The notes beneath the pieces are model-generated. The model worked only from the letters and a program-made list of their open reading frames with translations, did no database searches and had not been told where the DNA came from. Positions 1 to 52,524 of a DNA stretch of 52,524 bases are shown here, one piece after another. The DNA is from Candidatus Heimdallarchaeota archaeon. GTDB lineage: Archaea; Asgardarchaeota; Heimdallarchaeia; Heimdallarchaeales; Heimdallarchaeaceae. Location: assembly GCA_021399345.1 (NCBI GenBank), contig JAAFKI010000014.1, positions 1 to 52,524 on the forward strand. Direction: 5' to 3'. The translations under genes were made by a program, and so were the position numbers. Position 1 is the stretch's first letter. Every line of letters begins with the position of its first letter.

Positions 1-32
1 GTTATCTCTTATTTCTGTTGGAGAATATTACA

Positions 33-299
33 ATGAATGATAAAATAATTGGTTTAGTGATGATTTTTGGTTCACTGTCAATTGTTGGGTTTCTTTTATT
101 TTGGACAATCATAATGCCCATAATCTGGGAAGACCGACTTTTTGATGCTTATCTTGGATTAGCTATTACTGTTTTCATTATTATTTCAATAGCACTATTG
201 TTCATTGCTTGGGTGGGAAGGATTTTTCTAAAAAATAGGGCACCTAAAGAAGTGGTGTTTGATGAACAAATAGAAGAATATAAAAAAACAAATGATTAA
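33..299 (+). CDS. Small two-TM membrane protein, DPM2-like (ORF track starts at 18; ATG at 33 more likely)
   Basis: Two hydrophobic helices; N-terminal DKIIGLVMIFGSL...WTIIMPII resembles the DPM2 pattern D-x-x-x-G-L...W-x-I-x-x-P-x-I. Confidence 0.55.
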   Translation: MNDKIIGLVMIFGSLSIVGFLLFWTIIMPIIWEDRLFDAYLGLAITVFIIISIALLFIAWVGRIFLKNRAPKEVVFDEQIEEYKKTND

Positions 300-686
300 A
301 TGAACGTGATTAAAATGAGTGGAAGAAGACCTATGTCTCCTCGAGATGCAAAAAGAATGCAAGCAAGGATGAGACAAATTGAACTAGAAGGAGTTGAAGA
401 GGTCATTATACGTTTCGCTGATAAGGAAACAGTGATTTACACTCCAACAGTTATGAAAGCCTTTATTCCTGGTATGGTGGAATCAGATACATTTCAAATA
501 GTGGGGCCAGGAACAGATAGACCTAGGGGTACTGGAGATGGTGCAGTAGCGGGAGTTAATTTTACTGATTCAGACGTTGAACTAGTAATGGCTCAAGCTG
601 GTGTTTCAGAAGAAAAAGCAAGAAAAGCACTTGAAGAAGAAAACGGAGACTTAGCTGGAGCTATAGTCCGATTAAAAACCAAATAG
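300..686 (+). CDS. nac: Nascent polypeptide-associated complex protein (archaeal NAC); true start possibly 315
   Basis: NAC domain (LEGVEEVIIR...FQIVG) and C-terminal UBA-like DVELVMAQAGVSEEKARKALEEENGDLAGAI. Confidence 0.95.
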   Translation: MNVIKMSGRRPMSPRDAKRMQARMRQIELEGVEEVIIRFADKETVIYTPTVMKAFIPGMVESDTFQIVGPGTDRPRGTGDGAVAGVNFTDSDVELVMAQAGVSEEKARKALEEENGDLAGAIVRLKTK

Positions 687-690
687 TAGG

Positions 691-1176
691 TTACTTTTTT
701 TTTCCTATTCCTTTTCTGGTAGAAATCGCAACTCCAGATTTCATTTCTTTAATTAGTTTTCCAGGGATTTTTGCTGTACCAATACCTAGGAATTCTCCCT
801 TCTGATTTGTAATAATAACCTCATCTTTAGCAGAAATATCATCATCAACATCTACAACATGTTTAGAGAAAACAGTTTTACCATCTCTTACAAAGGGTTC
901 AGCATCGTCATTAACAATAACTTTGAAACCAAAATTATTTTTGTGAAGTATTTCACCCCCTAAAATAGAAGGAACTAAAAATCCATCACGTACGCGAAAA
1001 GAGCAGATTCTTTCATTTTTCCTATAGATATACCTGATTCTGTTAGTACCTCTTGATCTTTCAACCAGTGTATCTTCTGTGAACAATATGTCTCCTGCTC
1101 CTTTTCCAAATTGAAAATCAGCTATACTCTGAATCTGTCTCAAATCAAAAGTAGTAGGTTTTTCTAATTTTTGCAT
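691..1176 (-). CDS. PUA-domain RNA-binding protein (resembles the C-terminal domains of archaeosine tRNA-guanine transglycosylase)
   Basis: IADFQFGKGAG, RIRYIY, and PUA motif AEPFVRDGKTVFSKHVVDVDDDISAKDEV. Confidence 0.85.
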   Translation of the reverse strand: MQKLEKPTTFDLRQIQSIADFQFGKGAGDILFTEDTLVERSRGTNRIRYIYRKNERICSFRVRDGFLVPSILGGEILHKNNFGFKVIVNDDAEPFVRDGKTVFSKHVVDVDDDISAKDEVIITNQKGEFLGIGTAKIPGKLIKEMKSGVAISTRKGIGKKK

Positions 1177-1233
1177 ACATTGAAAATCTAACCTTACAGA
1201 TAATAAGAATTATTATAATTAAGAGAATCGAAA

Positions 1234-1488
1234 TTACTGATTTTTGCTTATTTCTTGAGCTTCATTAAATGAAATAACAACTTGATCCCAGTCCTTTAAC
1301 ATTGCTTCAAGAAATAGTTCTCCCTTATCGGATAATTGAAAATATCTTCTAGTTCTTCCGTCGAAAATTTCATTTCTAACTGAAACCAAACATCTCTCCT
1401 TTAACCTAGTTAAGATGTTATTTCTTATTATATCTGCTAAAGGAGGATAGGTTTGAGGTAATAATGAAAATGATATCATAAATCTCAA
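1234..1488 (-). pseudogene. Truncated PadR-family winged-helix regulator
   Basis: C-terminal PadR pattern L-x-R-L-x-x-x-x-L-V...GRTRRYFQLSDKG...L...W is present; N-terminal helices not recognisable; TTG start. Confidence 0.5.
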
Positions 1489-1503
1489 AAGAGCTCAAAA
1501 CGA

Positions 1504-2364
1504 TTATTTCTGAACAAAACAGTCAAAACAATAGTGAATTAATCTTGGTGAAAATTTCTTTATTTGTCTCTTTTCTTTTATACTAAATTCACATTTTAGA
1601 GATTTGATTTGTGATGTAACTGCTTTTACTGCATCTTCAATTTTTCCTCTTTGGATGATTGTATGGTAGTGGATCCATCCTTTTTTATTAATGGCATTCA
1701 CAGCTCTAAAGAGCTGCTTGGTATCACTTTCAAAATAACCCATTAAAACTCTTGACCCGATATCTTTGGGAGTTTTATCTCTATTGTCGCCAAGGATTGG
1801 GAAATATTTTTCCTTAATTTTGTTTTCCTCAATATTTCTCACAAGGAAATTGTAAGCTTCCACATTCATCTCTATACCATAACATTTGACTGTGGAATTA
1901 TTCTTGACAATTGGAAGAGATAGGTTTCCAGCACAAGCAAACATATCCACAATTATTTCATTATTCTTTACTGTGTTAATGAGATATCCCCTTTCTCCTT
2001 TATTCCCCGGAGAGAAAGTAATCTTCGCAACATCGATGTTGAAAATAGTGCTATACTCCGTGTGTTTAGTAGTAGTTCTCTCTTCCCCTGCAAGATGGAT
2101 GATTTGAGGTTTACGATAATTTGAATCAGTTGAAAACTGCTCTATAACCACATTAACTTGAGGATCAATATCAATAACGATATTTCCAATATCTTGTTTA
2201 TAATAATTCAATTCTTGATCAATGTGTCTGAAAATTGCTATATCTCCAATAATAGAGTATCCTGAAGGCAACTTATTCATTAGTTCACCATCAAGTTTGT
2301 CTTCTAACAAAGTTTGCAGTTGTTTCTTTAGTTTCATTAAATCTAAAATATCTTTCAACACCAA
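1504..2364 (-). CDS. taw2: Trm5/Taw2 (TYW2)-family SAM-dependent tRNA modification enzyme, probably Taw2 aminocarboxypropyltransferase
   Basis: LPSGYSIIGDIA, FSPGNKGER, DMFACAG, RVLMGY and GWIHYH motifs. Confidence 0.75.
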   Translation of the reverse strand: MVLKDILDLMKLKKQLQTLLEDKLDGELMNKLPSGYSIIGDIAIFRHIDQELNYYKQDIGNIVIDIDPQVNVVIEQFSTDSNYRKPQIIHLAGEERTTTKHTEYSTIFNIDVAKITFSPGNKGERGYLINTVKNNEIIVDMFACAGNLSLPIVKNNSTVKCYGIEMNVEAYNFLVRNIEENKIKEKYFPILGDNRDKTPKDIGSRVLMGYFESDTKQLFRAVNAINKKGWIHYHTIIQRGKIEDAVKAVTSQIKSLKCEFSIKEKRQIKKFSPRLIHYCFDCFVQK

Positions 2365-2401
2365 TTTTTAATATTATCTCCCTTTCACTATTACTAGGAA
2401 A

Positions 2402-2944
2402 ATGGTTATCGTTGCTAAACTCCATGATGAATACGCTTTGATAAATGATAAAGAAGGTAATTCTATCTATAGTCAAGGTTGGTTTGGAAAACATACTAAA
2501 TCTGGTAATGTTAAGCTCAGTCCATATGAGACTGTTCTATTATTAGAAAGGAAAAAAATAGATGTGAAAGGCGAAAACGAAGCTTCTTTGCCTTTATCAG
2601 ATGTAGTAGCGCATTTTTCAAACAAAATTCCAGATTTCTTGGTTCGTTTTTTGTTATACAAAGACCTAAGGAACAGAGGTTATGTAGTAAAAGAACACTC
2701 AGAAACTGGAAAATACTTTGAGTTATATGAGAGAGGAGCAACACCAAACAAAGCCAAACATTTGGCATTAGTTGTTACAATGGTAGAAGGTATAATGTTT
2801 GATATTGACGATATTGATCAAATTGTTTCACAAGCAAAAGAAATCAGTAAACAGTTAATTTTCGCCGTTATAGATAGTTTAGGAGATGTTTCTTACTATA
2901 GTGTAAGTGAATTAGAATTCACAAAAATAGATATCGATGGTTAA
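2402..2944 (+). CDS. endA: tRNA-splicing endonuclease subunit, probably the structural (non-catalytic) subunit
   Basis: LSPYETVLLLE, YKDLRNRGYVVK, LYERG and AVIDSLGDVSYY motifs; the G-x-K-F/Y-G motif is missing. Confidence 0.85.
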   Translation: MVIVAKLHDEYALINDKEGNSIYSQGWFGKHTKSGNVKLSPYETVLLLERKKIDVKGENEASLPLSDVVAHFSNKIPDFLVRFLLYKDLRNRGYVVKEHSETGKYFELYERGATPNKAKHLALVVTMVEGIMFDIDDIDQIVSQAKEISKQLIFAVIDSLGDVSYYSVSELEFTKIDIDG

Positions 2945-2953
2945 GGTTTTATT

Positions 2954-4765
2954 ATGCATTACGTCCCAGATACTTCAACAATAATCAATGGTCAGTTTCT
3001 AAAATATCTTGCTGAAAAAGAAGATATTGAATCAATAGTTCTTTCTCGTGTTGTGATAGCTGAAATTGAAAATATGGCAAATCAAGATAAAACAACAGGT
3101 ATGACAGCTTTAGAAGAATTACAACGTATGAGAGATTTTTGTGCAAAACGAGGTATAAACATGATTATTGATGGTCAAAGACCAACATATAACCAGATTC
3201 GAGGTGCATCAATAGGTGAGTTGGATGCCCAAATTAGAGAACTGGCAGCTGAATATGATGCAATTCTAATAACTTCAGACCGTGTAATGGCCGAGATAGG
3301 AAAAGCTGAAGGATTAGCAGTTGTTTTCATGAAAGAGGAAACAAAAAGTTTGGGAAAGAAAGTTGAAGATTATTTTGATGAACAAACTATGTCTATACAT
3401 CTAAGAGAAAATAACTTACCTCTGGCAAAAAAAGGACTCCCTGGCAATTTTCAATTAGTACCTCTTCAAGGAGAACCAATTCTAACTCGCGAGACATTAG
3501 ATGAACTAGCAAAAGATGTAATTGAAAGGGCTTCTAGAGAAAAAGATAGTTTCATAGAATCTGACCAACATGGAACAACAGTAATCCAGTTGAAAAATAC
3601 TAGAATTGTTATACTTCGACCACCCTTCAGTGATGCAATGGAAATTACTGCAGTTAGACCTATTATAAAACTAACCTTAAGGGATTATAAAATTGATTCA
3701 AAGCTCCTTGAAAGGATAGAAACACAAGCTGAAGGAATAATCATTGCAGGTCCACCTGGTGCTGGAAAAAGTACCTTTGCTACAGCAATGGCTGAGTTTT
3801 ATGCTGATAAAGATAAAATTGTTAAAACTTTTGAAAATCCAAGAGATCTTCAAGTGGACAACAGAATAACACAAATGTCCGGTTTTGAAGGAGATATTTC
3901 TGCATCTGCAGATTTGGTTCTTTTAATGAGACCCGATTATGTAATTTATGATGAATTGCGAAGAACTAAGGATTTCGAAACCTATTCCGATTTACGTTTA
4001 GCGGGAGTAGGGTTGCTTGGGGTTGTTCATGCTACTCAAGCTATAGATGGTATTCAAAGATTCATCAAGAGAGTTGATTTAGGTATTATCCCATCAATTG
4101 TCGACACAATCATCTTCATTTCTGAAGGGAAAATATCGAAAGTTTATACACTTGAGCTTACAGTAACAATGCCAAAAGGATTTACTGAACGTGATTTAAG
4201 TCGTCCTGTAATTAAGGTTAAAGATTTTCACACAAATAAGGATGAATATGAAATTTATACATTTGGAGAACAAATTGTTGTTTCACCTCTCAAAAAACTA
4301 AGTATGAAACACTCAAAAACAGGTAAAACAATCACAGCTAATTCTGGTCAAATACAAAAGGTTCTCAAACAATATTCTGTTTATGATTTTACTTTTGACT
4401 TTGATCCACCTAATTCTCTTACCCTATTTGTTTCAAATAAAGATAAACCCCGTGTAATTGGAAAGGATGGACGTAATATAGATGAAATAGAACAGAAATT
4501 GGGATTATCAATAACTGTAAAATCATTTAACGAACAAGAAGAAATGGAATTTGTCATTGATATGTATCCGTCCAAAGGTAAACTTAATCTTGTGTTTCCT
4601 AGTGTTTGTATAGGTAAAGATGTTATTCTAGCAGTAAATGGATCACCTTTGACTCAATTAACAGTTGGTAAAACTAGTGAGATAAGTGTAGTAAAAAATA
4701 CAGAAATCGGTAAGATGCTCATGGAAGCTCATCACAAAGGAGATACCATAACAGCTTTATTGTAG
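2954..4765 (+). CDS. PIN-domain / ATPase / KH protein (PINA family)
   Basis: N-terminal PIN (VPDTS, LITSD), Walker A GPPGAGKST, Walker B IYDELR, GVVHAT, KH VIGKDGRNI. Confidence 0.92.
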   Translation: MHYVPDTSTIINGQFLKYLAEKEDIESIVLSRVVIAEIENMANQDKTTGMTALEELQRMRDFCAKRGINMIIDGQRPTYNQIRGASIGELDAQIRELAAEYDAILITSDRVMAEIGKAEGLAVVFMKEETKSLGKKVEDYFDEQTMSIHLRENNLPLAKKGLPGNFQLVPLQGEPILTRETLDELAKDVIERASREKDSFIESDQHGTTVIQLKNTRIVILRPPFSDAMEITAVRPIIKLTLRDYKIDSKLLERIETQAEGIIIAGPPGAGKSTFATAMAEFYADKDKIVKTFENPRDLQVDNRITQMSGFEGDISASADLVLLMRPDYVIYDELRRTKDFETYSDLRLAGVGLLGVVHATQAIDGIQRFIKRVDLGIIPSIVDTIIFISEGKISKVYTLELTVTMPKGFTERDLSRPVIKVKDFHTNKDEYEIYTFGEQIVVSPLKKLSMKHSKTGKTITANSGQIQKVLKQYSVYDFTFDFDPPNSLTLFVSNKDKPRVIGKDGRNIDEIEQKLGLSITVKSFNEQEEMEFVIDMYPSKGKLNLVFPSVCIGKDVILAVNGSPLTQLTVGKTSEISVVKNTEIGKMLMEAHHKGDTITALL

Positions 4766-4766
4766 G

Positions 4767-5486
4767 TTATGAATCCCTCTTTATCAACTTTGCATTATTT
4801 TTTTTACCAATTATGATTTTATCTGCATCGGAAGGAAATAGTCCATTTTCAACGATTCCAGCAATGTTGTTCAGGTTCATCTCCATGTTAAAAGGATTAT
4901 ATTCTTGTTTGAAAGTTATATCTCCTATAATGTTACCATTGTCTGTTATAACTGGTCCTTTCTTTCCTGAACCATATCTAAGCTGAAGTTCTCCTCCTAG
5001 ATTGAATATGGGTTGAAGAACTGTTATGATTGCCTGTTTTATGATTTCTACAGGAACGGGATAGCTTAACAGATCTCTTGGATATTTTGAGCTATCTGCA
5101 ATTACTAAGAATTCTTGAGAAGCTCTTGCTATTATTTTTTCCAGTGTTAAAGCTCCCCCACCACCCTTAATCATAACATAATCTTTTGTAATGATATCTG
5201 CACCATCTACATAGATGTTTATCTCAGGATATTCAAGTAACGTTGAAACAGGTAATCCTGCTTTAACCAATTCAAGATGAGTTTCTGCAGACGATGGGAT
5301 AGTGATTATTTCCAATTCATTTTTATCAACAAGCTCTCCTAATTGTTGAATGAAGTACTTCACTGTTGAACCGGTTCCTACTCCTACAACAAATCCATCA
5401 TAAATGAATTCTTTCGCTGCTTTTTGAGCAGCAAAAAACTTAGCTTTTTCTTGATCAGAGAACTTTGAATCTTTTGAATTCATCAT
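4767..5486 (-). CDS. rpiA: Ribose-5-phosphate isomerase A
   Basis: GVGTGST, DGAD, IKGGGGALTLEKI, TDNGN motifs. Confidence 0.97.
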   Translation of the reverse strand: MMNSKDSKFSDQEKAKFFAAQKAAKEFIYDGFVVGVGTGSTVKYFIQQLGELVDKNELEIITIPSSAETHLELVKAGLPVSTLLEYPEINIYVDGADIITKDYVMIKGGGGALTLEKIIARASQEFLVIADSSKYPRDLLSYPVPVEIIKQAIITVLQPIFNLGGELQLRYGSGKKGPVITDNGNIIGDITFKQEYNPFNMEMNLNNIAGIVENGLFPSDADKIIIGKKNNAKLIKRDS

Positions 5487-5644
5487 TAAGTCACTTCGAG
5501 TTAATCAGAACTGAAGACAATTTAGTTAAAACAAATTAAAACCTTTTTACTATCATTAATTTTGTAAAATAAAAATAAGAGGAGTAGAAAATATTCTCTA
5601 TTTTCATTCCTTTGCAGACGAGAATTTTACCAGTGGAGCAAATT

Positions 5645-6571
5645 TTATTGCTGTTCACTCATGAATTTTTTTAATCTGTCTAATTCTTTTAACATCTCTT
5701 TTCGAAGAGCTGCTATTGATGTGCTCTTAGCAAACAAATCCCCTTCTCCTTCTCCTCCTGCTGGAGCAGCTGCTGGAGGCGCTACTACACCTGGTGGTTT
5801 TGGAGTTGGAACAGTTGGCGCTGGAATTGAAGGTGTTGTAGCTGGTGCACCAGTTGGTATTGGTGTTGGCATTGGTGGACTTGGAACTGCTGTAGGTGGT
5901 GGTGTCTTACCCACACCTGGAGGTGGTGGAGGGGCTGCTTTTCCAGTTACTGGGGGTGCAGCTGGTGATGGTGGTGCTGGGGGTGTTGCAACAGCTTTTC
6001 CCCTTTTCCTCTTTTTTGTTTTTGGAGGCTTAACCGGTTTAACGGCTAGTGGGGGAGCTGGGGGAGTTGGAGGTGCAGTTGCTGGAGTAGCTGAAGGAAC
6101 ATCTATTTTCTCTTCACCTTTTATTTTACTCAGATAATCTCCCTGCATCTTCTTTAGTTCCTCTTCAAGTTGAGAAACTTCAGCTTCTCTTGCTGTCTTT
6201 TCAATCTCATCTTCAATTTTCTTAACATCTGAAGCGTATCTTACTGATAGTCTACCAAACACTGATTCACTGATATCCTTCTTCCTATGAGCACCAGACA
6301 AAGCTTGCTGTGCTGCCTCGAACTTTGTTTTCTCAATTTTAAGAATAGCAATACGTTCTGAAGGAGGAATATCAGAAGGTGTGGGTAGATCTGAATCCAT
6401 ATCTAAATCAAGGAGAGAAGGGCCTTCTTTCTTTCGATATACTCTTGTTGTAATGAACACTACAAGTGCACTTAGAAATGTAAAAATGACTAAAAGGTAA
6501 ATTAGCATCTTCACTCCTGGATCAGTTAAACTTGCTGGAGGTAAATTCTCAAACCAATCTATAAGCGACAT
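5645..6571 (-). CDS. Membrane-anchored coiled-coil, proline-rich protein of unknown function
   Basis: One N-terminal TM helix, coiled coil, Pro/Ala/Thr-rich region of roughly 110 aa with a basic patch, C-terminal amphipathic helix. Confidence 0.8.
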   Translation of the reverse strand: MSLIDWFENLPPASLTDPGVKMLIYLLVIFTFLSALVVFITTRVYRKKEGPSLLDLDMDSDLPTPSDIPPSERIAILKIEKTKFEAAQQALSGAHRKKDISESVFGRLSVRYASDVKKIEDEIEKTAREAEVSQLEEELKKMQGDYLSKIKGEEKIDVPSATPATAPPTPPAPPLAVKPVKPPKTKKRKRGKAVATPPAPPSPAAPPVTGKAAPPPPPGVGKTPPPTAVPSPPMPTPIPTGAPATTPSIPAPTVPTPKPPGVVAPPAAAPAGGEGEGDLFAKSTSIAALRKEMLKELDRLKKFMSEQQ

Positions 6572-6839
6572 ATCCTTGCCTCTGAATTATTATTGTTATA
6601 ATCCTTTTATTTGTTTCTCTGTCTATTAAGTTATTAGATTATACTTAATAAACTCTGTCAAAGTGTCCAATTAAAAAAGAAGATAATATCTAGAAAATAT
6701 TGTCCCTTTGTGTGAACAACATTGCATTTTTTCGATAAACAACCGTTTTAATGCTGAGGAGGGAAAACTTGTTCAATCTTACCTATGAAGAAAAAAAACT
6801 AGAACAACTTTCTTCAGCAAAGAAAACTAAAAAGAGAGT

Positions 6840-7177
6840 ATGCGAGTAAGAATAGGATTAGCTGCAGAATTAAAGGGAGTACCTTCAAGTACCTTGCGAA
6901 GATGGGAAAAAGAGGGAAAACTACTTCCAGTTGAAAGAACCATGAGAGGACACAGAAGATATAAACTAACCCAATTGGAAGGGAGAAAAGAGAACGGAGA
7001 AGGAGAAACAAAGGAAAGAATCGTACTGGGTTATGCGAGAGTGAGTGCAACTAAACAAAAGAAAGAACAGGAAAGGCAACAAGAGCAACTAAAGACCTTT
7101 GCTCAGCAGCAAGGAGGGAAGCTTAAGAAAGTGTATACCGATATTGCTTAAGGGACGAACGAGCAGAGAAAAGGTTT
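6840..7177 (+). pseudogene. tnpA: IS607 TnpA serine recombinase with a nonsense codon and loss of the C-terminal half
   Basis: MerR-like HTH (GVPSSTLRRWEKEGKL...GHRRY), catalytic YARVS; YTDIA-TAA-GTNEQRKGL where DIASG is expected; homology is lost after 7177. Confidence 0.88.
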
Positions 7178-7244
7178 ACACCACCACCACAATGAGAGTT
7201 TGTCGAGTTTAAATACCATTTTGGGGATTAGATACTGAGACACA

Positions 7245-9173
7245 TTGGTCACACAGACAACAAGCAAACTACAAACACTTCTTCCCACCGCATCAAAGGG
7301 AGTGATGAGAAGTTATCAAGTAGTGCTCAACTGTGCAGACCAATCCCAACGAGAAGAGATTAATCAGAGGATAAGAACACTAGAAGACCAACAGGAGCAA
7401 CTACTAACGCCACAAGTGATTACACAAGCGGTGGAACTCTACAGAACCAATCCGAAAGAAGGATTCTTCACTCGTCAACTCTGCAAAGCAGTAGGACAAA
7501 GTCCGAATATTGCAGAAAGTGCCTTTCATTGGCTGTATATAGCTATCAAAGGAAAAATAGACAAGGAGAAGAAAGTACAAGGTTTACTCAACTTTCTGCT
7601 AAAAAACCCTCTACAATTGATAGAATGGCTGATTTTTGGTCGTTCCCCTTACACTGAACGGAGTCTAGAGAACTTTTGGAGACTAAAGAGAAGATATATT
7701 ATCAATCTTCTTACTAGTACCAGAACACAAACCGATTCCTATTGGAGAAAAAAACATTACTCCAGCTATTTTGCTGACTTCCTAGAATTCAACACCCTCC
7801 TCCCAACATGTTCGCAATCTGAAGTACTTCAAGCTCTAGATGATACGCTGTTTTATCAACAGCACGAGTTTTCCCTTATCCCACAACTGACCAAGAATCA
7901 ACAAGCGTTTCTGAAGAAACTCAAGCTCTTAAAGAAAGAACAACAGATAGTTGTCCCTTTTCTCACCTCATGGATAAATAGTCCTCAAGATTCTCGATGG
8001 AAAAGTCTCAAAGATCTCGCAGAACAACTAGCAGCAATAATAGGTAAACCTTCCCGAAAACTCTTTTCAGCCGTTAGGCAGATAATCGTTTTCACACTCT
8101 TTGATCAGTACATGCAGAGTGTCCCTCAGTTAGTCAAGGTGCTACCTATAGCTAATGTTGTTCCCCTACCATTTAAACGAAAAAAGAAAGGAAGATTACC
8201 AATAAAATTGTTAATGAAGAAAAACTATGTTATCACCCGCCAAGGGAATGCACAAGAATTGACTGACCAGATTAAGAAGCAAGGAAGGATTGAACTCGGT
8301 TTTCCAAGTAAAGGAAAGCAGAAATTAACTGCTCAAGTTCATTTTCCACTGAAGGTAGTAGAATATATCAGAAATGGTGCCAGCATCAAAGTGTTCCAAG
8401 TGAGCAGTGGACAAGCGCCAAGTTATAAACCTCGGGTGGATGTGGTACTCGAAGGAGCGCATGCTTGTTTCCATTCAGCTAAACTTCTTCACCGCTATCT
8501 TGCAACGATTCCTGCAAAGAAATCGTCTATCCTAGGACTAGATATCAACCGCTTAGGACAATACATGATAGTGTTTAACATCCCTGTCTCTCTCCCTCCA
8601 GATTTACTAAACTTAGCAGAGCAATATGATCATCTCAGTACAAAAGTTATTGATGAACTCAACCGAGGGTTCCTCCGTAAACGAAAAGAGTATGATTCCC
8701 GAGGTAGTTGCAAACTTAAATCTGAGCTCAATCGTGTCTATACTCGTCGTCATCGCCTTCTTTGCGAAATCACTCGTCGTCTTCCCCATTTTCTCGCAGC
8801 TGTTCTGGTGAAAAAACAGACAAAAGTACTCAAGATTGAACGTTTAACTGCTGATCCCACTGGCACTAAAGGTGCCTTAGCTAAAGCTATTTACACCATG
8901 CCTGACAGTTTGTTCATTTACAAAAAAGCTGTGTGGTTAGCTTCTTTGGAATTAGGTTATGATGTCCAGTTAGAGACAGTTCCTCCTTATCACACCAGTA
9001 CCGTTCATTACCGGTGTGGGGGTATTCTTGCTCGTCAAAAAGGTCAATATGATGTTGCTCCATGCAAGAAGTGTGGTCAACAGGTCAATACACATAGTAA
9101 TGCCGCTCAGAATATCGCTTCCCTCAAAGGTATCTTTCTTCCTCCCGATTCCTTCCCCTCACCGCACGTGTAG
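7245..9173 (+). CDS. tnpB: Large TnpB-like RNA-guided RuvC protein (start may be ATG 7305 rather than TTG 7245)
   Basis: RuvC-I ILGLDIN (D433), RuvC-II LKIERL (E532), PPYHTS, Zn finger HYRC...CKKC, RuvC-III NTHSNAAQNI. Confidence 0.85.
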   Translation: MVTQTTSKLQTLLPTASKGVMRSYQVVLNCADQSQREEINQRIRTLEDQQEQLLTPQVITQAVELYRTNPKEGFFTRQLCKAVGQSPNIAESAFHWLYIAIKGKIDKEKKVQGLLNFLLKNPLQLIEWLIFGRSPYTERSLENFWRLKRRYIINLLTSTRTQTDSYWRKKHYSSYFADFLEFNTLLPTCSQSEVLQALDDTLFYQQHEFSLIPQLTKNQQAFLKKLKLLKKEQQIVVPFLTSWINSPQDSRWKSLKDLAEQLAAIIGKPSRKLFSAVRQIIVFTLFDQYMQSVPQLVKVLPIANVVPLPFKRKKKGRLPIKLLMKKNYVITRQGNAQELTDQIKKQGRIELGFPSKGKQKLTAQVHFPLKVVEYIRNGASIKVFQVSSGQAPSYKPRVDVVLEGAHACFHSAKLLHRYLATIPAKKSSILGLDINRLGQYMIVFNIPVSLPPDLLNLAEQYDHLSTKVIDELNRGFLRKRKEYDSRGSCKLKSELNRVYTRRHRLLCEITRRLPHFLAAVLVKKQTKVLKIERLTADPTGTKGALAKAIYTMPDSLFIYKKAVWLASLELGYDVQLETVPPYHTSTVHYRCGGILARQKGQYDVAPCKKCGQQVNTHSNAAQNIASLKGIFLPPDSFPSPHV

Positions 9174-9236
9174 GGGACCCACTCAAACGACGGTTAAACG
9201 CCTTCTGGCAAGTTTAACCAAGTTTCATAACGTGCG
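9154..9236 (+). ncRNA. Predicted TnpB omega-RNA scaffold core at the element right end (5' boundary probably further upstream)
   Basis: Stem TCCCCT 9154-9159 / AGGGGA 9172-9177; hairpin GGTTAAAC-GCC-TTCT-GGC-AA-GTTTAACC 9192-9219; CGCACGT 9163-9169 complementary to ACGTGCG 9230-9236. Confidence 0.7.
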
Positions 9237-9238
9237 TT

Positions 9239-9889
9239 TTACTGCTTTTTAGCTTCTAGTATTGCTTTTACTCGTTTTAATCTCGAAAAAGTTTCTCTCT
9301 CTTGTTCTTCAAGAGTACTTGCAATGAATTTTGCTGTTGCAAGTAATTTTGGAATTAAAATATAGTTCAGAGCATTAACTCGTCTCTTAGTTTTATTAAT
9401 CTCAACAGCTAGTTTTTCAAGTAAAGTCATCTTCTCGGCAATAACCATCAGTGTTTTCAATGACTTGCGAAAATAAACTATTGACCTATCTAGTTGTGCA
9501 CTCGAACTAGTTAGACCATAAAACACATCTTCTCCTTCCTTCTGAATCTCATTAACAATAAACCTAGGTGATCTAACACCCATGATACTAACAGTTTGTG
9601 GAGTAATTTCTAAAACAGCAGGTGCATATTGAGCAAGATCTCTAATTTTGTCTGGACCTACAATCATCTCAGCTTTAGCAAGAGATTGATACGCAATCCT
9701 TAGTTCTTCTTCTACTTGTTTTCTTGCTTCTCTTACTTCATCTTTGATGGCATATAATTCAATAACTAGTGCATCCATCTTCTCCTTAAGAAGATCATGT
9801 CCTTTTTGAGCAAGCTTGATTCGAGACCTTGTATTAAGAAGCTCCATTCTTGTTGCACTAATAGTACCAAATTCTGGTGTTGCCATCAA
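9239..9889 (-). CDS. atpD: A/V-type ATP synthase subunit D
   Basis: TRMELL, GHDLLKEKMDAL, SIMGVRSP, EINKTKRRVNALNYILIP, EEQERETFSRLK. Confidence 0.97.
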   Translation of the reverse strand: MMATPEFGTISATRMELLNTRSRIKLAQKGHDLLKEKMDALVIELYAIKDEVREARKQVEEELRIAYQSLAKAEMIVGPDKIRDLAQYAPAVLEITPQTVSIMGVRSPRFIVNEIQKEGEDVFYGLTSSSAQLDRSIVYFRKSLKTLMVIAEKMTLLEKLAVEINKTKRRVNALNYILIPKLLATAKFIASTLEEQERETFSRLKRVKAILEAKKQ

Positions 9890-10046
9890 CGGAAAGAATA
9901 CCAGTTAAGTTAAATAGTTTTTGTTCTGTAGAAACCCCTAGATTTGCTTGTAAGAGCAGTTTTTAGTATAATCATAACTATGTTAAGAATGGAAAGATAT
10001 TTTACTCGATACAATTTCCATTATTAAAAGACAGATGTGACACTGA

Positions 10047-10649
10047 ATGACATTAGACATCTACAATAGAATAAAGGATACCGATGAGCTAGTTTTTCCA
10101 GGAACCCGTTTAGCAGTTACAGAGGAATTTATAGGGGGACAAGGTACATTTTCAGAAGGCAACTATATCTATGCTGCCGTAACAGGAAAAGTTAACATAA
10201 ATATTGAAAAACATGAAATATCAGTTATGTCAAAAGCAAAACCTACAGTTGTTCCTAAAAATGGTGATATAGTAATTGGTGGAATTGTAAATGCTTCTCG
10301 TCAAATGATAACTGTATCTGTGAACTATATCAATAACAAGGAAGTTTATCCAACTTATACAATGGTTATCCATGTCTCTCAAATCTCAAGAGAATATTTG
10401 GATTCAGTAGATGAAGCAGTACGTTTGGCAGATATTGTTAGAGCCAAAGTAATTGATTCTAAAACCATTCCCTTACAAGGATCTTTAATAGGTTCACAAC
10501 TTGGAGTTATATTATCCAATTGTTCAAGATGTGGGAGGAAATTGGAGAAAATAGGGAGAGACAAATTGAAATGTTCTGAATGCTCTTATTTCGAAAAAAG
10601 AACAACCACTATTGATTATGGAAGTGGAAAATTAGCATTCAAAACATAA
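10047..10649 (+). CDS. csl4: Exosome RNA-binding subunit Csl4
   Basis: VFPGTRL..EEF, S1 domain (IHVSQ, DIVRAKV), LGVI plus Zn ribbon CSRC...CSEC. Confidence 0.93.
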   Translation: MTLDIYNRIKDTDELVFPGTRLAVTEEFIGGQGTFSEGNYIYAAVTGKVNINIEKHEISVMSKAKPTVVPKNGDIVIGGIVNASRQMITVSVNYINNKEVYPTYTMVIHVSQISREYLDSVDEAVRLADIVRAKVIDSKTIPLQGSLIGSQLGVILSNCSRCGRKLEKIGRDKLKCSECSYFEKRTTTIDYGSGKLAFKT

Positions 10650-10669
10650 ACTAATTTTTCATTACTAGG

Positions 10670-11371
10670 TTGGTGATTAGTTTGGCAAAAACAACCAAGA
10701 AAGAGATATATGTTAATATTGTAAGAAAAGATTTGTTAGAATACTTCCTAGAATTGCTCTCGGATTCCTTACGTTATGTTGAGTTCATTTTTACACATAG
10801 AAAAGGAAAATCCAAAATTTCTTTGTTTGGAGAAAGGGAGAATGTAAATCAGTCTGCTATTAAAGTTAAAATTCTTGCGAAAATGTTTAATCAATCTGCA
10901 ATTCTCAATGCTGATGGTTATTATGTTCATAATATGAAACTTATACAACAAATTGGATCAAAAATCATCTCTTTACAAAGTATAAGTACAGTCTTAAATC
11001 ATTTGGAAATCCTTTCATCAGTAAAGGATCAAAATTTAATTACAAAAGCAAGTATGCAAGAAGTACAGAAGATTTTGTCAGCAATGCATGAATTAATACA
11101 AGAAACCCCTTTAAATGTTAGAACACAGATAATGAAGAGAATTTTAGCTACAGTTGGTTACTGTACAGAACTTTCCCCCTCCTTTATCCTTGATAAAGGG
11201 TTGGAAATGGGATATTTCAAGAAGCAGAAACACACTATCTCAATAAACTATGATCCTGAGAAATGTATTACAGAACTGATAGAGAAATTGTCTGGAGATT
11301 CCTTGCAAACTGAGTACCTTGAATCCAGAGACAAAGATGCGGAGATAGAGAAGATTTTATTTAGAGAATAA
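10670..11371 (+). CDS. Conserved hypothetical protein, possibly DUF2067 family
   Basis: Long ORF between csl4 and rpoL, a position known for DUF2067 in some archaea; sequence match not certain. Confidence 0.5.
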   Translation: MVISLAKTTKKEIYVNIVRKDLLEYFLELLSDSLRYVEFIFTHRKGKSKISLFGERENVNQSAIKVKILAKMFNQSAILNADGYYVHNMKLIQQIGSKIISLQSISTVLNHLEILSSVKDQNLITKASMQEVQKILSAMHELIQETPLNVRTQIMKRILATVGYCTELSPSFILDKGLEMGYFKKQKHTISINYDPEKCITELIEKLSGDSLQTEYLESRDKDAEIEKILFRE

Positions 11372-11434
11372 AAAACAGTCTAGACTGGTAAGATATTTAA
11401 ATCAAGTATTAAAACAAACTTCAGAGGCAATGAA

Positions 11435-11719
11435 ATGCTGATTAACATTCTAAAAAAGGAAAAGGGTTACATAAAATTTAGCATCAAAGCTACAGACCCC
11501 CACACTTTATTTAATCTTTTACGTGAAGAGCTACTAAAAGATACAGAGGTAGATTTTGCTGGGTACTGGCGAGATGAATCTTTCTATGAATCAGTCATTT
11601 TTCAAGTAAGAATGAAGAAGAAAACTGCGGATCCTCTTGTTTTTATAAATTTTGCATTAGACAGATTGGAAAAACAATCGAAGGAATTTGTCGAGTTATG
11701 CAAAGCAAAAATTGAGTAA
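11435..11719 (+). CDS. rpoL: RNA polymerase subunit Rpo11 (L)
   Basis: HTLFNLLREELLKDTEVDFAGY motif. Confidence 0.9.
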   Translation: MLINILKKEKGYIKFSIKATDPHTLFNLLREELLKDTEVDFAGYWRDESFYESVIFQVRMKKKTADPLVFINFALDRLEKQSKEFVELCKAKIE

Positions 11720-11731
11720 GGAGGTAGTCTT

Positions 11732-12151
11732 TTGGACTCACCCTTTGAATTTACTCCAGATTTAAATGAACTTCTTTTGAATAATAAACTAGCTAAATTC
11801 GGAGATTCTGTTGTGAATTTCATTTACAATGCAGCTGTATGCAATGCTACTAAAGAATTGCAGGGTGTAAAAGTTTGGGATCAATGTCTTGCACAGGCAT
11901 GCAGAGATTCTCCTTTAAGGAAGTATGTGGGCTCAAGGAAAAATGCTGGGGATCTGGGTGATGCCGTTGAAGCATTTATTGCCTTTATCTATCTAAGAAA
12001 CCCAATTAATATTACTGAAATGATTTCAATTTTAACAAAAAGCATTACAATAAACAAGCATTTACTAGAACCCAATGAAAGAGAATTATGTTCAAAAGCT
12101 TTTACAGTTTTACTAAATGAATTATGTAAGAATCTTGGAATAACTGAGTAA
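11732..12151 (+). CDS. Archaeal stand-alone RNase III-like domain protein
   Basis: LAKFGDSVVNFIY and GDLGDAVEAFIA motifs; no dsRBD. Confidence 0.8.
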   Translation: MDSPFEFTPDLNELLLNNKLAKFGDSVVNFIYNAAVCNATKELQGVKVWDQCLAQACRDSPLRKYVGSRKNAGDLGDAVEAFIAFIYLRNPINITEMISILTKSITINKHLLEPNERELCSKAFTVLLNELCKNLGITE

Positions 12152-12161
12152 TTTTCTGGTT

Positions 12162-12743
12162 TCATAAAAGATAATCTTTGAAACTCTGTCCTATTATATC
12201 TGCTAATCTGAGGCTTTCAGGAACACAACTTGAGTAGGTTGTTATTTGAAGCAGATTTTTCACTTCATTAATATTACTGAACCCTAAATATTGTACATAT
12301 GTTTTGCACTTTCTTCCGCTTTGATTTATGAATTCAACCTTCTCTAGATTTGGGTTAGACATTAGAATTTCAAGACGTTTTTCCCAATCAGGGAGGTGAG
12401 ATAGTGCTTTCTTAACTTCTGCATCATTAGGAGGGGTGTGTAATATTGATATGGTTGGTATAGCTGTTTTTTGGTAAATCTCCTCCATGTTAATAACATT
12501 GAATGCAGCTATCGTTGCACTTCCTAAAACTATAGTTTTTACTTGATTTAGGAACTTGCTTTCCTTTATCATAGTGATGATTCTTTCTGTCGCATCCAAA
12601 CCATCAACTGTTATTTCTGTTCTTAAAACACCCTCAACTAGATTATTACCCCTTACTACAACACCAAAAACAAAGCATTTCAAGGACTTTTCTCTACTAA
12701 AAGCTGCATCATCAATACCTATTGTTCTAATATATTTCTTCAC
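12162..12743 (-). CDS. DUF99 family protein (endonuclease V-like fold)
   Basis: IGIDDA, ITVDGLDAT, AAFNVI, PESLRLAD. Confidence 0.9.
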   Translation of the reverse strand: MKKYIRTIGIDDAAFSREKSLKCFVFGVVVRGNNLVEGVLRTEITVDGLDATERIITMIKESKFLNQVKTIVLGSATIAAFNVINMEEIYQKTAIPTISILHTPPNDAEVKKALSHLPDWEKRLEILMSNPNLEKVEFINQSGRKCKTYVQYLGFSNINEVKNLLQITTYSSCVPESLRLADIIGQSFKDYLL

Positions 12744-12841
12744 AGCTTACTTTCTAGTACCATTTATTTAAGTAATTATCTAATTTTTGTGATAAGAAAG
12801 TACCTTTTTAAATAAAGAGTATAGAGAGATTACTGGTTTAT

Positions 12842-13639
12842 ATGAGTAGAAGAAACCTTCCAGAATATGGTGATTTAGTAATTGGTACAGTTAAGAGCAT
12901 TTTCGATCACGGAGTATATGTTGATCTTGATGAGTACGATGATTTACAAGCTTATTGTCATGTATCTGAAGTTAGTTCCACTTGGGTGAGGAACATTCGA
13001 AATGTTATGAGGTTGGGTAAGAAAGTTGTAGGAAGGGTTATGCGAGTCAAAGAAAATCAAATTGACATTAGCATAAAAAGAGTTTCTGACGGATTAAAAA
13101 GAAAGAAAGTTGAAGAAACTAAAAAATATAAAACTGCTATAACACTTCTAGAGATGAGCGCTAAAATAAGGAAGATAAGCTTCGAAACAGCTCGAGCTGA
13201 AGTTGAAGATTTATGTACTGAATATTATGGAAGCTTCTACCAAGCCTTTGAAGAATCATTATTCAGTGGAGAGGGCGTTTTTACTGATGCAAGTGTATCT
13301 GAGGAGTGGGCTAAAGTGCTAACTGAAATTGCAAAAACGAATATGACTATACCCAAAGTAGAGATTTCAAGAGATCTTGAGATAATTTGCTGGGAAGGTA
13401 ATGGAGTTAATTCGATCAGAGATGCTCTTAATAAAGCAAGAAAATCTAGAGAAGAGATTGAAGCAGAAGACAAAGAGCTCAATATGAACATATATGTAAG
13501 AGGGGCACCCATGTATAGATTCGTAATCTCAGCAAGAGATTACGAGTTAGCAGAAGAATTAATGTCTAAAGTAGTCTCTACAATTGAGGATTCCCTGTCA
13601 ACAGTTAAAGCTTCTGTTAAGGTTGTTGAATCAAAGTAA
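12842..13639 (+). CDS. eif2a: Translation initiation factor aIF2 alpha
   Basis: LPEYGDLVIGTV, S1 domain with SEVSSTWVRNIR, IDISIKRV, GAPMYR. Confidence 0.96.
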   Translation: MSRRNLPEYGDLVIGTVKSIFDHGVYVDLDEYDDLQAYCHVSEVSSTWVRNIRNVMRLGKKVVGRVMRVKENQIDISIKRVSDGLKRKKVEETKKYKTAITLLEMSAKIRKISFETARAEVEDLCTEYYGSFYQAFEESLFSGEGVFTDASVSEEWAKVLTEIAKTNMTIPKVEISRDLEIICWEGNGVNSIRDALNKARKSREEIEAEDKELNMNIYVRGAPMYRFVISARDYELAEELMSKVVSTIEDSLSTVKASVKVVESK

Positions 13640-13651
13640 AGGGAGATTTTA

Positions 13652-13828
13652 ATGACCAAATCTATCTTTTTCTGTGCTAAATGTAAAGCCTATACCTTGA
13701 ATGACAAAACATGTCCAAATTGTGAAGGCAGAGTTGTTTCTCCTCAACCTGCTCGTTTTTCTATAGAAAAAGAAAAAAAGTATTCAGTTTATAGAAGAAG
13801 ACTACTAAAAGAAGAAATGAGAGATTAG
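13652..13828 (+). CDS. nop10: H/ACA RNP protein Nop10 (not in ORF track)
   Basis: Manual translation MTKSIFFCAKCKAYTLNDKTCPNCEGRVVSPQPARFSIEKEKKYSVYRRRLLKEEMRD; usual position after aIF2-alpha. Confidence 0.93.
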   Translation: MTKSIFFCAKCKAYTLNDKTCPNCEGRVVSPQPARFSIEKEKKYSVYRRRLLKEEMRD

Positions 13829-13836
13829 TTTTTTTG

Positions 13837-14436
13837 TTATTTGCATTGTAATATTGCTACTTCTATAATATGCTGTTTTTTTGTGTGAAAACTGTAAATT
13901 TTAGGTATTTCAAATTCTGCTTTTATTATTTCTTTTACTTCTTTGTTGTGATTTTTCACGAAACTTTTCAGGAAAATGATATTTCTTTCTTGATGAAGAT
14001 GAATAGAATAAGATATCATAGAAGCTTTTAGAGCTGAAAGTAAAAACTCTTGATCTTTAATCCCTCCTTGGACACCAAAGGGACTATTCATAAAAACTGT
14101 ATCAAACTTTCGCTCAGTAGTTCTTACATCTTCTTCTATGAATTCTATGTCTACTTCCAGTTTAGCTGCATTTTGTTTTGCAATCTCTAAAGCTTCTTTA
14201 TCAATTTCTAATCCAATCACTTTTTTTGCACCTAGTTGTTTAGCACCTATTCCAAACATTCCTGTTCCACAACAAAAGTCTCCTATAACTTTATTTTCAA
14301 TATGTCCTAGTTGATAAGCTCTCCAAAGAATCATTGCTGCTATACGCGGTGGAGTTTGATATTGCTCTAGTTTAATATTTGGTTTTTGAAATGTTCTAAC
14401 CTGTGATAGTAGCATTTCAATGTCCTTTTGTCTCAA
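13837..14436 (-). CDS. METTL5-family RNA methyltransferase
   Basis: LEQYQTP, DFCCGTG, MNSPFG, YSIH. Confidence 0.9.
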   Translation of the reverse strand: MRQKDIEMLLSQVRTFQKPNIKLEQYQTPPRIAAMILWRAYQLGHIENKVIGDFCCGTGMFGIGAKQLGAKKVIGLEIDKEALEIAKQNAAKLEVDIEFIEEDVRTTERKFDTVFMNSPFGVQGGIKDQEFLLSALKASMISYSIHLHQERNIIFLKSFVKNHNKEVKEIIKAEFEIPKIYSFHTKKQHIIEVAILQCK

Positions 14437-14438
14437 CT

Positions 14439-15194
14439 CTATCCTTCCTCCCCTGATTTCTTCAACTGATGAAGAATGGTTTTGAAAATACCAATTAATG
14501 AATGAATCTCTAAACTAGTTGGGAAGCTTCTATTAACAACAGTTGTAAAACTGTGAAAAGCAATAGGTTTTCTGTACTCTTCGTACGGTAGGAAACCAAC
14601 TAAATTTTCAACCAAGTCAAATAAGATTTTTCTTTCAATGCTAGTTGAAATCCTCTCTTCTGAAATCCTTTTTTCGGTTTGTGACAATTCCTTCCATATT
14701 TCATATAGTATAATTGCAACAGCTTGAGAGATATTCAAAACTCTATGATCCCCGGGTATAGGAATATTTACCAAAATATCACATAATCGTAATTCCTCGT
14801 TTGACAAACCCCTATCTTCTCTTCCAAAAATTATACCCATATTTCCTTGAGATACGGTTTGAATCTCACTTAAATTCCAAGGAAAAGAAGGTTGTCTATA
14901 TACATTGTAGCTCAATCCTGCCTTTGCTGAAGTTCCTATAAGAAGCGAATAATTTTCCTTTATTTCTTCTATGGAATTGACCACTATAGCTTCCTCCAAG
15001 TATTTTATTGAGTGCTTAGCCCTCTTTCTAGCTTCCTCATCAAGATGATTAACTTGAGGTGCAACTAAAACTAATCTATTAATTGCAAAGTTATTACATA
15101 ATCTAGCGATTGCACCAATATTCCCTTCAATTTTGGGTTCTACCAAGATAACATCTTGTTTTATGTTTGTTTCATAATATGTCATTTTTTTCAC
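14439..15194 (-). CDS. trmJ: TrmJ-family SPOUT tRNA 2'-O-methyltransferase (start possibly 15185)
   Basis: VILVEPKIEGNIGAIAR, IFGREDRGLSNEEL, LNISQAVAIILYE. Confidence 0.92.
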   Translation of the reverse strand: MKKMTYYETNIKQDVILVEPKIEGNIGAIARLCNNFAINRLVLVAPQVNHLDEEARKRAKHSIKYLEEAIVVNSIEEIKENYSLLIGTSAKAGLSYNVYRQPSFPWNLSEIQTVSQGNMGIIFGREDRGLSNEELRLCDILVNIPIPGDHRVLNISQAVAIILYEIWKELSQTEKRISEERISTSIERKILFDLVENLVGFLPYEEYRKPIAFHSFTTVVNRSFPTSLEIHSLIGIFKTILHQLKKSGEEG

Positions 15195-15807
15195 AAAAAT
15201 TGATTTTTACTAAATATAGTTTCTCAAAGAATAAGCTCAATTCACTCATAATCTCTAATTCTATTCCATCTTTCTTTAATTCTTGAATATTATCTTCATG
15301 CCAGCTTAGAGATGAGAATATGGTATAAAAACTGGCATTAACCTTGTTTTTACGTAAAGAATCCAACATCTCATATGTCTCTTCATAGCCCTTTTTCCCC
15401 CCCACTAACATAAGCCTGTTTATTGACGAAAGGTTGCCACTTTCCTCATTATCTGGTAAGTAGGGCGGATTCCAGATAATGATTTCAGAGTCGAGATAAT
15501 GAACTGCCTCAAGCTTATCCATACAAACAATGTCAACTTGATTCTGAATGCTGTTTAACTGTAAATTGTACTTAATTGCTTTAGTGGCACTAAAGGAAAT
15601 ATCTGATATTAGAAACTGAATATGGGGATTTCTTTTGGCAAGAACAATAGATATGATCCCTGAACCACCACCTATTTCCACAATTTTCTCTATGTTGTTT
15701 GATATTTTTATTTCATCTATTAGAAAAAAAGTATCTTCTGCAGGAAAATAGACTTCATCATCTAATTCTAGTTCTATTTCATATTTGGGGAAATCATATT
15801 TAACCAA
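15172..15807 (-). CDS. HemK/Mtq2-family release factor glutamine methyltransferase
   Basis: VYFPAEDTFFL, EIGGGSG, NPPYLP, GG..G. Confidence 0.88.
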   Translation of the reverse strand: MVKYDFPKYEIELELDDEVYFPAEDTFFLIDEIKISNNIEKIVEIGGGSGIISIVLAKRNPHIQFLISDISFSATKAIKYNLQLNSIQNQVDIVCMDKLEAVHYLDSEIIIWNPPYLPDNEESGNLSSINRLMLVGGKKGYEETYEMLDSLRKNKVNASFYTIFSSLSWHEDNIQELKKDGIELEIMSELSLFFEKLYLVKINFCEKNDIL

Positions 15808-16658
15808 AGTTCCTCGCCTATCCTTTCTTTCAATTGACCATATAGTTGCAGAAGTTCTTCAATTGACATTGTAAAAACCCGTCTATCCATAAATTGAAAC
15901 GTTTCTAAAACTTTCCTCTCAATCAATATATTTTGCTTTTCTTTTCTCTTTATAATATTGAACAAAATACTTCTAATTGTCTTTTTCTTGTTTGTAAAAA
16001 GCATTCTTACAAATGCAGAAAAATCTTCGTTATCCTCTAAATGAACTTCATCTTTTTTTGTAATAGCTACTATTGAAGAATATATCTTGGGTTGTGGATA
16101 AAATGAAGTTGGCTTAACAGTCTTAAGATTCCTACAAATTGCCTTTAAATTAATCATTACTGACAGTCTTGAATAATTCTTGGTTCCGGGTTTGGCAAAA
16201 AACCTTTGTGCAAACTCCCTTTGATACATGAGAATTGCTAAATCAAAAGAATATTCTAGAAGCTTAAATGTTATTGGAGAAGATATTTGATAGGGTAGAT
16301 TGGAGACACATTTTGTAAATCTTGGAAATTCTGTTTTAACAGCATCCCCCTGAATTATTTCCACATTTGAAAAATCTTGTAAAAAATTAGTTAGAAATGA
16401 GATCATTCGTTTATCATGTTCTATAATAATCAGTTTTTTAGCTTTACTAGCAATACATTTTGATAGGTTCCCTATTCCCCCACCAATTTCAAGAACAATA
16501 TCCTTAGGTTGTATACTTGCTTGGTTTATTTGGTAGTTGATAATGTTAGAATCTATTAAAAAATTCTGCCCCCTTTGTCTGGAAGGGGTGATATTCAACT
16601 CTCCTAAACTATTTAAAACATGTTTTCTTAATTCAAAAGAGGAAGTCCAGCAATCCAT
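15774..16658 (-). CDS. rsmA: 16S rRNA adenine dimethyltransferase KsgA/Dim1
   Basis: GQNFLID, VLEIGGGIG, SNLPYQISS, QREFAQR, YSRLSV, SFYPQPKI. Confidence 0.95.
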   Translation of the reverse strand: MDCWTSSFELRKHVLNSLGELNITPSRQRGQNFLIDSNIINYQINQASIQPKDIVLEIGGGIGNLSKCIASKAKKLIIIEHDKRMISFLTNFLQDFSNVEIIQGDAVKTEFPRFTKCVSNLPYQISSPITFKLLEYSFDLAILMYQREFAQRFFAKPGTKNYSRLSVMINLKAICRNLKTVKPTSFYPQPKIYSSIVAITKKDEVHLEDNEDFSAFVRMLFTNKKKTIRSILFNIIKRKEKQNILIERKVLETFQFMDRRVFTMSIEELLQLYGQLKERIGEELWLNMISPNMK

Positions 16659-16678
16659 TATTCAAACCATTTTTGGTG

Positions 16679-17344
16679 TTACCTTCTTTGTCCAGAATCT
16701 GGGGTTGCTGTAAATAATCTATGTTTCTCATCTTCTTCTAATTCTTGCATAATTCTATTGAGAATCATTTTTCTTATATCCGAGATTTTTACTCTCTCTT
16801 CTATATCGCTAAAGGAGACGAAAGGCATGCTTTTTCTTGATTGTAATATTTCCCACATCAGCTTCTTTCCAATGCCAGGTATTAGTTGTAGAGAGTGAAT
16901 ACGGTTGGTTATAGGTTGAGCTTTATTGAAAAATGAAACAAATCTTTTTTCGTTTTTGTTTATTATAGTAACAACAGCTTCTTCCAATGAACTATGTCCT
17001 GTGTTTGTTAAATCATTTACAGTAATTCTTCTTTTGATTTGTCTAATTGGAGTTTTTTCACTGATTTTTGGTAGAGGTAGCTCTGTGAATTGAGGGTAAC
17101 TGCTCCTTTTTTCAACAACAATATCGAGTAAACTAAACCATGTTGTACCGATAGCCTGAATTGTAGGTTCCCTTTGTTTGGTTTGTCCAAAACCCTTACC
17201 ATCTGGTAAATAGTCTAGAACTAGAATTCGTGATTCATCTTTTTTCGTATGTTTTACACGAGTAACGGGACCAATAATGAAATCATTGCTTTCTGTTGAT
17301 TTCTCAGGACGTTTGTTTGATCTGGAATGTTGATTGTTTACCAT
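16679..17344 (-). CDS. DUF655 family RNA-binding protein
   Basis: VLDYLPDG, QAIG..FSLL, FFNKAQPIT.RIHSLQLIPGIGKK; next to rpoF. Confidence 0.92.
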   Translation of the reverse strand: MVNNQHSRSNKRPEKSTESNDFIIGPVTRVKHTKKDESRILVLDYLPDGKGFGQTKQREPTIQAIGTTWFSLLDIVVEKRSSYPQFTELPLPKISEKTPIRQIKRRITVNDLTNTGHSSLEEAVVTIINKNEKRFVSFFNKAQPITNRIHSLQLIPGIGKKLMWEILQSRKSMPFVSFSDIEERVKISDIRKMILNRIMQELEEDEKHRLFTATPDSGQRR

Positions 17345-17418
17345 GATACTCTCACCTTAACTAAGTCTAAATGCAAAAAAAGTTTTTGCTTTCTTGGTAT
17401 TAATCCAATATTGAAGTT

Positions 17419-17772
17419 TTACGCAGATTTGGGTTCTCTGTCGATAAATGGCTTAATAATATTAAAGATTTCTTTGATATCAGAATCTGTTAGTATTTGT
17501 GGTTCTTTTGAGAGCAAATCCTTCAGCTCTTCTATAGATGGGGGAAGTATATTAGCAATAGTATATGCAGAGAGTTCAGATAATGTATATTTTTTAATTA
17601 ATTTCTCAACTATTTCTCTCGATTCTTCAGGTTCAATTCTAGCATTTTGCATGGCATGTTCAAATGCAACTCTTTGCCAGTAGGAAAGTTCTGATTCTTC
17701 ACTTCTTTCCTGTAAAATGCGCATAGCTTCAGAAATTGTTAATGGTTTTTTCTCGAGACCCTCTCTAGGCAT
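17419..17772 (-). CDS. rpoF: RNA polymerase subunit Rpo4 (F)
   Basis: LTISEA, LSYWQRVAFEHA, IANILP; lies between L21e and DUF655. Confidence 0.9.
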   Translation of the reverse strand: MPREGLEKKPLTISEAMRILQERSEESELSYWQRVAFEHAMQNARIEPEESREIVEKLIKKYTLSELSAYTIANILPPSIEELKDLLSKEPQILTDSDIKEIFNIIKPFIDREPKSA

Positions 17773-17781
17773 AAACTCACT

Positions 17782-18096
17782 TCACTTATTTTCTACTTGA
17801 ATAACAGAACGACTTAAGCGTAAATGTTCCTTTACGGCAATAATCTGCTTCATAGCATTTCCTTGTCTTATTGAAACAATGAAAGCTTTACCTTGTTTCT
17901 TTGTGATTTCTCCTGTTTTACCATGATATCTTCTGTGAGGCATTCCTCTATGTTCACCTGAATCAATAATAATGTCCACTATATCACCTTCGTTGAAATC
18001 ACGCAATAGATAATCTAAAGGTCGAATACCTTTATCTCTTGTATGCTTCCTCATGAGATGTCTTGTTCTAGCACGATAACCTTTGGATTTACGCAT
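17782..18096 (-). CDS. rpl21e: Ribosomal protein eL21
   Basis: SKGYRARTR, GMPHRRYHGKTG. Confidence 0.97.
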   Translation of the reverse strand: MRKSKGYRARTRHLMRKHTRDKGIRPLDYLLRDFNEGDIVDIIIDSGEHRGMPHRRYHGKTGEITKKQGKAFIVSIRQGNAMKQIIAVKEHLRLSRSVIQVENK

Positions 18097-18215
18097 ACTT
18101 TACACCTTTATGTTTAATCTATACAAGTGAGCAAAGTCCCTCGATGTAACTTTTAATCTTTTCGTTATCTGTTCTGGTGATTGTAAAACTAACTTTCAAA
18201 ACTACTGCTTCTATT

Positions 18216-19556
18216 TCACGCTTCATTGAACCCATCCTGAATTTCAATGACATCCAATTCCTTGCATTTAGCTTCTATACCTATAACCTCTGCTATGCTG
18301 GGTTTTGTTCGATTATTATCCCCTGAAATTAGTTCTTTAACATAACAACCACCATCGCAGGTTATTATGGCTTCAATATGAGTCTCATTAATTCTTGAAC
18401 ATTGAACAGAAAATGCTGTTTTTTTTCTTATAAGATCTGCTCTTCTATGAGAAACTCTCTGAGGTGTTCGTTGGTCTATTGGTCGGTTTTGAAAGAATTC
18501 TTCAATTTCTTTGATTTTCTTTTCAGAAATTGGCTCTTTAAAAGTAATAAGAGCTTTGTACTTTTTTACGGTTCTTTCTGCACTGCTTTTTAAATCTCTC
18601 AACTCATTTTTTGAAGACCATCTATATTCAGAAACATCAATTTTTCCTTTACCATATTGGTTTGTGTTTTTTTCAAGCTCACGCAAATCTATGGTTCGTA
18701 CCTTTGGTTTCACTATTTCTAGAACAAAAGGTCTTCCTGTACCCAACATCAAGGCATCTATATCCTCTCTTCCCGCTCCATGTAACACGCCTTTGTATCC
18801 ATGTGTTAATTTAAGTGCTTCATATTCTGCAAGCTCCTCAACAGATTCCTGATGTTTTTTACCAGTATGATTGCACTCAATACATCCTCTTCCTTTACAT
18901 TTTCTACAAGGCCAACGTGTCTGAGGTAGAGTTCGGATATATTTTCGATATCGACCATAAATATACAAAGATTTCAACTTGAGGACTATAGAGTAGGTTA
19001 AAGGATTTATTTCTATGACAATTTCTGGGGACTGAAAATCGGTTTCTTTTGAAAGAAACTCCCCAATTCTCCCTCCTATCAAGCGATTAAATTCTTGCTT
19101 TAGATATTCAGTTTGCACAACATTGAATTCTTCTTTCAGATTTCTCTCTCTTTCAAAGAACTCCTTAGGTAGTGAAGTACCAATCAAGAAAGTTTGAAAT
19201 TCATAATCTTTAATTTCTGGTAAAACCTCTTGTATGATTTCTTCTGAATTTTCAGTCAGAGTATTCTGACAGATATAACACTCTTCTGAATTCTCTATTT
19301 CAAAATTATTTCTGCTTAGAGTGTTTTTTGCCAATTTATTGTCTGCTCTTGACAAAGCCTGAAGAATTAAGACAGTATCATCTGTAATATCAGTTGAATA
19401 AAATAGAGTTAGAAAGGCCTTAATTGTTGAACCTCTATTCTTGTTTGTAGTTCCTGTTGACAAATTAGAGAATTGTCTCCCTAGACAATAATCACACAAG
19501 GAATATGATTTTAGTATATCTATTGCTTTTTTGTGCAGAGTCATCCTATCTAACAC
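18216..19556 (-). CDS. pus10: tRNA pseudouridine 54/55 synthase Pus10
   Basis: CDYCLGRQF, GRYRKYIRTLPQTRW, AGREDIDALMLGTGRPF, QRTPQRV, GCYVKELISGD. Confidence 0.96.
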   Translation of the reverse strand: MLDRMTLHKKAIDILKSYSLCDYCLGRQFSNLSTGTTNKNRGSTIKAFLTLFYSTDITDDTVLILQALSRADNKLAKNTLSRNNFEIENSEECYICQNTLTENSEEIIQEVLPEIKDYEFQTFLIGTSLPKEFFERERNLKEEFNVVQTEYLKQEFNRLIGGRIGEFLSKETDFQSPEIVIEINPLTYSIVLKLKSLYIYGRYRKYIRTLPQTRWPCRKCKGRGCIECNHTGKKHQESVEELAEYEALKLTHGYKGVLHGAGREDIDALMLGTGRPFVLEIVKPKVRTIDLRELEKNTNQYGKGKIDVSEYRWSSKNELRDLKSSAERTVKKYKALITFKEPISEKKIKEIEEFFQNRPIDQRTPQRVSHRRADLIRKKTAFSVQCSRINETHIEAIITCDGGCYVKELISGDNNRTKPSIAEVIGIEAKCKELDVIEIQDGFNEA

Positions 19557-20115
19557 TCTCCAAAAGATAATTGGTAATAATTACTTGCTCATCAACTACT
19601 AGATGCTTCAAGAACATCTTTTTTGAATTGATTGATAAAGGTAGTTTTTCGAAACCATAAGCAAAGACATTGTAATGTTTAGCGATTTCTTGTGAAAATT
19701 CTAATTCATCTTCACATGTAGGAATAACTTGAACTATCTTATCTTCTTTGTGCTTTTCAAAGATCCAATCGCTACTTTGCTCTAGAACTGAAATTCCTGG
19801 AGTAAGTCTTCCATCTTGAGAATTAGGATTTATTATGTGATTTTTTGCTCGTAGTATTAGGTGTGCTGATGAAAAGAAGCTAGGACCAAGATACCTTAAC
19901 TCGCTACCTTCGAAAGTAATTACATATGGTATTCTTTGGTAGCTTGTACAGTAATAAAGAAAAAGATTCTTTCTGAATTGATTGGACAGAAAAAAAGAAT
20001 CTGCAATTGATTTGATGTAAGGAGCGGATTCTTCCATCTCTGTATTTTTTTTATATAAATTGGATTTAATAAAAGATAAAGGAGGAGCGTTTAAGATGAA
20101 AAAAAGTTGAGACAT
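19546..20115 (-). CDS. Divergent TrmY-like SPOUT protein
   Basis: SFFLSNQFRKN, FEGSELRYLGP, TPGISV match the TrmY N-half; adjacent to pus10; C-terminal knot is degenerate. Confidence 0.65.
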   Translation of the reverse strand: MSQLFFILNAPPLSFIKSNLYKKNTEMEESAPYIKSIADSFFLSNQFRKNLFLYYCTSYQRIPYVITFEGSELRYLGPSFFSSAHLILRAKNHIINPNSQDGRLTPGISVLEQSSDWIFEKHKEDKIVQVIPTCEDELEFSQEIAKHYNVFAYGFEKLPLSINSKKMFLKHLVVDEQVIITNYLLESVR

Positions 20116-20138
20116 ACGATTTCACATTTAGTGATTGT

Positions 20139-21482
20139 CTATTGTCCTAATAACCCAGGTGGTATTCCTGGTATTTGCATTCCTCCGCGTCTTCCTTTAC
20201 GCATGCGTTTTACCAGATTGGTCATCATCTTGTGTTGGGCCATTAGTTCTCTAACTTCTGATACAGGTCTCCCACTACCTTTAGCAATTCGTTGAACCCT
20301 AGAACTCCCTAATTTGGTTTTTCCATCTAGTTCTTCATTTGTCATAGAGGTCATAATGACTTTGAATCTCTTCATATTGTCCTTTGAAACATCGAGCATA
20401 TCTTCATCTATAGTCATTCCTAATCCTGGAATCATTGAAAGCATTCTCTTCATCGAACCAGAGGAGCTGAAAGTGTCTAACAATTCCATCATTTGTCTAT
20501 AGGAGATTTTACCACTTAACATACTCATTGCTTCTTCTTTTGAGGGAAGAGCTTCCATTTCTCGTACTTCTTTCAAAAGACCTTCTAAATCCCCTACTCC
20601 AATAAGTCTTCCTACAAATGAAGTTGGGTTGAATTCCTCCAAAGAATCGATATCTTCACCATCGGCAAGGAATTTAATTGGAACATTGGCTGCTACTGCT
20701 GCAGAGAGACTTCCACCTCCCTTAGCTGAACCATCCATCTTAGTTACGATAACTGAACCAACTTTGGTTACTTCTGCAAAGGCAGAAGCTTGATCATGAG
20801 CTGCTTGTCCGAGATTTCCATCTACAACAAGTACTATCTCATCTGGTTTTATTTTGACAGTGAGTTCTTTCATTTCTTTAAGAAGAGCTTTTTCTTCTTT
20901 GTGACGTCCAGCTGTATCAATAATGATGGCATTATACTTTTCATCCAAAAACTTCTTAACACCATCTGCTGCAATTTTGACAGTATTTTTGTTTTCAGGG
21001 TCTCCATAAACAGGGACTTTAATACTTGAGCAAAGTTGTTGCAATTGTTCATAAGCACCGGGTCTAAAATTATCGACAGTTACAACTGCAACCTTCTTAC
21101 CTCTTTTTTGAATATATTTTGCTAGTTTTGCTGCAGTAGTTGTCTTTCCTGATCCTTGGATCCCTACCAACATTATTAGTGTTGGTCTGTCTGGATGTAA
21201 TGTTAGGGGGTAAACCTTTGTTCCTAGAAACTTAGAAAGCTCATCGTGTATGATTGATAAAACACTTTTCTTACGAGATAAACCATCCGGAAGTCCCTTA
21301 TCCATAGATTTACGCTCAACTTCATTAACTACCTCTGCAGCTAAATCGAATTGAACATCAGCTTCTAATAAAGCTTTTAACATTGCATTCTTTAATTCGC
21401 GAATTTGCTCTTTATCTGGAGGACCACCTCTAAGAATCTTAGAAATTGCGGTGTTAAGAGCAGACCCTAGTTTACCTAACAT
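20139..21482 (-). CDS. srp54: Signal recognition particle protein SRP54
   Basis: GIQGSGKTT, DTAGRH, TKMDGSAKGGG, M domain SMTNEE...SRVQRIAKGSG. Confidence 0.97.
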   Translation of the reverse strand: MLGKLGSALNTAISKILRGGPPDKEQIRELKNAMLKALLEADVQFDLAAEVVNEVERKSMDKGLPDGLSRKKSVLSIIHDELSKFLGTKVYPLTLHPDRPTLIMLVGIQGSGKTTTAAKLAKYIQKRGKKVAVVTVDNFRPGAYEQLQQLCSSIKVPVYGDPENKNTVKIAADGVKKFLDEKYNAIIIDTAGRHKEEKALLKEMKELTVKIKPDEIVLVVDGNLGQAAHDQASAFAEVTKVGSVIVTKMDGSAKGGGSLSAAVAANVPIKFLADGEDIDSLEEFNPTSFVGRLIGVGDLEGLLKEVREMEALPSKEEAMSMLSGKISYRQMMELLDTFSSSGSMKRMLSMIPGLGMTIDEDMLDVSKDNMKRFKVIMTSMTNEELDGKTKLGSSRVQRIAKGSGRPVSEVRELMAQHKMMTNLVKRMRKGRRGGMQIPGIPPGLLGQ

Positions 21483-21559
21483 GGATTATCATTTGAAGAA
21501 TGCAAAAGAGATTAAAGAATATTTTGTTTTGAGGGAAAAGAAAAAAGGAGAAGCTAGAA

Positions 21560-22468
21560 CTATAGTTTTAGTTCTTCAGCTTTTATTTGAGTAGGTTCTT
21601 CCGATAATATTACTCTACGTTTAACTTTGAGAGAATTAACAAAGTAAACCTTTCCACCAACTTCTGAACGACGACCAATAACAACATCGTATCCTTTTAC
21701 GTCACCAGTAACTGATGTAGCTCTAATATCCACGTTATTTTTTGCAAATAAGTTACCGCCAATTTTGTATGGGTATTTGACAAAACCACCTATTCTTAGA
21801 TTTAACCATCTTTTCCACCCTTTCAAACCTAGAGTTACATTTTCTCCTACTAAGTTTCCTTTAACATTAGCTGCTCCCTCTACTGTAACATCTTTTTGTG
21901 ATAGTAGATTTCCACCTACTCCTATGGATCCTGAAGATTTTAATCCATTATTTGTTTGTAGATTCTTACCAACTTTGAAAGATCCAGATGATTTAGCGAA
22001 ACCTTGTACAGTAGTTTCTCCATCAATCCTTGCTGAACCTGAAAATTTAGCATCACTGCTACCAATGAAATCTCCACCAACCTTGAAAGATCCAGAAGAT
22101 TTAACTGGACCTAATATGTTAGCATCTTGACCAATTTTTGCAGAGCCACTAAACCTAGCAGAAGATTCACTCACAAGTCCTCCAGATATACCAAAGGATC
22201 CAGAACTTCTAACTGTACCCAAAGAAGTCAAATTTCCTTCACCCTTTAATGATCCTGTGGATTTTATTCCATTGCATTTAAAATCTCCACCAAGTTTTCC
22301 TGAACCTGAAATTTTGACAAATTTAGGGATAATTCCACTGGATATACTTCCTGACCCAGAGACTTTGACTAAATCTTCTGTTTCCTTTAAACTCCCAGCA
22401 GAGCTGATTGTAGCTCTCTGTTCAACATTTTCGTTTGTTTCTTTAATTGTTTTTTCCATTATTTTCAC
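21560..22468 (-). CDS. Bactofilin-like (polymer-forming) beta-helix protein
   Basis: Regular x-SGS-x-x-(I/V)-x-G repeats over the whole length. Confidence 0.75.
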   Translation of the reverse strand: MKIMEKTIKETNENVEQRATISSAGSLKETEDLVKVSGSGSISSGIIPKFVKISGSGKLGGDFKCNGIKSTGSLKGEGNLTSLGTVRSSGSFGISGGLVSESSARFSGSAKIGQDANILGPVKSSGSFKVGGDFIGSSDAKFSGSARIDGETTVQGFAKSSGSFKVGKNLQTNNGLKSSGSIGVGGNLLSQKDVTVEGAANVKGNLVGENVTLGLKGWKRWLNLRIGGFVKYPYKIGGNLFAKNNVDIRATSVTGDVKGYDVVIGRRSEVGGKVYFVNSLKVKRRVILSEEPTQIKAEELKL

Positions 22469-22489
22469 CTTTCTGTTTCATTATCTTGA

Positions 22490-23395
22490 TTACAATCTTA
22501 GTTTTTCATGGCTTATTTTTACTGGTTCATTAGCCAAACCAGCTCTTTTGTCAACATCTATGTAATCGACATAGAAAACAATACCTTCTACTTTGGTATA
22601 TGGTCCGATTTCTACTTTGAGACCTTTAACATCGCCCTCTACAGTAGTGTTGGCTAAATATACTTCACCAGTACCTAAAACATGCCCTTCAACTATAGAT
22701 TTTTTGAGACTTCTAAATCTTAGACTAAGGAAATCTTTTCCCTTATTGATATGAATATCATCACCTACCACGTCTCCTGCTACTAAAATTCGCCCTGCTA
22801 CTTCAACAATTCCTTGAGATAATAGATTACCTTCAATTCTAGCAGAACCTGAGAACTTTGCACCGCTTTCAGCTTGTAAGATTCCTCCAGTAGCAAAACT
22901 ACCAGCAGTTACAATTCTGCCTTTGAGAATAGTTTCTAGGCCTATTTTTGCTGAACCTGCGAATTTTGCATCTTGATCTCCATGTAAGAAACCAGCGCAC
23001 TTAAAAGATCCAGCAGTACTGATGTCTCCATGGGCAGTAATGTTCCCATTACTCTTTAGAGAACCAGCGGATTTCAAGTTGTTACATTCAACATCATTAT
23101 CAATTTTTCCAGAACCTGCGATGCGAATATCCTTTCCAATATGACCACCTGAGATTTTAGTTGATCCAGCAACTGAAAGAGATTTATCAGTTGATACCTT
23201 AACTCCTGCAGTATAAATCTGAGAAGCTTCTTTGTGTTGTTCAAAATTTTCTTTAGCATCATCAAGCTTTTGGAGATAACGATCTTTCAATTCGACATAG
23301 TTTTGTTTATCGATTTCTCCATTGTCAAACCTCTTTTCCAAGAGTTCTAATAATTCTTCATACATTTTGACTTCGTTTTTAGACAATTGTATCAC
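22490..23395 (-). CDS. Bactofilin-like beta-helix protein with an N-terminal SHOCT-like helical domain
   Basis: LEKRFDNGEIDKQNYVELK followed by AGS/SGS beta-helix repeats; paralog of 21560-22468. Confidence 0.75.
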   Translation of the reverse strand: MIQLSKNEVKMYEELLELLEKRFDNGEIDKQNYVELKDRYLQKLDDAKENFEQHKEASQIYTAGVKVSTDKSLSVAGSTKISGGHIGKDIRIAGSGKIDNDVECNNLKSAGSLKSNGNITAHGDISTAGSFKCAGFLHGDQDAKFAGSAKIGLETILKGRIVTAGSFATGGILQAESGAKFSGSARIEGNLLSQGIVEVAGRILVAGDVVGDDIHINKGKDFLSLRFRSLKKSIVEGHVLGTGEVYLANTTVEGDVKGLKVEIGPYTKVEGIVFYVDYIDVDKRAGLANEPVKISHEKLRL

Positions 23396-23553
23396 TATGA
23401 TACCAATAACATCGCTTTATTTAATCATTTTTTTAATTGGTTAGAACAAGCTCTTAATTGCATGGTTAAACAATTTTAATATATAGGTAAAGAGGATAAA
23501 CCATATAGCTTAAGGTTAAACCAAACAGTGAAAAAATTTCCATAAGGTAAGAA

Positions 23554-23683
23554 TGGTGCGGGGAGGGAGATTCGAACTCCCGAACTACTAAAGAACGGAT
23601 GACTTATTTTTTTTCTAACCCTTATCTCAGGTTTAAAACCAAGATCTTAAGTCCGCCGCCGTTGGCCGCTTGGCTATCCCCGC
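23554..23683 (-). tRNA. tRNA-Leu(TAA) with a 45-nt intron at 37/38 (23601-23645); CCA encoded
   Basis: Acceptor GCGGGGA/TCCCCGC, anticodon arm GCGGA-CTTAAG^A-TCCGT, long variable arm, GTTCGAATC T loop. Confidence 0.95.
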
Positions 23684-23763
23684 TGAGTCTTAATGTTTAA
23701 CTACTATAATGAATTTCATTTGTTTTTTAAGATTTTTCATCTTGATTTGAAATTGATTGAAGA

Positions 23764-25077
23764 TTATGGATGGAGTCTTGTTGGGTCTCTTGGAAGTAAT
23801 CTTGCTTCTCTAATATTAGGTAATTCAAGGATTTTTTGCACAAATCTTTCAATTCCTGTACCACTTCCTCCATGTGGAGGTGCTCCATTTCTAAAGAACT
23901 GTAGATAACTGTCAACCTCTTCAAGCTTGAAATCTTTTTCAACAGCTTGCTTGGCTAAAATATCTACTCTGTGTTCTCTTTGCCCCCCAGTGGTTAATTC
24001 TTGTCCCTTGAACAAGAGATCAAAAGATTTAGTCAATCTTGGATCTTCATCATCTTTCATAGTATAGAATGGTCTAATTTTCCAAGGATATTGGTCTACG
24101 AATACAAAGTCTGAATTCCATTTCTCTTTTGCATACCTACCAATAATTCCCTCTGCTTCAGCGTCTAAATCTTCATAGAGGTCTAGTTCTTTTCCTTCAC
24201 TTGCTAAAACTTCATTACATTCAGGAATTGTGATTATTGGCCATTCTTTGGGTTGATCATCAATTTGAACTCCCAATACTTCAAGAGAATTAGCTCTAGA
24301 TGTTTTTATTGTATCGAGAGCAAAACCAATTGCGCCTTGTATAACTTTCATGACATCTTTTTGATCATTAATATATGAGATTTCAAAATCTATAGATGTA
24401 TACTCACACAAATGACGATTGGTATGGTGTTTCTCTGCTCGAAAAACAGGTCCTATTTCAAAAACTCTCTCAAATCCCGCCATTAACATCATTTGTTTAT
24501 AGAATTGAGGGGATTGTGCTAAGTATGCTTTTTTATCAAAATAGTTTATTTCAAAAACACTAGCACCACTTTCTGTTGCTGAACCAACAATTTTAGCTGA
24601 AAAGAACTGTAAGAAGTCGTTATCTCTAAAATATTGTTGAATTGCATAAGCAGCTGTACTCTCAATTTCGAAAATGTGTGCAACCTTTCTATCTCTTAAA
24701 TCTAGGAACCTATAGTCGTATCTCTTATCAGGGTTTGTTTCAATCTTATCACCAACTGAAATTGGATACTCTTGAGTTCTTTTATTGATAATTTCAATCT
24801 CAGACGGAAGGACTTCCTTTCCATTTGGGGCACTTTCATTGGTTACGACATTTCCGGTAACTGCAATTATATCTCCTTCTTGAAAATCTAAAGCAAATAT
24901 CTCTTCAGATACTTTCTTTTTGGGTAAAACTATTTGTACAATCCCTGTTCTATCTTGTAGTTGAATAAATCGTAATCCTCCAAGATTGCGAACTTGTTGA
25001 ACCCATCCTGCGATCGATATCTTTTCATCTGTAGTAGAAAAAACCTTCTCAATAGGATTTCTTTGACTAAAGTCCAT
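23764..25077 (-). CDS. aspS: Aspartyl-tRNA synthetase, archaeal type, probably non-discriminating
   Basis: OB fold, AYLAQSPQFYKQ, GPVFRAE, GGQREHR, GAPPHGGSGTGIER, PRDPTRL. Confidence 0.96.
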   Translation of the reverse strand: MDFSQRNPIEKVFSTTDEKISIAGWVQQVRNLGGLRFIQLQDRTGIVQIVLPKKKVSEEIFALDFQEGDIIAVTGNVVTNESAPNGKEVLPSEIEIINKRTQEYPISVGDKIETNPDKRYDYRFLDLRDRKVAHIFEIESTAAYAIQQYFRDNDFLQFFSAKIVGSATESGASVFEINYFDKKAYLAQSPQFYKQMMLMAGFERVFEIGPVFRAEKHHTNRHLCEYTSIDFEISYINDQKDVMKVIQGAIGFALDTIKTSRANSLEVLGVQIDDQPKEWPIITIPECNEVLASEGKELDLYEDLDAEAEGIIGRYAKEKWNSDFVFVDQYPWKIRPFYTMKDDEDPRLTKSFDLLFKGQELTTGGQREHRVDILAKQAVEKDFKLEEVDSYLQFFRNGAPPHGGSGTGIERFVQKILELPNIREARLLPRDPTRLHP

Positions 25078-25222
25078 GTTACAGTCCTCAGTTTATTTGT
25101 TTGCACCTTTGAAAGTTTATTAAAAAAGATTCTCTTCTTTGTTGTATAAAAATGGGAGAAAAATGACTTTCTGAGAAAAAACGTTATTTAGCTATCATCC
25201 TAATAACTTTGTAGCGATACTA

Positions 25223-25912
25223 ATGAAGAAGATTGTACTAAAGTTTGGCGGTTCTGTTTTATACAAAGAAGAAATGGTTCTAAATGTTGAGAAAATAAAG
25301 GAAATTGTTGAAACCATTAACACTCTCCATGAAGCAGGACATAAAATTGCAGTAGTTGTTGGAGGAGGAAAATTAGCTAGAGTTATCATTCAAGCAAGCG
25401 ATGTCCTTGGGCATGTATCTACTTTCAAAGACATTCTTGCAGTAGAATCAACTCGAATTCATGCTTTACTAATAATTGCTTCACTCCACAATAAAGCATA
25501 TTTGCTTGTTCCTCGTTCATTCGAAGAAATTGGTGAAGCGCTTTCATCTGGTAAAATCGTTGTTACTGGAGGTCTTCAACCAGGACAATCTACAAATGCT
25601 GTTGCAGCACTTCTAGCCGAATATTGGGGTGCTGACATGTTGATAAATCTGACAAATGTAGACAAGGTGTATGATAAAGATCCAAATCAATATGAGGATG
25701 CAAAACCATTAGATATAATTTCAGCTGATCAACTGTTAGATATCATATCACAACAAGATGAAGAACCAGGAAAATACGCCCTCTTTGATAGAGTAGGTTG
25801 TGAAATTGTAAAAAGATCCGATTTACGACTAATATTCACAAATGGTTCTGAACCTAAAAACATTCTGAGAATTGTAGATGGAGAAAAAATTGGAACAGTG
25901 GTTCAAGGATAG
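25223..25912 (+). CDS. pyrH: Uridylate kinase
   Basis: VLKFGGS, VVVGGGKLAR, PGQSTNAVAALLAE, TNVDKVYDKDP, IGT. Confidence 0.95.
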   Translation: MKKIVLKFGGSVLYKEEMVLNVEKIKEIVETINTLHEAGHKIAVVVGGGKLARVIIQASDVLGHVSTFKDILAVESTRIHALLIIASLHNKAYLLVPRSFEEIGEALSSGKIVVTGGLQPGQSTNAVAALLAEYWGADMLINLTNVDKVYDKDPNQYEDAKPLDIISADQLLDIISQQDEEPGKYALFDRVGCEIVKRSDLRLIFTNGSEPKNILRIVDGEKIGTVVQG

Positions 25913-25923
25913 ATTTTTTTTCT

Positions 25924-27195
25924 CTAATAACCATCATATAATTTGTATCGGAGAATTGCTGCTATCCCACCAAATGCATTGTATAACATAGCCCCATCCT
26001 CGTGATCAGATGAAATGACCTCTAGAGTGGCACCAGTATTCTCGGCTTTTTCATTCAATTCAGTTATTAAATCACTTTCACTTTCAATATACAATTTGGA
26101 ATTTCCACATTCAGGACATTTTTTATCAGATAATTTTTTTATGAAATCATTGTAATCTTTGCTTTTTACAGACTCAGTGGTTGTATAATCACATCCATCA
26201 CATTTAATTTCCATATTGACTCTATCTACATCTTCGCTTACTAAAACAATTTCAACAGCTGCTTTTTCTAATGCCTCTAAAACTTCCTTTTCTCCATAAG
26301 TAACTAGTCCTGTATCCTTTCCCAAATGTTCCAAGAATTTTTGTGTGAGTTGACGCTCCTTAACTAACTCAAAATCAGACAATTTATCTGCTGCTTTGTC
26401 TAAAAGTTCTCGAATCCCAACTGAACCCAAATATCCTATATCATAGATTCCTATGACTTTTTCAAGCAATCGATAATCTATTTCCTTACTTTCCAAAAAT
26501 TCTGCTTTAGATAAAGCTGGACCACCAACTACTATTGCTTCAACGGGAAAATCTTCAAGATAAACAGTATTCATGATATCTGCAATTTTACCATACCATC
26601 TTTGAGCCGCTTCTTCAGTTAATCTTTGAAAACGAGCTTGAGACTGACCACCCATTTTATGTTTACCAGGAACATTAGATTCTTCATCACGAATTATATC
26701 TAATCGGGAGCCTTGAACAGTTGCTAGTGTTGCTCCTCCTCGAGCAATTAATGCTAACCCATACCTTTGTTTACTTTCTAACATCTCTTTAAGATGATTA
26801 ATATGAAACACATAATCACAGAGATAGAGCTTAATTCCTACGGGATCTGGAGGGCTAATTAGGAAGAATTCCACCTTATTGTTTTGAGTAATTCCACAGA
26901 AGATAACAAGGCCATTCTCTCCAGAATCAGGAATAGTTTTTATCCTAGACATGATAGAGGAAAGCGCAGATTGGACAGCTTTTCCAGTGCTTTTGTCTTT
27001 AATATTTGTTGCAGTTCCATATTCATCACGCAACTGGGCATTAACATCAGATAACCTAGTACCGGGAGGAATATATAGGGTAACTAAACTTGTAGACATG
27101 TTAAAACTTTTTTTGGACTCTAATTTGTCTAGTTCATGTTTTAACATATAACGTTCTACTGATGTTCTTTTCTTTTCTTCCTGTTTCTTTGTCAT
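25924..27195 (-). CDS. prf1: Peptide chain release factor aRF1
   Basis: TSLVTLYIPP, NIKD, YLCDYVF, GGQSQARFQR, FGGIAAILRY. Confidence 0.97.
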   Translation of the reverse strand: MTKKQEEKKRTSVERYMLKHELDKLESKKSFNMSTSLVTLYIPPGTRLSDVNAQLRDEYGTATNIKDKSTGKAVQSALSSIMSRIKTIPDSGENGLVIFCGITQNNKVEFFLISPPDPVGIKLYLCDYVFHINHLKEMLESKQRYGLALIARGGATLATVQGSRLDIIRDEESNVPGKHKMGGQSQARFQRLTEEAAQRWYGKIADIMNTVYLEDFPVEAIVVGGPALSKAEFLESKEIDYRLLEKVIGIYDIGYLGSVGIRELLDKAADKLSDFELVKERQLTQKFLEHLGKDTGLVTYGEKEVLEALEKAAVEIVLVSEDVDRVNMEIKCDGCDYTTTESVKSKDYNDFIKKLSDKKCPECGNSKLYIESESDLITELNEKAENTGATLEVISSDHEDGAMLYNAFGGIAAILRYKLYDGY

Positions 27196-27361
27196 GGTAT
27201 CTCCTCGGAGTAAGGTAAACTAAAGAACTATGCTTCAGTATAGCACTTTAGACAAAATTTCAAGATTTGTTATTATCTTTTTGGTTATGAGTCTTTAGAA
27301 ATTATGAGAAATAATAGGGAAATATTTTTAGAAAGAACAAATAGTTAACATTCTGATAATA

Positions 27362-27616
27362 ATGGTGGAGAAACAACAGATAGAAATTGACTTACTAGAT
27401 ATTTTTGTTTCGCTAAACAGGGGTTTAAATCTCTCAGATGTGATGTTCCAGCTAAATAACCTTTATGCTCCAAGAGGCGAGAAAGTGGAACAATCTATTC
27501 TCATTGAAGTGTTAAATTCATTAACAGAAAAAGATTATTTAAAGAATTTTAAGGTGGGAGCATTAGATAGTTGGAAAATCACTGATGAAGGAGAAGATTA
27601 TTTCTATAGTTTCTAG
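27362..27616 (+). CDS. Small winged-helix protein
   Basis: wHTH wing signature LNSLTEKDYL...WKITDEG. Confidence 0.6.
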   Translation: MVEKQQIEIDLLDIFVSLNRGLNLSDVMFQLNNLYAPRGEKVEQSILIEVLNSLTEKDYLKNFKVGALDSWKITDEGEDYFYSF

Positions 27617-27633
27617 TTGTAAATAAGTAAGAG

Positions 27634-28401
27634 ATGAGCAGAATGGACTTAAGGGAAAGCACAGGGTTGCCCATTAGTAGTGAAGAAACTACACTAAGAT
27701 ACAGTGAAAGTGAAATTAGTGTGAAGGATGTGCTGATTCACAAAGTTGAGGATATTTCTAATTTTTTGTTGGAAAATGAATGGGAAGGAAAAGAGAAGGG
27801 TAAAGAAGTATTTAGAATCTATCGGGGGGTAAAGAAAGTTGAAGATAAACCCCTATGGGATGTAATGAGATTTGATTTCTTAATTATCCAAGCTGGAAAA
27901 TTAGGAGATGAATATTACAAGACTTCTGGTTATTATAGGTCCTTTGCAGGTACTGGGTATCGTTTTTCCGAGATCTATCAAGTTGTTGAAGGATATTCGG
28001 AATTCTTACTCCAACAATTCGGGGAGACCCATGAGAAAATCAAAGATACTGTAATGATAAGAGCGCAAAAATTTGATGTTATAGTTGTACCTCCTTCTTT
28101 TGGAGTTTCGATAATTAATCCAAGTGACCAAAAAACTGTTCTTGCACGAATCCGAGCAGACGATGCTAAGGAAATTAAGGATGACTATGAAAGAACAAAA
28201 GGTGACTGTTATATTAGGAGAGAAGAAGGGAAATGGATGTATAATGAGAACTATCATGAAATACCCAATCTGAGACTAGAACCACCTCAAAATAAATGGG
28301 GATCTTTGAAAAGAGGTATTCCGATTTATAGTATATATACATATAAACCAAGAATATTTGCCCCTCTATTAGAACCAGACCCAGCTGACTATATACTTTA
28401 A
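27634..28401 (+). CDS. Cupin-type glucose-6-phosphate isomerase homolog with degenerate metal site
   Basis: RFDFLII, LGDEYYKTSGYY, EIYQVVEG.S.FLLQ, VVPPSFG..IIN. Confidence 0.75.
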   Translation: MSRMDLRESTGLPISSEETTLRYSESEISVKDVLIHKVEDISNFLLENEWEGKEKGKEVFRIYRGVKKVEDKPLWDVMRFDFLIIQAGKLGDEYYKTSGYYRSFAGTGYRFSEIYQVVEGYSEFLLQQFGETHEKIKDTVMIRAQKFDVIVVPPSFGVSIINPSDQKTVLARIRADDAKEIKDDYERTKGDCYIRREEGKWMYNENYHEIPNLRLEPPQNKWGSLKRGIPIYSIYTYKPRIFAPLLEPDPADYIL

Positions 28402-28461
28402 TAAAATCTAAAAAGAGAAGTGTAAGAAGATAATAGTAGAATGCGAATAGAAAACAAGAAG

Positions 28462-28571
28462 TGGTGGGGCATATAAGATTTGAACTTACGACCCCCCGGT
28501 TTTTGAGTTAAATGCTTAACAAACAAATAACATATCAGCCGAGTGCTCTAACCAAGCTGAGCTAATGCCCC
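28462..28571 (-). tRNA. tRNA-Ile(GAT) with a 32-nt intron at 37/38 (28501-28532); CCA encoded
   Basis: Acceptor GGGGCAT/ATGCCCC, D arm GCTC/GAGC, anticodon arm CTCGG-CTGATA^A-CCGGG, T loop TTCAAAT. Confidence 0.95.
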
Positions 28572-28758
28572 TTTCTTACTGCATTCTTCCTAATTTATTA
28601 CTTTTAAAAATGTTTTCTTATAATTCTAAAAAAGAAAGAGGAAATGCATAATAATAAATTAAAGTACCCATGCTTTCACGTTACATGCTAAAGAAAGAAG
28701 GAACATGGTTAGTTTATTGCAAGACATTTTTTTATACTAATCTCTCCTAATAAGAATT

Positions 28759-28980
28759 CTACTCACTGTCATCTTTTGAGGTGTAAAATGGAGATTTTTT
28801 TTCGTTTTTCAACATTCGAATCAACCTATCCATCCCTTCAATTTCTTCTACACTTACTCTTGGTTTTTCCTGTAATAAATCCTGAAATCTCAAAATCTTA
28901 TTTCTACTGTCCACATTAATCTCTATCTTAGGGTTTAATTCTATTGATTTTTCAGATTCTTCTGTCATTTGCATAACCAT
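28759..28980 (-). CDS. Small hypothetical protein, paralog A
   Basis: Shares IL..(Q/E)DLL.EKPR.SV.EI.....LI.MLKN with 29177-29386. Confidence 0.75.
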   Translation of the reverse strand: MVMQMTEESEKSIELNPKIEINVDSRNKILRFQDLLQEKPRVSVEEIEGMDRLIRMLKNEKKSPFYTSKDDSE

Positions 28981-29096
28981 TTGTTACTTTAATTCCCAAC
29001 CCCATTTTACATAATGATAGGATGTATTACTTACGTATTTGGTAGATGAATATAAAAGACAATTAAAATTTTATATTGTACTTCTTTTATTACTTT

Positions 29097-29207
29097 ATGA
29101 GTCCATCAAATGATTTTGATGATTCCACTGAAGCTGGTGCTGATTTTTATCTTTTCTTGGGCAGAACAAGTAGTAATTACTTTCCAGTAACTTTTGGAGG
29201 TTTATAA
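29097..29207 (+). pseudogene. 5' remnant copy of the UPF0148 gene (36-codon ORF)
   Basis: MSPSNDFDDSTEAGADF aligns with MSPSKESDASVAAGADL at 29520. Confidence 0.7.
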
Positions 29208-29386
29208 GAGAATTTTGCAGCGTTTTTTAGCATCTTTATCAGTTTGTAGGTATCATCTATCTCTCTTACACTAGCTCGAGGTTTTTCTGTAAGCAAATCT
29301 TCTATTTTGAGAATAACTCTCCCTTTATCTGGTTTTGCAGACAACTTAGGAATGGATTCAATTGTTCGTTCTATTTTTTTAGCCAT
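29177..29386 (-). CDS. Small hypothetical protein, paralog B
   Basis: Paralog of 28759-28980. Confidence 0.75.
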   Translation of the reverse strand: MAKKIERTIESIPKLSAKPDKGRVILKIEDLLTEKPRASVREIDDTYKLIKMLKNAAKFSYKPPKVTGK

Positions 29387-29519
29387 TCAGAATCACAGTA
29401 CTTATTTCTTAGTCTTAGGAGCTTAACTATTTTCTTTTGATAGAATGTATTACTGGGATATTCATTATTTACTTGTGAAAGACAATTAACGTTTTATAGT
29501 AACTTTTCACTGTTTTCAT

Positions 29520-29939
29520 ATGTCTCCATCAAAAGAATCAGATGCTTCTGTCGCTGCAGGAGCTGACTTACTTCTAAAGGGTTGGAAGATGATCAATAAG
29601 GCATGCCCTGTTTGTGTAGAACCTCTTTATGAAAAAGATGGAAAAGTTGTTTGTGTAAAATGTAAAAAAGAATATGTTCTGGTGGATTCAAAATCTGAAA
29701 TGCCCCCAACTAAAACATCAGAAGCTCAACAACCAGCAGCAAGTTCTTCACCAAACAATTTCAGTTCATATGATTTCAGTTCATTACCACCTGCTTTAGC
29801 AGATACCGCAAAAATAATGCTGGAAAAAATAACCGATCTGAATGCCAAATTAAAAGAAACATCAGATCCCAAAGAGATATCATCAATTTCTTCTTCAATT
29901 CGTTCTCTTATTGATTCTCTCCGTTCTCTGAGTTCTTAG
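29520..29939 (+). CDS. UPF0148 / autoantigen p27 (SSSCA1-like) Zn-ribbon protein
   Basis: GADLLLKGWKMINKACPVCVEPLYEKDGKVVCVKC. Confidence 0.88.
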   Translation: MSPSKESDASVAAGADLLLKGWKMINKACPVCVEPLYEKDGKVVCVKCKKEYVLVDSKSEMPPTKTSEAQQPAASSSPNNFSSYDFSSLPPALADTAKIMLEKITDLNAKLKETSDPKEISSISSSIRSLIDSLRSLSS

Positions 29940-32397
29940 GTTCTTTTTTTACCTTTTCTCTTTTTAAGAACTCTAATTCATCCTTCATACCCTTTATCTC
30001 TTCTCCCGTCTCAATTTCGTTATAGTTTGTATAAATAAAATCAACTATGTCAGAAGCGATTTTCTCACCAACACCACGTACTTCAAAGAAATCCTCTAAT
30101 TTCGCATTCATAATCTCTTTAACCGATCCAAAATGCTTCAGCATTCTACTAGCTATCTTGTGGTCAACATGTGGTAACGAAGCAATAGCTTCTTCTAATT
30201 GCGACTTAAGACCTATTCCCTTTCTCTTACCAATTGAAATACTTCTTTTTCTCTCTTCTTGTTCTCTTCTTGCCAAAGCAAATAGAATTTCTGCTGTCTC
30301 TTTTTGATTTTGAGTGTGAATAATTGGGAGTCTAAAATCTGTAGCTAAAGAAGTTAAAGCTCCAGCAAGTGCATGTGGGTGAAGTGACGAACTGAATAAA
30401 TTGAAGTCTCCTTCTAAAATCATCACTGGTTTTGCACAACTTTCTACCAATACTTTTGTTTGCACAAATAACCGTTTATCTAAAATTGATTTGATAAAAT
30501 CATCACCAGTTTTTCTCTCCACTACGATTCGATCTGAACAAATATAGTCACCAATATCTAATCTTTCAAATCCTAGTTCTACATCTTTGTTCATCAATTC
30601 TTTAATAACGACTGAATTTCTTTCTCTACTATCACAAATTACTTTGATTTTTCCCTTTTCTTTAACGAATTTAACCTCTTTAGTTTCTTTTTCGAGGTTT
30701 TCTAGTTCTTCTAGTTTTTCTTCTTGATATTCTTGTGTCTTGGTTGAAACTTTTTCTGCTTCTTCGAGAAAATCCATAATTCCTTTTTGTTTATCTTTCG
30801 TTGTTGTTTCTTTCTTTTTTAAGGGTTTTTCAAGTCTCTTCACGAGTTTTTTCATTTTTTGAGCTTGTCTCTTAGATGACCACATGTATGCTTCGTCTCT
30901 AGTCCCCTCAGCAATGAGCATAATTACTTTTCCTTCCTTTCTTCTTCCTGTTCGTCCCTTTCTTTGAATTAATCTTATGGCACTTGGGACAGCATCATAG
31001 AAAATTACTAACTCACACTCACCAATATCTAACCCTTCTTCTGCAACACTGGTTGAAATTAATGCATTGTAAGTTCCATCTCGAAAAGATTGCATGATTT
31101 CAATTTGTTCTTTCTGGGAAAGACCTTTATCTCCTCTTGCGGAAGATTGCCCTACAAACCAGTGGGAATTTATCCCATTTATTTTGTTTAGCTCTTCACT
31201 AATTATTTTGGCAGCTACTCTGAAATGTGCAAAAATGAGTATTCTGTTGTTTGGATTACTCGATAATTCCTCAGATACAATTTCCTTTAATCTTTCAATT
31301 TTTGGGTGAATAATTTTCTTTTCTTGAAGAGTTTGAACAGATTCTACAACTTGTCGCATTTCATCTGAGAACATTAGTTCTTTTAGTGCTCTACTTCCTT
31401 TCCCAAACTTAATCTCATTGATTTGTTTTTCTAAATATTTACTCAGTGAAGGTATTCCTTGTGTTTCAATAAGTTCTATGGCATGAGATAATCGAATTGA
31501 ATTACCTACCAAAGACATGGCTCTGAAGAAGTCTGTTCTATCTTCTTGGTCTGAATTACTGTAGATTTCATTTACCCTTGCTCTTAACTGTAATAATTCC
31601 CTCCTGGGATTATTTTTTGGGGAGATTGATTTAATAATCTTAAGTTCTTTTAATCCCTCTAGGATAACCTTGAAGAGCCCATTTAGTGTATCAATAATTG
31701 TTTTAAATTCGTCTGATAGTGGAATAATTTCCCAGTTTTCATCAATTTCATGTATATATTGCCTAACATCATCTGAACTTTCATCACGCATTTCAATGTT
31801 AGTGATTCCAAGATTTGATTTAACTTCATTAATTCTTTCAATTTTTGAACCAGGACTAGCTGTTATGCCAAGCAATAAAGGATTGGTAGCTCTTTTTCGA
31901 TATTGTTCCGCGATGAAAACATAGCTATGGTCCCCAACAGCTTTATGTGCTTCATCTAAGCATAGAAAAATAATTTCCTCCAGTTTGACTCTTCTTTGAA
32001 TTATGTCATTCTGTATGGTTTGAGGCGTAGTGATGAATACTTGGCCATTATCCCAAATCTCCTTGCGTTTCTTTGGATCAATTTGCCCAGAAACTTGAAC
32101 AATTTTGTCTTGATCAATATTAAGTGAGTTACGAGTTGTGCGTTCATGTTGATCAAGTAATGGTTTTGTTGGGGCACAGAAAACAATTTTACCTTCAGGA
32201 AATTTTTCTAGCCTTTGTGCTGTAATCATAAGATAAAGTACTGTTTTACCTAAACCCGTTGGCAAAATAACTAGAGAGTTTTCTTTTATACAAGAAGCAA
32301 AGAGTGTCTGTTGGTATAATCTTGCTTCAATTGTATTTTGCTTAATCAAAGGATGATTTAGGTATTCAGTTTGGTTCATTTTAGACCACAATAACAA
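29908..32397 (-). CDS. hef: Hef helicase-nuclease (FANCM/Mph1 helicase, ERCC4 nuclease, HhH)
   Basis: EARLYQ, LPTGLGKT, DEAH, TASPG, QRKGRTGR, GDY...VERKT..DF. Confidence 0.96.
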   Translation of the reverse strand: MLLWSKMNQTEYLNHPLIKQNTIEARLYQQTLFASCIKENSLVILPTGLGKTVLYLMITAQRLEKFPEGKIVFCAPTKPLLDQHERTTRNSLNIDQDKIVQVSGQIDPKKRKEIWDNGQVFITTPQTIQNDIIQRRVKLEEIIFLCLDEAHKAVGDHSYVFIAEQYRKRATNPLLLGITASPGSKIERINEVKSNLGITNIEMRDESSDDVRQYIHEIDENWEIIPLSDEFKTIIDTLNGLFKVILEGLKELKIIKSISPKNNPRRELLQLRARVNEIYSNSDQEDRTDFFRAMSLVGNSIRLSHAIELIETQGIPSLSKYLEKQINEIKFGKGSRALKELMFSDEMRQVVESVQTLQEKKIIHPKIERLKEIVSEELSSNPNNRILIFAHFRVAAKIISEELNKINGINSHWFVGQSSARGDKGLSQKEQIEIMQSFRDGTYNALISTSVAEEGLDIGECELVIFYDAVPSAIRLIQRKGRTGRRKEGKVIMLIAEGTRDEAYMWSSKRQAQKMKKLVKRLEKPLKKKETTTKDKQKGIMDFLEEAEKVSTKTQEYQEEKLEELENLEKETKEVKFVKEKGKIKVICDSRERNSVVIKELMNKDVELGFERLDIGDYICSDRIVVERKTGDDFIKSILDKRLFVQTKVLVESCAKPVMILEGDFNLFSSSLHPHALAGALTSLATDFRLPIIHTQNQKETAEILFALARREQEERKRSISIGKRKGIGLKSQLEEAIASLPHVDHKIASRMLKHFGSVKEIMNAKLEDFFEVRGVGEKIASDIVDFIYTNYNEIETGEEIKGMKDELEFLKREKVKKEPKNSENGENQ

Positions 32398-32523
32398 TTT
32401 GCATATGATGTTTTATATTTGGATATATAAATAATAGTTCTTTTCTTATCCATTGCTCAAGTTAATGCATCTTAGATACAAAAGTCTTATAATGAAGAAA
32501 TAATAGAAAGGAGGATATCCATT

Positions 32524-34086
32524 ATGAGTTCTAACAACAATGGCTCTGAAATGCCTTCAGGAACGCAATTGAAAATTGTCACACTAGTTAGTACTGTAGG
32601 TATAGGGGTTTTCATGTCCTCCTTAGATGCTTCCATTGTGGTAGTAATTTTGGATAACATAAGATTTCTCTACGGCTATACAATCCTGTCTCTCAGTGAA
32701 TTTGGTGGCATTCCACAATTAACATGGAACTTTGTAGATGTTACACCTACACAAATACAGTGGGTGATGCTTTCATATCTTCTTGTAATGATGGCTTTTA
32801 CAGTTATCGCAGGAGATTTAGGTGACAGATTCAGCAACAAAAGAATATTTCAGTATGGAATGATTTGTTTTGCTATTGGGTCACTTTTCTGTTATTTGTC
32901 CATTGAATTTCTTACTCGTTCTATTTGGTGGTTAGTGCTCAGTAGAGTTATCCAATCTCTAGGAGCTACAGGAATGCTGGCAAATGGAATGGCTCTTGTA
33001 ACTAGATTTACTACTAAGAAGAATAGAGGAACTGCAGTAGGTATAAACAATGTTGTTATTTCTATAGCAGTAATCTTAGGACCTGTTTTTGGTACTGTAA
33101 TAAGTCAATATTGGAATATTGGTGGTGTGTTTTTAATTAATCTTCCAATTGCAGCTATCGGATTAGTGTTAGTACATTTTAATATTCCAAAAACTCCACC
33201 ATTAGCAGAAAAGAGAACAGCAGATTATCTTGGATCTTTTTTAATTGCAGTATTTCTAATGATTTTAGTTTTAAGCTTCAGTATCTTTCCTGAAACAGAA
33301 ACTATTCCGAACGCGAGAATCTTGGCGGGGCTAGCTCTGGGTTTCAGTCTTCTTGTTCTTATAGTTTTCATATGGTGGGAAAGAAAAACGTCTAATCCTC
33401 TGCTTGATTTCAAGATGTTAAAAAACAAGAAGATTTCAATAGGTTTAGTTACTGCTATATTAAAACATCAAGGGTATATAGTTATTATCTATCAATTTAG
33501 CTTGTTTTTACCGAGATTTGGTATAACCCATACTCCAATTGAACTTGGTTTAGTACTTTCAGGAGTAGCTGTTGGTATGGCAATTTTTGCAGCAGTTTCA
33601 GGAAAATTATCGAACACAGTTGATGCAAGATATTTATGTACTGGAGCAATGTTGGGTGTTGCCATAATGCTTGCAGTTCTTTCAGCATTAATTGATGTTA
33701 ATGCTCATCTGTCGATATATATTGTCTCGGCAATTGTGATAGGTATCTGTATAGGAATGTTTCAATCTCCCAATGGCAACAGTATTATGAGCGCTGCACC
33801 AAAGGAAAAACTTGGGATAGCAAGCGCTTTACATGGTTTAACAACCAGTGTAGGGATAAGCTTGGGGACAGCTATTTCTACAGCTATTCTTTCTTTCGCA
33901 GTAGGTCTTGCTTCAAATAAAAATGGCCTACCTATTTATGGAGAAGTAAATTACGCAATTGGACTCAAATGGGTATTTGGGGTATATGCTGTTGTAACCT
34001 TTTTGGGAGCAGTTCTATCATATTTCAGAGGACCAGAAGATAGAAGTGAAGAGGAACCTATAAAAAAAGTAATGAAAACACATTAA
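32524..34086 (+). CDS. MFS transporter, DHA2 (14-TM) family
   Basis: FMSSLDASIV, WVMLSYLL, GDLGDRF, GPVFG, FLINLPI. Confidence 0.92.
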   Translation: MSSNNNGSEMPSGTQLKIVTLVSTVGIGVFMSSLDASIVVVILDNIRFLYGYTILSLSEFGGIPQLTWNFVDVTPTQIQWVMLSYLLVMMAFTVIAGDLGDRFSNKRIFQYGMICFAIGSLFCYLSIEFLTRSIWWLVLSRVIQSLGATGMLANGMALVTRFTTKKNRGTAVGINNVVISIAVILGPVFGTVISQYWNIGGVFLINLPIAAIGLVLVHFNIPKTPPLAEKRTADYLGSFLIAVFLMILVLSFSIFPETETIPNARILAGLALGFSLLVLIVFIWWERKTSNPLLDFKMLKNKKISIGLVTAILKHQGYIVIIYQFSLFLPRFGITHTPIELGLVLSGVAVGMAIFAAVSGKLSNTVDARYLCTGAMLGVAIMLAVLSALIDVNAHLSIYIVSAIVIGICIGMFQSPNGNSIMSAAPKEKLGIASALHGLTTSVGISLGTAISTAILSFAVGLASNKNGLPIYGEVNYAIGLKWVFGVYAVVTFLGAVLSYFRGPEDRSEEEPIKKVMKTH

Positions 34087-34230
34087 GTTTTCATTCTTTT
34101 TCTCTAGTTAAGAAAAGTTGACGAAGTTTTTTAAAATGGCCTTTATCTTAATGCAAACATAGAGGCTTTATATTAATTGGGTGTGTAATCACTCTATTTT
34201 TAAAGCAACGAAAAACAGAAATATTAAAGG

Positions 34231-36708
34231 TTGATGACTGTGAGTGAATTCGTTCCTAGACTAACAGAAAAAACATATGACCCACAAACAAAGGATATAG
34301 AACTATTCAATATTTGGCAAAAGGAAAAACTTTTTGCATTCAACAAAAACTCAGGAAAGCCAATCTATAGTATAGATACCCCTCCGCCTTATGCAAATGC
34401 TCCTTGGCACATGGGTGGTGCTATTCATTATAGTGGAATAGATATGATTGCTAGATATAAACGTATGTCTGGAAATGAAATATTGTTTCCAATGTGTTTG
34501 GATCGCAATGGCTTACCAATTGAAGTTCAAGCTGAGAAGGAATATAGGGTATCCATGCATGATGTTCCAAGAGAAGAATTTCTGAAAATGTGCAAAAGAA
34601 TCCTAGACCGTGTAGGTGACCAAATACTCCATGTATGCAGAATTTTAGGATTCAGTAATAATTCCTTTGAATGGGACGAAGTTTACAAAACTGACGAAGA
34701 ACAGTATAGAGCATTAACTCAAGCAACTTTCATTAAATTGTTCAATGAAAACCAAATTTACGAAGATGATCGCCCTAATAATTATTGTACTCGATGTAAA
34801 ACAACCATAGCAGATAATGAAATTGATTATATGTCAGGTTCACATTTACTCTATGATATTAGGTTTAAAGTAAAAGAAACAGGTGAGGAGTTAATTATCT
34901 CAACATCTAGACCTGAGTTGATACCAGCTATAGGTGTAGTAATTTTTAACCCAAAAGATGAAAGGTATTTGCATTTAAAGGGGAAGACCGCTATATCTCC
35001 AATATTTGAAGATGAAGTGCTGATTATGCCCCATCATTATGCAAAAACTGAATTTGGAACCGGTATAATGATGGTATGTGCTTATGGAGATTCAGGAGAT
35101 GTTCAAATATTTAGAGAACTTCAATTAAAACCCCAAACAGTGATAGATACAGATGGTAAGATAACAGAACAAGTGCCTGCTTATACTGGTTTAACAGTGA
35201 AAGAAGCAAAAAAGCAAATTGCTTTTGATCTTGAAGAACAAGGGTTTATTCTTGAGAAAGCAGATGCACCTCATAATTTTCCAATATGTTCTAGATGTAA
35301 GAAAGAAGTAGAATTTCTAGCAATGCCTGAGTATTACCTAAAACAAGTAGAATATGTTCCAAAGTTACATGAGTATGCGCGAGAGATGGATTTTTTCCCA
35401 CCTTTCATGAGACAGGTTTGGGTAGATTGGTTGAACGTTGTTTCGATTGACTGGCCAATAAGCAGAAGACGGTATTATGGAACAGAAGTACCCATATGGT
35501 ATTGTAAAAAATGCAATCATCCCAATGTACCTGAACCAGGACCTTATTATCAACCTTGGAAAGATGACCCTCCCTTCGGTACATGTGAAAAATGCAATAG
35601 CTCTGAGGGTTTTGAAGGTGATTCACGTACTTTTGATACTTGGATGGATTCTTCAATTAGTGAAATATACATAACTACATATCCTCACAACAAGAAAGAT
35701 GAAGAACTATTTAAGGAATTGAACAGCAGACCCTTTATATGTGATATAAGGCCCCAAGGTAAGGATATAGTACGAACATGGTTACATTATACTATGTTAA
35801 GGGGTCTTCAACTTCATAATAAACCTGCATTTAATCATGCTTGGATTTCAGGACATGTGGTGAATAGTAAAGGAGAAAAGATGTCAAAAAGCAAAGGAAC
35901 TGTTGTACAACCTGAGAAAATGATTGAAAAATATGGCGGCGATGCTGTGAGATTCTATGGAGCAGCTGAGGCAAGTCATGGCTCTGATATCAGATTCAAT
36001 CAACAGAGATTACAAGGTATTTCCAAATTCATAAACAAATTTTACAATATTGCCAAATTTGTTAGTAGATTCCCTATAATCGAAGATGAAACAGAAATTT
36101 CTTTACAACCGGCTGATGAATGGATACTATCTGAATTAGCAAAGGCTATAGATGAATCTCAAAAAGGTTATGAGATATATGATTTTCAAATACCGGCTAA
36201 AACTCTTCGAAATTTTGCTTGGGAAACATTCGCTTCACATTATGTGGAACTTGTAAAAGGAAGAGCTTACAACAGAAATGGCACATACAAAATTAAAGAA
36301 CAAAAAGCTGCTTGGTTCACCCTTCATAAAATTGTAAAAGAATTAACCAAAGCTTTTGCTCCAATCATTCCATTTGTTACAGATTTAATCTATAGAGGAA
36401 TTTATGATTCAAGCGTTCACATACAAGTGTTTCCAAAACCTGAAGAAATTATTAAAAAATCCGTGTTCACAAATTTAACATCATTACTATTAGAAATAAA
36501 TTCTGCAATTTGGAAGTTTAAGAAAGATAAGAAACTGCCTTTGAACACTCCTATAAAACAAGCATACTTTCCAAAAGAACTATCTCCCTTGATAGGTGAT
36601 CTTCAATCGATGCACGGAATTGAAAGTATGGTAGAAAATATAGATAATATAAAGGAAGGAGAAACAATAAGTCTCACAGAAGAAACCACCATAAACCTGA
36701 AATTATAG
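34231..36708 (+). CDS. valS: Valyl-tRNA synthetase, archaeal type
   Basis: IDTPPPY, HMGG (HIGH), DWPISRRRYYG, DTWMDSS, QGKDIVRTW, KMSKS. Confidence 0.95.
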   Translation: MMTVSEFVPRLTEKTYDPQTKDIELFNIWQKEKLFAFNKNSGKPIYSIDTPPPYANAPWHMGGAIHYSGIDMIARYKRMSGNEILFPMCLDRNGLPIEVQAEKEYRVSMHDVPREEFLKMCKRILDRVGDQILHVCRILGFSNNSFEWDEVYKTDEEQYRALTQATFIKLFNENQIYEDDRPNNYCTRCKTTIADNEIDYMSGSHLLYDIRFKVKETGEELIISTSRPELIPAIGVVIFNPKDERYLHLKGKTAISPIFEDEVLIMPHHYAKTEFGTGIMMVCAYGDSGDVQIFRELQLKPQTVIDTDGKITEQVPAYTGLTVKEAKKQIAFDLEEQGFILEKADAPHNFPICSRCKKEVEFLAMPEYYLKQVEYVPKLHEYAREMDFFPPFMRQVWVDWLNVVSIDWPISRRRYYGTEVPIWYCKKCNHPNVPEPGPYYQPWKDDPPFGTCEKCNSSEGFEGDSRTFDTWMDSSISEIYITTYPHNKKDEELFKELNSRPFICDIRPQGKDIVRTWLHYTMLRGLQLHNKPAFNHAWISGHVVNSKGEKMSKSKGTVVQPEKMIEKYGGDAVRFYGAAEASHGSDIRFNQQRLQGISKFINKFYNIAKFVSRFPIIEDETEISLQPADEWILSELAKAIDESQKGYEIYDFQIPAKTLRNFAWETFASHYVELVKGRAYNRNGTYKIKEQKAAWFTLHKIVKELTKAFAPIIPFVTDLIYRGIYDSSVHIQVFPKPEEIIKKSVFTNLTSLLLEINSAIWKFKKDKKLPLNTPIKQAYFPKELSPLIGDLQSMHGIESMVENIDNIKEGETISLTEETTINLKL

Positions 36709-36734
36709 GTTATTGTGAACTGGTAATTCGGAAT

Positions 36735-37040
36735 TTACCAGTTGGGAATTTTTTTCTTTACTCTTGATTCTGGAGTTCCTTTAATCATGTATCCTTCAAC
36801 TAAGATTATGGTTCCATCTGTAATTTTAATTTGGAAAACTTGATTTGACTTTGGAATCCACAAGACCTTTTTTTCAGTTGAAACCCTTAAAAGATTGGAA
36901 GTTTCCTCTTCAATAATACCTTTTACACCAATTAAATCTTCAGAGGAACTATGTTTGATTTCTATTTCTAGACCTACTAGTGACGAAGAAAGAATTCGCC
37001 AAACTCTAGATTTTCGTTTATTACGATTTTCTTTTGACAT
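36735..37040 (-). CDS. rnp1: RNase P protein Rpp29 (Pop4)
   Basis: LVGLEIEI, GVKGIIEEETSN, IPK; follows L29. Confidence 0.9.
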   Translation of the reverse strand: MSKENRNKRKSRVWRILSSSLVGLEIEIKHSSSEDLIGVKGIIEEETSNLLRVSTEKKVLWIPKSNQVFQIKITDGTIILVEGYMIKGTPESRVKKKIPNW

Positions 37041-37243
37041 TAAATCTCATCTAGTTCAGTCATAATAGTCACAAGTCTTGCAATTGCTTTCTTATATTCT
37101 TGAATTTGACCTGGATTTTCGATTGATCCACCAGATGATAATTCGGATTGAATTGTAAATAGCTTCTTCTTAAATTCGTCCAGTTTCTTGAGTCTTTGAT
37201 TTTTGTTCAACTTTCTAATTTCACTTGATCTTATTAGTGCCAC
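37040..37243 (-). CDS. rpl29: Ribosomal protein uL29
   Basis: ENPGQIQEYKKAIARLVT. Confidence 0.93.
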   Translation of the reverse strand: MALIRSSEIRKLNKNQRLKKLDEFKKKLFTIQSELSSGGSIENPGQIQEYKKAIARLVTIMTELDEI

Positions 37244-37257
37244 ATCATTTCACTCCT

Positions 37258-38154
37258 TCATTTCTTCTTGGACTTTTCTTTTGGTTTTTCTTCTTCCTTA
37301 TCCTCTTTCTTTGATTTGGAAGCCTTAACCTCTTTCTTTGATTTTGAAATTTTATCGACTTCTTCCAGTTCTTCAAACTCGTCTTTAGGTTTCTTCTTTT
37401 TCTTCTTACTCTCTTCTTCTGTTATTTTTTCGAGTTCTTCATCAATATCTGGAAACTCTTCTAATTCTTCAATAACTTCTTCACTAACTTCTTCGATGAT
37501 TTCAGGTTCTTCTTCTATACCAACATCCACTATCATGGATGTTGATGTTGGTTCAGCTTCAATAGAAATGTCATCAGGTAAAATTGCATCTCCCCTCATG
37601 ATTCGAACTTGAATACCTATTAATCCTCGTCGTATAAGGGCTGTTGCTTTTCCTATATCGACATATCGCTCTGCAGGATCTCCTGCCTTTGCAACAAAGC
37701 CAGCTCTGAATGTTTCAACTCTTGCTCTTTGACTAGTGATCTTTCCACTAATCTTTATTTCAATACCTTTGGCTCCAATTGACAATATACGTCTAATTAT
37801 ACCATGAGCACTTCTACGAAAATGACGTCCCCTCTCTAAAGAAGATGCTAAACGAAATGCCATAATACGGGCATCAAGTTCTGGATTTTCTACCTCGGTT
37901 ACCTCAATTTGTGGATTATCTAAATCATATTGCTCACGTAACGCTTCAGTAATCCTGTGGATGTTTCTTCCTCTTCCCCCAATCGCTAATCCTACTCTCC
38001 CTACTCTAAGAAGAACACGATCTCCTAAAGGTGTTCTTCGAAGTTCAACTCCCCCATATTCAGCATTTTTTAATTCTTCAGCTAAATATTCATCAATTGC
38101 ATTTTTTTGGTATTTTTTTAATAGATAGTCTTTTGTTGTAGGCATAATTATCAC
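37258..38154 (-). CDS. rps3: Ribosomal protein uS3 with a long Glu/Lys-rich C-terminal tail
   Basis: KH GLAIGGRG, LERGRHFRR, GAKGIEIKISGK. Confidence 0.96.
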   Translation of the reverse strand: MIIMPTTKDYLLKKYQKNAIDEYLAEELKNAEYGGVELRRTPLGDRVLLRVGRVGLAIGGRGRNIHRITEALREQYDLDNPQIEVTEVENPELDARIMAFRLASSLERGRHFRRSAHGIIRRILSIGAKGIEIKISGKITSQRARVETFRAGFVAKAGDPAERYVDIGKATALIRRGLIGIQVRIMRGDAILPDDISIEAEPTSTSMIVDVGIEEEPEIIEEVSEEVIEELEEFPDIDEELEKITEEESKKKKKKPKDEFEELEEVDKISKSKKEVKASKSKKEDKEEEKPKEKSKKK

Positions 38155-38615
38155 ATCTCAGCTACTTCTGCTACTAATTCTACATGGATAAATTGTCTCA
38201 TTTTAGGTGAAGAACTTCCATGAGCTCGGTAAAACATACCTTGTTGTCTTGTTCCTTGTAGAGTTACAGCATGAGTAATCCTACATTTATCTAATTGTAA
38301 TTGATTATTTTCTGCATTGTTTTCTAGATTTCTTACAACCTTAAGAATCTCTGTTGCAGCTTTTACAGGATATCTGCCACTTCCCCAACCAACTACGCTA
38401 CTTTTATGTCCTACATTATTTTTGAATCGTTTGTATGGGACTGCAAGTTTTTTATCAATTACAGCCTCAAGAAACTCAATAGATTGATGAATTGTCATAC
38501 CCTTAATTGTGTTACAAACTTCGCGAGCTGCCTTTCTACTAACATCTATACCTCTTGCAGAGGCTTTGGCTGATCTATCAGGATCTGTTTGAACTGAATA
38601 TTTATAATTTGGCAA
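38151..38615 (-). CDS. rpl22: Ribosomal protein uL22 (TTG start)
   Basis: REVCNTIKGM, GRYPVKA, NLENNAE, HVEL. Confidence 0.95.
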   Translation of the reverse strand: MPNYKYSVQTDPDRSAKASARGIDVSRKAAREVCNTIKGMTIHQSIEFLEAVIDKKLAVPYKRFKNNVGHKSSVVGWGSGRYPVKAATEILKVVRNLENNAENNQLQLDKCRITHAVTLQGTRQQGMFYRAHGSSSPKMRQFIHVELVAEVAEM

Positions 38616-39028
38616 TCTTATATCTCCTGTATATTCTTGTTACTATTGACTACATTAGCGAGTAAGAGTACAATTTTTAAGGTTTATTAACGGATACAAA
38701 TTGTATTAACTATTACCCAGCAAGTAAAATCGACTATTTATTATTTAAAATGGTTTTCTTTAATGAGCAAATAAAAGAAAGAATAATTTAATTATATTCT
38801 GAATGGTTTTTCAGCATTTAATTTCGATTTTTAAAAAACTTAACAATAACAACTATTAAAAAGATAAATGAGGGAGAAAATCTGTCGATATAGTTTCAAA
38901 TTAAATGAAAACTAAAAACAGGTATGCGACGTCTTACTCCAAAAGAAATTTTGGAGCCGAAATTGTTTTCCTGTGTTTTTAACATGGGAAAATATGGGTA
39001 TAAGACGCTTTACCGAGGTGACAAAAAA

Positions 39029-39361
39029 ATGAGTGAAGTAAAGAATATAGGTGTTCCCGGAGTGGAACCACCTTCCACAGAATGTGAAGATCCACGTTGT
39101 CCTTTTCATGGTAGACTTCCAGTTAGAGGGAGGATTTTCACAGGAAAAGTGGTTTCTGACAAAATGAAACGAACTGTCGTTATTAGGAGAGATTATCTTC
39201 AGTATGTGAAAAAGTACAGAAGATATGAACGTGCTCATGGAAAGATTTCTGCCCATAACCCTCCTTGTTTAAATGTTAAGGAAGGCGATATGGTTTTAGC
39301 AGCAGAATGCCGACCACTCGCAAAAACTGTGAGTTTTGTTGTTATACAAAAACTAAACTAA
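39029..39361 (+). CDS. rps17: Ribosomal protein uS17 (start corrected to ATG 39029)
   Basis: CEDPRCPFHG, KYRRYE, ECRPLAKT; GAGGTGA upstream. Confidence 0.96.
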   Translation: MSEVKNIGVPGVEPPSTECEDPRCPFHGRLPVRGRIFTGKVVSDKMKRTVVIRRDYLQYVKKYRRYERAHGKISAHNPPCLNVKEGDMVLAAECRPLAKTVSFVVIQKLN

Positions 39362-39366
39362 GGTGA
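39361..39366 (+). promoter_or_regulatory. AGGTGA Shine-Dalgarno motif, recurring before internal ribosomal protein genes
   Basis: AGGTGA a few nt before the starts of S17, L14, L24, L5, S14, L6 and L18. Confidence 0.75.
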
Positions 39367-39370
39367 TAAA

Positions 39371-39787
39371 ATGGCAAAAAGAAAAACAGTCGGAAGGACT
39401 CAAGTTCATATCACTAAAGGATTGATGGTTGGTTCTAGATTACGCTGCGCAGATAATTCTGGTGCAAGAATTGTGCAAATTATTGCAGTAAAAAATTATA
39501 GAGGAAGATTAAACAGGATTCCCAAAGCTTCTGTTGCAAATATGGTTATAGTATCAGTAAAGCAAGGAACACCTCAAAGAAGAAAACAAATCTTCCCTGC
39601 AGTGATTGTAAGACAACGTTCCCCTTATCGTAGAAGATCGGGAGATTGGATACAATTTGAGGAAAATGCTGTGGTTCTTACAAATGAAGTAGGAGACCCA
39701 CTTGGAAGCGAGATTAGAGGCCCAGTTGCTAAGGAAGCAGCGGAAAAATGGCCAAGAATAGCTCATCAAGCATCCATAATCGTATAG
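39371..39787 (+). CDS. rpl14: Ribosomal protein uL14
   Basis: CADNSGA, AVIVRQR, FEENAVV, GPVAKEAAEKWP. Confidence 0.97.
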   Translation: MAKRKTVGRTQVHITKGLMVGSRLRCADNSGARIVQIIAVKNYRGRLNRIPKASVANMVIVSVKQGTPQRRKQIFPAVIVRQRSPYRRRSGDWIQFEENAVVLTNEVGDPLGSEIRGPVAKEAAEKWPRIAHQASIIV

Positions 39788-39796
39788 GTGATTAAA

Positions 39797-40369
39797 ATGA
39801 AACAAACAAAGTCAATACAACCTCGTAAACAGAGGAAGAGTCATTTCAAAGCTGAATATCATATCAGAAATCGTAAAATGACTGCTCTATTATCTCATGC
39901 ATTAAGAGAAAAATATGGTATCCGCCGTTTGCCTATACACAGAAACGATAAGGTGACAGTCTTCAAAAACAAATCACAAGACGCAGAAATTAAAGGAAAA
40001 GTCATTAGGGTTTTACCACAAAGATATGCAGTTCATATTGAAGGACACAGTAAAGAAAAAGCAGATGGAACTATTGTCAGTTTTCCAGTTCATCCAAGTA
40101 ATATTGTGATAACCTCACTAAATTTAAGAGATAAAAAGAGACGAGCTATTATTCAGCGAAGGTCTAGAAAAGAAATATCTGATGAAGAATTAGCTGAAGA
40201 TATTTTTGACGAAGATGAAGAGTTAGCAGAAGAACTAGAAGATCTTGATATGCTAGATGATGAAAATATCCTCGAAGAAGATTTCGAAGATCTTGATCTT
40301 GATGAATTAGATGAAGGAGAAGAAGAAGAAACTCCTGACACTGAAGAAACCAAGGAGGAATCAGAATGA
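39797..40369 (+). CDS. rpl24: Ribosomal protein uL24 with acidic C-terminal tail
   Basis: SIQPRKQRK, LREKYG, HPSNIVIT. Confidence 0.95.
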   Translation: MKQTKSIQPRKQRKSHFKAEYHIRNRKMTALLSHALREKYGIRRLPIHRNDKVTVFKNKSQDAEIKGKVIRVLPQRYAVHIEGHSKEKADGTIVSFPVHPSNIVITSLNLRDKKRRAIIQRRSRKEISDEELAEDIFDEDEELAEELEDLDMLDDENILEEDFEDLDLDELDEGEEEETPDTEETKEESE

Positions 40370-41112
40370 CCAAGGGCGGTGGAAAAAGACATCTGAAGAG
40401 ATATGTTGTATCAAAACATATCCCCATCAGTAAAAAAACCGATAAATACGCTGTCAGACCTTCCCCTGGTCCTCATGCAGCTTATGATTGTATTCCTGTA
40501 GCTATTCTACTAAGAGATATGTTCCAGTTTGCACGAAACATGAGCGAAGTTAAACGTATTCTCTATGAAAGAAATGTTGTTGTTGATGGAAGAATTAAAA
40601 CAAACAGAAAATACCCTCTAGGGTTTATGGATGTTTTATCTTTGCCCAAGATGCAAAAGCACTATAGGATGATTTACACAATTAAGAAAGGATTAAGAGC
40701 TATCCCAATAAATGAAAACGAAACAACTGAAAAACTGTGTCAAATAAAGAACAAAACCACAATTAAAGATGGTTTAATACAACTGAATTTACATGACGGA
40801 AGAAATATAGTTCTTAGCAAAGAAGAAAATAACAATTCAACTTATGCTACTCATGATACCATAAAAATTTCTCTACCTGAACAAAAGATTCTAGAGAAAT
40901 TCGAGCTTAAAGTAGGAACATATGGATTTGTTACTAGTGGAAGATGGATGGGTAGGCATGGTGCTATTGAAGAAATTAGTGCTCATGGAACTAAGAAAAC
41001 AAAAACTGTTACCCTTAGTACTCCTGATGGTGAAAAAATAGTCACACTTTACAGATATATTTTTGTTGTAGGGGATCAATCTCCAAGTGTGACAATTGAA
41101 GGTAAGAAGTAG
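40366..41112 (+). CDS. rps4e: Ribosomal protein eS4
   Basis: HLKR, PSPGPH, YPLGFMDV, QLNLHDGRN. Confidence 0.97.
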   Translation: MTKGGGKRHLKRYVVSKHIPISKKTDKYAVRPSPGPHAAYDCIPVAILLRDMFQFARNMSEVKRILYERNVVVDGRIKTNRKYPLGFMDVLSLPKMQKHYRMIYTIKKGLRAIPINENETTEKLCQIKNKTTIKDGLIQLNLHDGRNIVLSKEENNNSTYATHDTIKISLPEQKILEKFELKVGTYGFVTSGRWMGRHGAIEEISAHGTKKTKTVTLSTPDGEKIVTLYRYIFVVGDQSPSVTIEGKK

Positions 41113-41119
41113 GTGATGA

Positions 41120-41689
41120 TTGATGACAGAAGAAGTAATAGAACAAACACAATTTGAGCCTAAATTTGCCGAAGAATGGAAGAAGAATCCAATGAAAAAG
41201 CCAAAACTAAAAGCTCTTATCGTCAATACATGTGTTGGTGAATCAGGTCCAAGATATGAACGTTCAAAGGAAATTCTAAGACAGATAACTAATAGAGAGC
41301 CAGTTGATCGGCAAGCAAAAGAATCTATCAGAGGTTTTAACATAAGAAAAGGTGAACCAATTGCTTCACTTGTAACTCTGAGGGGAGATGAAGCTGGTAA
41401 AGCCTTGAAACGATTTCTGTATGCATATGATTACGAAATTAAGTATTCATCTTTTGATGAACAAGGTAATTTTGCTTTTGGAATAACAGAACATGTTGAT
41501 ATTGAGAATGCACCATTTGATCCTATGTTAGGAACTATTGGTTTTAATGTAGTTGTTAAAATTGAAAGAGCTGGATATAGACTCAAATATCGCCAAAGAA
41601 AAAGACAAAGTATCCCAAAAAAGCACTTGATAAGTCCTGAAGAAGCCATGGAATATCTAGTGACAGAATTTGGGATGAAGGTAATTTAG
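41120..41689 (+). CDS. rpl5: Ribosomal protein uL5
   Basis: NPM, VGESG, FNIRKGEPI, VTLRG, GNFAFGITEH. Confidence 0.97.
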   Translation: MMTEEVIEQTQFEPKFAEEWKKNPMKKPKLKALIVNTCVGESGPRYERSKEILRQITNREPVDRQAKESIRGFNIRKGEPIASLVTLRGDEAGKALKRFLYAYDYEIKYSSFDEQGNFAFGITEHVDIENAPFDPMLGTIGFNVVVKIERAGYRLKYRQRKRQSIPKKHLISPEEAMEYLVTEFGMKVI

Positions 41690-41698
41690 GTGACGGAA

Positions 41699-41866
41699 AT
41701 GCAAGAGAAAAGAGAAATTAAATATGGTAAAGGCTCAAGACGATGCAGACGTTGTGGTACTCATCAAGCTATTATAAGACGAGGAGGACTATATGTTTGT
41801 AGACGATGCATTAGAGAAATATACGCCAAAATAGGTTTTAAGAAAACCGGCGGTAGAGGAGGATAA
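41699..41866 (+). CDS. rps14: Ribosomal protein uS14 (not in ORF track)
   Basis: Manual translation MQEKREIKYGKGSRRCRRCGTHQAIIRRGGLYVCRRCIREIYAKIGFKKTGGRGG. Confidence 0.96.
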   Translation: MQEKREIKYGKGSRRCRRCGTHQAIIRRGGLYVCRRCIREIYAKIGFKKTGGRGG

Positions 41867-41881
41867 GGAGGTAATATAAAA

Positions 41882-42271
41882 ATGCAAATGGATACACTAG
41901 CAGATGCCTTAACATCGATTCTGAATGCTGAAAAAACTGGAAAGAAAACCGTCACTGTCAAACCTGCAAGTAAAATAATTGCTAATGTTTTACGAACAAT
42001 TCAAAGAGCAGGATATCTAGGAGAACTAGAATATATCGAAAATAATAGAGGGGGAATGTTTGACATCCAACTCTTAGGTCGTATAAACAAGTGTGGTGTT
42101 ATCAAACCTCGTTTCCCAATCGGAAAAGATGAATTTGAGGATGAAGAACGTGCGTATCTCCCCGCAAGAGGATTCGGTATACTTGTAGTCACTACCCCAG
42201 AAGGCGTTATGACACACGAAGATGCAAAAGAGAAAAACATCGGTGGCCGTTTATTGGCTTACATATTCTAA
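41882..42271 (+). CDS. rps8: Ribosomal protein uS8
   Basis: DTLADAL, GRINKCGVIKPRF, LPARGFG, GGRLLAY. Confidence 0.97.
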   Translation: MQMDTLADALTSILNAEKTGKKTVTVKPASKIIANVLRTIQRAGYLGELEYIENNRGGMFDIQLLGRINKCGVIKPRFPIGKDEFEDEERAYLPARGFGILVVTTPEGVMTHEDAKEKNIGGRLLAYIF

Positions 42272-42281
42272 GGTGATTAAA

Positions 42282-42833
42282 ATGAAACAGTTATACATCG
42301 AAAGAAGTATCGAACTTCCTGAAGATTTGAAGATAATAGTTAAAGATCGACATGTAACTATTGAAGGACCTAAAGGTACTTTGACAAGAAACTTTGATCC
42401 AACTGATATCGAAATTACAAAGAAAGGCAAAAAAGTTGATATCAAGGCTTATTATATAAATAAAAAACGAAAAGCAGCAACCCTTGCAGTAGTTGGGTAC
42501 ATAAACAACATGATCAAGGGCGTAATGCAGGGTTATACATACAAGTCTAAGATTGTTTTTAGTCACTTTCCTTTGACAGTTGAACCAGACAATAAGAAGA
42601 AAATTATAACCATCAAGAATTTGTATGGTGGTCGTAAGCACATAACTGTTCCTATAGTCGGTCCTGAAACTACAGTTAAAGTTGACAAAGATGATGTTAT
42701 CATCGAAGGTATTGATAAAGAAGCTGTAGGTCAAACGACAGCTAATATGCAAGAAGCATGTAGGTTAAGGGGTAAAAGAAAGAAAGATCCAGAAACCTTC
42801 ATGGATGGCGTTTGGTTGTGGGATAAAGAATAA
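42282..42833 (+). CDS. rpl6: Ribosomal protein uL6 (start corrected to ATG 42282)
   Basis: GPKG, NMIKGV, SHFP, GIDKEAVGQT, KDP..F.DG. Confidence 0.95.
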   Translation: MKQLYIERSIELPEDLKIIVKDRHVTIEGPKGTLTRNFDPTDIEITKKGKKVDIKAYYINKKRKAATLAVVGYINNMIKGVMQGYTYKSKIVFSHFPLTVEPDNKKKIITIKNLYGGRKHITVPIVGPETTVKVDKDDVIIEGIDKEAVGQTTANMQEACRLRGKRKKDPETFMDGVWLWDKE

Positions 42834-43023
42834 TCCCTTCTTTTTTATTTTTCATTATTAATACTTTATTTAGTTTCTAATACTTCTAAATTTGAATGTG
42901 AATTTTATTATTATGATTTTTTAGGAGACTTTATGATTCTATTCTTGAATATCTTAACTATAAAAAGTATTAAAAACACCAGAAAGTAGGTAGCATAATT
43001 ACAAAGGTAACATTCTACCGTGA

Positions 43024-43557
43024 GTGCCTATGACAGTCAATAAAAAACGATTGTTGGAAAAACGAAAAAAAATCAATGCTCGTAGACCTAACTTTGTACG
43101 TCAAGAAAGTTGGCGCTACAATAGAGTCAAGAAAAGTTGGCGAAAGCCCAAGGGTATTGATAATAAAATGAAAGAAAAACGCAAAGGTGTTCCTGCAATG
43201 GCCAGCGTTGGTTATAGAGGACCAAAAGCTGTCAGAGGTCTGCATCCTTCGGGTTATCAGGTAGTTCATGTTGCTAATATCTACGAACTTGATAAAGTAG
43301 ATAAAGAGACTGAAGCAGTAATTATTAAACATACTGTGGGGTCTCGGAAAAGGCAAACAATTCTCGACACAGCAGCAGATTTAGGTTTGAAAGTACTGAA
43401 TCCACCAGCTCGAATTGAAGAGTTTGGTGAAGTACTCGAAGATACTATGCTCGAAGAAGAGTATGAACTATTAGATGAAGATTTCGAATTGGATGAAGAT
43501 TTCGAGTTGGACGAAGACCTTGAAAAAGATGAAGAGTCAAAAGATGATTCTTCATAG
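43024..43557 (+). CDS. rpl32e: Ribosomal protein eL32 with acidic tail
   Basis: WRKPKGIDNKM, VRGLHPSG; tail contains an 18-bp DEDFEL repeat (43474-43509). Confidence 0.96.
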   Translation: MPMTVNKKRLLEKRKKINARRPNFVRQESWRYNRVKKSWRKPKGIDNKMKEKRKGVPAMASVGYRGPKAVRGLHPSGYQVVHVANIYELDKVDKETEAVIIKHTVGSRKRQTILDTAADLGLKVLNPPARIEEFGEVLEDTMLEEEYELLDEDFELDEDFELDEDLEKDEESKDDSS

Positions 43558-43583
43558 AACAAAACTAACGTGAGGTTAAGTTT

Positions 43584-44048
43584 ATGGACGTAAAAACTCA
43601 AAGAAAAATAGCTGCTAAAGTATTAAAGGTCGGTGTTAACAGAGTTATAATCGAACCTGATAGTTTAAGTGATGTTGCTTTAGCGATTACTAGAGAGGAT
43701 ATTAGGCGTCATATAGATGACGGTGATATCAGAAAAAGAAAGGTTAAAGGAGTTAGTAGAGGGAGAGCAAGAGCTGTTGCGGCTAAGAAGAGAAAGGGTC
43801 AAAGAATTGGTCCCGGTAGTCGTAAAGGTCCTAAATACTCTCGTCTTCCTAGTAAAGACAGATGGATCGCAAAAATACGAGCTCAACGAAAATACCTTAA
43901 AAACCTTAGAGATGAAGGATATATTGATACTTTAAATTACAGAAAGTTATATCTCCAAGCTAAAGGTAGCCTTTTCCGCTCTGTACGCTATCTTCGAAAT
44001 TATATTGCTGAACATGGTTTAGCAAAGAAACGTCTTCCTGAATTATAA
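43584..44048 (+). CDS. rpl19e: Ribosomal protein eL19
   Basis: QRKIAAKVLKVG, TREDIR, GPGSRKG, YRKLYLQAKG. Confidence 0.97.
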   Translation: MDVKTQRKIAAKVLKVGVNRVIIEPDSLSDVALAITREDIRRHIDDGDIRKRKVKGVSRGRARAVAAKKRKGQRIGPGSRKGPKYSRLPSKDRWIAKIRAQRKYLKNLRDEGYIDTLNYRKLYLQAKGSLFRSVRYLRNYIAEHGLAKKRLPEL

Positions 44049-44062
44049 TAAGGTGATAAAAG

Positions 44063-44707
44063 ATGTCAAGAAGAAGCAGAAAGGGTTATAAAAAGAAAAG
44101 GAAGCTGCAGCCAAAGCGTCAAAGATATGGACCACTCTATAGAGTTCCATTTAGAAGACGCCGAGAAATGAAAACAGATTATAGGCAAAGAAAAAGACTC
44201 CTAAAATCTGGTAAAATTCGATTTGTAGCAAGGCCTTCAAATAAGCAAGTTTTGGTTCAGTTCGTTGAATCAAAAATTGGTGGCGATCAAACTTTTGTTC
44301 AAGTAAGATCAAATGAATTGAAGAATCATGGATGGGATATAGCTACTTCAAATCTACCTGCGGCTTATCTTACTGGCTATCTAGCTGGTAAAAAAGCTCT
44401 AAAATCTAAAATTAAAGCGGCAATTTTAGATGTTGGTACATTTGCTGTAAATCCAGGAACAAGAATGTTTGCTACTCTCAAGGGAGTAGTAGATGCTGGG
44501 ATAGCAATTCCATACAATGATAAAATGATGCCTTCTGAAGATAGAATCAGAGGAAAACACATCCAATCTTATGCCAAATTATTAGCTAAAGAAGATAAGG
44601 AGAAGTACAGTAAACTCTTCTCTAAATATCTCGAAGTTAATAAGAAGCCTGAGAATTTACCCTCGCTTTTCGATGAGGTAAAAGCTAAGATTGATACATT
44701 AAAGTGA
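44063..44707 (+). CDS. rpl18: Ribosomal protein uL18
   Basis: [32 protein letters not shown]. Confidence 0.97.
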
Positions 44708-44718
44708 GGCAGATAAAA

Positions 44719-45357
44719 ATGAGTAGAGATATGTATTTAGATTTGGATGCATGGAAACCTCGAACAAGAGTAGGGCGATTAGTTAAAGAGGGTAGAATTT
44801 CAAGCATCGACGAAATATTCCAACAGGGATTACCTCTGGTGGAACCTGAAATCATTGATATGTTGTTCGGTGATACTCTTGAGGATGATGTAGTTGATAT
44901 TAGTCTTGTTCAGAGACAAACAGACGCTGGTAGAAAACGCAAATTCCGCGCAACTGTTGTTGTAGGAAATCGTAATGGTTACGTTGGCGTTGGAGAAGCT
45001 AAGCTAAAAGAAATTGGTCCAGCTATCAAAAAGGCCATAGTTAATGCTAAATTAAATATTAGACCAGTAAGACGAGGATGTGGATCATGGGAATGCTCAT
45101 GCGGAACTCAACATACAGTACCTTTCAAGGTTTCTGGAAAAGTAGGGTCAACTAAAGTTATACTATATCCTGCACCACGAGGTTTAGGTCTAGTAGTTGG
45201 AAATACCGCTAAAACAGTTCTAGAATTAGCTGGAATAGCCGATGTGTGGAGTAAGACATTTGGAGAAACTCGTACTACCTCAAACTTTGCTAAATCAACT
45301 TTTGAGGCATTAAAAAATAGTTATTCCATTATGGCTCCATATGATTGGACAAGATAG
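44719..45357 (+). CDS. rps5: Ribosomal protein uS5
   Basis: [29 protein letters not shown]. Confidence 0.97.
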
Positions 45358-45370
45358 GAAAGTGAGAGAA

Positions 45371-45859
45371 ATGAGTCAAACTAAAGATAAACCAGAATTA
45401 TTGGCGGTTATTCGATTAAGAGGAACGATCAATGTTCATTATAATGTTCGTGAAACTCTGAAGATGTTAAATGTTAGAAGAAGCAACTATATGACTCTTG
45501 TTCCTAACACTTCTTCATATGTGGGTATGCTCAAAAAAGCTAAAGATCACCTAACATGGGGCGAGGTTAGTCAAGAGGCATTGGAATACGTTATTACTAA
45601 GAGAGGAGAATTACCTGGTAGGACCAAAATTTCTAACAAATATCTGAAAGAAAATTCCTCCTACACAACAATCAAAGCACTTTCCAAAGCATTAATTAAT
45701 GGAGAAACAAGCTTAGGTGATATAACTGGGTTGAAAAAATTCTTCAGACTCCATCCTGCATCAAAAGGATATAAATCCATGAAACGCGGTTTCGCAGAAG
45801 GCGGAGATTTGGGGTATAGAGGAAATACAATCAATGAGCTAATAATAAGAATGTCGTGA
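45371..45859 (+). CDS. rpl30: Ribosomal protein uL30
   Basis: AVIRLRG, LTWGE, FRLHP, GDLGYRG..INELI.RM. Confidence 0.95.
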   Translation: MSQTKDKPELLAVIRLRGTINVHYNVRETLKMLNVRRSNYMTLVPNTSSYVGMLKKAKDHLTWGEVSQEALEYVITKRGELPGRTKISNKYLKENSSYTTIKALSKALINGETSLGDITGLKKFFRLHPASKGYKSMKRGFAEGGDLGYRGNTINELIIRMS

Positions 45860-46308
45860 TGTTAATGACAGTAAGAAAAAGAAAAAAGGTTAGACGAGAA
45901 CGTGGATACCGTACCCATGGCTGGGGAATTGTTCGAACTCACAGAGGAAGTGGTATGCGTGGTGGAGTTGGTAAAGCTGCTCCTATGTCACATCATTGGA
46001 TTCAAACAATTAAGGGACTTCGTCCTCCTGTTGGAAAGAAAGGTTTTGTTCGTCCTTCTGCTGTAACTGAGAAGACCCATCAAATTAACATTTCTCATCT
46101 TGAAGCTATGATCCCTTCATTGTTAAATGAGGGATTAGCAGTTAAGAAGGGAGAAAAATTTGAGATAAAACTGGAAGAACTTGGTTATACTAAATTACTT
46201 GCTCAAGGTAATATAACTCTCCCAATGAGTATAACGGTTAATAAAGCATCTGAGAAAGCAATTGCCAAAATCAAAAAAGCTGGCGGTAAAGTAAACCTAA
46301 TAGAATAG
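45859..46308 (+). CDS. rpl15: Ribosomal protein uL15
   Basis: RGYRTHGWG, RGGVGKA, GKKGF, ASEKAIAKIKKAGG. Confidence 0.96.
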   Translation: MLMTVRKRKKVRRERGYRTHGWGIVRTHRGSGMRGGVGKAAPMSHHWIQTIKGLRPPVGKKGFVRPSAVTEKTHQINISHLEAMIPSLLNEGLAVKKGEKFEIKLEELGYTKLLAQGNITLPMSITVNKASEKAIAKIKKAGGKVNLIE

Positions 46309-46422
46309 TTTCTTTACCTCTATTCCTTATTTTTTATTCATCTTTAAGATTTTAACCTATTCTGATGATATTCTATTCCTTTCACTATACGAAAACCTTT
46401 TGTTTAAGTGTTCTAATCTGGG

Positions 46423-47046
46423 TTGAATAGCATGAAAGTTTTTATTCTAGTTGGTTTGCAACTGAGCGGAAAATCATCTCATGGTCACAAATTGAGAGAA
46501 GAAGAAAATATTCCCATGATAGAAACAGGCCATGCAGTTTACCATGAGCTGAAAAAGCAGAACCTCGAGGTAAACCATAAGAATACATCAGAAGTTATTA
46601 TAGGACTTCTTTCAAGAGATCCAACAGCTTTTACTCAAACCATTCTGGAATTCGAAAAAGAGAAATATGTAGACTCTTCTGTTCTGATTCTTAATGGTGT
46701 TAAATCTTCTGCAGAAATTAATTATACAAAAGACAAGTTTGGGAAGAATAATGTCTTTGTTTTAGGTTTTCATGCAGGGCAGCTTACCAGGTTCAATAGA
46801 GTAACAAACCCCGATCGTTTTGCAGTATCTGGAAGATATCTTGAAAAAACTCAAGAAGATCAAGATTTAGCAAAATGGGCGAATTTTAAAAGTAGGGATG
46901 TGCGTGAAATCGGTCTAGGTATAGGTAAAGCAATAGCAACAGCTAACCACATTATTGTCACTGAAGATAAAGATTGGCCTTATTATACTTTTGAAATCTC
47001 TTATAAGAATTTTAAAAAATATGTTTTAGCAAAATTAAGTGTTTAG
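46423..47046 (+). CDS. Archaeal dephospho-CoA kinase-like P-loop kinase (COG0237-like), divergent
   Basis: P-loop GLQLSGKS, (D/N)GVKSSAE, RDVREIGLGIGKAIATA. Confidence 0.65.
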   Translation: MNSMKVFILVGLQLSGKSSHGHKLREEENIPMIETGHAVYHELKKQNLEVNHKNTSEVIIGLLSRDPTAFTQTILEFEKEKYVDSSVLILNGVKSSAEINYTKDKFGKNNVFVLGFHAGQLTRFNRVTNPDRFAVSGRYLEKTQEDQDLAKWANFKSRDVREIGLGIGKAIATANHIIVTEDKDWPYYTFEISYKNFKKYVLAKLSV

Positions 47047-47065
47047 ATACTTAAATAGTAAGAAA

Positions 47066-48076
47066 TTATTTTGCTTTTGAACTTGGGTAGGTTCCTATTG
47101 GCATAAGAACTCTTTTTACACTTGCTAAAATACCACGATTCGAACTCTCTATGCTATCAGATGAAAGCTGCATCTCTCCTAATGCGATTAACTCATGTTT
47201 AAGTGTAAAAATACCAACTAAATCACCCTTACCAAACTTGTCAGTATATTTGGACAATCCAGGCATAGCAAGGGGTGCTCCATGACAAAGGGAATCTACT
47301 GTACTGTCTTTCACAAAGAGTTTTGGTATATGCTTGACTCCAAATTCCATAGGAAGTATGATATTTCGAAGTGGCACTTCATCCTTCTCTTCAAGATACC
47401 AGCTATAAGCATCATAGAGGTCTTGAAGTGTTGATAAGTGATCATCTTCAGTAAAGGGTCCAGATCTAATTCTACGTAATTCCTTCATGTGCGCGCCACA
47501 AGAGAGACTTTGACCGATATCGTGACAATACTTTCTAATGTAAGTTCCTGCTTGACAACTTACTCTAAATAATACTTCCCTTTCTTTTATCTGAATAATC
47601 TCATTTTCGTAAATTTTTCTAATTCTCAAAACTCTTTTTACACTAGATCTTAAAGGAGGGCGCTGATAAAGCTCTCCTAAATATTCCTTCATTATGTCCT
47701 TAATTTTCCCTTCTTCAACATCTTTGTGCAATTTCATATTGCAAATATATTCTTTACCTGCAAGTAATAAAGTATCTAGAATTCTTGTGGCTTTGCTAAG
47801 TGCAACTGGCAAAACACCTGTAACGTGGGGATCCAAAGTACCAGAATGACCTGCACGGGGTATATCGAGTATTTTCTTAACATAACTAACAACCTCGTGA
47901 CTTGTTGGTTTAGGTGGTTTATCTAAATTTATTATCCCGTATTGTAATAGTTCTTCAATAGATCGATCTGTTGGGATTTTACCCCATCTGAAGTTAGTTG
48001 TATCACTTGACAAATCTACTATCTTGTCATTTTCATTGCCTAAAACAATCTTTGAAGGAGTAAAAATAATTGTCAT
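47066..48076 (-). CDS. cbf5: H/ACA pseudouridine synthase Cbf5
   Basis: INLDKP, TSHEV, GHSGTLDP, GTYIR, MKELRR, C-terminal PUA. Confidence 0.97.
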   Translation of the reverse strand: MTIIFTPSKIVLGNENDKIVDLSSDTTNFRWGKIPTDRSIEELLQYGIINLDKPPKPTSHEVVSYVKKILDIPRAGHSGTLDPHVTGVLPVALSKATRILDTLLLAGKEYICNMKLHKDVEEGKIKDIMKEYLGELYQRPPLRSSVKRVLRIRKIYENEIIQIKEREVLFRVSCQAGTYIRKYCHDIGQSLSCGAHMKELRRIRSGPFTEDDHLSTLQDLYDAYSWYLEEKDEVPLRNIILPMEFGVKHIPKLFVKDSTVDSLCHGAPLAMPGLSKYTDKFGKGDLVGIFTLKHELIALGEMQLSSDSIESSNRGILASVKRVLMPIGTYPSSKAK

Positions 48077-48128
48077 ATTTCACCAACTATTGAAAAAGGG
48101 GAGATATTAAGTTTGAGGATAAAGAAAC

Positions 48129-48404
48129 TTAAGGAATTATAATCTCTTCCATAAATTTCTTCAATTTTGCAACTTCAATTGCTGCGACGACTTCTTCATC
48201 TGTTGCATCTCTTTTGATTGCAACAACTTTATCTGTTGGTTCTAAATGTCTTATATTGCATTTGCGACGACGAACTGAAGATACTATTTTTGGCCCAGTA
48301 AGGAGAACATAGTTTTCGTTTATAATGTCGACTATTATTCCTTTCTTTCCTGCTTCTCTTCCATTTGTCTTAACAATAACTCTTCCAATTTGAATTGCTG
48401 TCAT
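48129..48404 (-). CDS. rpl14e: Ribosomal protein eL14
   Basis: IGRVIVKTNGREAGKK, RRRKCNIRHLEPT. Confidence 0.96.
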   Translation of the reverse strand: MTAIQIGRVIVKTNGREAGKKGIIVDIINENYVLLTGPKIVSSVRRRKCNIRHLEPTDKVVAIKRDATDEEVVAAIEVAKLKKFMEEIIIP

Positions 48405-48946
48405 TCTTTTTCACCTTTTAATTTTCTATTAAACGCAGTTAATATTATTTCAACACATTCAAAGGCGTTGAATTTCTGTGAATTAATTATCAGATCATAG
48501 ATAGTCAAATCAGTGATATCGATTTTATACAGTTTTTGATATCTGTTTTTTTCAGATTCTTCTCTAGCCTTTGTTTCTTGAATAATAATTTCAACTGTTT
48601 TGTTTTCTCTTTCAGATATTCTTTGAATTCTTAAATCAAACGGAGCTGTAATATAAATGAGTATGTCTGCTTCGTTTCTAAGCATCCATCCTCCTAATTG
48701 TGCGTCAATAACTATATTGTCCCTTGTTTGACCAAATTCTAATGTTTTATCATCAATGTATTTATCAATCTCTTCTTTTAGTTCAGCATGTTTACTGAAT
48801 TCTTCAAGACTCATATTTTCTTTTTTTGCCATATCTCTAAACAGTTCACCAGCTGATATATACTCATATCCTAAACTCTCCGCAACTTTCCTAGCAGCAG
48901 TGCTTTTTCCGGAACCGTGCGGACCTGAAACTGCGATAATTGGCAA
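48401..48946 (-). CDS. cmk: Cytidylate kinase, archaeal type
   Basis: SGPHGSGKST, SAGELFR, RYQKLYKID, YDLIIN. Confidence 0.93.
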   Translation of the reverse strand: MPIIAVSGPHGSGKSTAARKVAESLGYEYISAGELFRDMAKKENMSLEEFSKHAELKEEIDKYIDDKTLEFGQTRDNIVIDAQLGGWMLRNEADILIYITAPFDLRIQRISERENKTVEIIIQETKAREESEKNRYQKLYKIDITDLTIYDLIINSQKFNAFECVEIILTAFNRKLKGEKE

Positions 48947-48964
48947 TTTGCCACATCCTCAGAA

Positions 48965-49222
48965 TTAACTGCGAACTTCTGCCTTAATTGCATTCTTTAA
49001 GCAATTTGAGCATAAATGTCCCGCATGTTGTCTTGTTGGCAAACGTTCAGAACGAGACATTTTTCTTACTCTATTCTGATTACCAAAAGCTACTCCATGA
49101 ACGATAGCTCCACAGTTAGCACAATGTGGCTTTTTTGTTCTTTTGTCTACTCTTCTCAACTTAGTTCCAGAGGGTGTTCTTCGCTTTCTTGTTTTTGCAA
49201 CTCGTAATGAAGGTTTAACCAT
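48965..49222 (-). CDS. rpl34e: Ribosomal protein eL34
   Basis: RTPSG, CANCG, HAGHLCSNCL. Confidence 0.93.
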   Translation of the reverse strand: MVKPSLRVAKTRKRRTPSGTKLRRVDKRTKKPHCANCGAIVHGVAFGNQNRVRKMSRSERLPTRQHAGHLCSNCLKNAIKAEVRS

Positions 49223-49243
49223 TTTAATTCCTCATAATAATTT

Positions 49244-49942
49244 TCATTCTTTTTTGGTGGTAGTTTTCTTTCTAGCTAATTGTTCTTTGGCAGATGAAAC
49301 TGGTGTTTTAACTTGTTTTTCCTTAACAGTTGTTGATTTGGATTTAGCTGCTCCTGATGGAGTGACTCCAAATATTCTGGAAATTATTGAACCAAAAGCA
49401 AAAGCAGTTATGAAATACCAAGTTGAAAAGGGAACTTTTGAGAAGAAGCGTCCATTGTACTCTTCAAGTCCAAACCAAGGATTGCTTCCTATCCATGGGA
49501 AGTTTCCAAAATTGAAAGGTAACCAAGCATAATAATGTGTTACTGGATTTGCTTCAGAGGGAACACCACTTGGGAAGGCACCTCGTAAAATTGCAAATAT
49601 TAACAAGAAAGGAATAGTTGTAAAAAGCATTGGCTTCATTCGTTTGAACATCATAGAGGATTGCATTTTCTTGATTCTTTCCTCATCCCTTTTTACACTT
49701 AACCATAATTTCTTATCTGCAGTTTGCATTGCTTTCTTTCTTCTTTGATTCCATTCATTGACTTTTTGCATACTTTCCTTTAATGCATCAACGTCTGAAA
49801 CTACTCTGGTGATTGTTGTTGATATAATGGCAAGTAAAACAGAAGTTAATGCAATGATCCACGCTGAAGTGGGCCTTTGATTAAGTCCATGTTCTATCAT
49901 CCAGTTTGTTAATCCTTTAAACCAATTATCCCAGAAAGCCAT
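49244..49942 (-). CDS. DUF106 / EMC3-TMCO1-Get1 (Oxa1 superfamily) membrane insertase
   Basis: TM1, coiled coil, MKPMLFTTIP, WYF; usual position before L34e. Confidence 0.9.
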   Translation of the reverse strand: MAFWDNWFKGLTNWMIEHGLNQRPTSAWIIALTSVLLAIISTTITRVVSDVDALKESMQKVNEWNQRRKKAMQTADKKLWLSVKRDEERIKKMQSSMMFKRMKPMLFTTIPFLLIFAILRGAFPSGVPSEANPVTHYYAWLPFNFGNFPWIGSNPWFGLEEYNGRFFSKVPFSTWYFITAFAFGSIISRIFGVTPSGAAKSKSTTVKEKQVKTPVSSAKEQLARKKTTTKKE

Positions 49943-50041
49943 AATTAAACCACATTCTGTACTATACTTACACGAAAAATGATTTTCTTTTTAAAAGCTT
50001 TTGTAATTGGAGTATACTAAAAAAATGCAATTTTGTAAAAA

Positions 50042-50761
50042 TTACTCATTTTTCAATAGAAGAAAGAAATTATCTTTTCCACCTCTTCCTCCTAGTTTGG
50101 CAAAATCAATAACTGTGTAGTTTGTTGCTGAAACAATTTTCAGTAATTCTTTCTTCCCGAATAGATGATAATACCTTTCGGCTATCAGCTCTTTTTTTTC
50201 ATTATACCATGGAAGATAAATGTCCCCATGACGCCACAGTCGATTTTTACTTTTCTTAAAGAAGTATAAGAGAAAATCAGAGACTATCTTCTTTCGGGTT
50301 CCTTTCTTCCATTTTTTCCAGCAGGATAATATTAGAAACCCTTCTTGTTTAAGAATTTTAGAGATATTTCTAAGCACAAGTAGCACTTCATCTTCATTCC
50401 TAAAATGATGTATTGTGGCGATACACAATGATAGATCAACCGACCCTTCCTTTAAAGGAATTGAGTTTGCATTGTTATTAAGAGGATAGACTGTGTTATT
50501 TTCTAGAGTAACTCTTGAGTCTAATAACTCAAATGATATATCAGATGCTATGTGTTGCCAGTTTTGAGATTCAAAAAGCAAGAGATTTCTTGCATTTCCA
50601 CTTCCAATATCAAGTAATATTCCCTCTGTAGGTAGTGGGAATCGTTTTCTTATGGATCCTAAATATATCTGAAAATCTTTCCAGGGTTTTTTCTTTAGAT
50701 TACTGTACCTTGGAGAGATTTTTTTGTATGCTTCTATTAATTCAAAATCCAAATCTGACAA
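50042..50761 (-). CDS. Trm9/ALKBH8-like class I methyltransferase
   Basis: LDIGSGNARN, IATIHH, GDIYLPW, RYYHLF. Confidence 0.8.
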   Translation of the reverse strand: MSDLDFELIEAYKKISPRYSNLKKKPWKDFQIYLGSIRKRFPLPTEGILLDIGSGNARNLLLFESQNWQHIASDISFELLDSRVTLENNTVYPLNNNANSIPLKEGSVDLSLCIATIHHFRNEDEVLLVLRNISKILKQEGFLILSCWKKWKKGTRKKIVSDFLLYFFKKSKNRLWRHGDIYLPWYNEKKELIAERYYHLFGKKELLKIVSATNYTVIDFAKLGGRGGKDNFFLLLKNE

Positions 50762-50895
50762 TGTATGAATAATATGGTGCGGTGCTTTATCAATTTTCTT
50801 TTTTCTTCACTCCATTCAGCCAAATGAGAAATTTTATATATTTACTTGTCTTTACTCAAAATGAGGGAATAATTGGTTCGTCTCTGGTGAAAAAA

Positions 50896-51846
50896 ATGAA
50901 AAAATTAAATGTAGCAGTAATAGGCACTGGTAGTTGGGGTAAAAATCATGCTCGTGTCTTTACTGAAATGGACAATACAACCCTTGCTGGACTTTTTGAT
51001 TTAGATCAAAAAAGAGCAAATGAAATGGCTAAATTGTACAATACAAAACTCTATTCTAGCATTGATGAGATACTTAAGGATGAAACTGTTCAAGCAATAA
51101 CAATTGCATCACCAACTTCAACACATGCTAGGATTGCGATGCAAGCAATAGAAAACGGAAAGCATGTCTTAATAGAAAAGCCAATGACTAGTACCGTTGA
51201 AGAAGCAGAAAAGATAGTTGATTTGGAAAAAAGTTCAAATGTTGTAGTTTCAGTAGGTTTTATTGAACGATTTAATCCCATAGTATCCAGATCAAGAGAA
51301 CTAGTTAAAAAAGAAGAATTAGGAGAACTTGTTCTAATCAGCGCAAGACGATTAGGTCCATACTGGCCAGATAGGTTGAAAGATGTAGATGTTATTCGAG
51401 ATGTAAGTATTCATGATATAGATGCTTTTAGATATATTACTGACAAAGAACCTAAATCAGTCTATGCAAGAGGAGGAAAGCTAAGACATACTTATCTTGA
51501 TTATGCTGAAATTTTGTTAGATTTTGGTAATGGAGTAACTGGATTCATAGAATCAAACTACCTTACTCCTCATAAACTAAGAAAGTTAAACTTAACTTGT
51601 GAAAAGGGTGTAGTTGAAGCAGACTATATTTCACAGGATTATTTAATTGAGGACGAAGAATGGTTGCGTAATAAAAAGTTACAATGGAAAGAACCTCTAA
51701 GTGCAGAGATGCACGCGTTTGCAGAATCTTGTTTAGGAAATGCCCCACCTGTTATAACATCAATAGACGGATTAAAGGCTTTGAAAATTGCAATATCTTC
51801 TATTAAAAGTGTTGAAACACATCAAATAGTTGACTTAAATTTCTAG
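50896..51846 (+). CDS. Gfo/Idh/MocA-family oxidoreductase (likely nucleotide-sugar dehydrogenase)
   Basis: VAVIGTGSWGKNHAR, HVLIEKP, VGFIERFNP, DVSIHDID. Confidence 0.92.
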   Translation: MKKLNVAVIGTGSWGKNHARVFTEMDNTTLAGLFDLDQKRANEMAKLYNTKLYSSIDEILKDETVQAITIASPTSTHARIAMQAIENGKHVLIEKPMTSTVEEAEKIVDLEKSSNVVVSVGFIERFNPIVSRSRELVKKEELGELVLISARRLGPYWPDRLKDVDVIRDVSIHDIDAFRYITDKEPKSVYARGGKLRHTYLDYAEILLDFGNGVTGFIESNYLTPHKLRKLNLTCEKGVVEADYISQDYLIEDEEWLRNKKLQWKEPLSAEMHAFAESCLGNAPPVITSIDGLKALKIAISSIKSVETHQIVDLNF

Positions 51847-51888
51847 TATGATTTAAAAAATAATAAAAAGGGAAGGAGATTTTAGGTT

Positions 51889-52524
51889 TTATTTTAAGCC
51901 TAAGAATCCCGCTAATGCTGGAACAGTTTCACTTACTTGTTCGCTAGCAAATATCTCATAGTATTGACGGAGAATACCCGTTGTTAGCAGAATACCTGTT
52001 CCCGTACCTAATGCACCTAGGAAATCCGCAAAGGCTGCTAGTACGCCTATGAAGAACCCTCCTAACCATGCTGCGGTTGGAATATATCTTTCTAGGTATT
52101 TTTCTACTATCCTTGGATTTCTTCTAAATCCAGGTATTTGCATATTCGCATCAAGTAATTGCTTCGCAACATTTTTTGAACTCATACCTGCCGTATCTAT
52201 CCAGATCCGTGAGAATATACCACAAAGCGCAATCATCAATATTAGGTAAATTATAGCATTTACTGGATACTGCGCTATCTGCTCAGGACCATATGGGGCC
52301 GTTGTATACGACGCTAAACCCGTCACAGGTGCTAATTGTTGACTACCCGTACCACCTGATATGTCTTCCCACGTGCCAAAGAATCTTACCAGAAAATATT
52401 TTAGTCCTGATACCGCACCTTTCCAATTATTCCACATCAGATTAGAAATGAAATAAATGTTTGCAAATAATGCACTAACTAGAATTACTGGGATGTTTGA
52501 AGTATAAAGGAATTTTATTGGGTA
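51889..52524 (-). CDS. secY: Preprotein translocase SecY/Sec61-alpha, 3' part (gene starts beyond the window)
   Basis: YPIKFLYTSNIPVIL read at the window edge; IPGFR, RYIP, GTGTGILL. Confidence 0.96.
   Translation of the reverse strand, partial: YPIKFLYTSNIPVILVSALFANIYFISNLMWNNWKGAVSGLKYFLVRFFGTWEDISGGTGSQQLAPVTGLASYTTAPYGPEQIAQYPVNAIIYLILMIALCGIFSRIWIDTAGMSSKNVAKQLLDANMQIPGFRRNPRIVEKYLERYIPTAAWLGGFFIGVLAAFADFLGALGTGTGILLTTGILRQYYEIFASEQVSETVPALAGFLGLK

Follow-up and report, generated by a model that had tools for sequence, protein, structure and literature searches.

A membrane-anchored Asgard protein with a proline-rich arm and a conserved terminal helix: a candidate actin-binding adaptor

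Background

The question raised by this locus is what is bound by a 308-aa protein that joins a membrane anchor to a proline-rich arm and a C-terminal helix, and that is encoded in a stretch of 52,524 nucleotides from a Candidatus Heimdallarchaeota archaeon (contig JAAFKI010000014.1 of assembly GCA_021399345.1; this whole stretch is called the window). Asgard archaea crawl and build protrusions with actin, the only known regulators of which are profilins and gelsolins, and both filament nucleation and membrane tethering are open questions in these organisms (PMC9433394, PMC13716822); the filament-nucleation machinery has yet to be found (PMC9433394). A 21-residue helix that is kept in most Asgard families, on membrane-anchored as well as soluble heads, must bind something central. 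If the partner is actin, the protein would supply the missing link between actin and the membrane, and if it belongs to the ESCRT system, the protein would be the first membrane-anchored Vps4 recruiter in Asgard cells.

Gene and protein layout

The reading frame was confirmed as a real gene with features beyond chance (Table 1); matches to the 308-aa protein were obtained in 29 of the 30 genomes of its own family, and 84 more homologues were found in the protein database. All features listed by an earlier note on this DNA (N-terminal transmembrane helix, helical or coiled-coil head, proline linker and basic patch) are present in the translation. The terminal helix is present too, but five residues (304-308) come after the segment that the note had quoted as the chain end. 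The hydrophobic stretch reaches a Kyte-Doolittle 19-mer maximum of 2.86, and the structure model has a membrane helix at residues 18-47, helices at 70-96 and 102-153 (pLDDT 91-95), a region at about 155-278 that is disordered (pLDDT no higher than about 50) and the end helix at 280-307. Prolines make up 43 of the 118 residues of the arm, the longest run being five. The key positions of the end helix are I286, L289, R290, E292, M293, L294, E296, L297, R299, L300, K301, F303 and M304, and its motif occurs once in the source genome.

Table 1. Coordinates of the gene, the parts of its product and the MIT-domain Vps4 gene (positions in the window unless a contig is given).
Feature	Position	Strand	Remarks
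Whole gene, 308 aa	5645..6571	minus	ATG start; protein P0001
Single transmembrane helix, residues 22-41	6449..6508	minus	Followed by R43, R46, K47, K48; predicted N-out, C-in
Helical hairpin, residues 70-125	6197..6364	minus	Steadiness-box/CdvA-like type, common among Asgard proteins
Extension of the hairpin's second helix, residues 126-153	6113..6196	minus	Probable coiled coil
Disordered Pro/Thr/Ala-rich arm, residues 157-274	5750..6103	minus	
Basic patch, residues 184-192	5996..6022	minus	Lineage-specific
Conserved amphipathic end helix, residues 280-304	5660..5734	minus	
Vps4 with MIT domain	C123:65773-66924		

The Pfam scan of the protein and its family members gave no significant match, and the best likeness to the OAR motif (E = 0.08, in 6 of 26 members) was taken as chance. 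Foldseek with the full model returned nothing at E ≤ 0.001, the ESM Atlas returned just unnamed archaeal clusters with scores of 0.8 or less, and a sequence search of the PDB using the helix profile gave no match. Scans for promoters and terminators stayed at chance level. A single sample gave metatranscriptome contigs that map within the ORF at 5895-6563, the runs having been picked with this stretch and an origin from DNA being possible. Searches of the literature outside subscription on Asgard archaea in combination with WH2, polyproline, VASP, the steadiness box or MIM1 found no account of the family.

A 158-aa ORF on the opposite strand is probably a shadow of the proline codons, and the same shadow overlies the Loki-type homologue. 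That homologue, in a closed Loki-type genome of 6.0 Mb (L268:1495-2367, minus strand), is overlapped by an opposite-strand ORF of 230 aa, which makes the locus a trap for gene callers.

Genomic context

The helix gene adjoins rpiA and a PINA ATPase gene in many Asgard families. Directly upstream of it in the window, at 6840-9173, lies an IS607-like element composed of a MerR-resolvase TnpA, whose frame ends after 103 aa, and a 642-aa TnpB-like gene. A contig of another run departs from the window sequence at position 6755; the insertion is thus apparently missing in that strain.

The expectation that actin, profilin and ESCRT would be encoded in the genome was borne out, actin, profilin, gelsolins, ESCRT-III and MIT-Vps4 all having been found. 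In the source genome (G000), about 12 kb separates canonical actin from two ESCRT-III genes and Vps4 (C123:51711-66924), with genes for a V/A-type ATPase subunit, prefoldin and roadblock proteins nearby, and both ESCRT-III proteins of this contig end in a proline-containing stretch and a helix. The source genome holds a second actin (85% identity) on C50 and a divergent actin on C125.

Membrane topology and helical head

Lysine and arginine are more numerous after the transmembrane helix than before it in 106 of 108 single-pass carriers (mean 3.7 vs 0.6); the 308-aa protein has four basic residues behind the helix and one ahead of it. Given these positive-inside counts, and since the hairpin finds its best match in the cytoplasmic domain of Asgard ribophorin I, the arm and the end helix are predicted to be cytoplasmic, and by the same counts all of the protein after the transmembrane helix would face the cytoplasm. 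The possibility, raised in the earlier note, that the proline-rich region is extracellular is thus disfavoured.

That best sequence match of the hairpin is a profile match to 8WHN (E = 5.6e-4). Its structural matches at Z 9.1-9.5 include 8WHN, the ESCRT-I headpiece and CdvA, and are tied with unrelated hairpins, as are those to 6VME, 2F66 and 9S9G, for the comparison with the Vps23 core and PF18822 (Z 9.1-9.3). Pfam matches were below cut-off and confined to single members, CdvA being matched at E = 2e-4 in 1 of 28. The SHOCT/CdvA-like coiled-coil head that had been proposed is retained as a resemblance to the steadiness-box/CdvA type. The same type of hairpin recurs on ribophorin I and on bactofilin-like proteins; because of this occurrence, and because ribophorin I is the best sequence match, it is not regarded as ESCRT-specific. 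Many steadiness-box fusion proteins have been described in Asgard archaea (PMC11188069), and the arrangement of anchor, proline arm and end helix is absent from the text of that paper. The extension of the second helix (residues 126-153), helical in the model, is 89% identical within the family and 15% outside it. Elsewhere in the window, at 21560-23395, are two tandem bactofilin-like genes, the second of which matches this Asgard hairpin weakly at its start.

Proline-rich arm

The arm is 37% identical within the family, and at least 20% proline precedes the end helix in 91% of 215 carriers. Runs of at least five prolines were found in 18 of 146 carriers outside the family, and the 308-aa protein has one run of five. 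The profilin of the source genome (C108:12303-12659, L284:3804-4160) was missed by Pfam profilin and recovered with the Odin sequence as query, and its best PDB match is the Odin profilin 5ZZA. Profilins of Odin, Loki and Heimdall LC2 are reported to be without polyproline binding, and other Asgard profilins bind at 0.3-3 mM (PMC8410842). The idea of a polyproline platform for profilin lost ground on two counts, the scarcity of long runs outside the family and the closeness of this profilin to a reported non-binder. Going by the structure model, the arm would mainly be a long flexible spacer; profilin loading on it is possible but weakly supported.

The basic patch, which had been likened to the basic region of WASP-type proteins, is 18% identical within the family, where it occurs in 43 of 69 carriers, and was seen in 2 of 146 carriers outside. 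With this distribution it is not part of the ancestral design, and the likeness was given up.

Terminal helix

Within the family the end helix is 99% identical, against 62% for the membrane helix and 72% for the hairpin. In other families of the class it is 73% identical, every other part being at or below 29%, and across Asgard families it retains 50-76%, so the terminal helix is conserved as had been supposed. R290, M293, L294 and L297 are conserved in 33, 42, 38 and 36 of 42 sequences, respectively. A class-level profile of the helix gave matches in 270 of 400 Asgard genomes, mostly one each, and recovered the motif in other Asgard classes, again C-terminal behind a proline arm. A wider profile added 35 of the 41 genomes of family f31 at E ≤ 0.01; this family is probably Thorarchaeia, and its proteins are orthologues of the same layout that sit beside rpiA and the PINA ATPase gene like the source gene and have Gln in place of a conserved helix Arg.

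The end helix lies within 12 residues of the C-terminus in 96% of carriers and is borne by at least four kinds of head, comprising the single-pass hairpin, a hairpin with about 10 membrane passes (family f5, same gene position), two soluble types and mini-proteins of 80-90 aa. One soluble head, a coiled coil of about 55 residues without the hairpin, occurs in Loki-type, Odin-type and other genomes and usually adjoins an unannotated 90-aa gene, and most families have either the membrane form or this soluble form. In families f3 and f4 the mini-proteins occur as a second copy next to a ribosomal L11-like gene, and their helix stops before the third leucine. A library-wide search yielded 114 clusters with the helix, including tandem copies, fusions to Ras/Roc GTPases and a fusion to a TIR domain. 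In view of the several heads, the tandem copies and the Ras/Roc fusions, the helix behaves as a short portable binding motif, and as far as sequence comparison can tell it is a docking motif carried on a flexible arm.

Individual loci illustrate this range. P0086 (L283:5001-6035) is a soluble protein of 344 aa with three tandem helix copies 42 residues apart, encoded near a RadA-like gene, and the mini-proteins at L059:4877-5143, L116:4909-5151 and L117-L119 have 80-99 aa, a hairpin-like head and a truncated helix. The 90-aa neighbour, a protein of about that length without a Pfam match, is found at L094:7538-7825, L111:3056-3325 and 14 other loci. A relation of the soluble heads to coils of the WAVE/WASH complex was considered and set aside as coiled-coil noise (CCDC53, E = 0.012 in just 2 of 18 members). 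G000 also encodes a second protein with a coiled coil, a proline arm and a conserved end helix of different sequence (C184:44014-44883; L137:4015-4884, minus strand); it scores 13 bits on the helix profile, was found only in its own family when used as query, and lies about 1.5 kb from a UEV/E2-like gene.

Tests of membership in known actin-binding families

R290, M293, L294 and L297 fall on what we take to be the helix register of WH2. The strand of WH2, defined by its LKK(T/V) motif (PMC9433394), is lacking: a leucine followed by two basic residues and Thr or Val was found in 0 of 215 carriers, the following residue being F, I, L, V or Y and continuing the helix. The linker to the leucine is two residues long vs about five in WH2, and the leucine lies 3 residues past the helix core vs about 6. 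Pfam WH2 (PF02205) did not pick the end helix at E ≤ 10 in five genomes and gave no match in the member scans. For these reasons, and since f31 has Gln for Arg, the end helix is, on its sequence, not a WH2, and the earlier note's assignment of the tail to WH2 with an LKK(T/V) end, for which it had looked to conservation among homologues, is withdrawn. Among the features of WASP and WAVE, an acidic tail with Trp is missing, the basic patch is all but confined to the family and the N-WASP C helix scores at background. No EVH1 domain was detected, the head being all-helical without beta strands in the model and without a Pfam match. By these comparisons the family appears to fall outside WH2, WASP and Ena/VASP proteins, to fit MIM1 in part, and to work like a motif-bearing adaptor. 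What survives of the membrane-tethered cytoskeletal or ESCRT adaptor originally envisaged is a tethered adaptor that faces the cytoplasm, as the positive-inside counts and the conserved helix suggest; its WH2 and WASP-like layout does not.

Candidate partners of the end helix

We infer, tentatively and with not quite even confidence, both the partner and the mechanism of a single-pass membrane adaptor whose end helix binds canonical Asgard actin. Actin leads because the helix is conserved at the rate of actin (50-76% identity across families vs 67-81% for canonical actin) and not at that of the Vps4 MIT domain (27-36%); the end helices of ESCRT-III are 19-38% identical outside the family. It leads also because the helix was not found in four families with divergent actin, two of which keep ESCRT-III. 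In these families (f22-f25), a helix search of 14 genomes (G283-G296) at E ≤ 0.01 gave no match, and the best actin, where found (12 genomes), is 51-57% identical to canonical actin; the genomes are 66-91% complete, and the absence of the helix may represent a single loss. ESCRT-III is retained in f22 and in f24, where its end helices are altered, while f25 gave ESCRT-III matches in 0 of 5 and MIT matches in 0 of 4. Counting against actin, three single-genome families with canonical actin gave no helix match either, and the neighbours in the gene's own lineage are housekeeping genes. Linkage to an actin-family gene favours actin in family f20, where, in 5 of 5 tested genomes, a divergent actin-family gene is found downstream of the soluble form (adjacent in one, one gene away in four); in the other families no actin gene was seen beside the helix gene.

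A further argument, weak and chosen after the fact, is the likeness to the F-actin-binding helix of VASP (sequence 259-278 from PMC10340426), which reaches 11.7 bits with the helix profile, exceeding 99.9% of the charged-helix background (p about 0.001, post hoc), and shares L289, E292, M293, L297 and R299, with an hhalign probability of just 2%. The helices of ITPKA and N-WASP C stayed at background level (p 0.3 and 0.1), and the Snf7-type ESCRT-III tail of the source genome scores nearly as high as VASP (9.7 bits), which speaks against actin. Of the short F-actin-binding motif of the Lifeact/ITPKA type (Val, Leu, Phe and Glu at positions 1, 4, 8 and 9), I286 and L289 fit, and positions 8 and 9 are Met and Leu instead. 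The precedent of arcadin-2, which binds crenactin through a terminal helix carried by an unstructured linker (PMC5173319), lends actin support. The proteins named in the texts of the Lokiactin co-immunoprecipitation papers are profilin, gelsolins, an Arf GTPase and BAR proteins; this family is not among them, and membrane proteins are flagged there as under-represented.

If actin is the partner, the transmembrane helix, recognisable from sequence, would anchor the adaptor in the membrane, and the cytoplasmic hairpin and coiled coil would probably oligomerise or bind other hairpin proteins. The end helix would fold upon binding a partner that evolves slowly and is shared by most Asgard cells, taken here to be canonical actin, whose hydrophobic cleft would be gripped by a continuous helix, unlike in classical WH2; this grip is modelled on arcadin-2, the F-actin-binding helix of VASP and Lifeact-type motifs. 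The membrane form might then tether actin filaments or filament ends to the membrane. It is a speculative extension, which we think improbable, that proline arm and end helix are an ancestral Asgard module for anchoring or elongating actin, present here in a membrane form and elsewhere on soluble heads, and that the F-actin-binding and C helices known from Ena/VASP and WASP proteins go back to a helix of this kind.

An ESCRT adaptor, in which the hairpin would serve as a steadiness box anchored in the membrane and join ESCRT-I-like partners, while the end helix would be an Asgard-type MIM1 recruiting the MIT domain of Vps4, is considered distinctly unlikely. M293, L297, L300 and K301 do fit the MIM1 register (consensus PMC5141497), with three hydrophobic residues spaced 4 and 3 and a final basic one, so that this part of the earlier MIM1 proposal held; at its two charged positions (acidic at the start, Arg before the second Leu in the eukaryotic consensus) the end helix has R290 and E296, each of the opposite charge. 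Asgard ESCRT-III end helices likewise have Glu where eukaryotes have Arg, the Snf7-type tail of the source genome ranks 4 among 2801 C-termini on the helix profile, though at less than 7 bits, and 35% of 49 ESCRT-III tails lie above the 95th background percentile, a roughly sevenfold enrichment of the class. ESCRT-I headpieces and CdvA among the best structural matches of the hairpin, and the many described steadiness-box fusions, point the same way. Yet the hairpin is not ESCRT-specific and is missing from the soluble coiled-coil forms, I286, L289 and L294 are conserved although they lie outside MIM1, and the helix of the mini-proteins ends before the third leucine. Moreover, the end helix is far more conserved than the MIT domain or true ESCRT-III tails, none of the recurring neighbours was recognised as an ESCRT gene, and no helix match came from family f24, which does have ESCRT-III and MIT-Vps4.

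The near-invariance of the helix across the phylum fits a constrained partner better than self-assembly, which we judge improbable: the helices would bundle in parallel over a short length, as in the tetramerisation domain of VASP, and so cluster the arms, function residing in the heads or the proline arm. Its hydrophobic spacing (0, 3, 7, 11, 14, 18) repeats every 11 residues, as is found in coiled coils that are straight or right-handed, its first 14 positions have a pattern in common with the helix of the VASP tetramer (1USE; 4.5 bits, p about 0.03), and the extreme C-terminal location behind a proline region is that of VASP. The helix is, however, only about 21 residues long vs 38 in VASP (343-380), Pfam VASP_tetra (PF08776) does not pick it at E ≤ 10, and truncated versions of 13 residues and tandem in-chain copies are hard to square with an oligomeriser. 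Docking to some other conserved partner, be it a small GTPase, a roadblock or longin protein, the 90-aa neighbour or the membrane surface, would explain the fusions of the motif to Ras/Roc GTPases, the 90-aa gene next to most soluble coiled-coil forms (16 loci, several families) and the amphipathic character and basic end of the helix. We hold this unlikely: beside the membrane-anchored forms no such 90-aa gene was seen, the invariance of side chains like those of M293 and E296 points to a pocket in a protein more than to lipid, and no specific candidate emerged.

Comparison with known systems

With WH2 proteins (WASP, WAVE, WIP) the 308-aa protein shares the helix register and a proline-rich region ahead of the helix, and differs from them in lacking the L-basic-basic-T/V strand and a C/A region and in its non-conserved basic patch. 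Ena/VASP proteins (PMC10340426, 1USE) have the same order of targeting head, proline-rich region and short helix, and five key helix positions match; unlike them, the 308-aa protein is membrane-anchored and has neither EVH1, nor a G-actin-binding WH2-like motif, nor a separate tetramer coil, and the Pfam and hhalign matches are not significant. The MIM1 of ESCRT-III (PMC5141497, PMC7240154) is likewise a C-terminal amphipathic helix, with three hydrophobic residues and the final Lys in register, and Asgard ESCRT-III tails share the Glu, whereas the end helix here has two extra conserved turns, an extra conserved leucine, no ESCRT-III core and conservation far above that of MIT. The steadiness-box/CdvA hairpins (Vps23/TSG101 head, CdvA, 8WHN) are also helical hairpins of about 60 residues with a similar turn motif, but the matches are weak and tied with unrelated hairpins, and the 308-aa protein is without UEV or any other ESCRT-I domain. 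Arcadin-2 of Pyrobaculum calidifontis (5LY3; PMC5173319) sits in an actin gene cluster and is a proven binder, while the end helix of the 308-aa protein is a putative one without recognised sequence homology to arcadin-2. The two archaeal proteins have in common a conserved terminal helix on a non-conserved unstructured linker, and arcadin-2 binds the hydrophobic groove of actin without an LKKT strand, the very strand that the end helix lacks.

Follow-up and report, generated by a model that had tools for sequence, protein, structure and literature searches.

A probable guide-RNA scaffold with a pseudoknot at the right terminus of an IS607-type element in a Heimdallarchaeota archaeon

The stretch flagged in the first-pass annotation of a contig from a Heimdall (Asgard) archaeon is very probably a conserved, pseudoknotted guide-RNA scaffold, located at the right end of an IS607-type element. 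All positions refer to the window, that is the whole stretch of 52,524 nucleotides that was analysed. The guide RNA (omega/reRNA) of a TnpB, encoded by an IS607-family transposon, very probably has its conserved core at positions 9153-9237. The first-pass annotation had read this region as the scaffold end of a TnpB-type guide RNA, and the structure, the covariation and the position of the element end bear this out. The features of the element and its flanks are listed in Table 1.

Table 1. Coordinates of the element, its genes, its predicted RNA and the adjacent host features in the window.
Feature	Position	Strand	Description
ACCGT target motif (TAM-like)	6742..6746	+	host DNA, 5′ flank
IS607-family element	6747..9237	+	2491 bp, without target-site duplication
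Left-end subterminal repeat	6765..6783	+	reverse complement resembles TGGCAAGTTTAACCAAGTTT of the right end
Truncated tnpA	6840..7151	+	MerR HTH and first 40 aa of the serine resolvase domain
TATA-box-like motif TTTAAATA	7208..7215	+	copy-to-copy homology starts there (4 own-genome copies aligned)
tnpB-like gene	7245..9173	+	642 aa, or 622 aa if started from ATG 7305; RuvC D-E-H
Hairpin 1, 6 bp	9154..9177	+	TCCCCT 9154-9159 / AGGGGA 9172-9177; spans the tnpB stop codon
5′ pseudoknot strand CGCACGT	9163..9169	+	in the loop of hairpin 1
Long hairpin 2	9185..9225	+	AAAC/GTTT 9185-9188/9222-9225, 8 bp and 3 bp
3′ pseudoknot strand ACGTGCG	9230..9236	+	exact reverse complement of 9163-9169, 7 bp
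Conserved terminal T	9237..9237	+	last base of the element; nearly all copies end ...GCGT, unrelated flanks beyond
Predicted guide	9238..9257	+	flank-derived; length taken as ~16-20 nt; antisense to the end of atpD (last codons and stop)
A/V-type ATP synthase subunit D gene (atpD)	9239..9889	-	216 aa; Pfam ATP-synt_D 7e-54; stop 9239-9241

The scaffold is an H-type pseudoknot, which comprises stem 1, a 3-nt loop, stem 2 and a linker of 1-2 nt, and whose long third loop holds hairpin 2. Within hairpin 2, the 8-bp stem is formed by GGTTAAAC (9192-9199) and GTTTAACC (9212-9219), the 3-bp stem by GCC (9200-9202) and GGC (9207-9209), and an AA bulge is present at 9210-9211. Both hairpins, the segment in the loop of hairpin 1 and ACGTGCG had been placed exactly by the first-pass annotation. 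Among 200 shuffled sequences, one folded as well as the right-end stretch (MFE z-score -3.16). RNAalifold could not detect consistent helices upstream of 9153 in 57 aligned tnpB 3′ ends, therefore the conserved core is limited to 84-85 nt (9153-9237). Conservation rises at 9153 from 0.66 to 0.91, third codon positions included, and drops to 0.30 beyond 9237. The Rfam scan of positions 8700-9400, with E-values up to 10, revealed no relevant match, RAGATH-18 included.

Covariation across homologous right ends, proposed as a check in the first-pass annotation, was analysed with a covariance model built from ten copies of the archaeon's own genome. The model encoded hairpin 1, hairpin 2 and its AAAC/GTTT extension, and did not encode the pseudoknot. 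The search revealed 66 matches in 78 related loci, nearly all of them at tnpB 3′ ends, with a few extra or weak ones elsewhere. In the alignment of these 66 copies the 7-bp pseudoknot predicted from the single sequence was recovered, with 96.5% of cells paired and compensatory double changes in six of its seven pairs (CG to UA or AU, GC to AU, AU to UA, CG to UA, GC to AU, and UA to CG). Hairpin 2 also covaries, with double changes in eight of the eleven pairs of the main stem and in one of the four extension pairs. Hairpin 1 is 98.2% paired, and four of its pairs never vary. For the whole structure, 92.9% of cells were paired versus 21-44% with slid partners, and none of 500 shuffles came up to the observed values.

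Binding sites for TnpA are to be expected at the ends of IS607 elements, and the module could owe its conservation to the duplex DNA alone, being the recombination site of the right end for TnpA without any role as RNA. Local alignments of the reverse-complemented left end with the right end of six elements revealed an imperfect inverted repeat, TGGCAAGnTTnnnnAAGTTT, common to the left end (6765-6783) and the right end (9205-9225), at similar distances from the termini. The repeat overlaps the 3′ arm of hairpin 2, and TnpA probably binds to it within the RNA gene; since part of this arm matches the left-end inverted repeat, the right-end DNA probably doubles as a TnpA site. Part of the primary-sequence conservation of the right end may thus serve TnpA binding instead of the RNA. 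However, binding of duplex DNA predicts no compensatory changes between positions 60-70 nt apart, as found in the pseudoknot, and the conserved block, which overlaps the end of the ORF, has its start precisely at hairpin 1. A role as DNA only is very unlikely, and a dual role as DNA site and RNA is likely.

The structure spans the tnpB stop codon, and it could also be a cis-acting 3′ element of the tnpB mRNA, related to stability, termination or stop-codon control, and not a scaffold. The C-terminal peptide of TnpB, FPSxHxRG, is conserved and tracks the RNA stems, by which it looks dictated, and the last four residues of the protein are disordered in the structural model. Nevertheless, gene-less mini elements retain the module without any ORF, and the module always abuts the transposon end and unrelated flanks, like guide scaffolds, so that an mRNA element is very improbable. 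The presence of the module in ORF-less elements also led to the rejection of a pseudoknot for stop-codon readthrough or frameshifting. These elements keep hairpin 1 as well, and this hairpin is therefore conserved beyond coding constraint.

The module of the guide-RNA scaffold is located at the 3′ ends of genes for TnpB-like proteins of 620-650 aa, or at those of gene-less IS607 mini elements of ~350 nt, such as L013:1234-1585 (G000:C16) and L014 ~1231-1585 (G000:C41), with relatives in L120-L128. Mini elements consist of four parts: the left end, a motif of 27 nt that contains a TATA and hardly varies (TTTTTCTACGAGTTTATATATGAAAGTAC), a structured domain of ~146 nt, in which 11 out of 29 predicted pairs covary (nine copies), and the 84-nt scaffold. 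The left-end motif of the mini elements is absent from the window in that form; the left end of the window's element is a diverged version of it. A covariance model of the 5′ domain (R2) matched neither the element of the window nor any of 33 other sources. At L062:2584-2725 this domain (110.6 bits) is located directly upstream of a full-length tnpB. A gene-less relative of 352 nt splits an MBL-fold gene, whose orthologue in another genome is uninterrupted, with an in-frame join and the same kind of junction, and represents an empty site.

The archaeon's own genome harbours four full tnpB genes and twelve copies of the right-end module, and related Heimdallarchaeota genomes harbour 2-27 module copies each. 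The lineage was found in only one Heimdallarchaeota family among the 151 genomes of the phylum that were sampled: the module was present in ten out of thirteen sampled genomes of this family and in none of 137 other sampled genomes of the phylum. The TnpB family is small, with 157 representatives (E <= 1e-3) among 1.84 billion, and the homologues are named Heimdallarchaeota, with a few labelled as Thorarchaeota or Promethearchaeati. In a distant subfamily with 39-42% protein identity (L083:4919-4950, L087:4865-4895, and L094:1744-1775), the 3′ pseudoknot strand is followed by ~18 further conserved nt (CGCATRGCYKCTYTGCT) before the flanks diverge, therefore the right end or the scaffold of this subfamily is organised differently. 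At L089:638-774, a scaffold match on the plus strand (691-774) and one on the minus strand (638-715) overlap with their tails, which suggests the insertion of an element at, or into, the end of a second one.

Empty sites for the element were found in five genomes of the same genus (L108-L112). Because window position 6746 is joined directly to 9238 in them, the element corresponds to 6747-9237 and lacks a target duplication; judged from this copy by itself, the junction could fall anywhere inside the shared CGTTTTA. The empty sites read ...AAACA[A/G]C[C/T/G]GT, followed by TTTACTGCTTTTTAGCTTC... The insertion without target-site duplication took place at a short matching motif, as is typical of IS607, and both junctions end in GT. 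Homology well past 9236, named in the first-pass annotation as grounds to abandon its reading, was not observed: in related genomes it ends at T9237 in ~55 of the 66 matches, with unrelated flanks beyond, and the twelve right-end copies of the own genome all end in ACGTGCG followed by T and are divergent afterwards. The scaffold end originally placed at 9236 holds in that homology stops there, and has to be moved by one base, as T9237 is conserved and belongs to the element.

Since T9237 is part of the element end, the predicted guide starts at 9238 and not at 9237. In the empty sites the guide sequence, identical or near-identical, follows A[A/G]C[C/T/G]GT. In front of the left end, the window copy and thirteen further elements read AC[C/T]GT (ACYGT), whereas right ends read TGCGT or TGTGT. 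Judged by these sequences, ACYGT is a candidate TAM without counterpart in the occupied site, and the junction pattern also agrees with recombination of the IS607 type, at a dinucleotide common to both sites (GT), in which the scaffold takes in the fixed last nucleotide. Similar to known omega/reRNAs, the module is located on the tnpB strand, overlaps the 3′ end of the ORF and stops at the right end of the transposon. Its conserved scaffold directly precedes a copy-specific guide derived from the flank, its pseudoknot connects a stem-loop with the nucleotides adjacent to the guide, and the target motif of the left flank is missing from the right end. Two runs of T, TTTT (9237-9240) and TTTTT (9246-9250), are present inside the predicted guide. 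If they are archaeal termination signals, the guide of this copy could be only ~9-13 nt long.

The guide covers the stop codon and the last codons of the convergent atpD, as the first-pass annotation had described. That annotation also took the RNA for a cis-antisense transcript to atpD, and as a function this found no support. If transcribed through 9257, the RNA would offer 19 nt of complementarity to atpD, over its stop and the five codons before it. However, the insertion point is 1 nt beyond the stop of atpD and relatives lack the element there, so that the arrangement with atpD is not conserved in the five genomes of the same genus, and dozens of other aligned copies adjoin unrelated DNA and not atpD. 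The overlap is moreover short, and the runs of T could stop archaeal transcription early. The insertion is recent and other copies abut unrelated DNA, therefore the overlap with atpD is regarded as incidental, of the kind that any omega-RNA guide copied from its flank has with the neighbouring DNA, and a regulation of atpD by the guide RNA in cis is extremely unlikely. With a dead TnpA, an intact D-E-H TnpB with its scaffold, and a guide matching the 3′ end of atpD, the copy could owe its retention not to selfish homing but to an action on atpD expression, by RNA-guided binding or by antisense modulation, and this is highly unlikely as well.

The tnpA gene of the window encodes a 103-aa remnant, with Pfam matches to MerR (5.2e-12) and to Resolvase (4.4e-6, over 40 positions only). 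Intact TnpA proteins of 196-200 aa, which are serine recombinases with a MerR HTH, are encoded at the same position upstream of tnpB in five related loci (L021, L042, L043, L047, and L051). The TTTAAATA motif is possibly the tnpB promoter. The stop codon of tnpB is TAG (9171-9173). The TnpB-like ORF possesses a Cas12f1-like_TNB domain (Pfam), and the family profile matches Cas12f and TnpB chains of the PDB. The AF2 model (pLDDT 90.4, pTM 0.80) matched Cas12f, ISFba1 TnpB (8iaz), ISDra2 TnpB (8h1j), and Fanzor2 in the search with Foldseek.

Residues D413, E512, and H597 (622-aa numbering) are invariant in 36 out of 36 sequences, down to 21% identity. H597 (His617 in the 642-aa form; window 9093-9095) fills the position of the canonical RuvC-III Asp, and the motif reads NTHxNAAxNI versus the canonical NADxNAAxNI. 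A zinc finger of the H/C3 type (H568/C571/C587/C590) was also found, inside which Asp583 is nearly invariant. The protein thus belongs to the TnpB/Cas12 fold, lacks the D-E-D triad because of the invariant His597, and is a rearranged RuvC variant of this fold. As Asp is replaced by His in the whole family, its nuclease activity is putative.

We infer transcription, processing, TnpB binding, cleavage and guide length of this RNA along the following lines. The guide RNA would be the 3′ part of the tnpB transcript of the plus strand, possibly started from the TATA-like TTTAAATA. It would fold into stem 1 (9154-9159/9172-9177) and the pseudoknot (9163-9169/9230-9236), with the hairpin of 9185-9225 in the third loop. 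The scaffold would end at T9237, and transcription running into the flank would supply ~16-20 nt from 9238 as guide. TnpB loaded with this RNA would recognise the empty allele, ACYGT followed by TTTACTGCTTTTTAGC..., and cut it; the cut would favour re-copying of the element, that is homing. The occupied site would be spared, because its right end reads TGCGT instead of ACYGT. Four RNA-labelled libraries contained contigs of related elements only, possibly from DNA carry-over, and two contigs of relatives (X19 and X20) cover the module to 9237 and then differ from the window. These contigs carry no strand, end or expression information, and are therefore not counted as transcript support.

For an Asgard-specific lineage with an unusually large TnpB and a His in the RuvC-III site, the analysis provides a covariation-backed structure model, exact ends, a candidate TAM (ACYGT) and empty target sites that occur naturally. 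On this basis it could be tested directly whether TnpBs of the D-E-H type act as RNA-guided nucleases, with a scaffold core as compact as 84 nt. No new mechanism is revealed, and the idea of an antisense RNA to atpD contributes nothing further.

In the reRNA of IS607 TnpB, a stem-loop forms a pseudoknot with the nucleotides next to the guide, and in ISXfa1 the first nucleotide of the flank, which is fixed, becomes part of the scaffold (10.1101/2023.08.09.552727). Similar to IS607 TnpB systems (ISXfa1 reRNA, 10.1101/2023.08.09.552727; ISFba1, PDB 8iaz), the element of the window belongs to a lineage with a serine-recombinase TnpA upstream of tnpB. As in these systems, its predicted guide RNA reaches from within the 3′ end of tnpB up to the end of the transposon, its guide-adjacent pseudoknot forms with a stem-loop, the fixed last nucleotide of the junction belongs to the scaffold, and the target motif of the left flank differs from the right-end sequence, without target duplication. 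Unlike in those systems, the protein has ~620-650 aa versus ~400, with a large helical N-terminal half, and His in place of Asp in RuvC-III. The conserved core of 84 nt compares with a scaffold of 144 nt in ISXfa1, characterised scaffolds being longer, and the target motif is ACYGT versus GGG in the IS607 comparison system.

Similar to the omega-RNA of ISDra2 TnpB (IS200/IS605; PDB 8h1j), the RNA consists of a scaffold and a flank-derived guide, with a guide-adjacent pseudoknot; the TAM, a candidate one here, is located 5′ of the left end, and the protein core matches structurally. ISDra2 differs in its Y1 transposase, single-strand transposition, TTGAT TAM, and canonical D-E-D site. PMC10691335 describes TnpB branches with His for Asp in RuvC-III, separately archaea-restricted rearranged branches, and also serine-recombinase-associated branches with rearranged sites. 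The conserved His at the Asp position is shared with the RuvC-III-rearranged branches; our lineage could not be assigned to any of the branches named there, and no pseudoknot model for it was found in the text of that paper. An IS607 TnpB omega/reRNA with a guide-adjacent pseudoknot is a known kind of RNA, of which the scaffold of the window is an ordinary example. The lineage that carries it is large in protein size, Asgard-restricted and RuvC-III-rearranged, with a compact scaffold core and a new candidate TAM.
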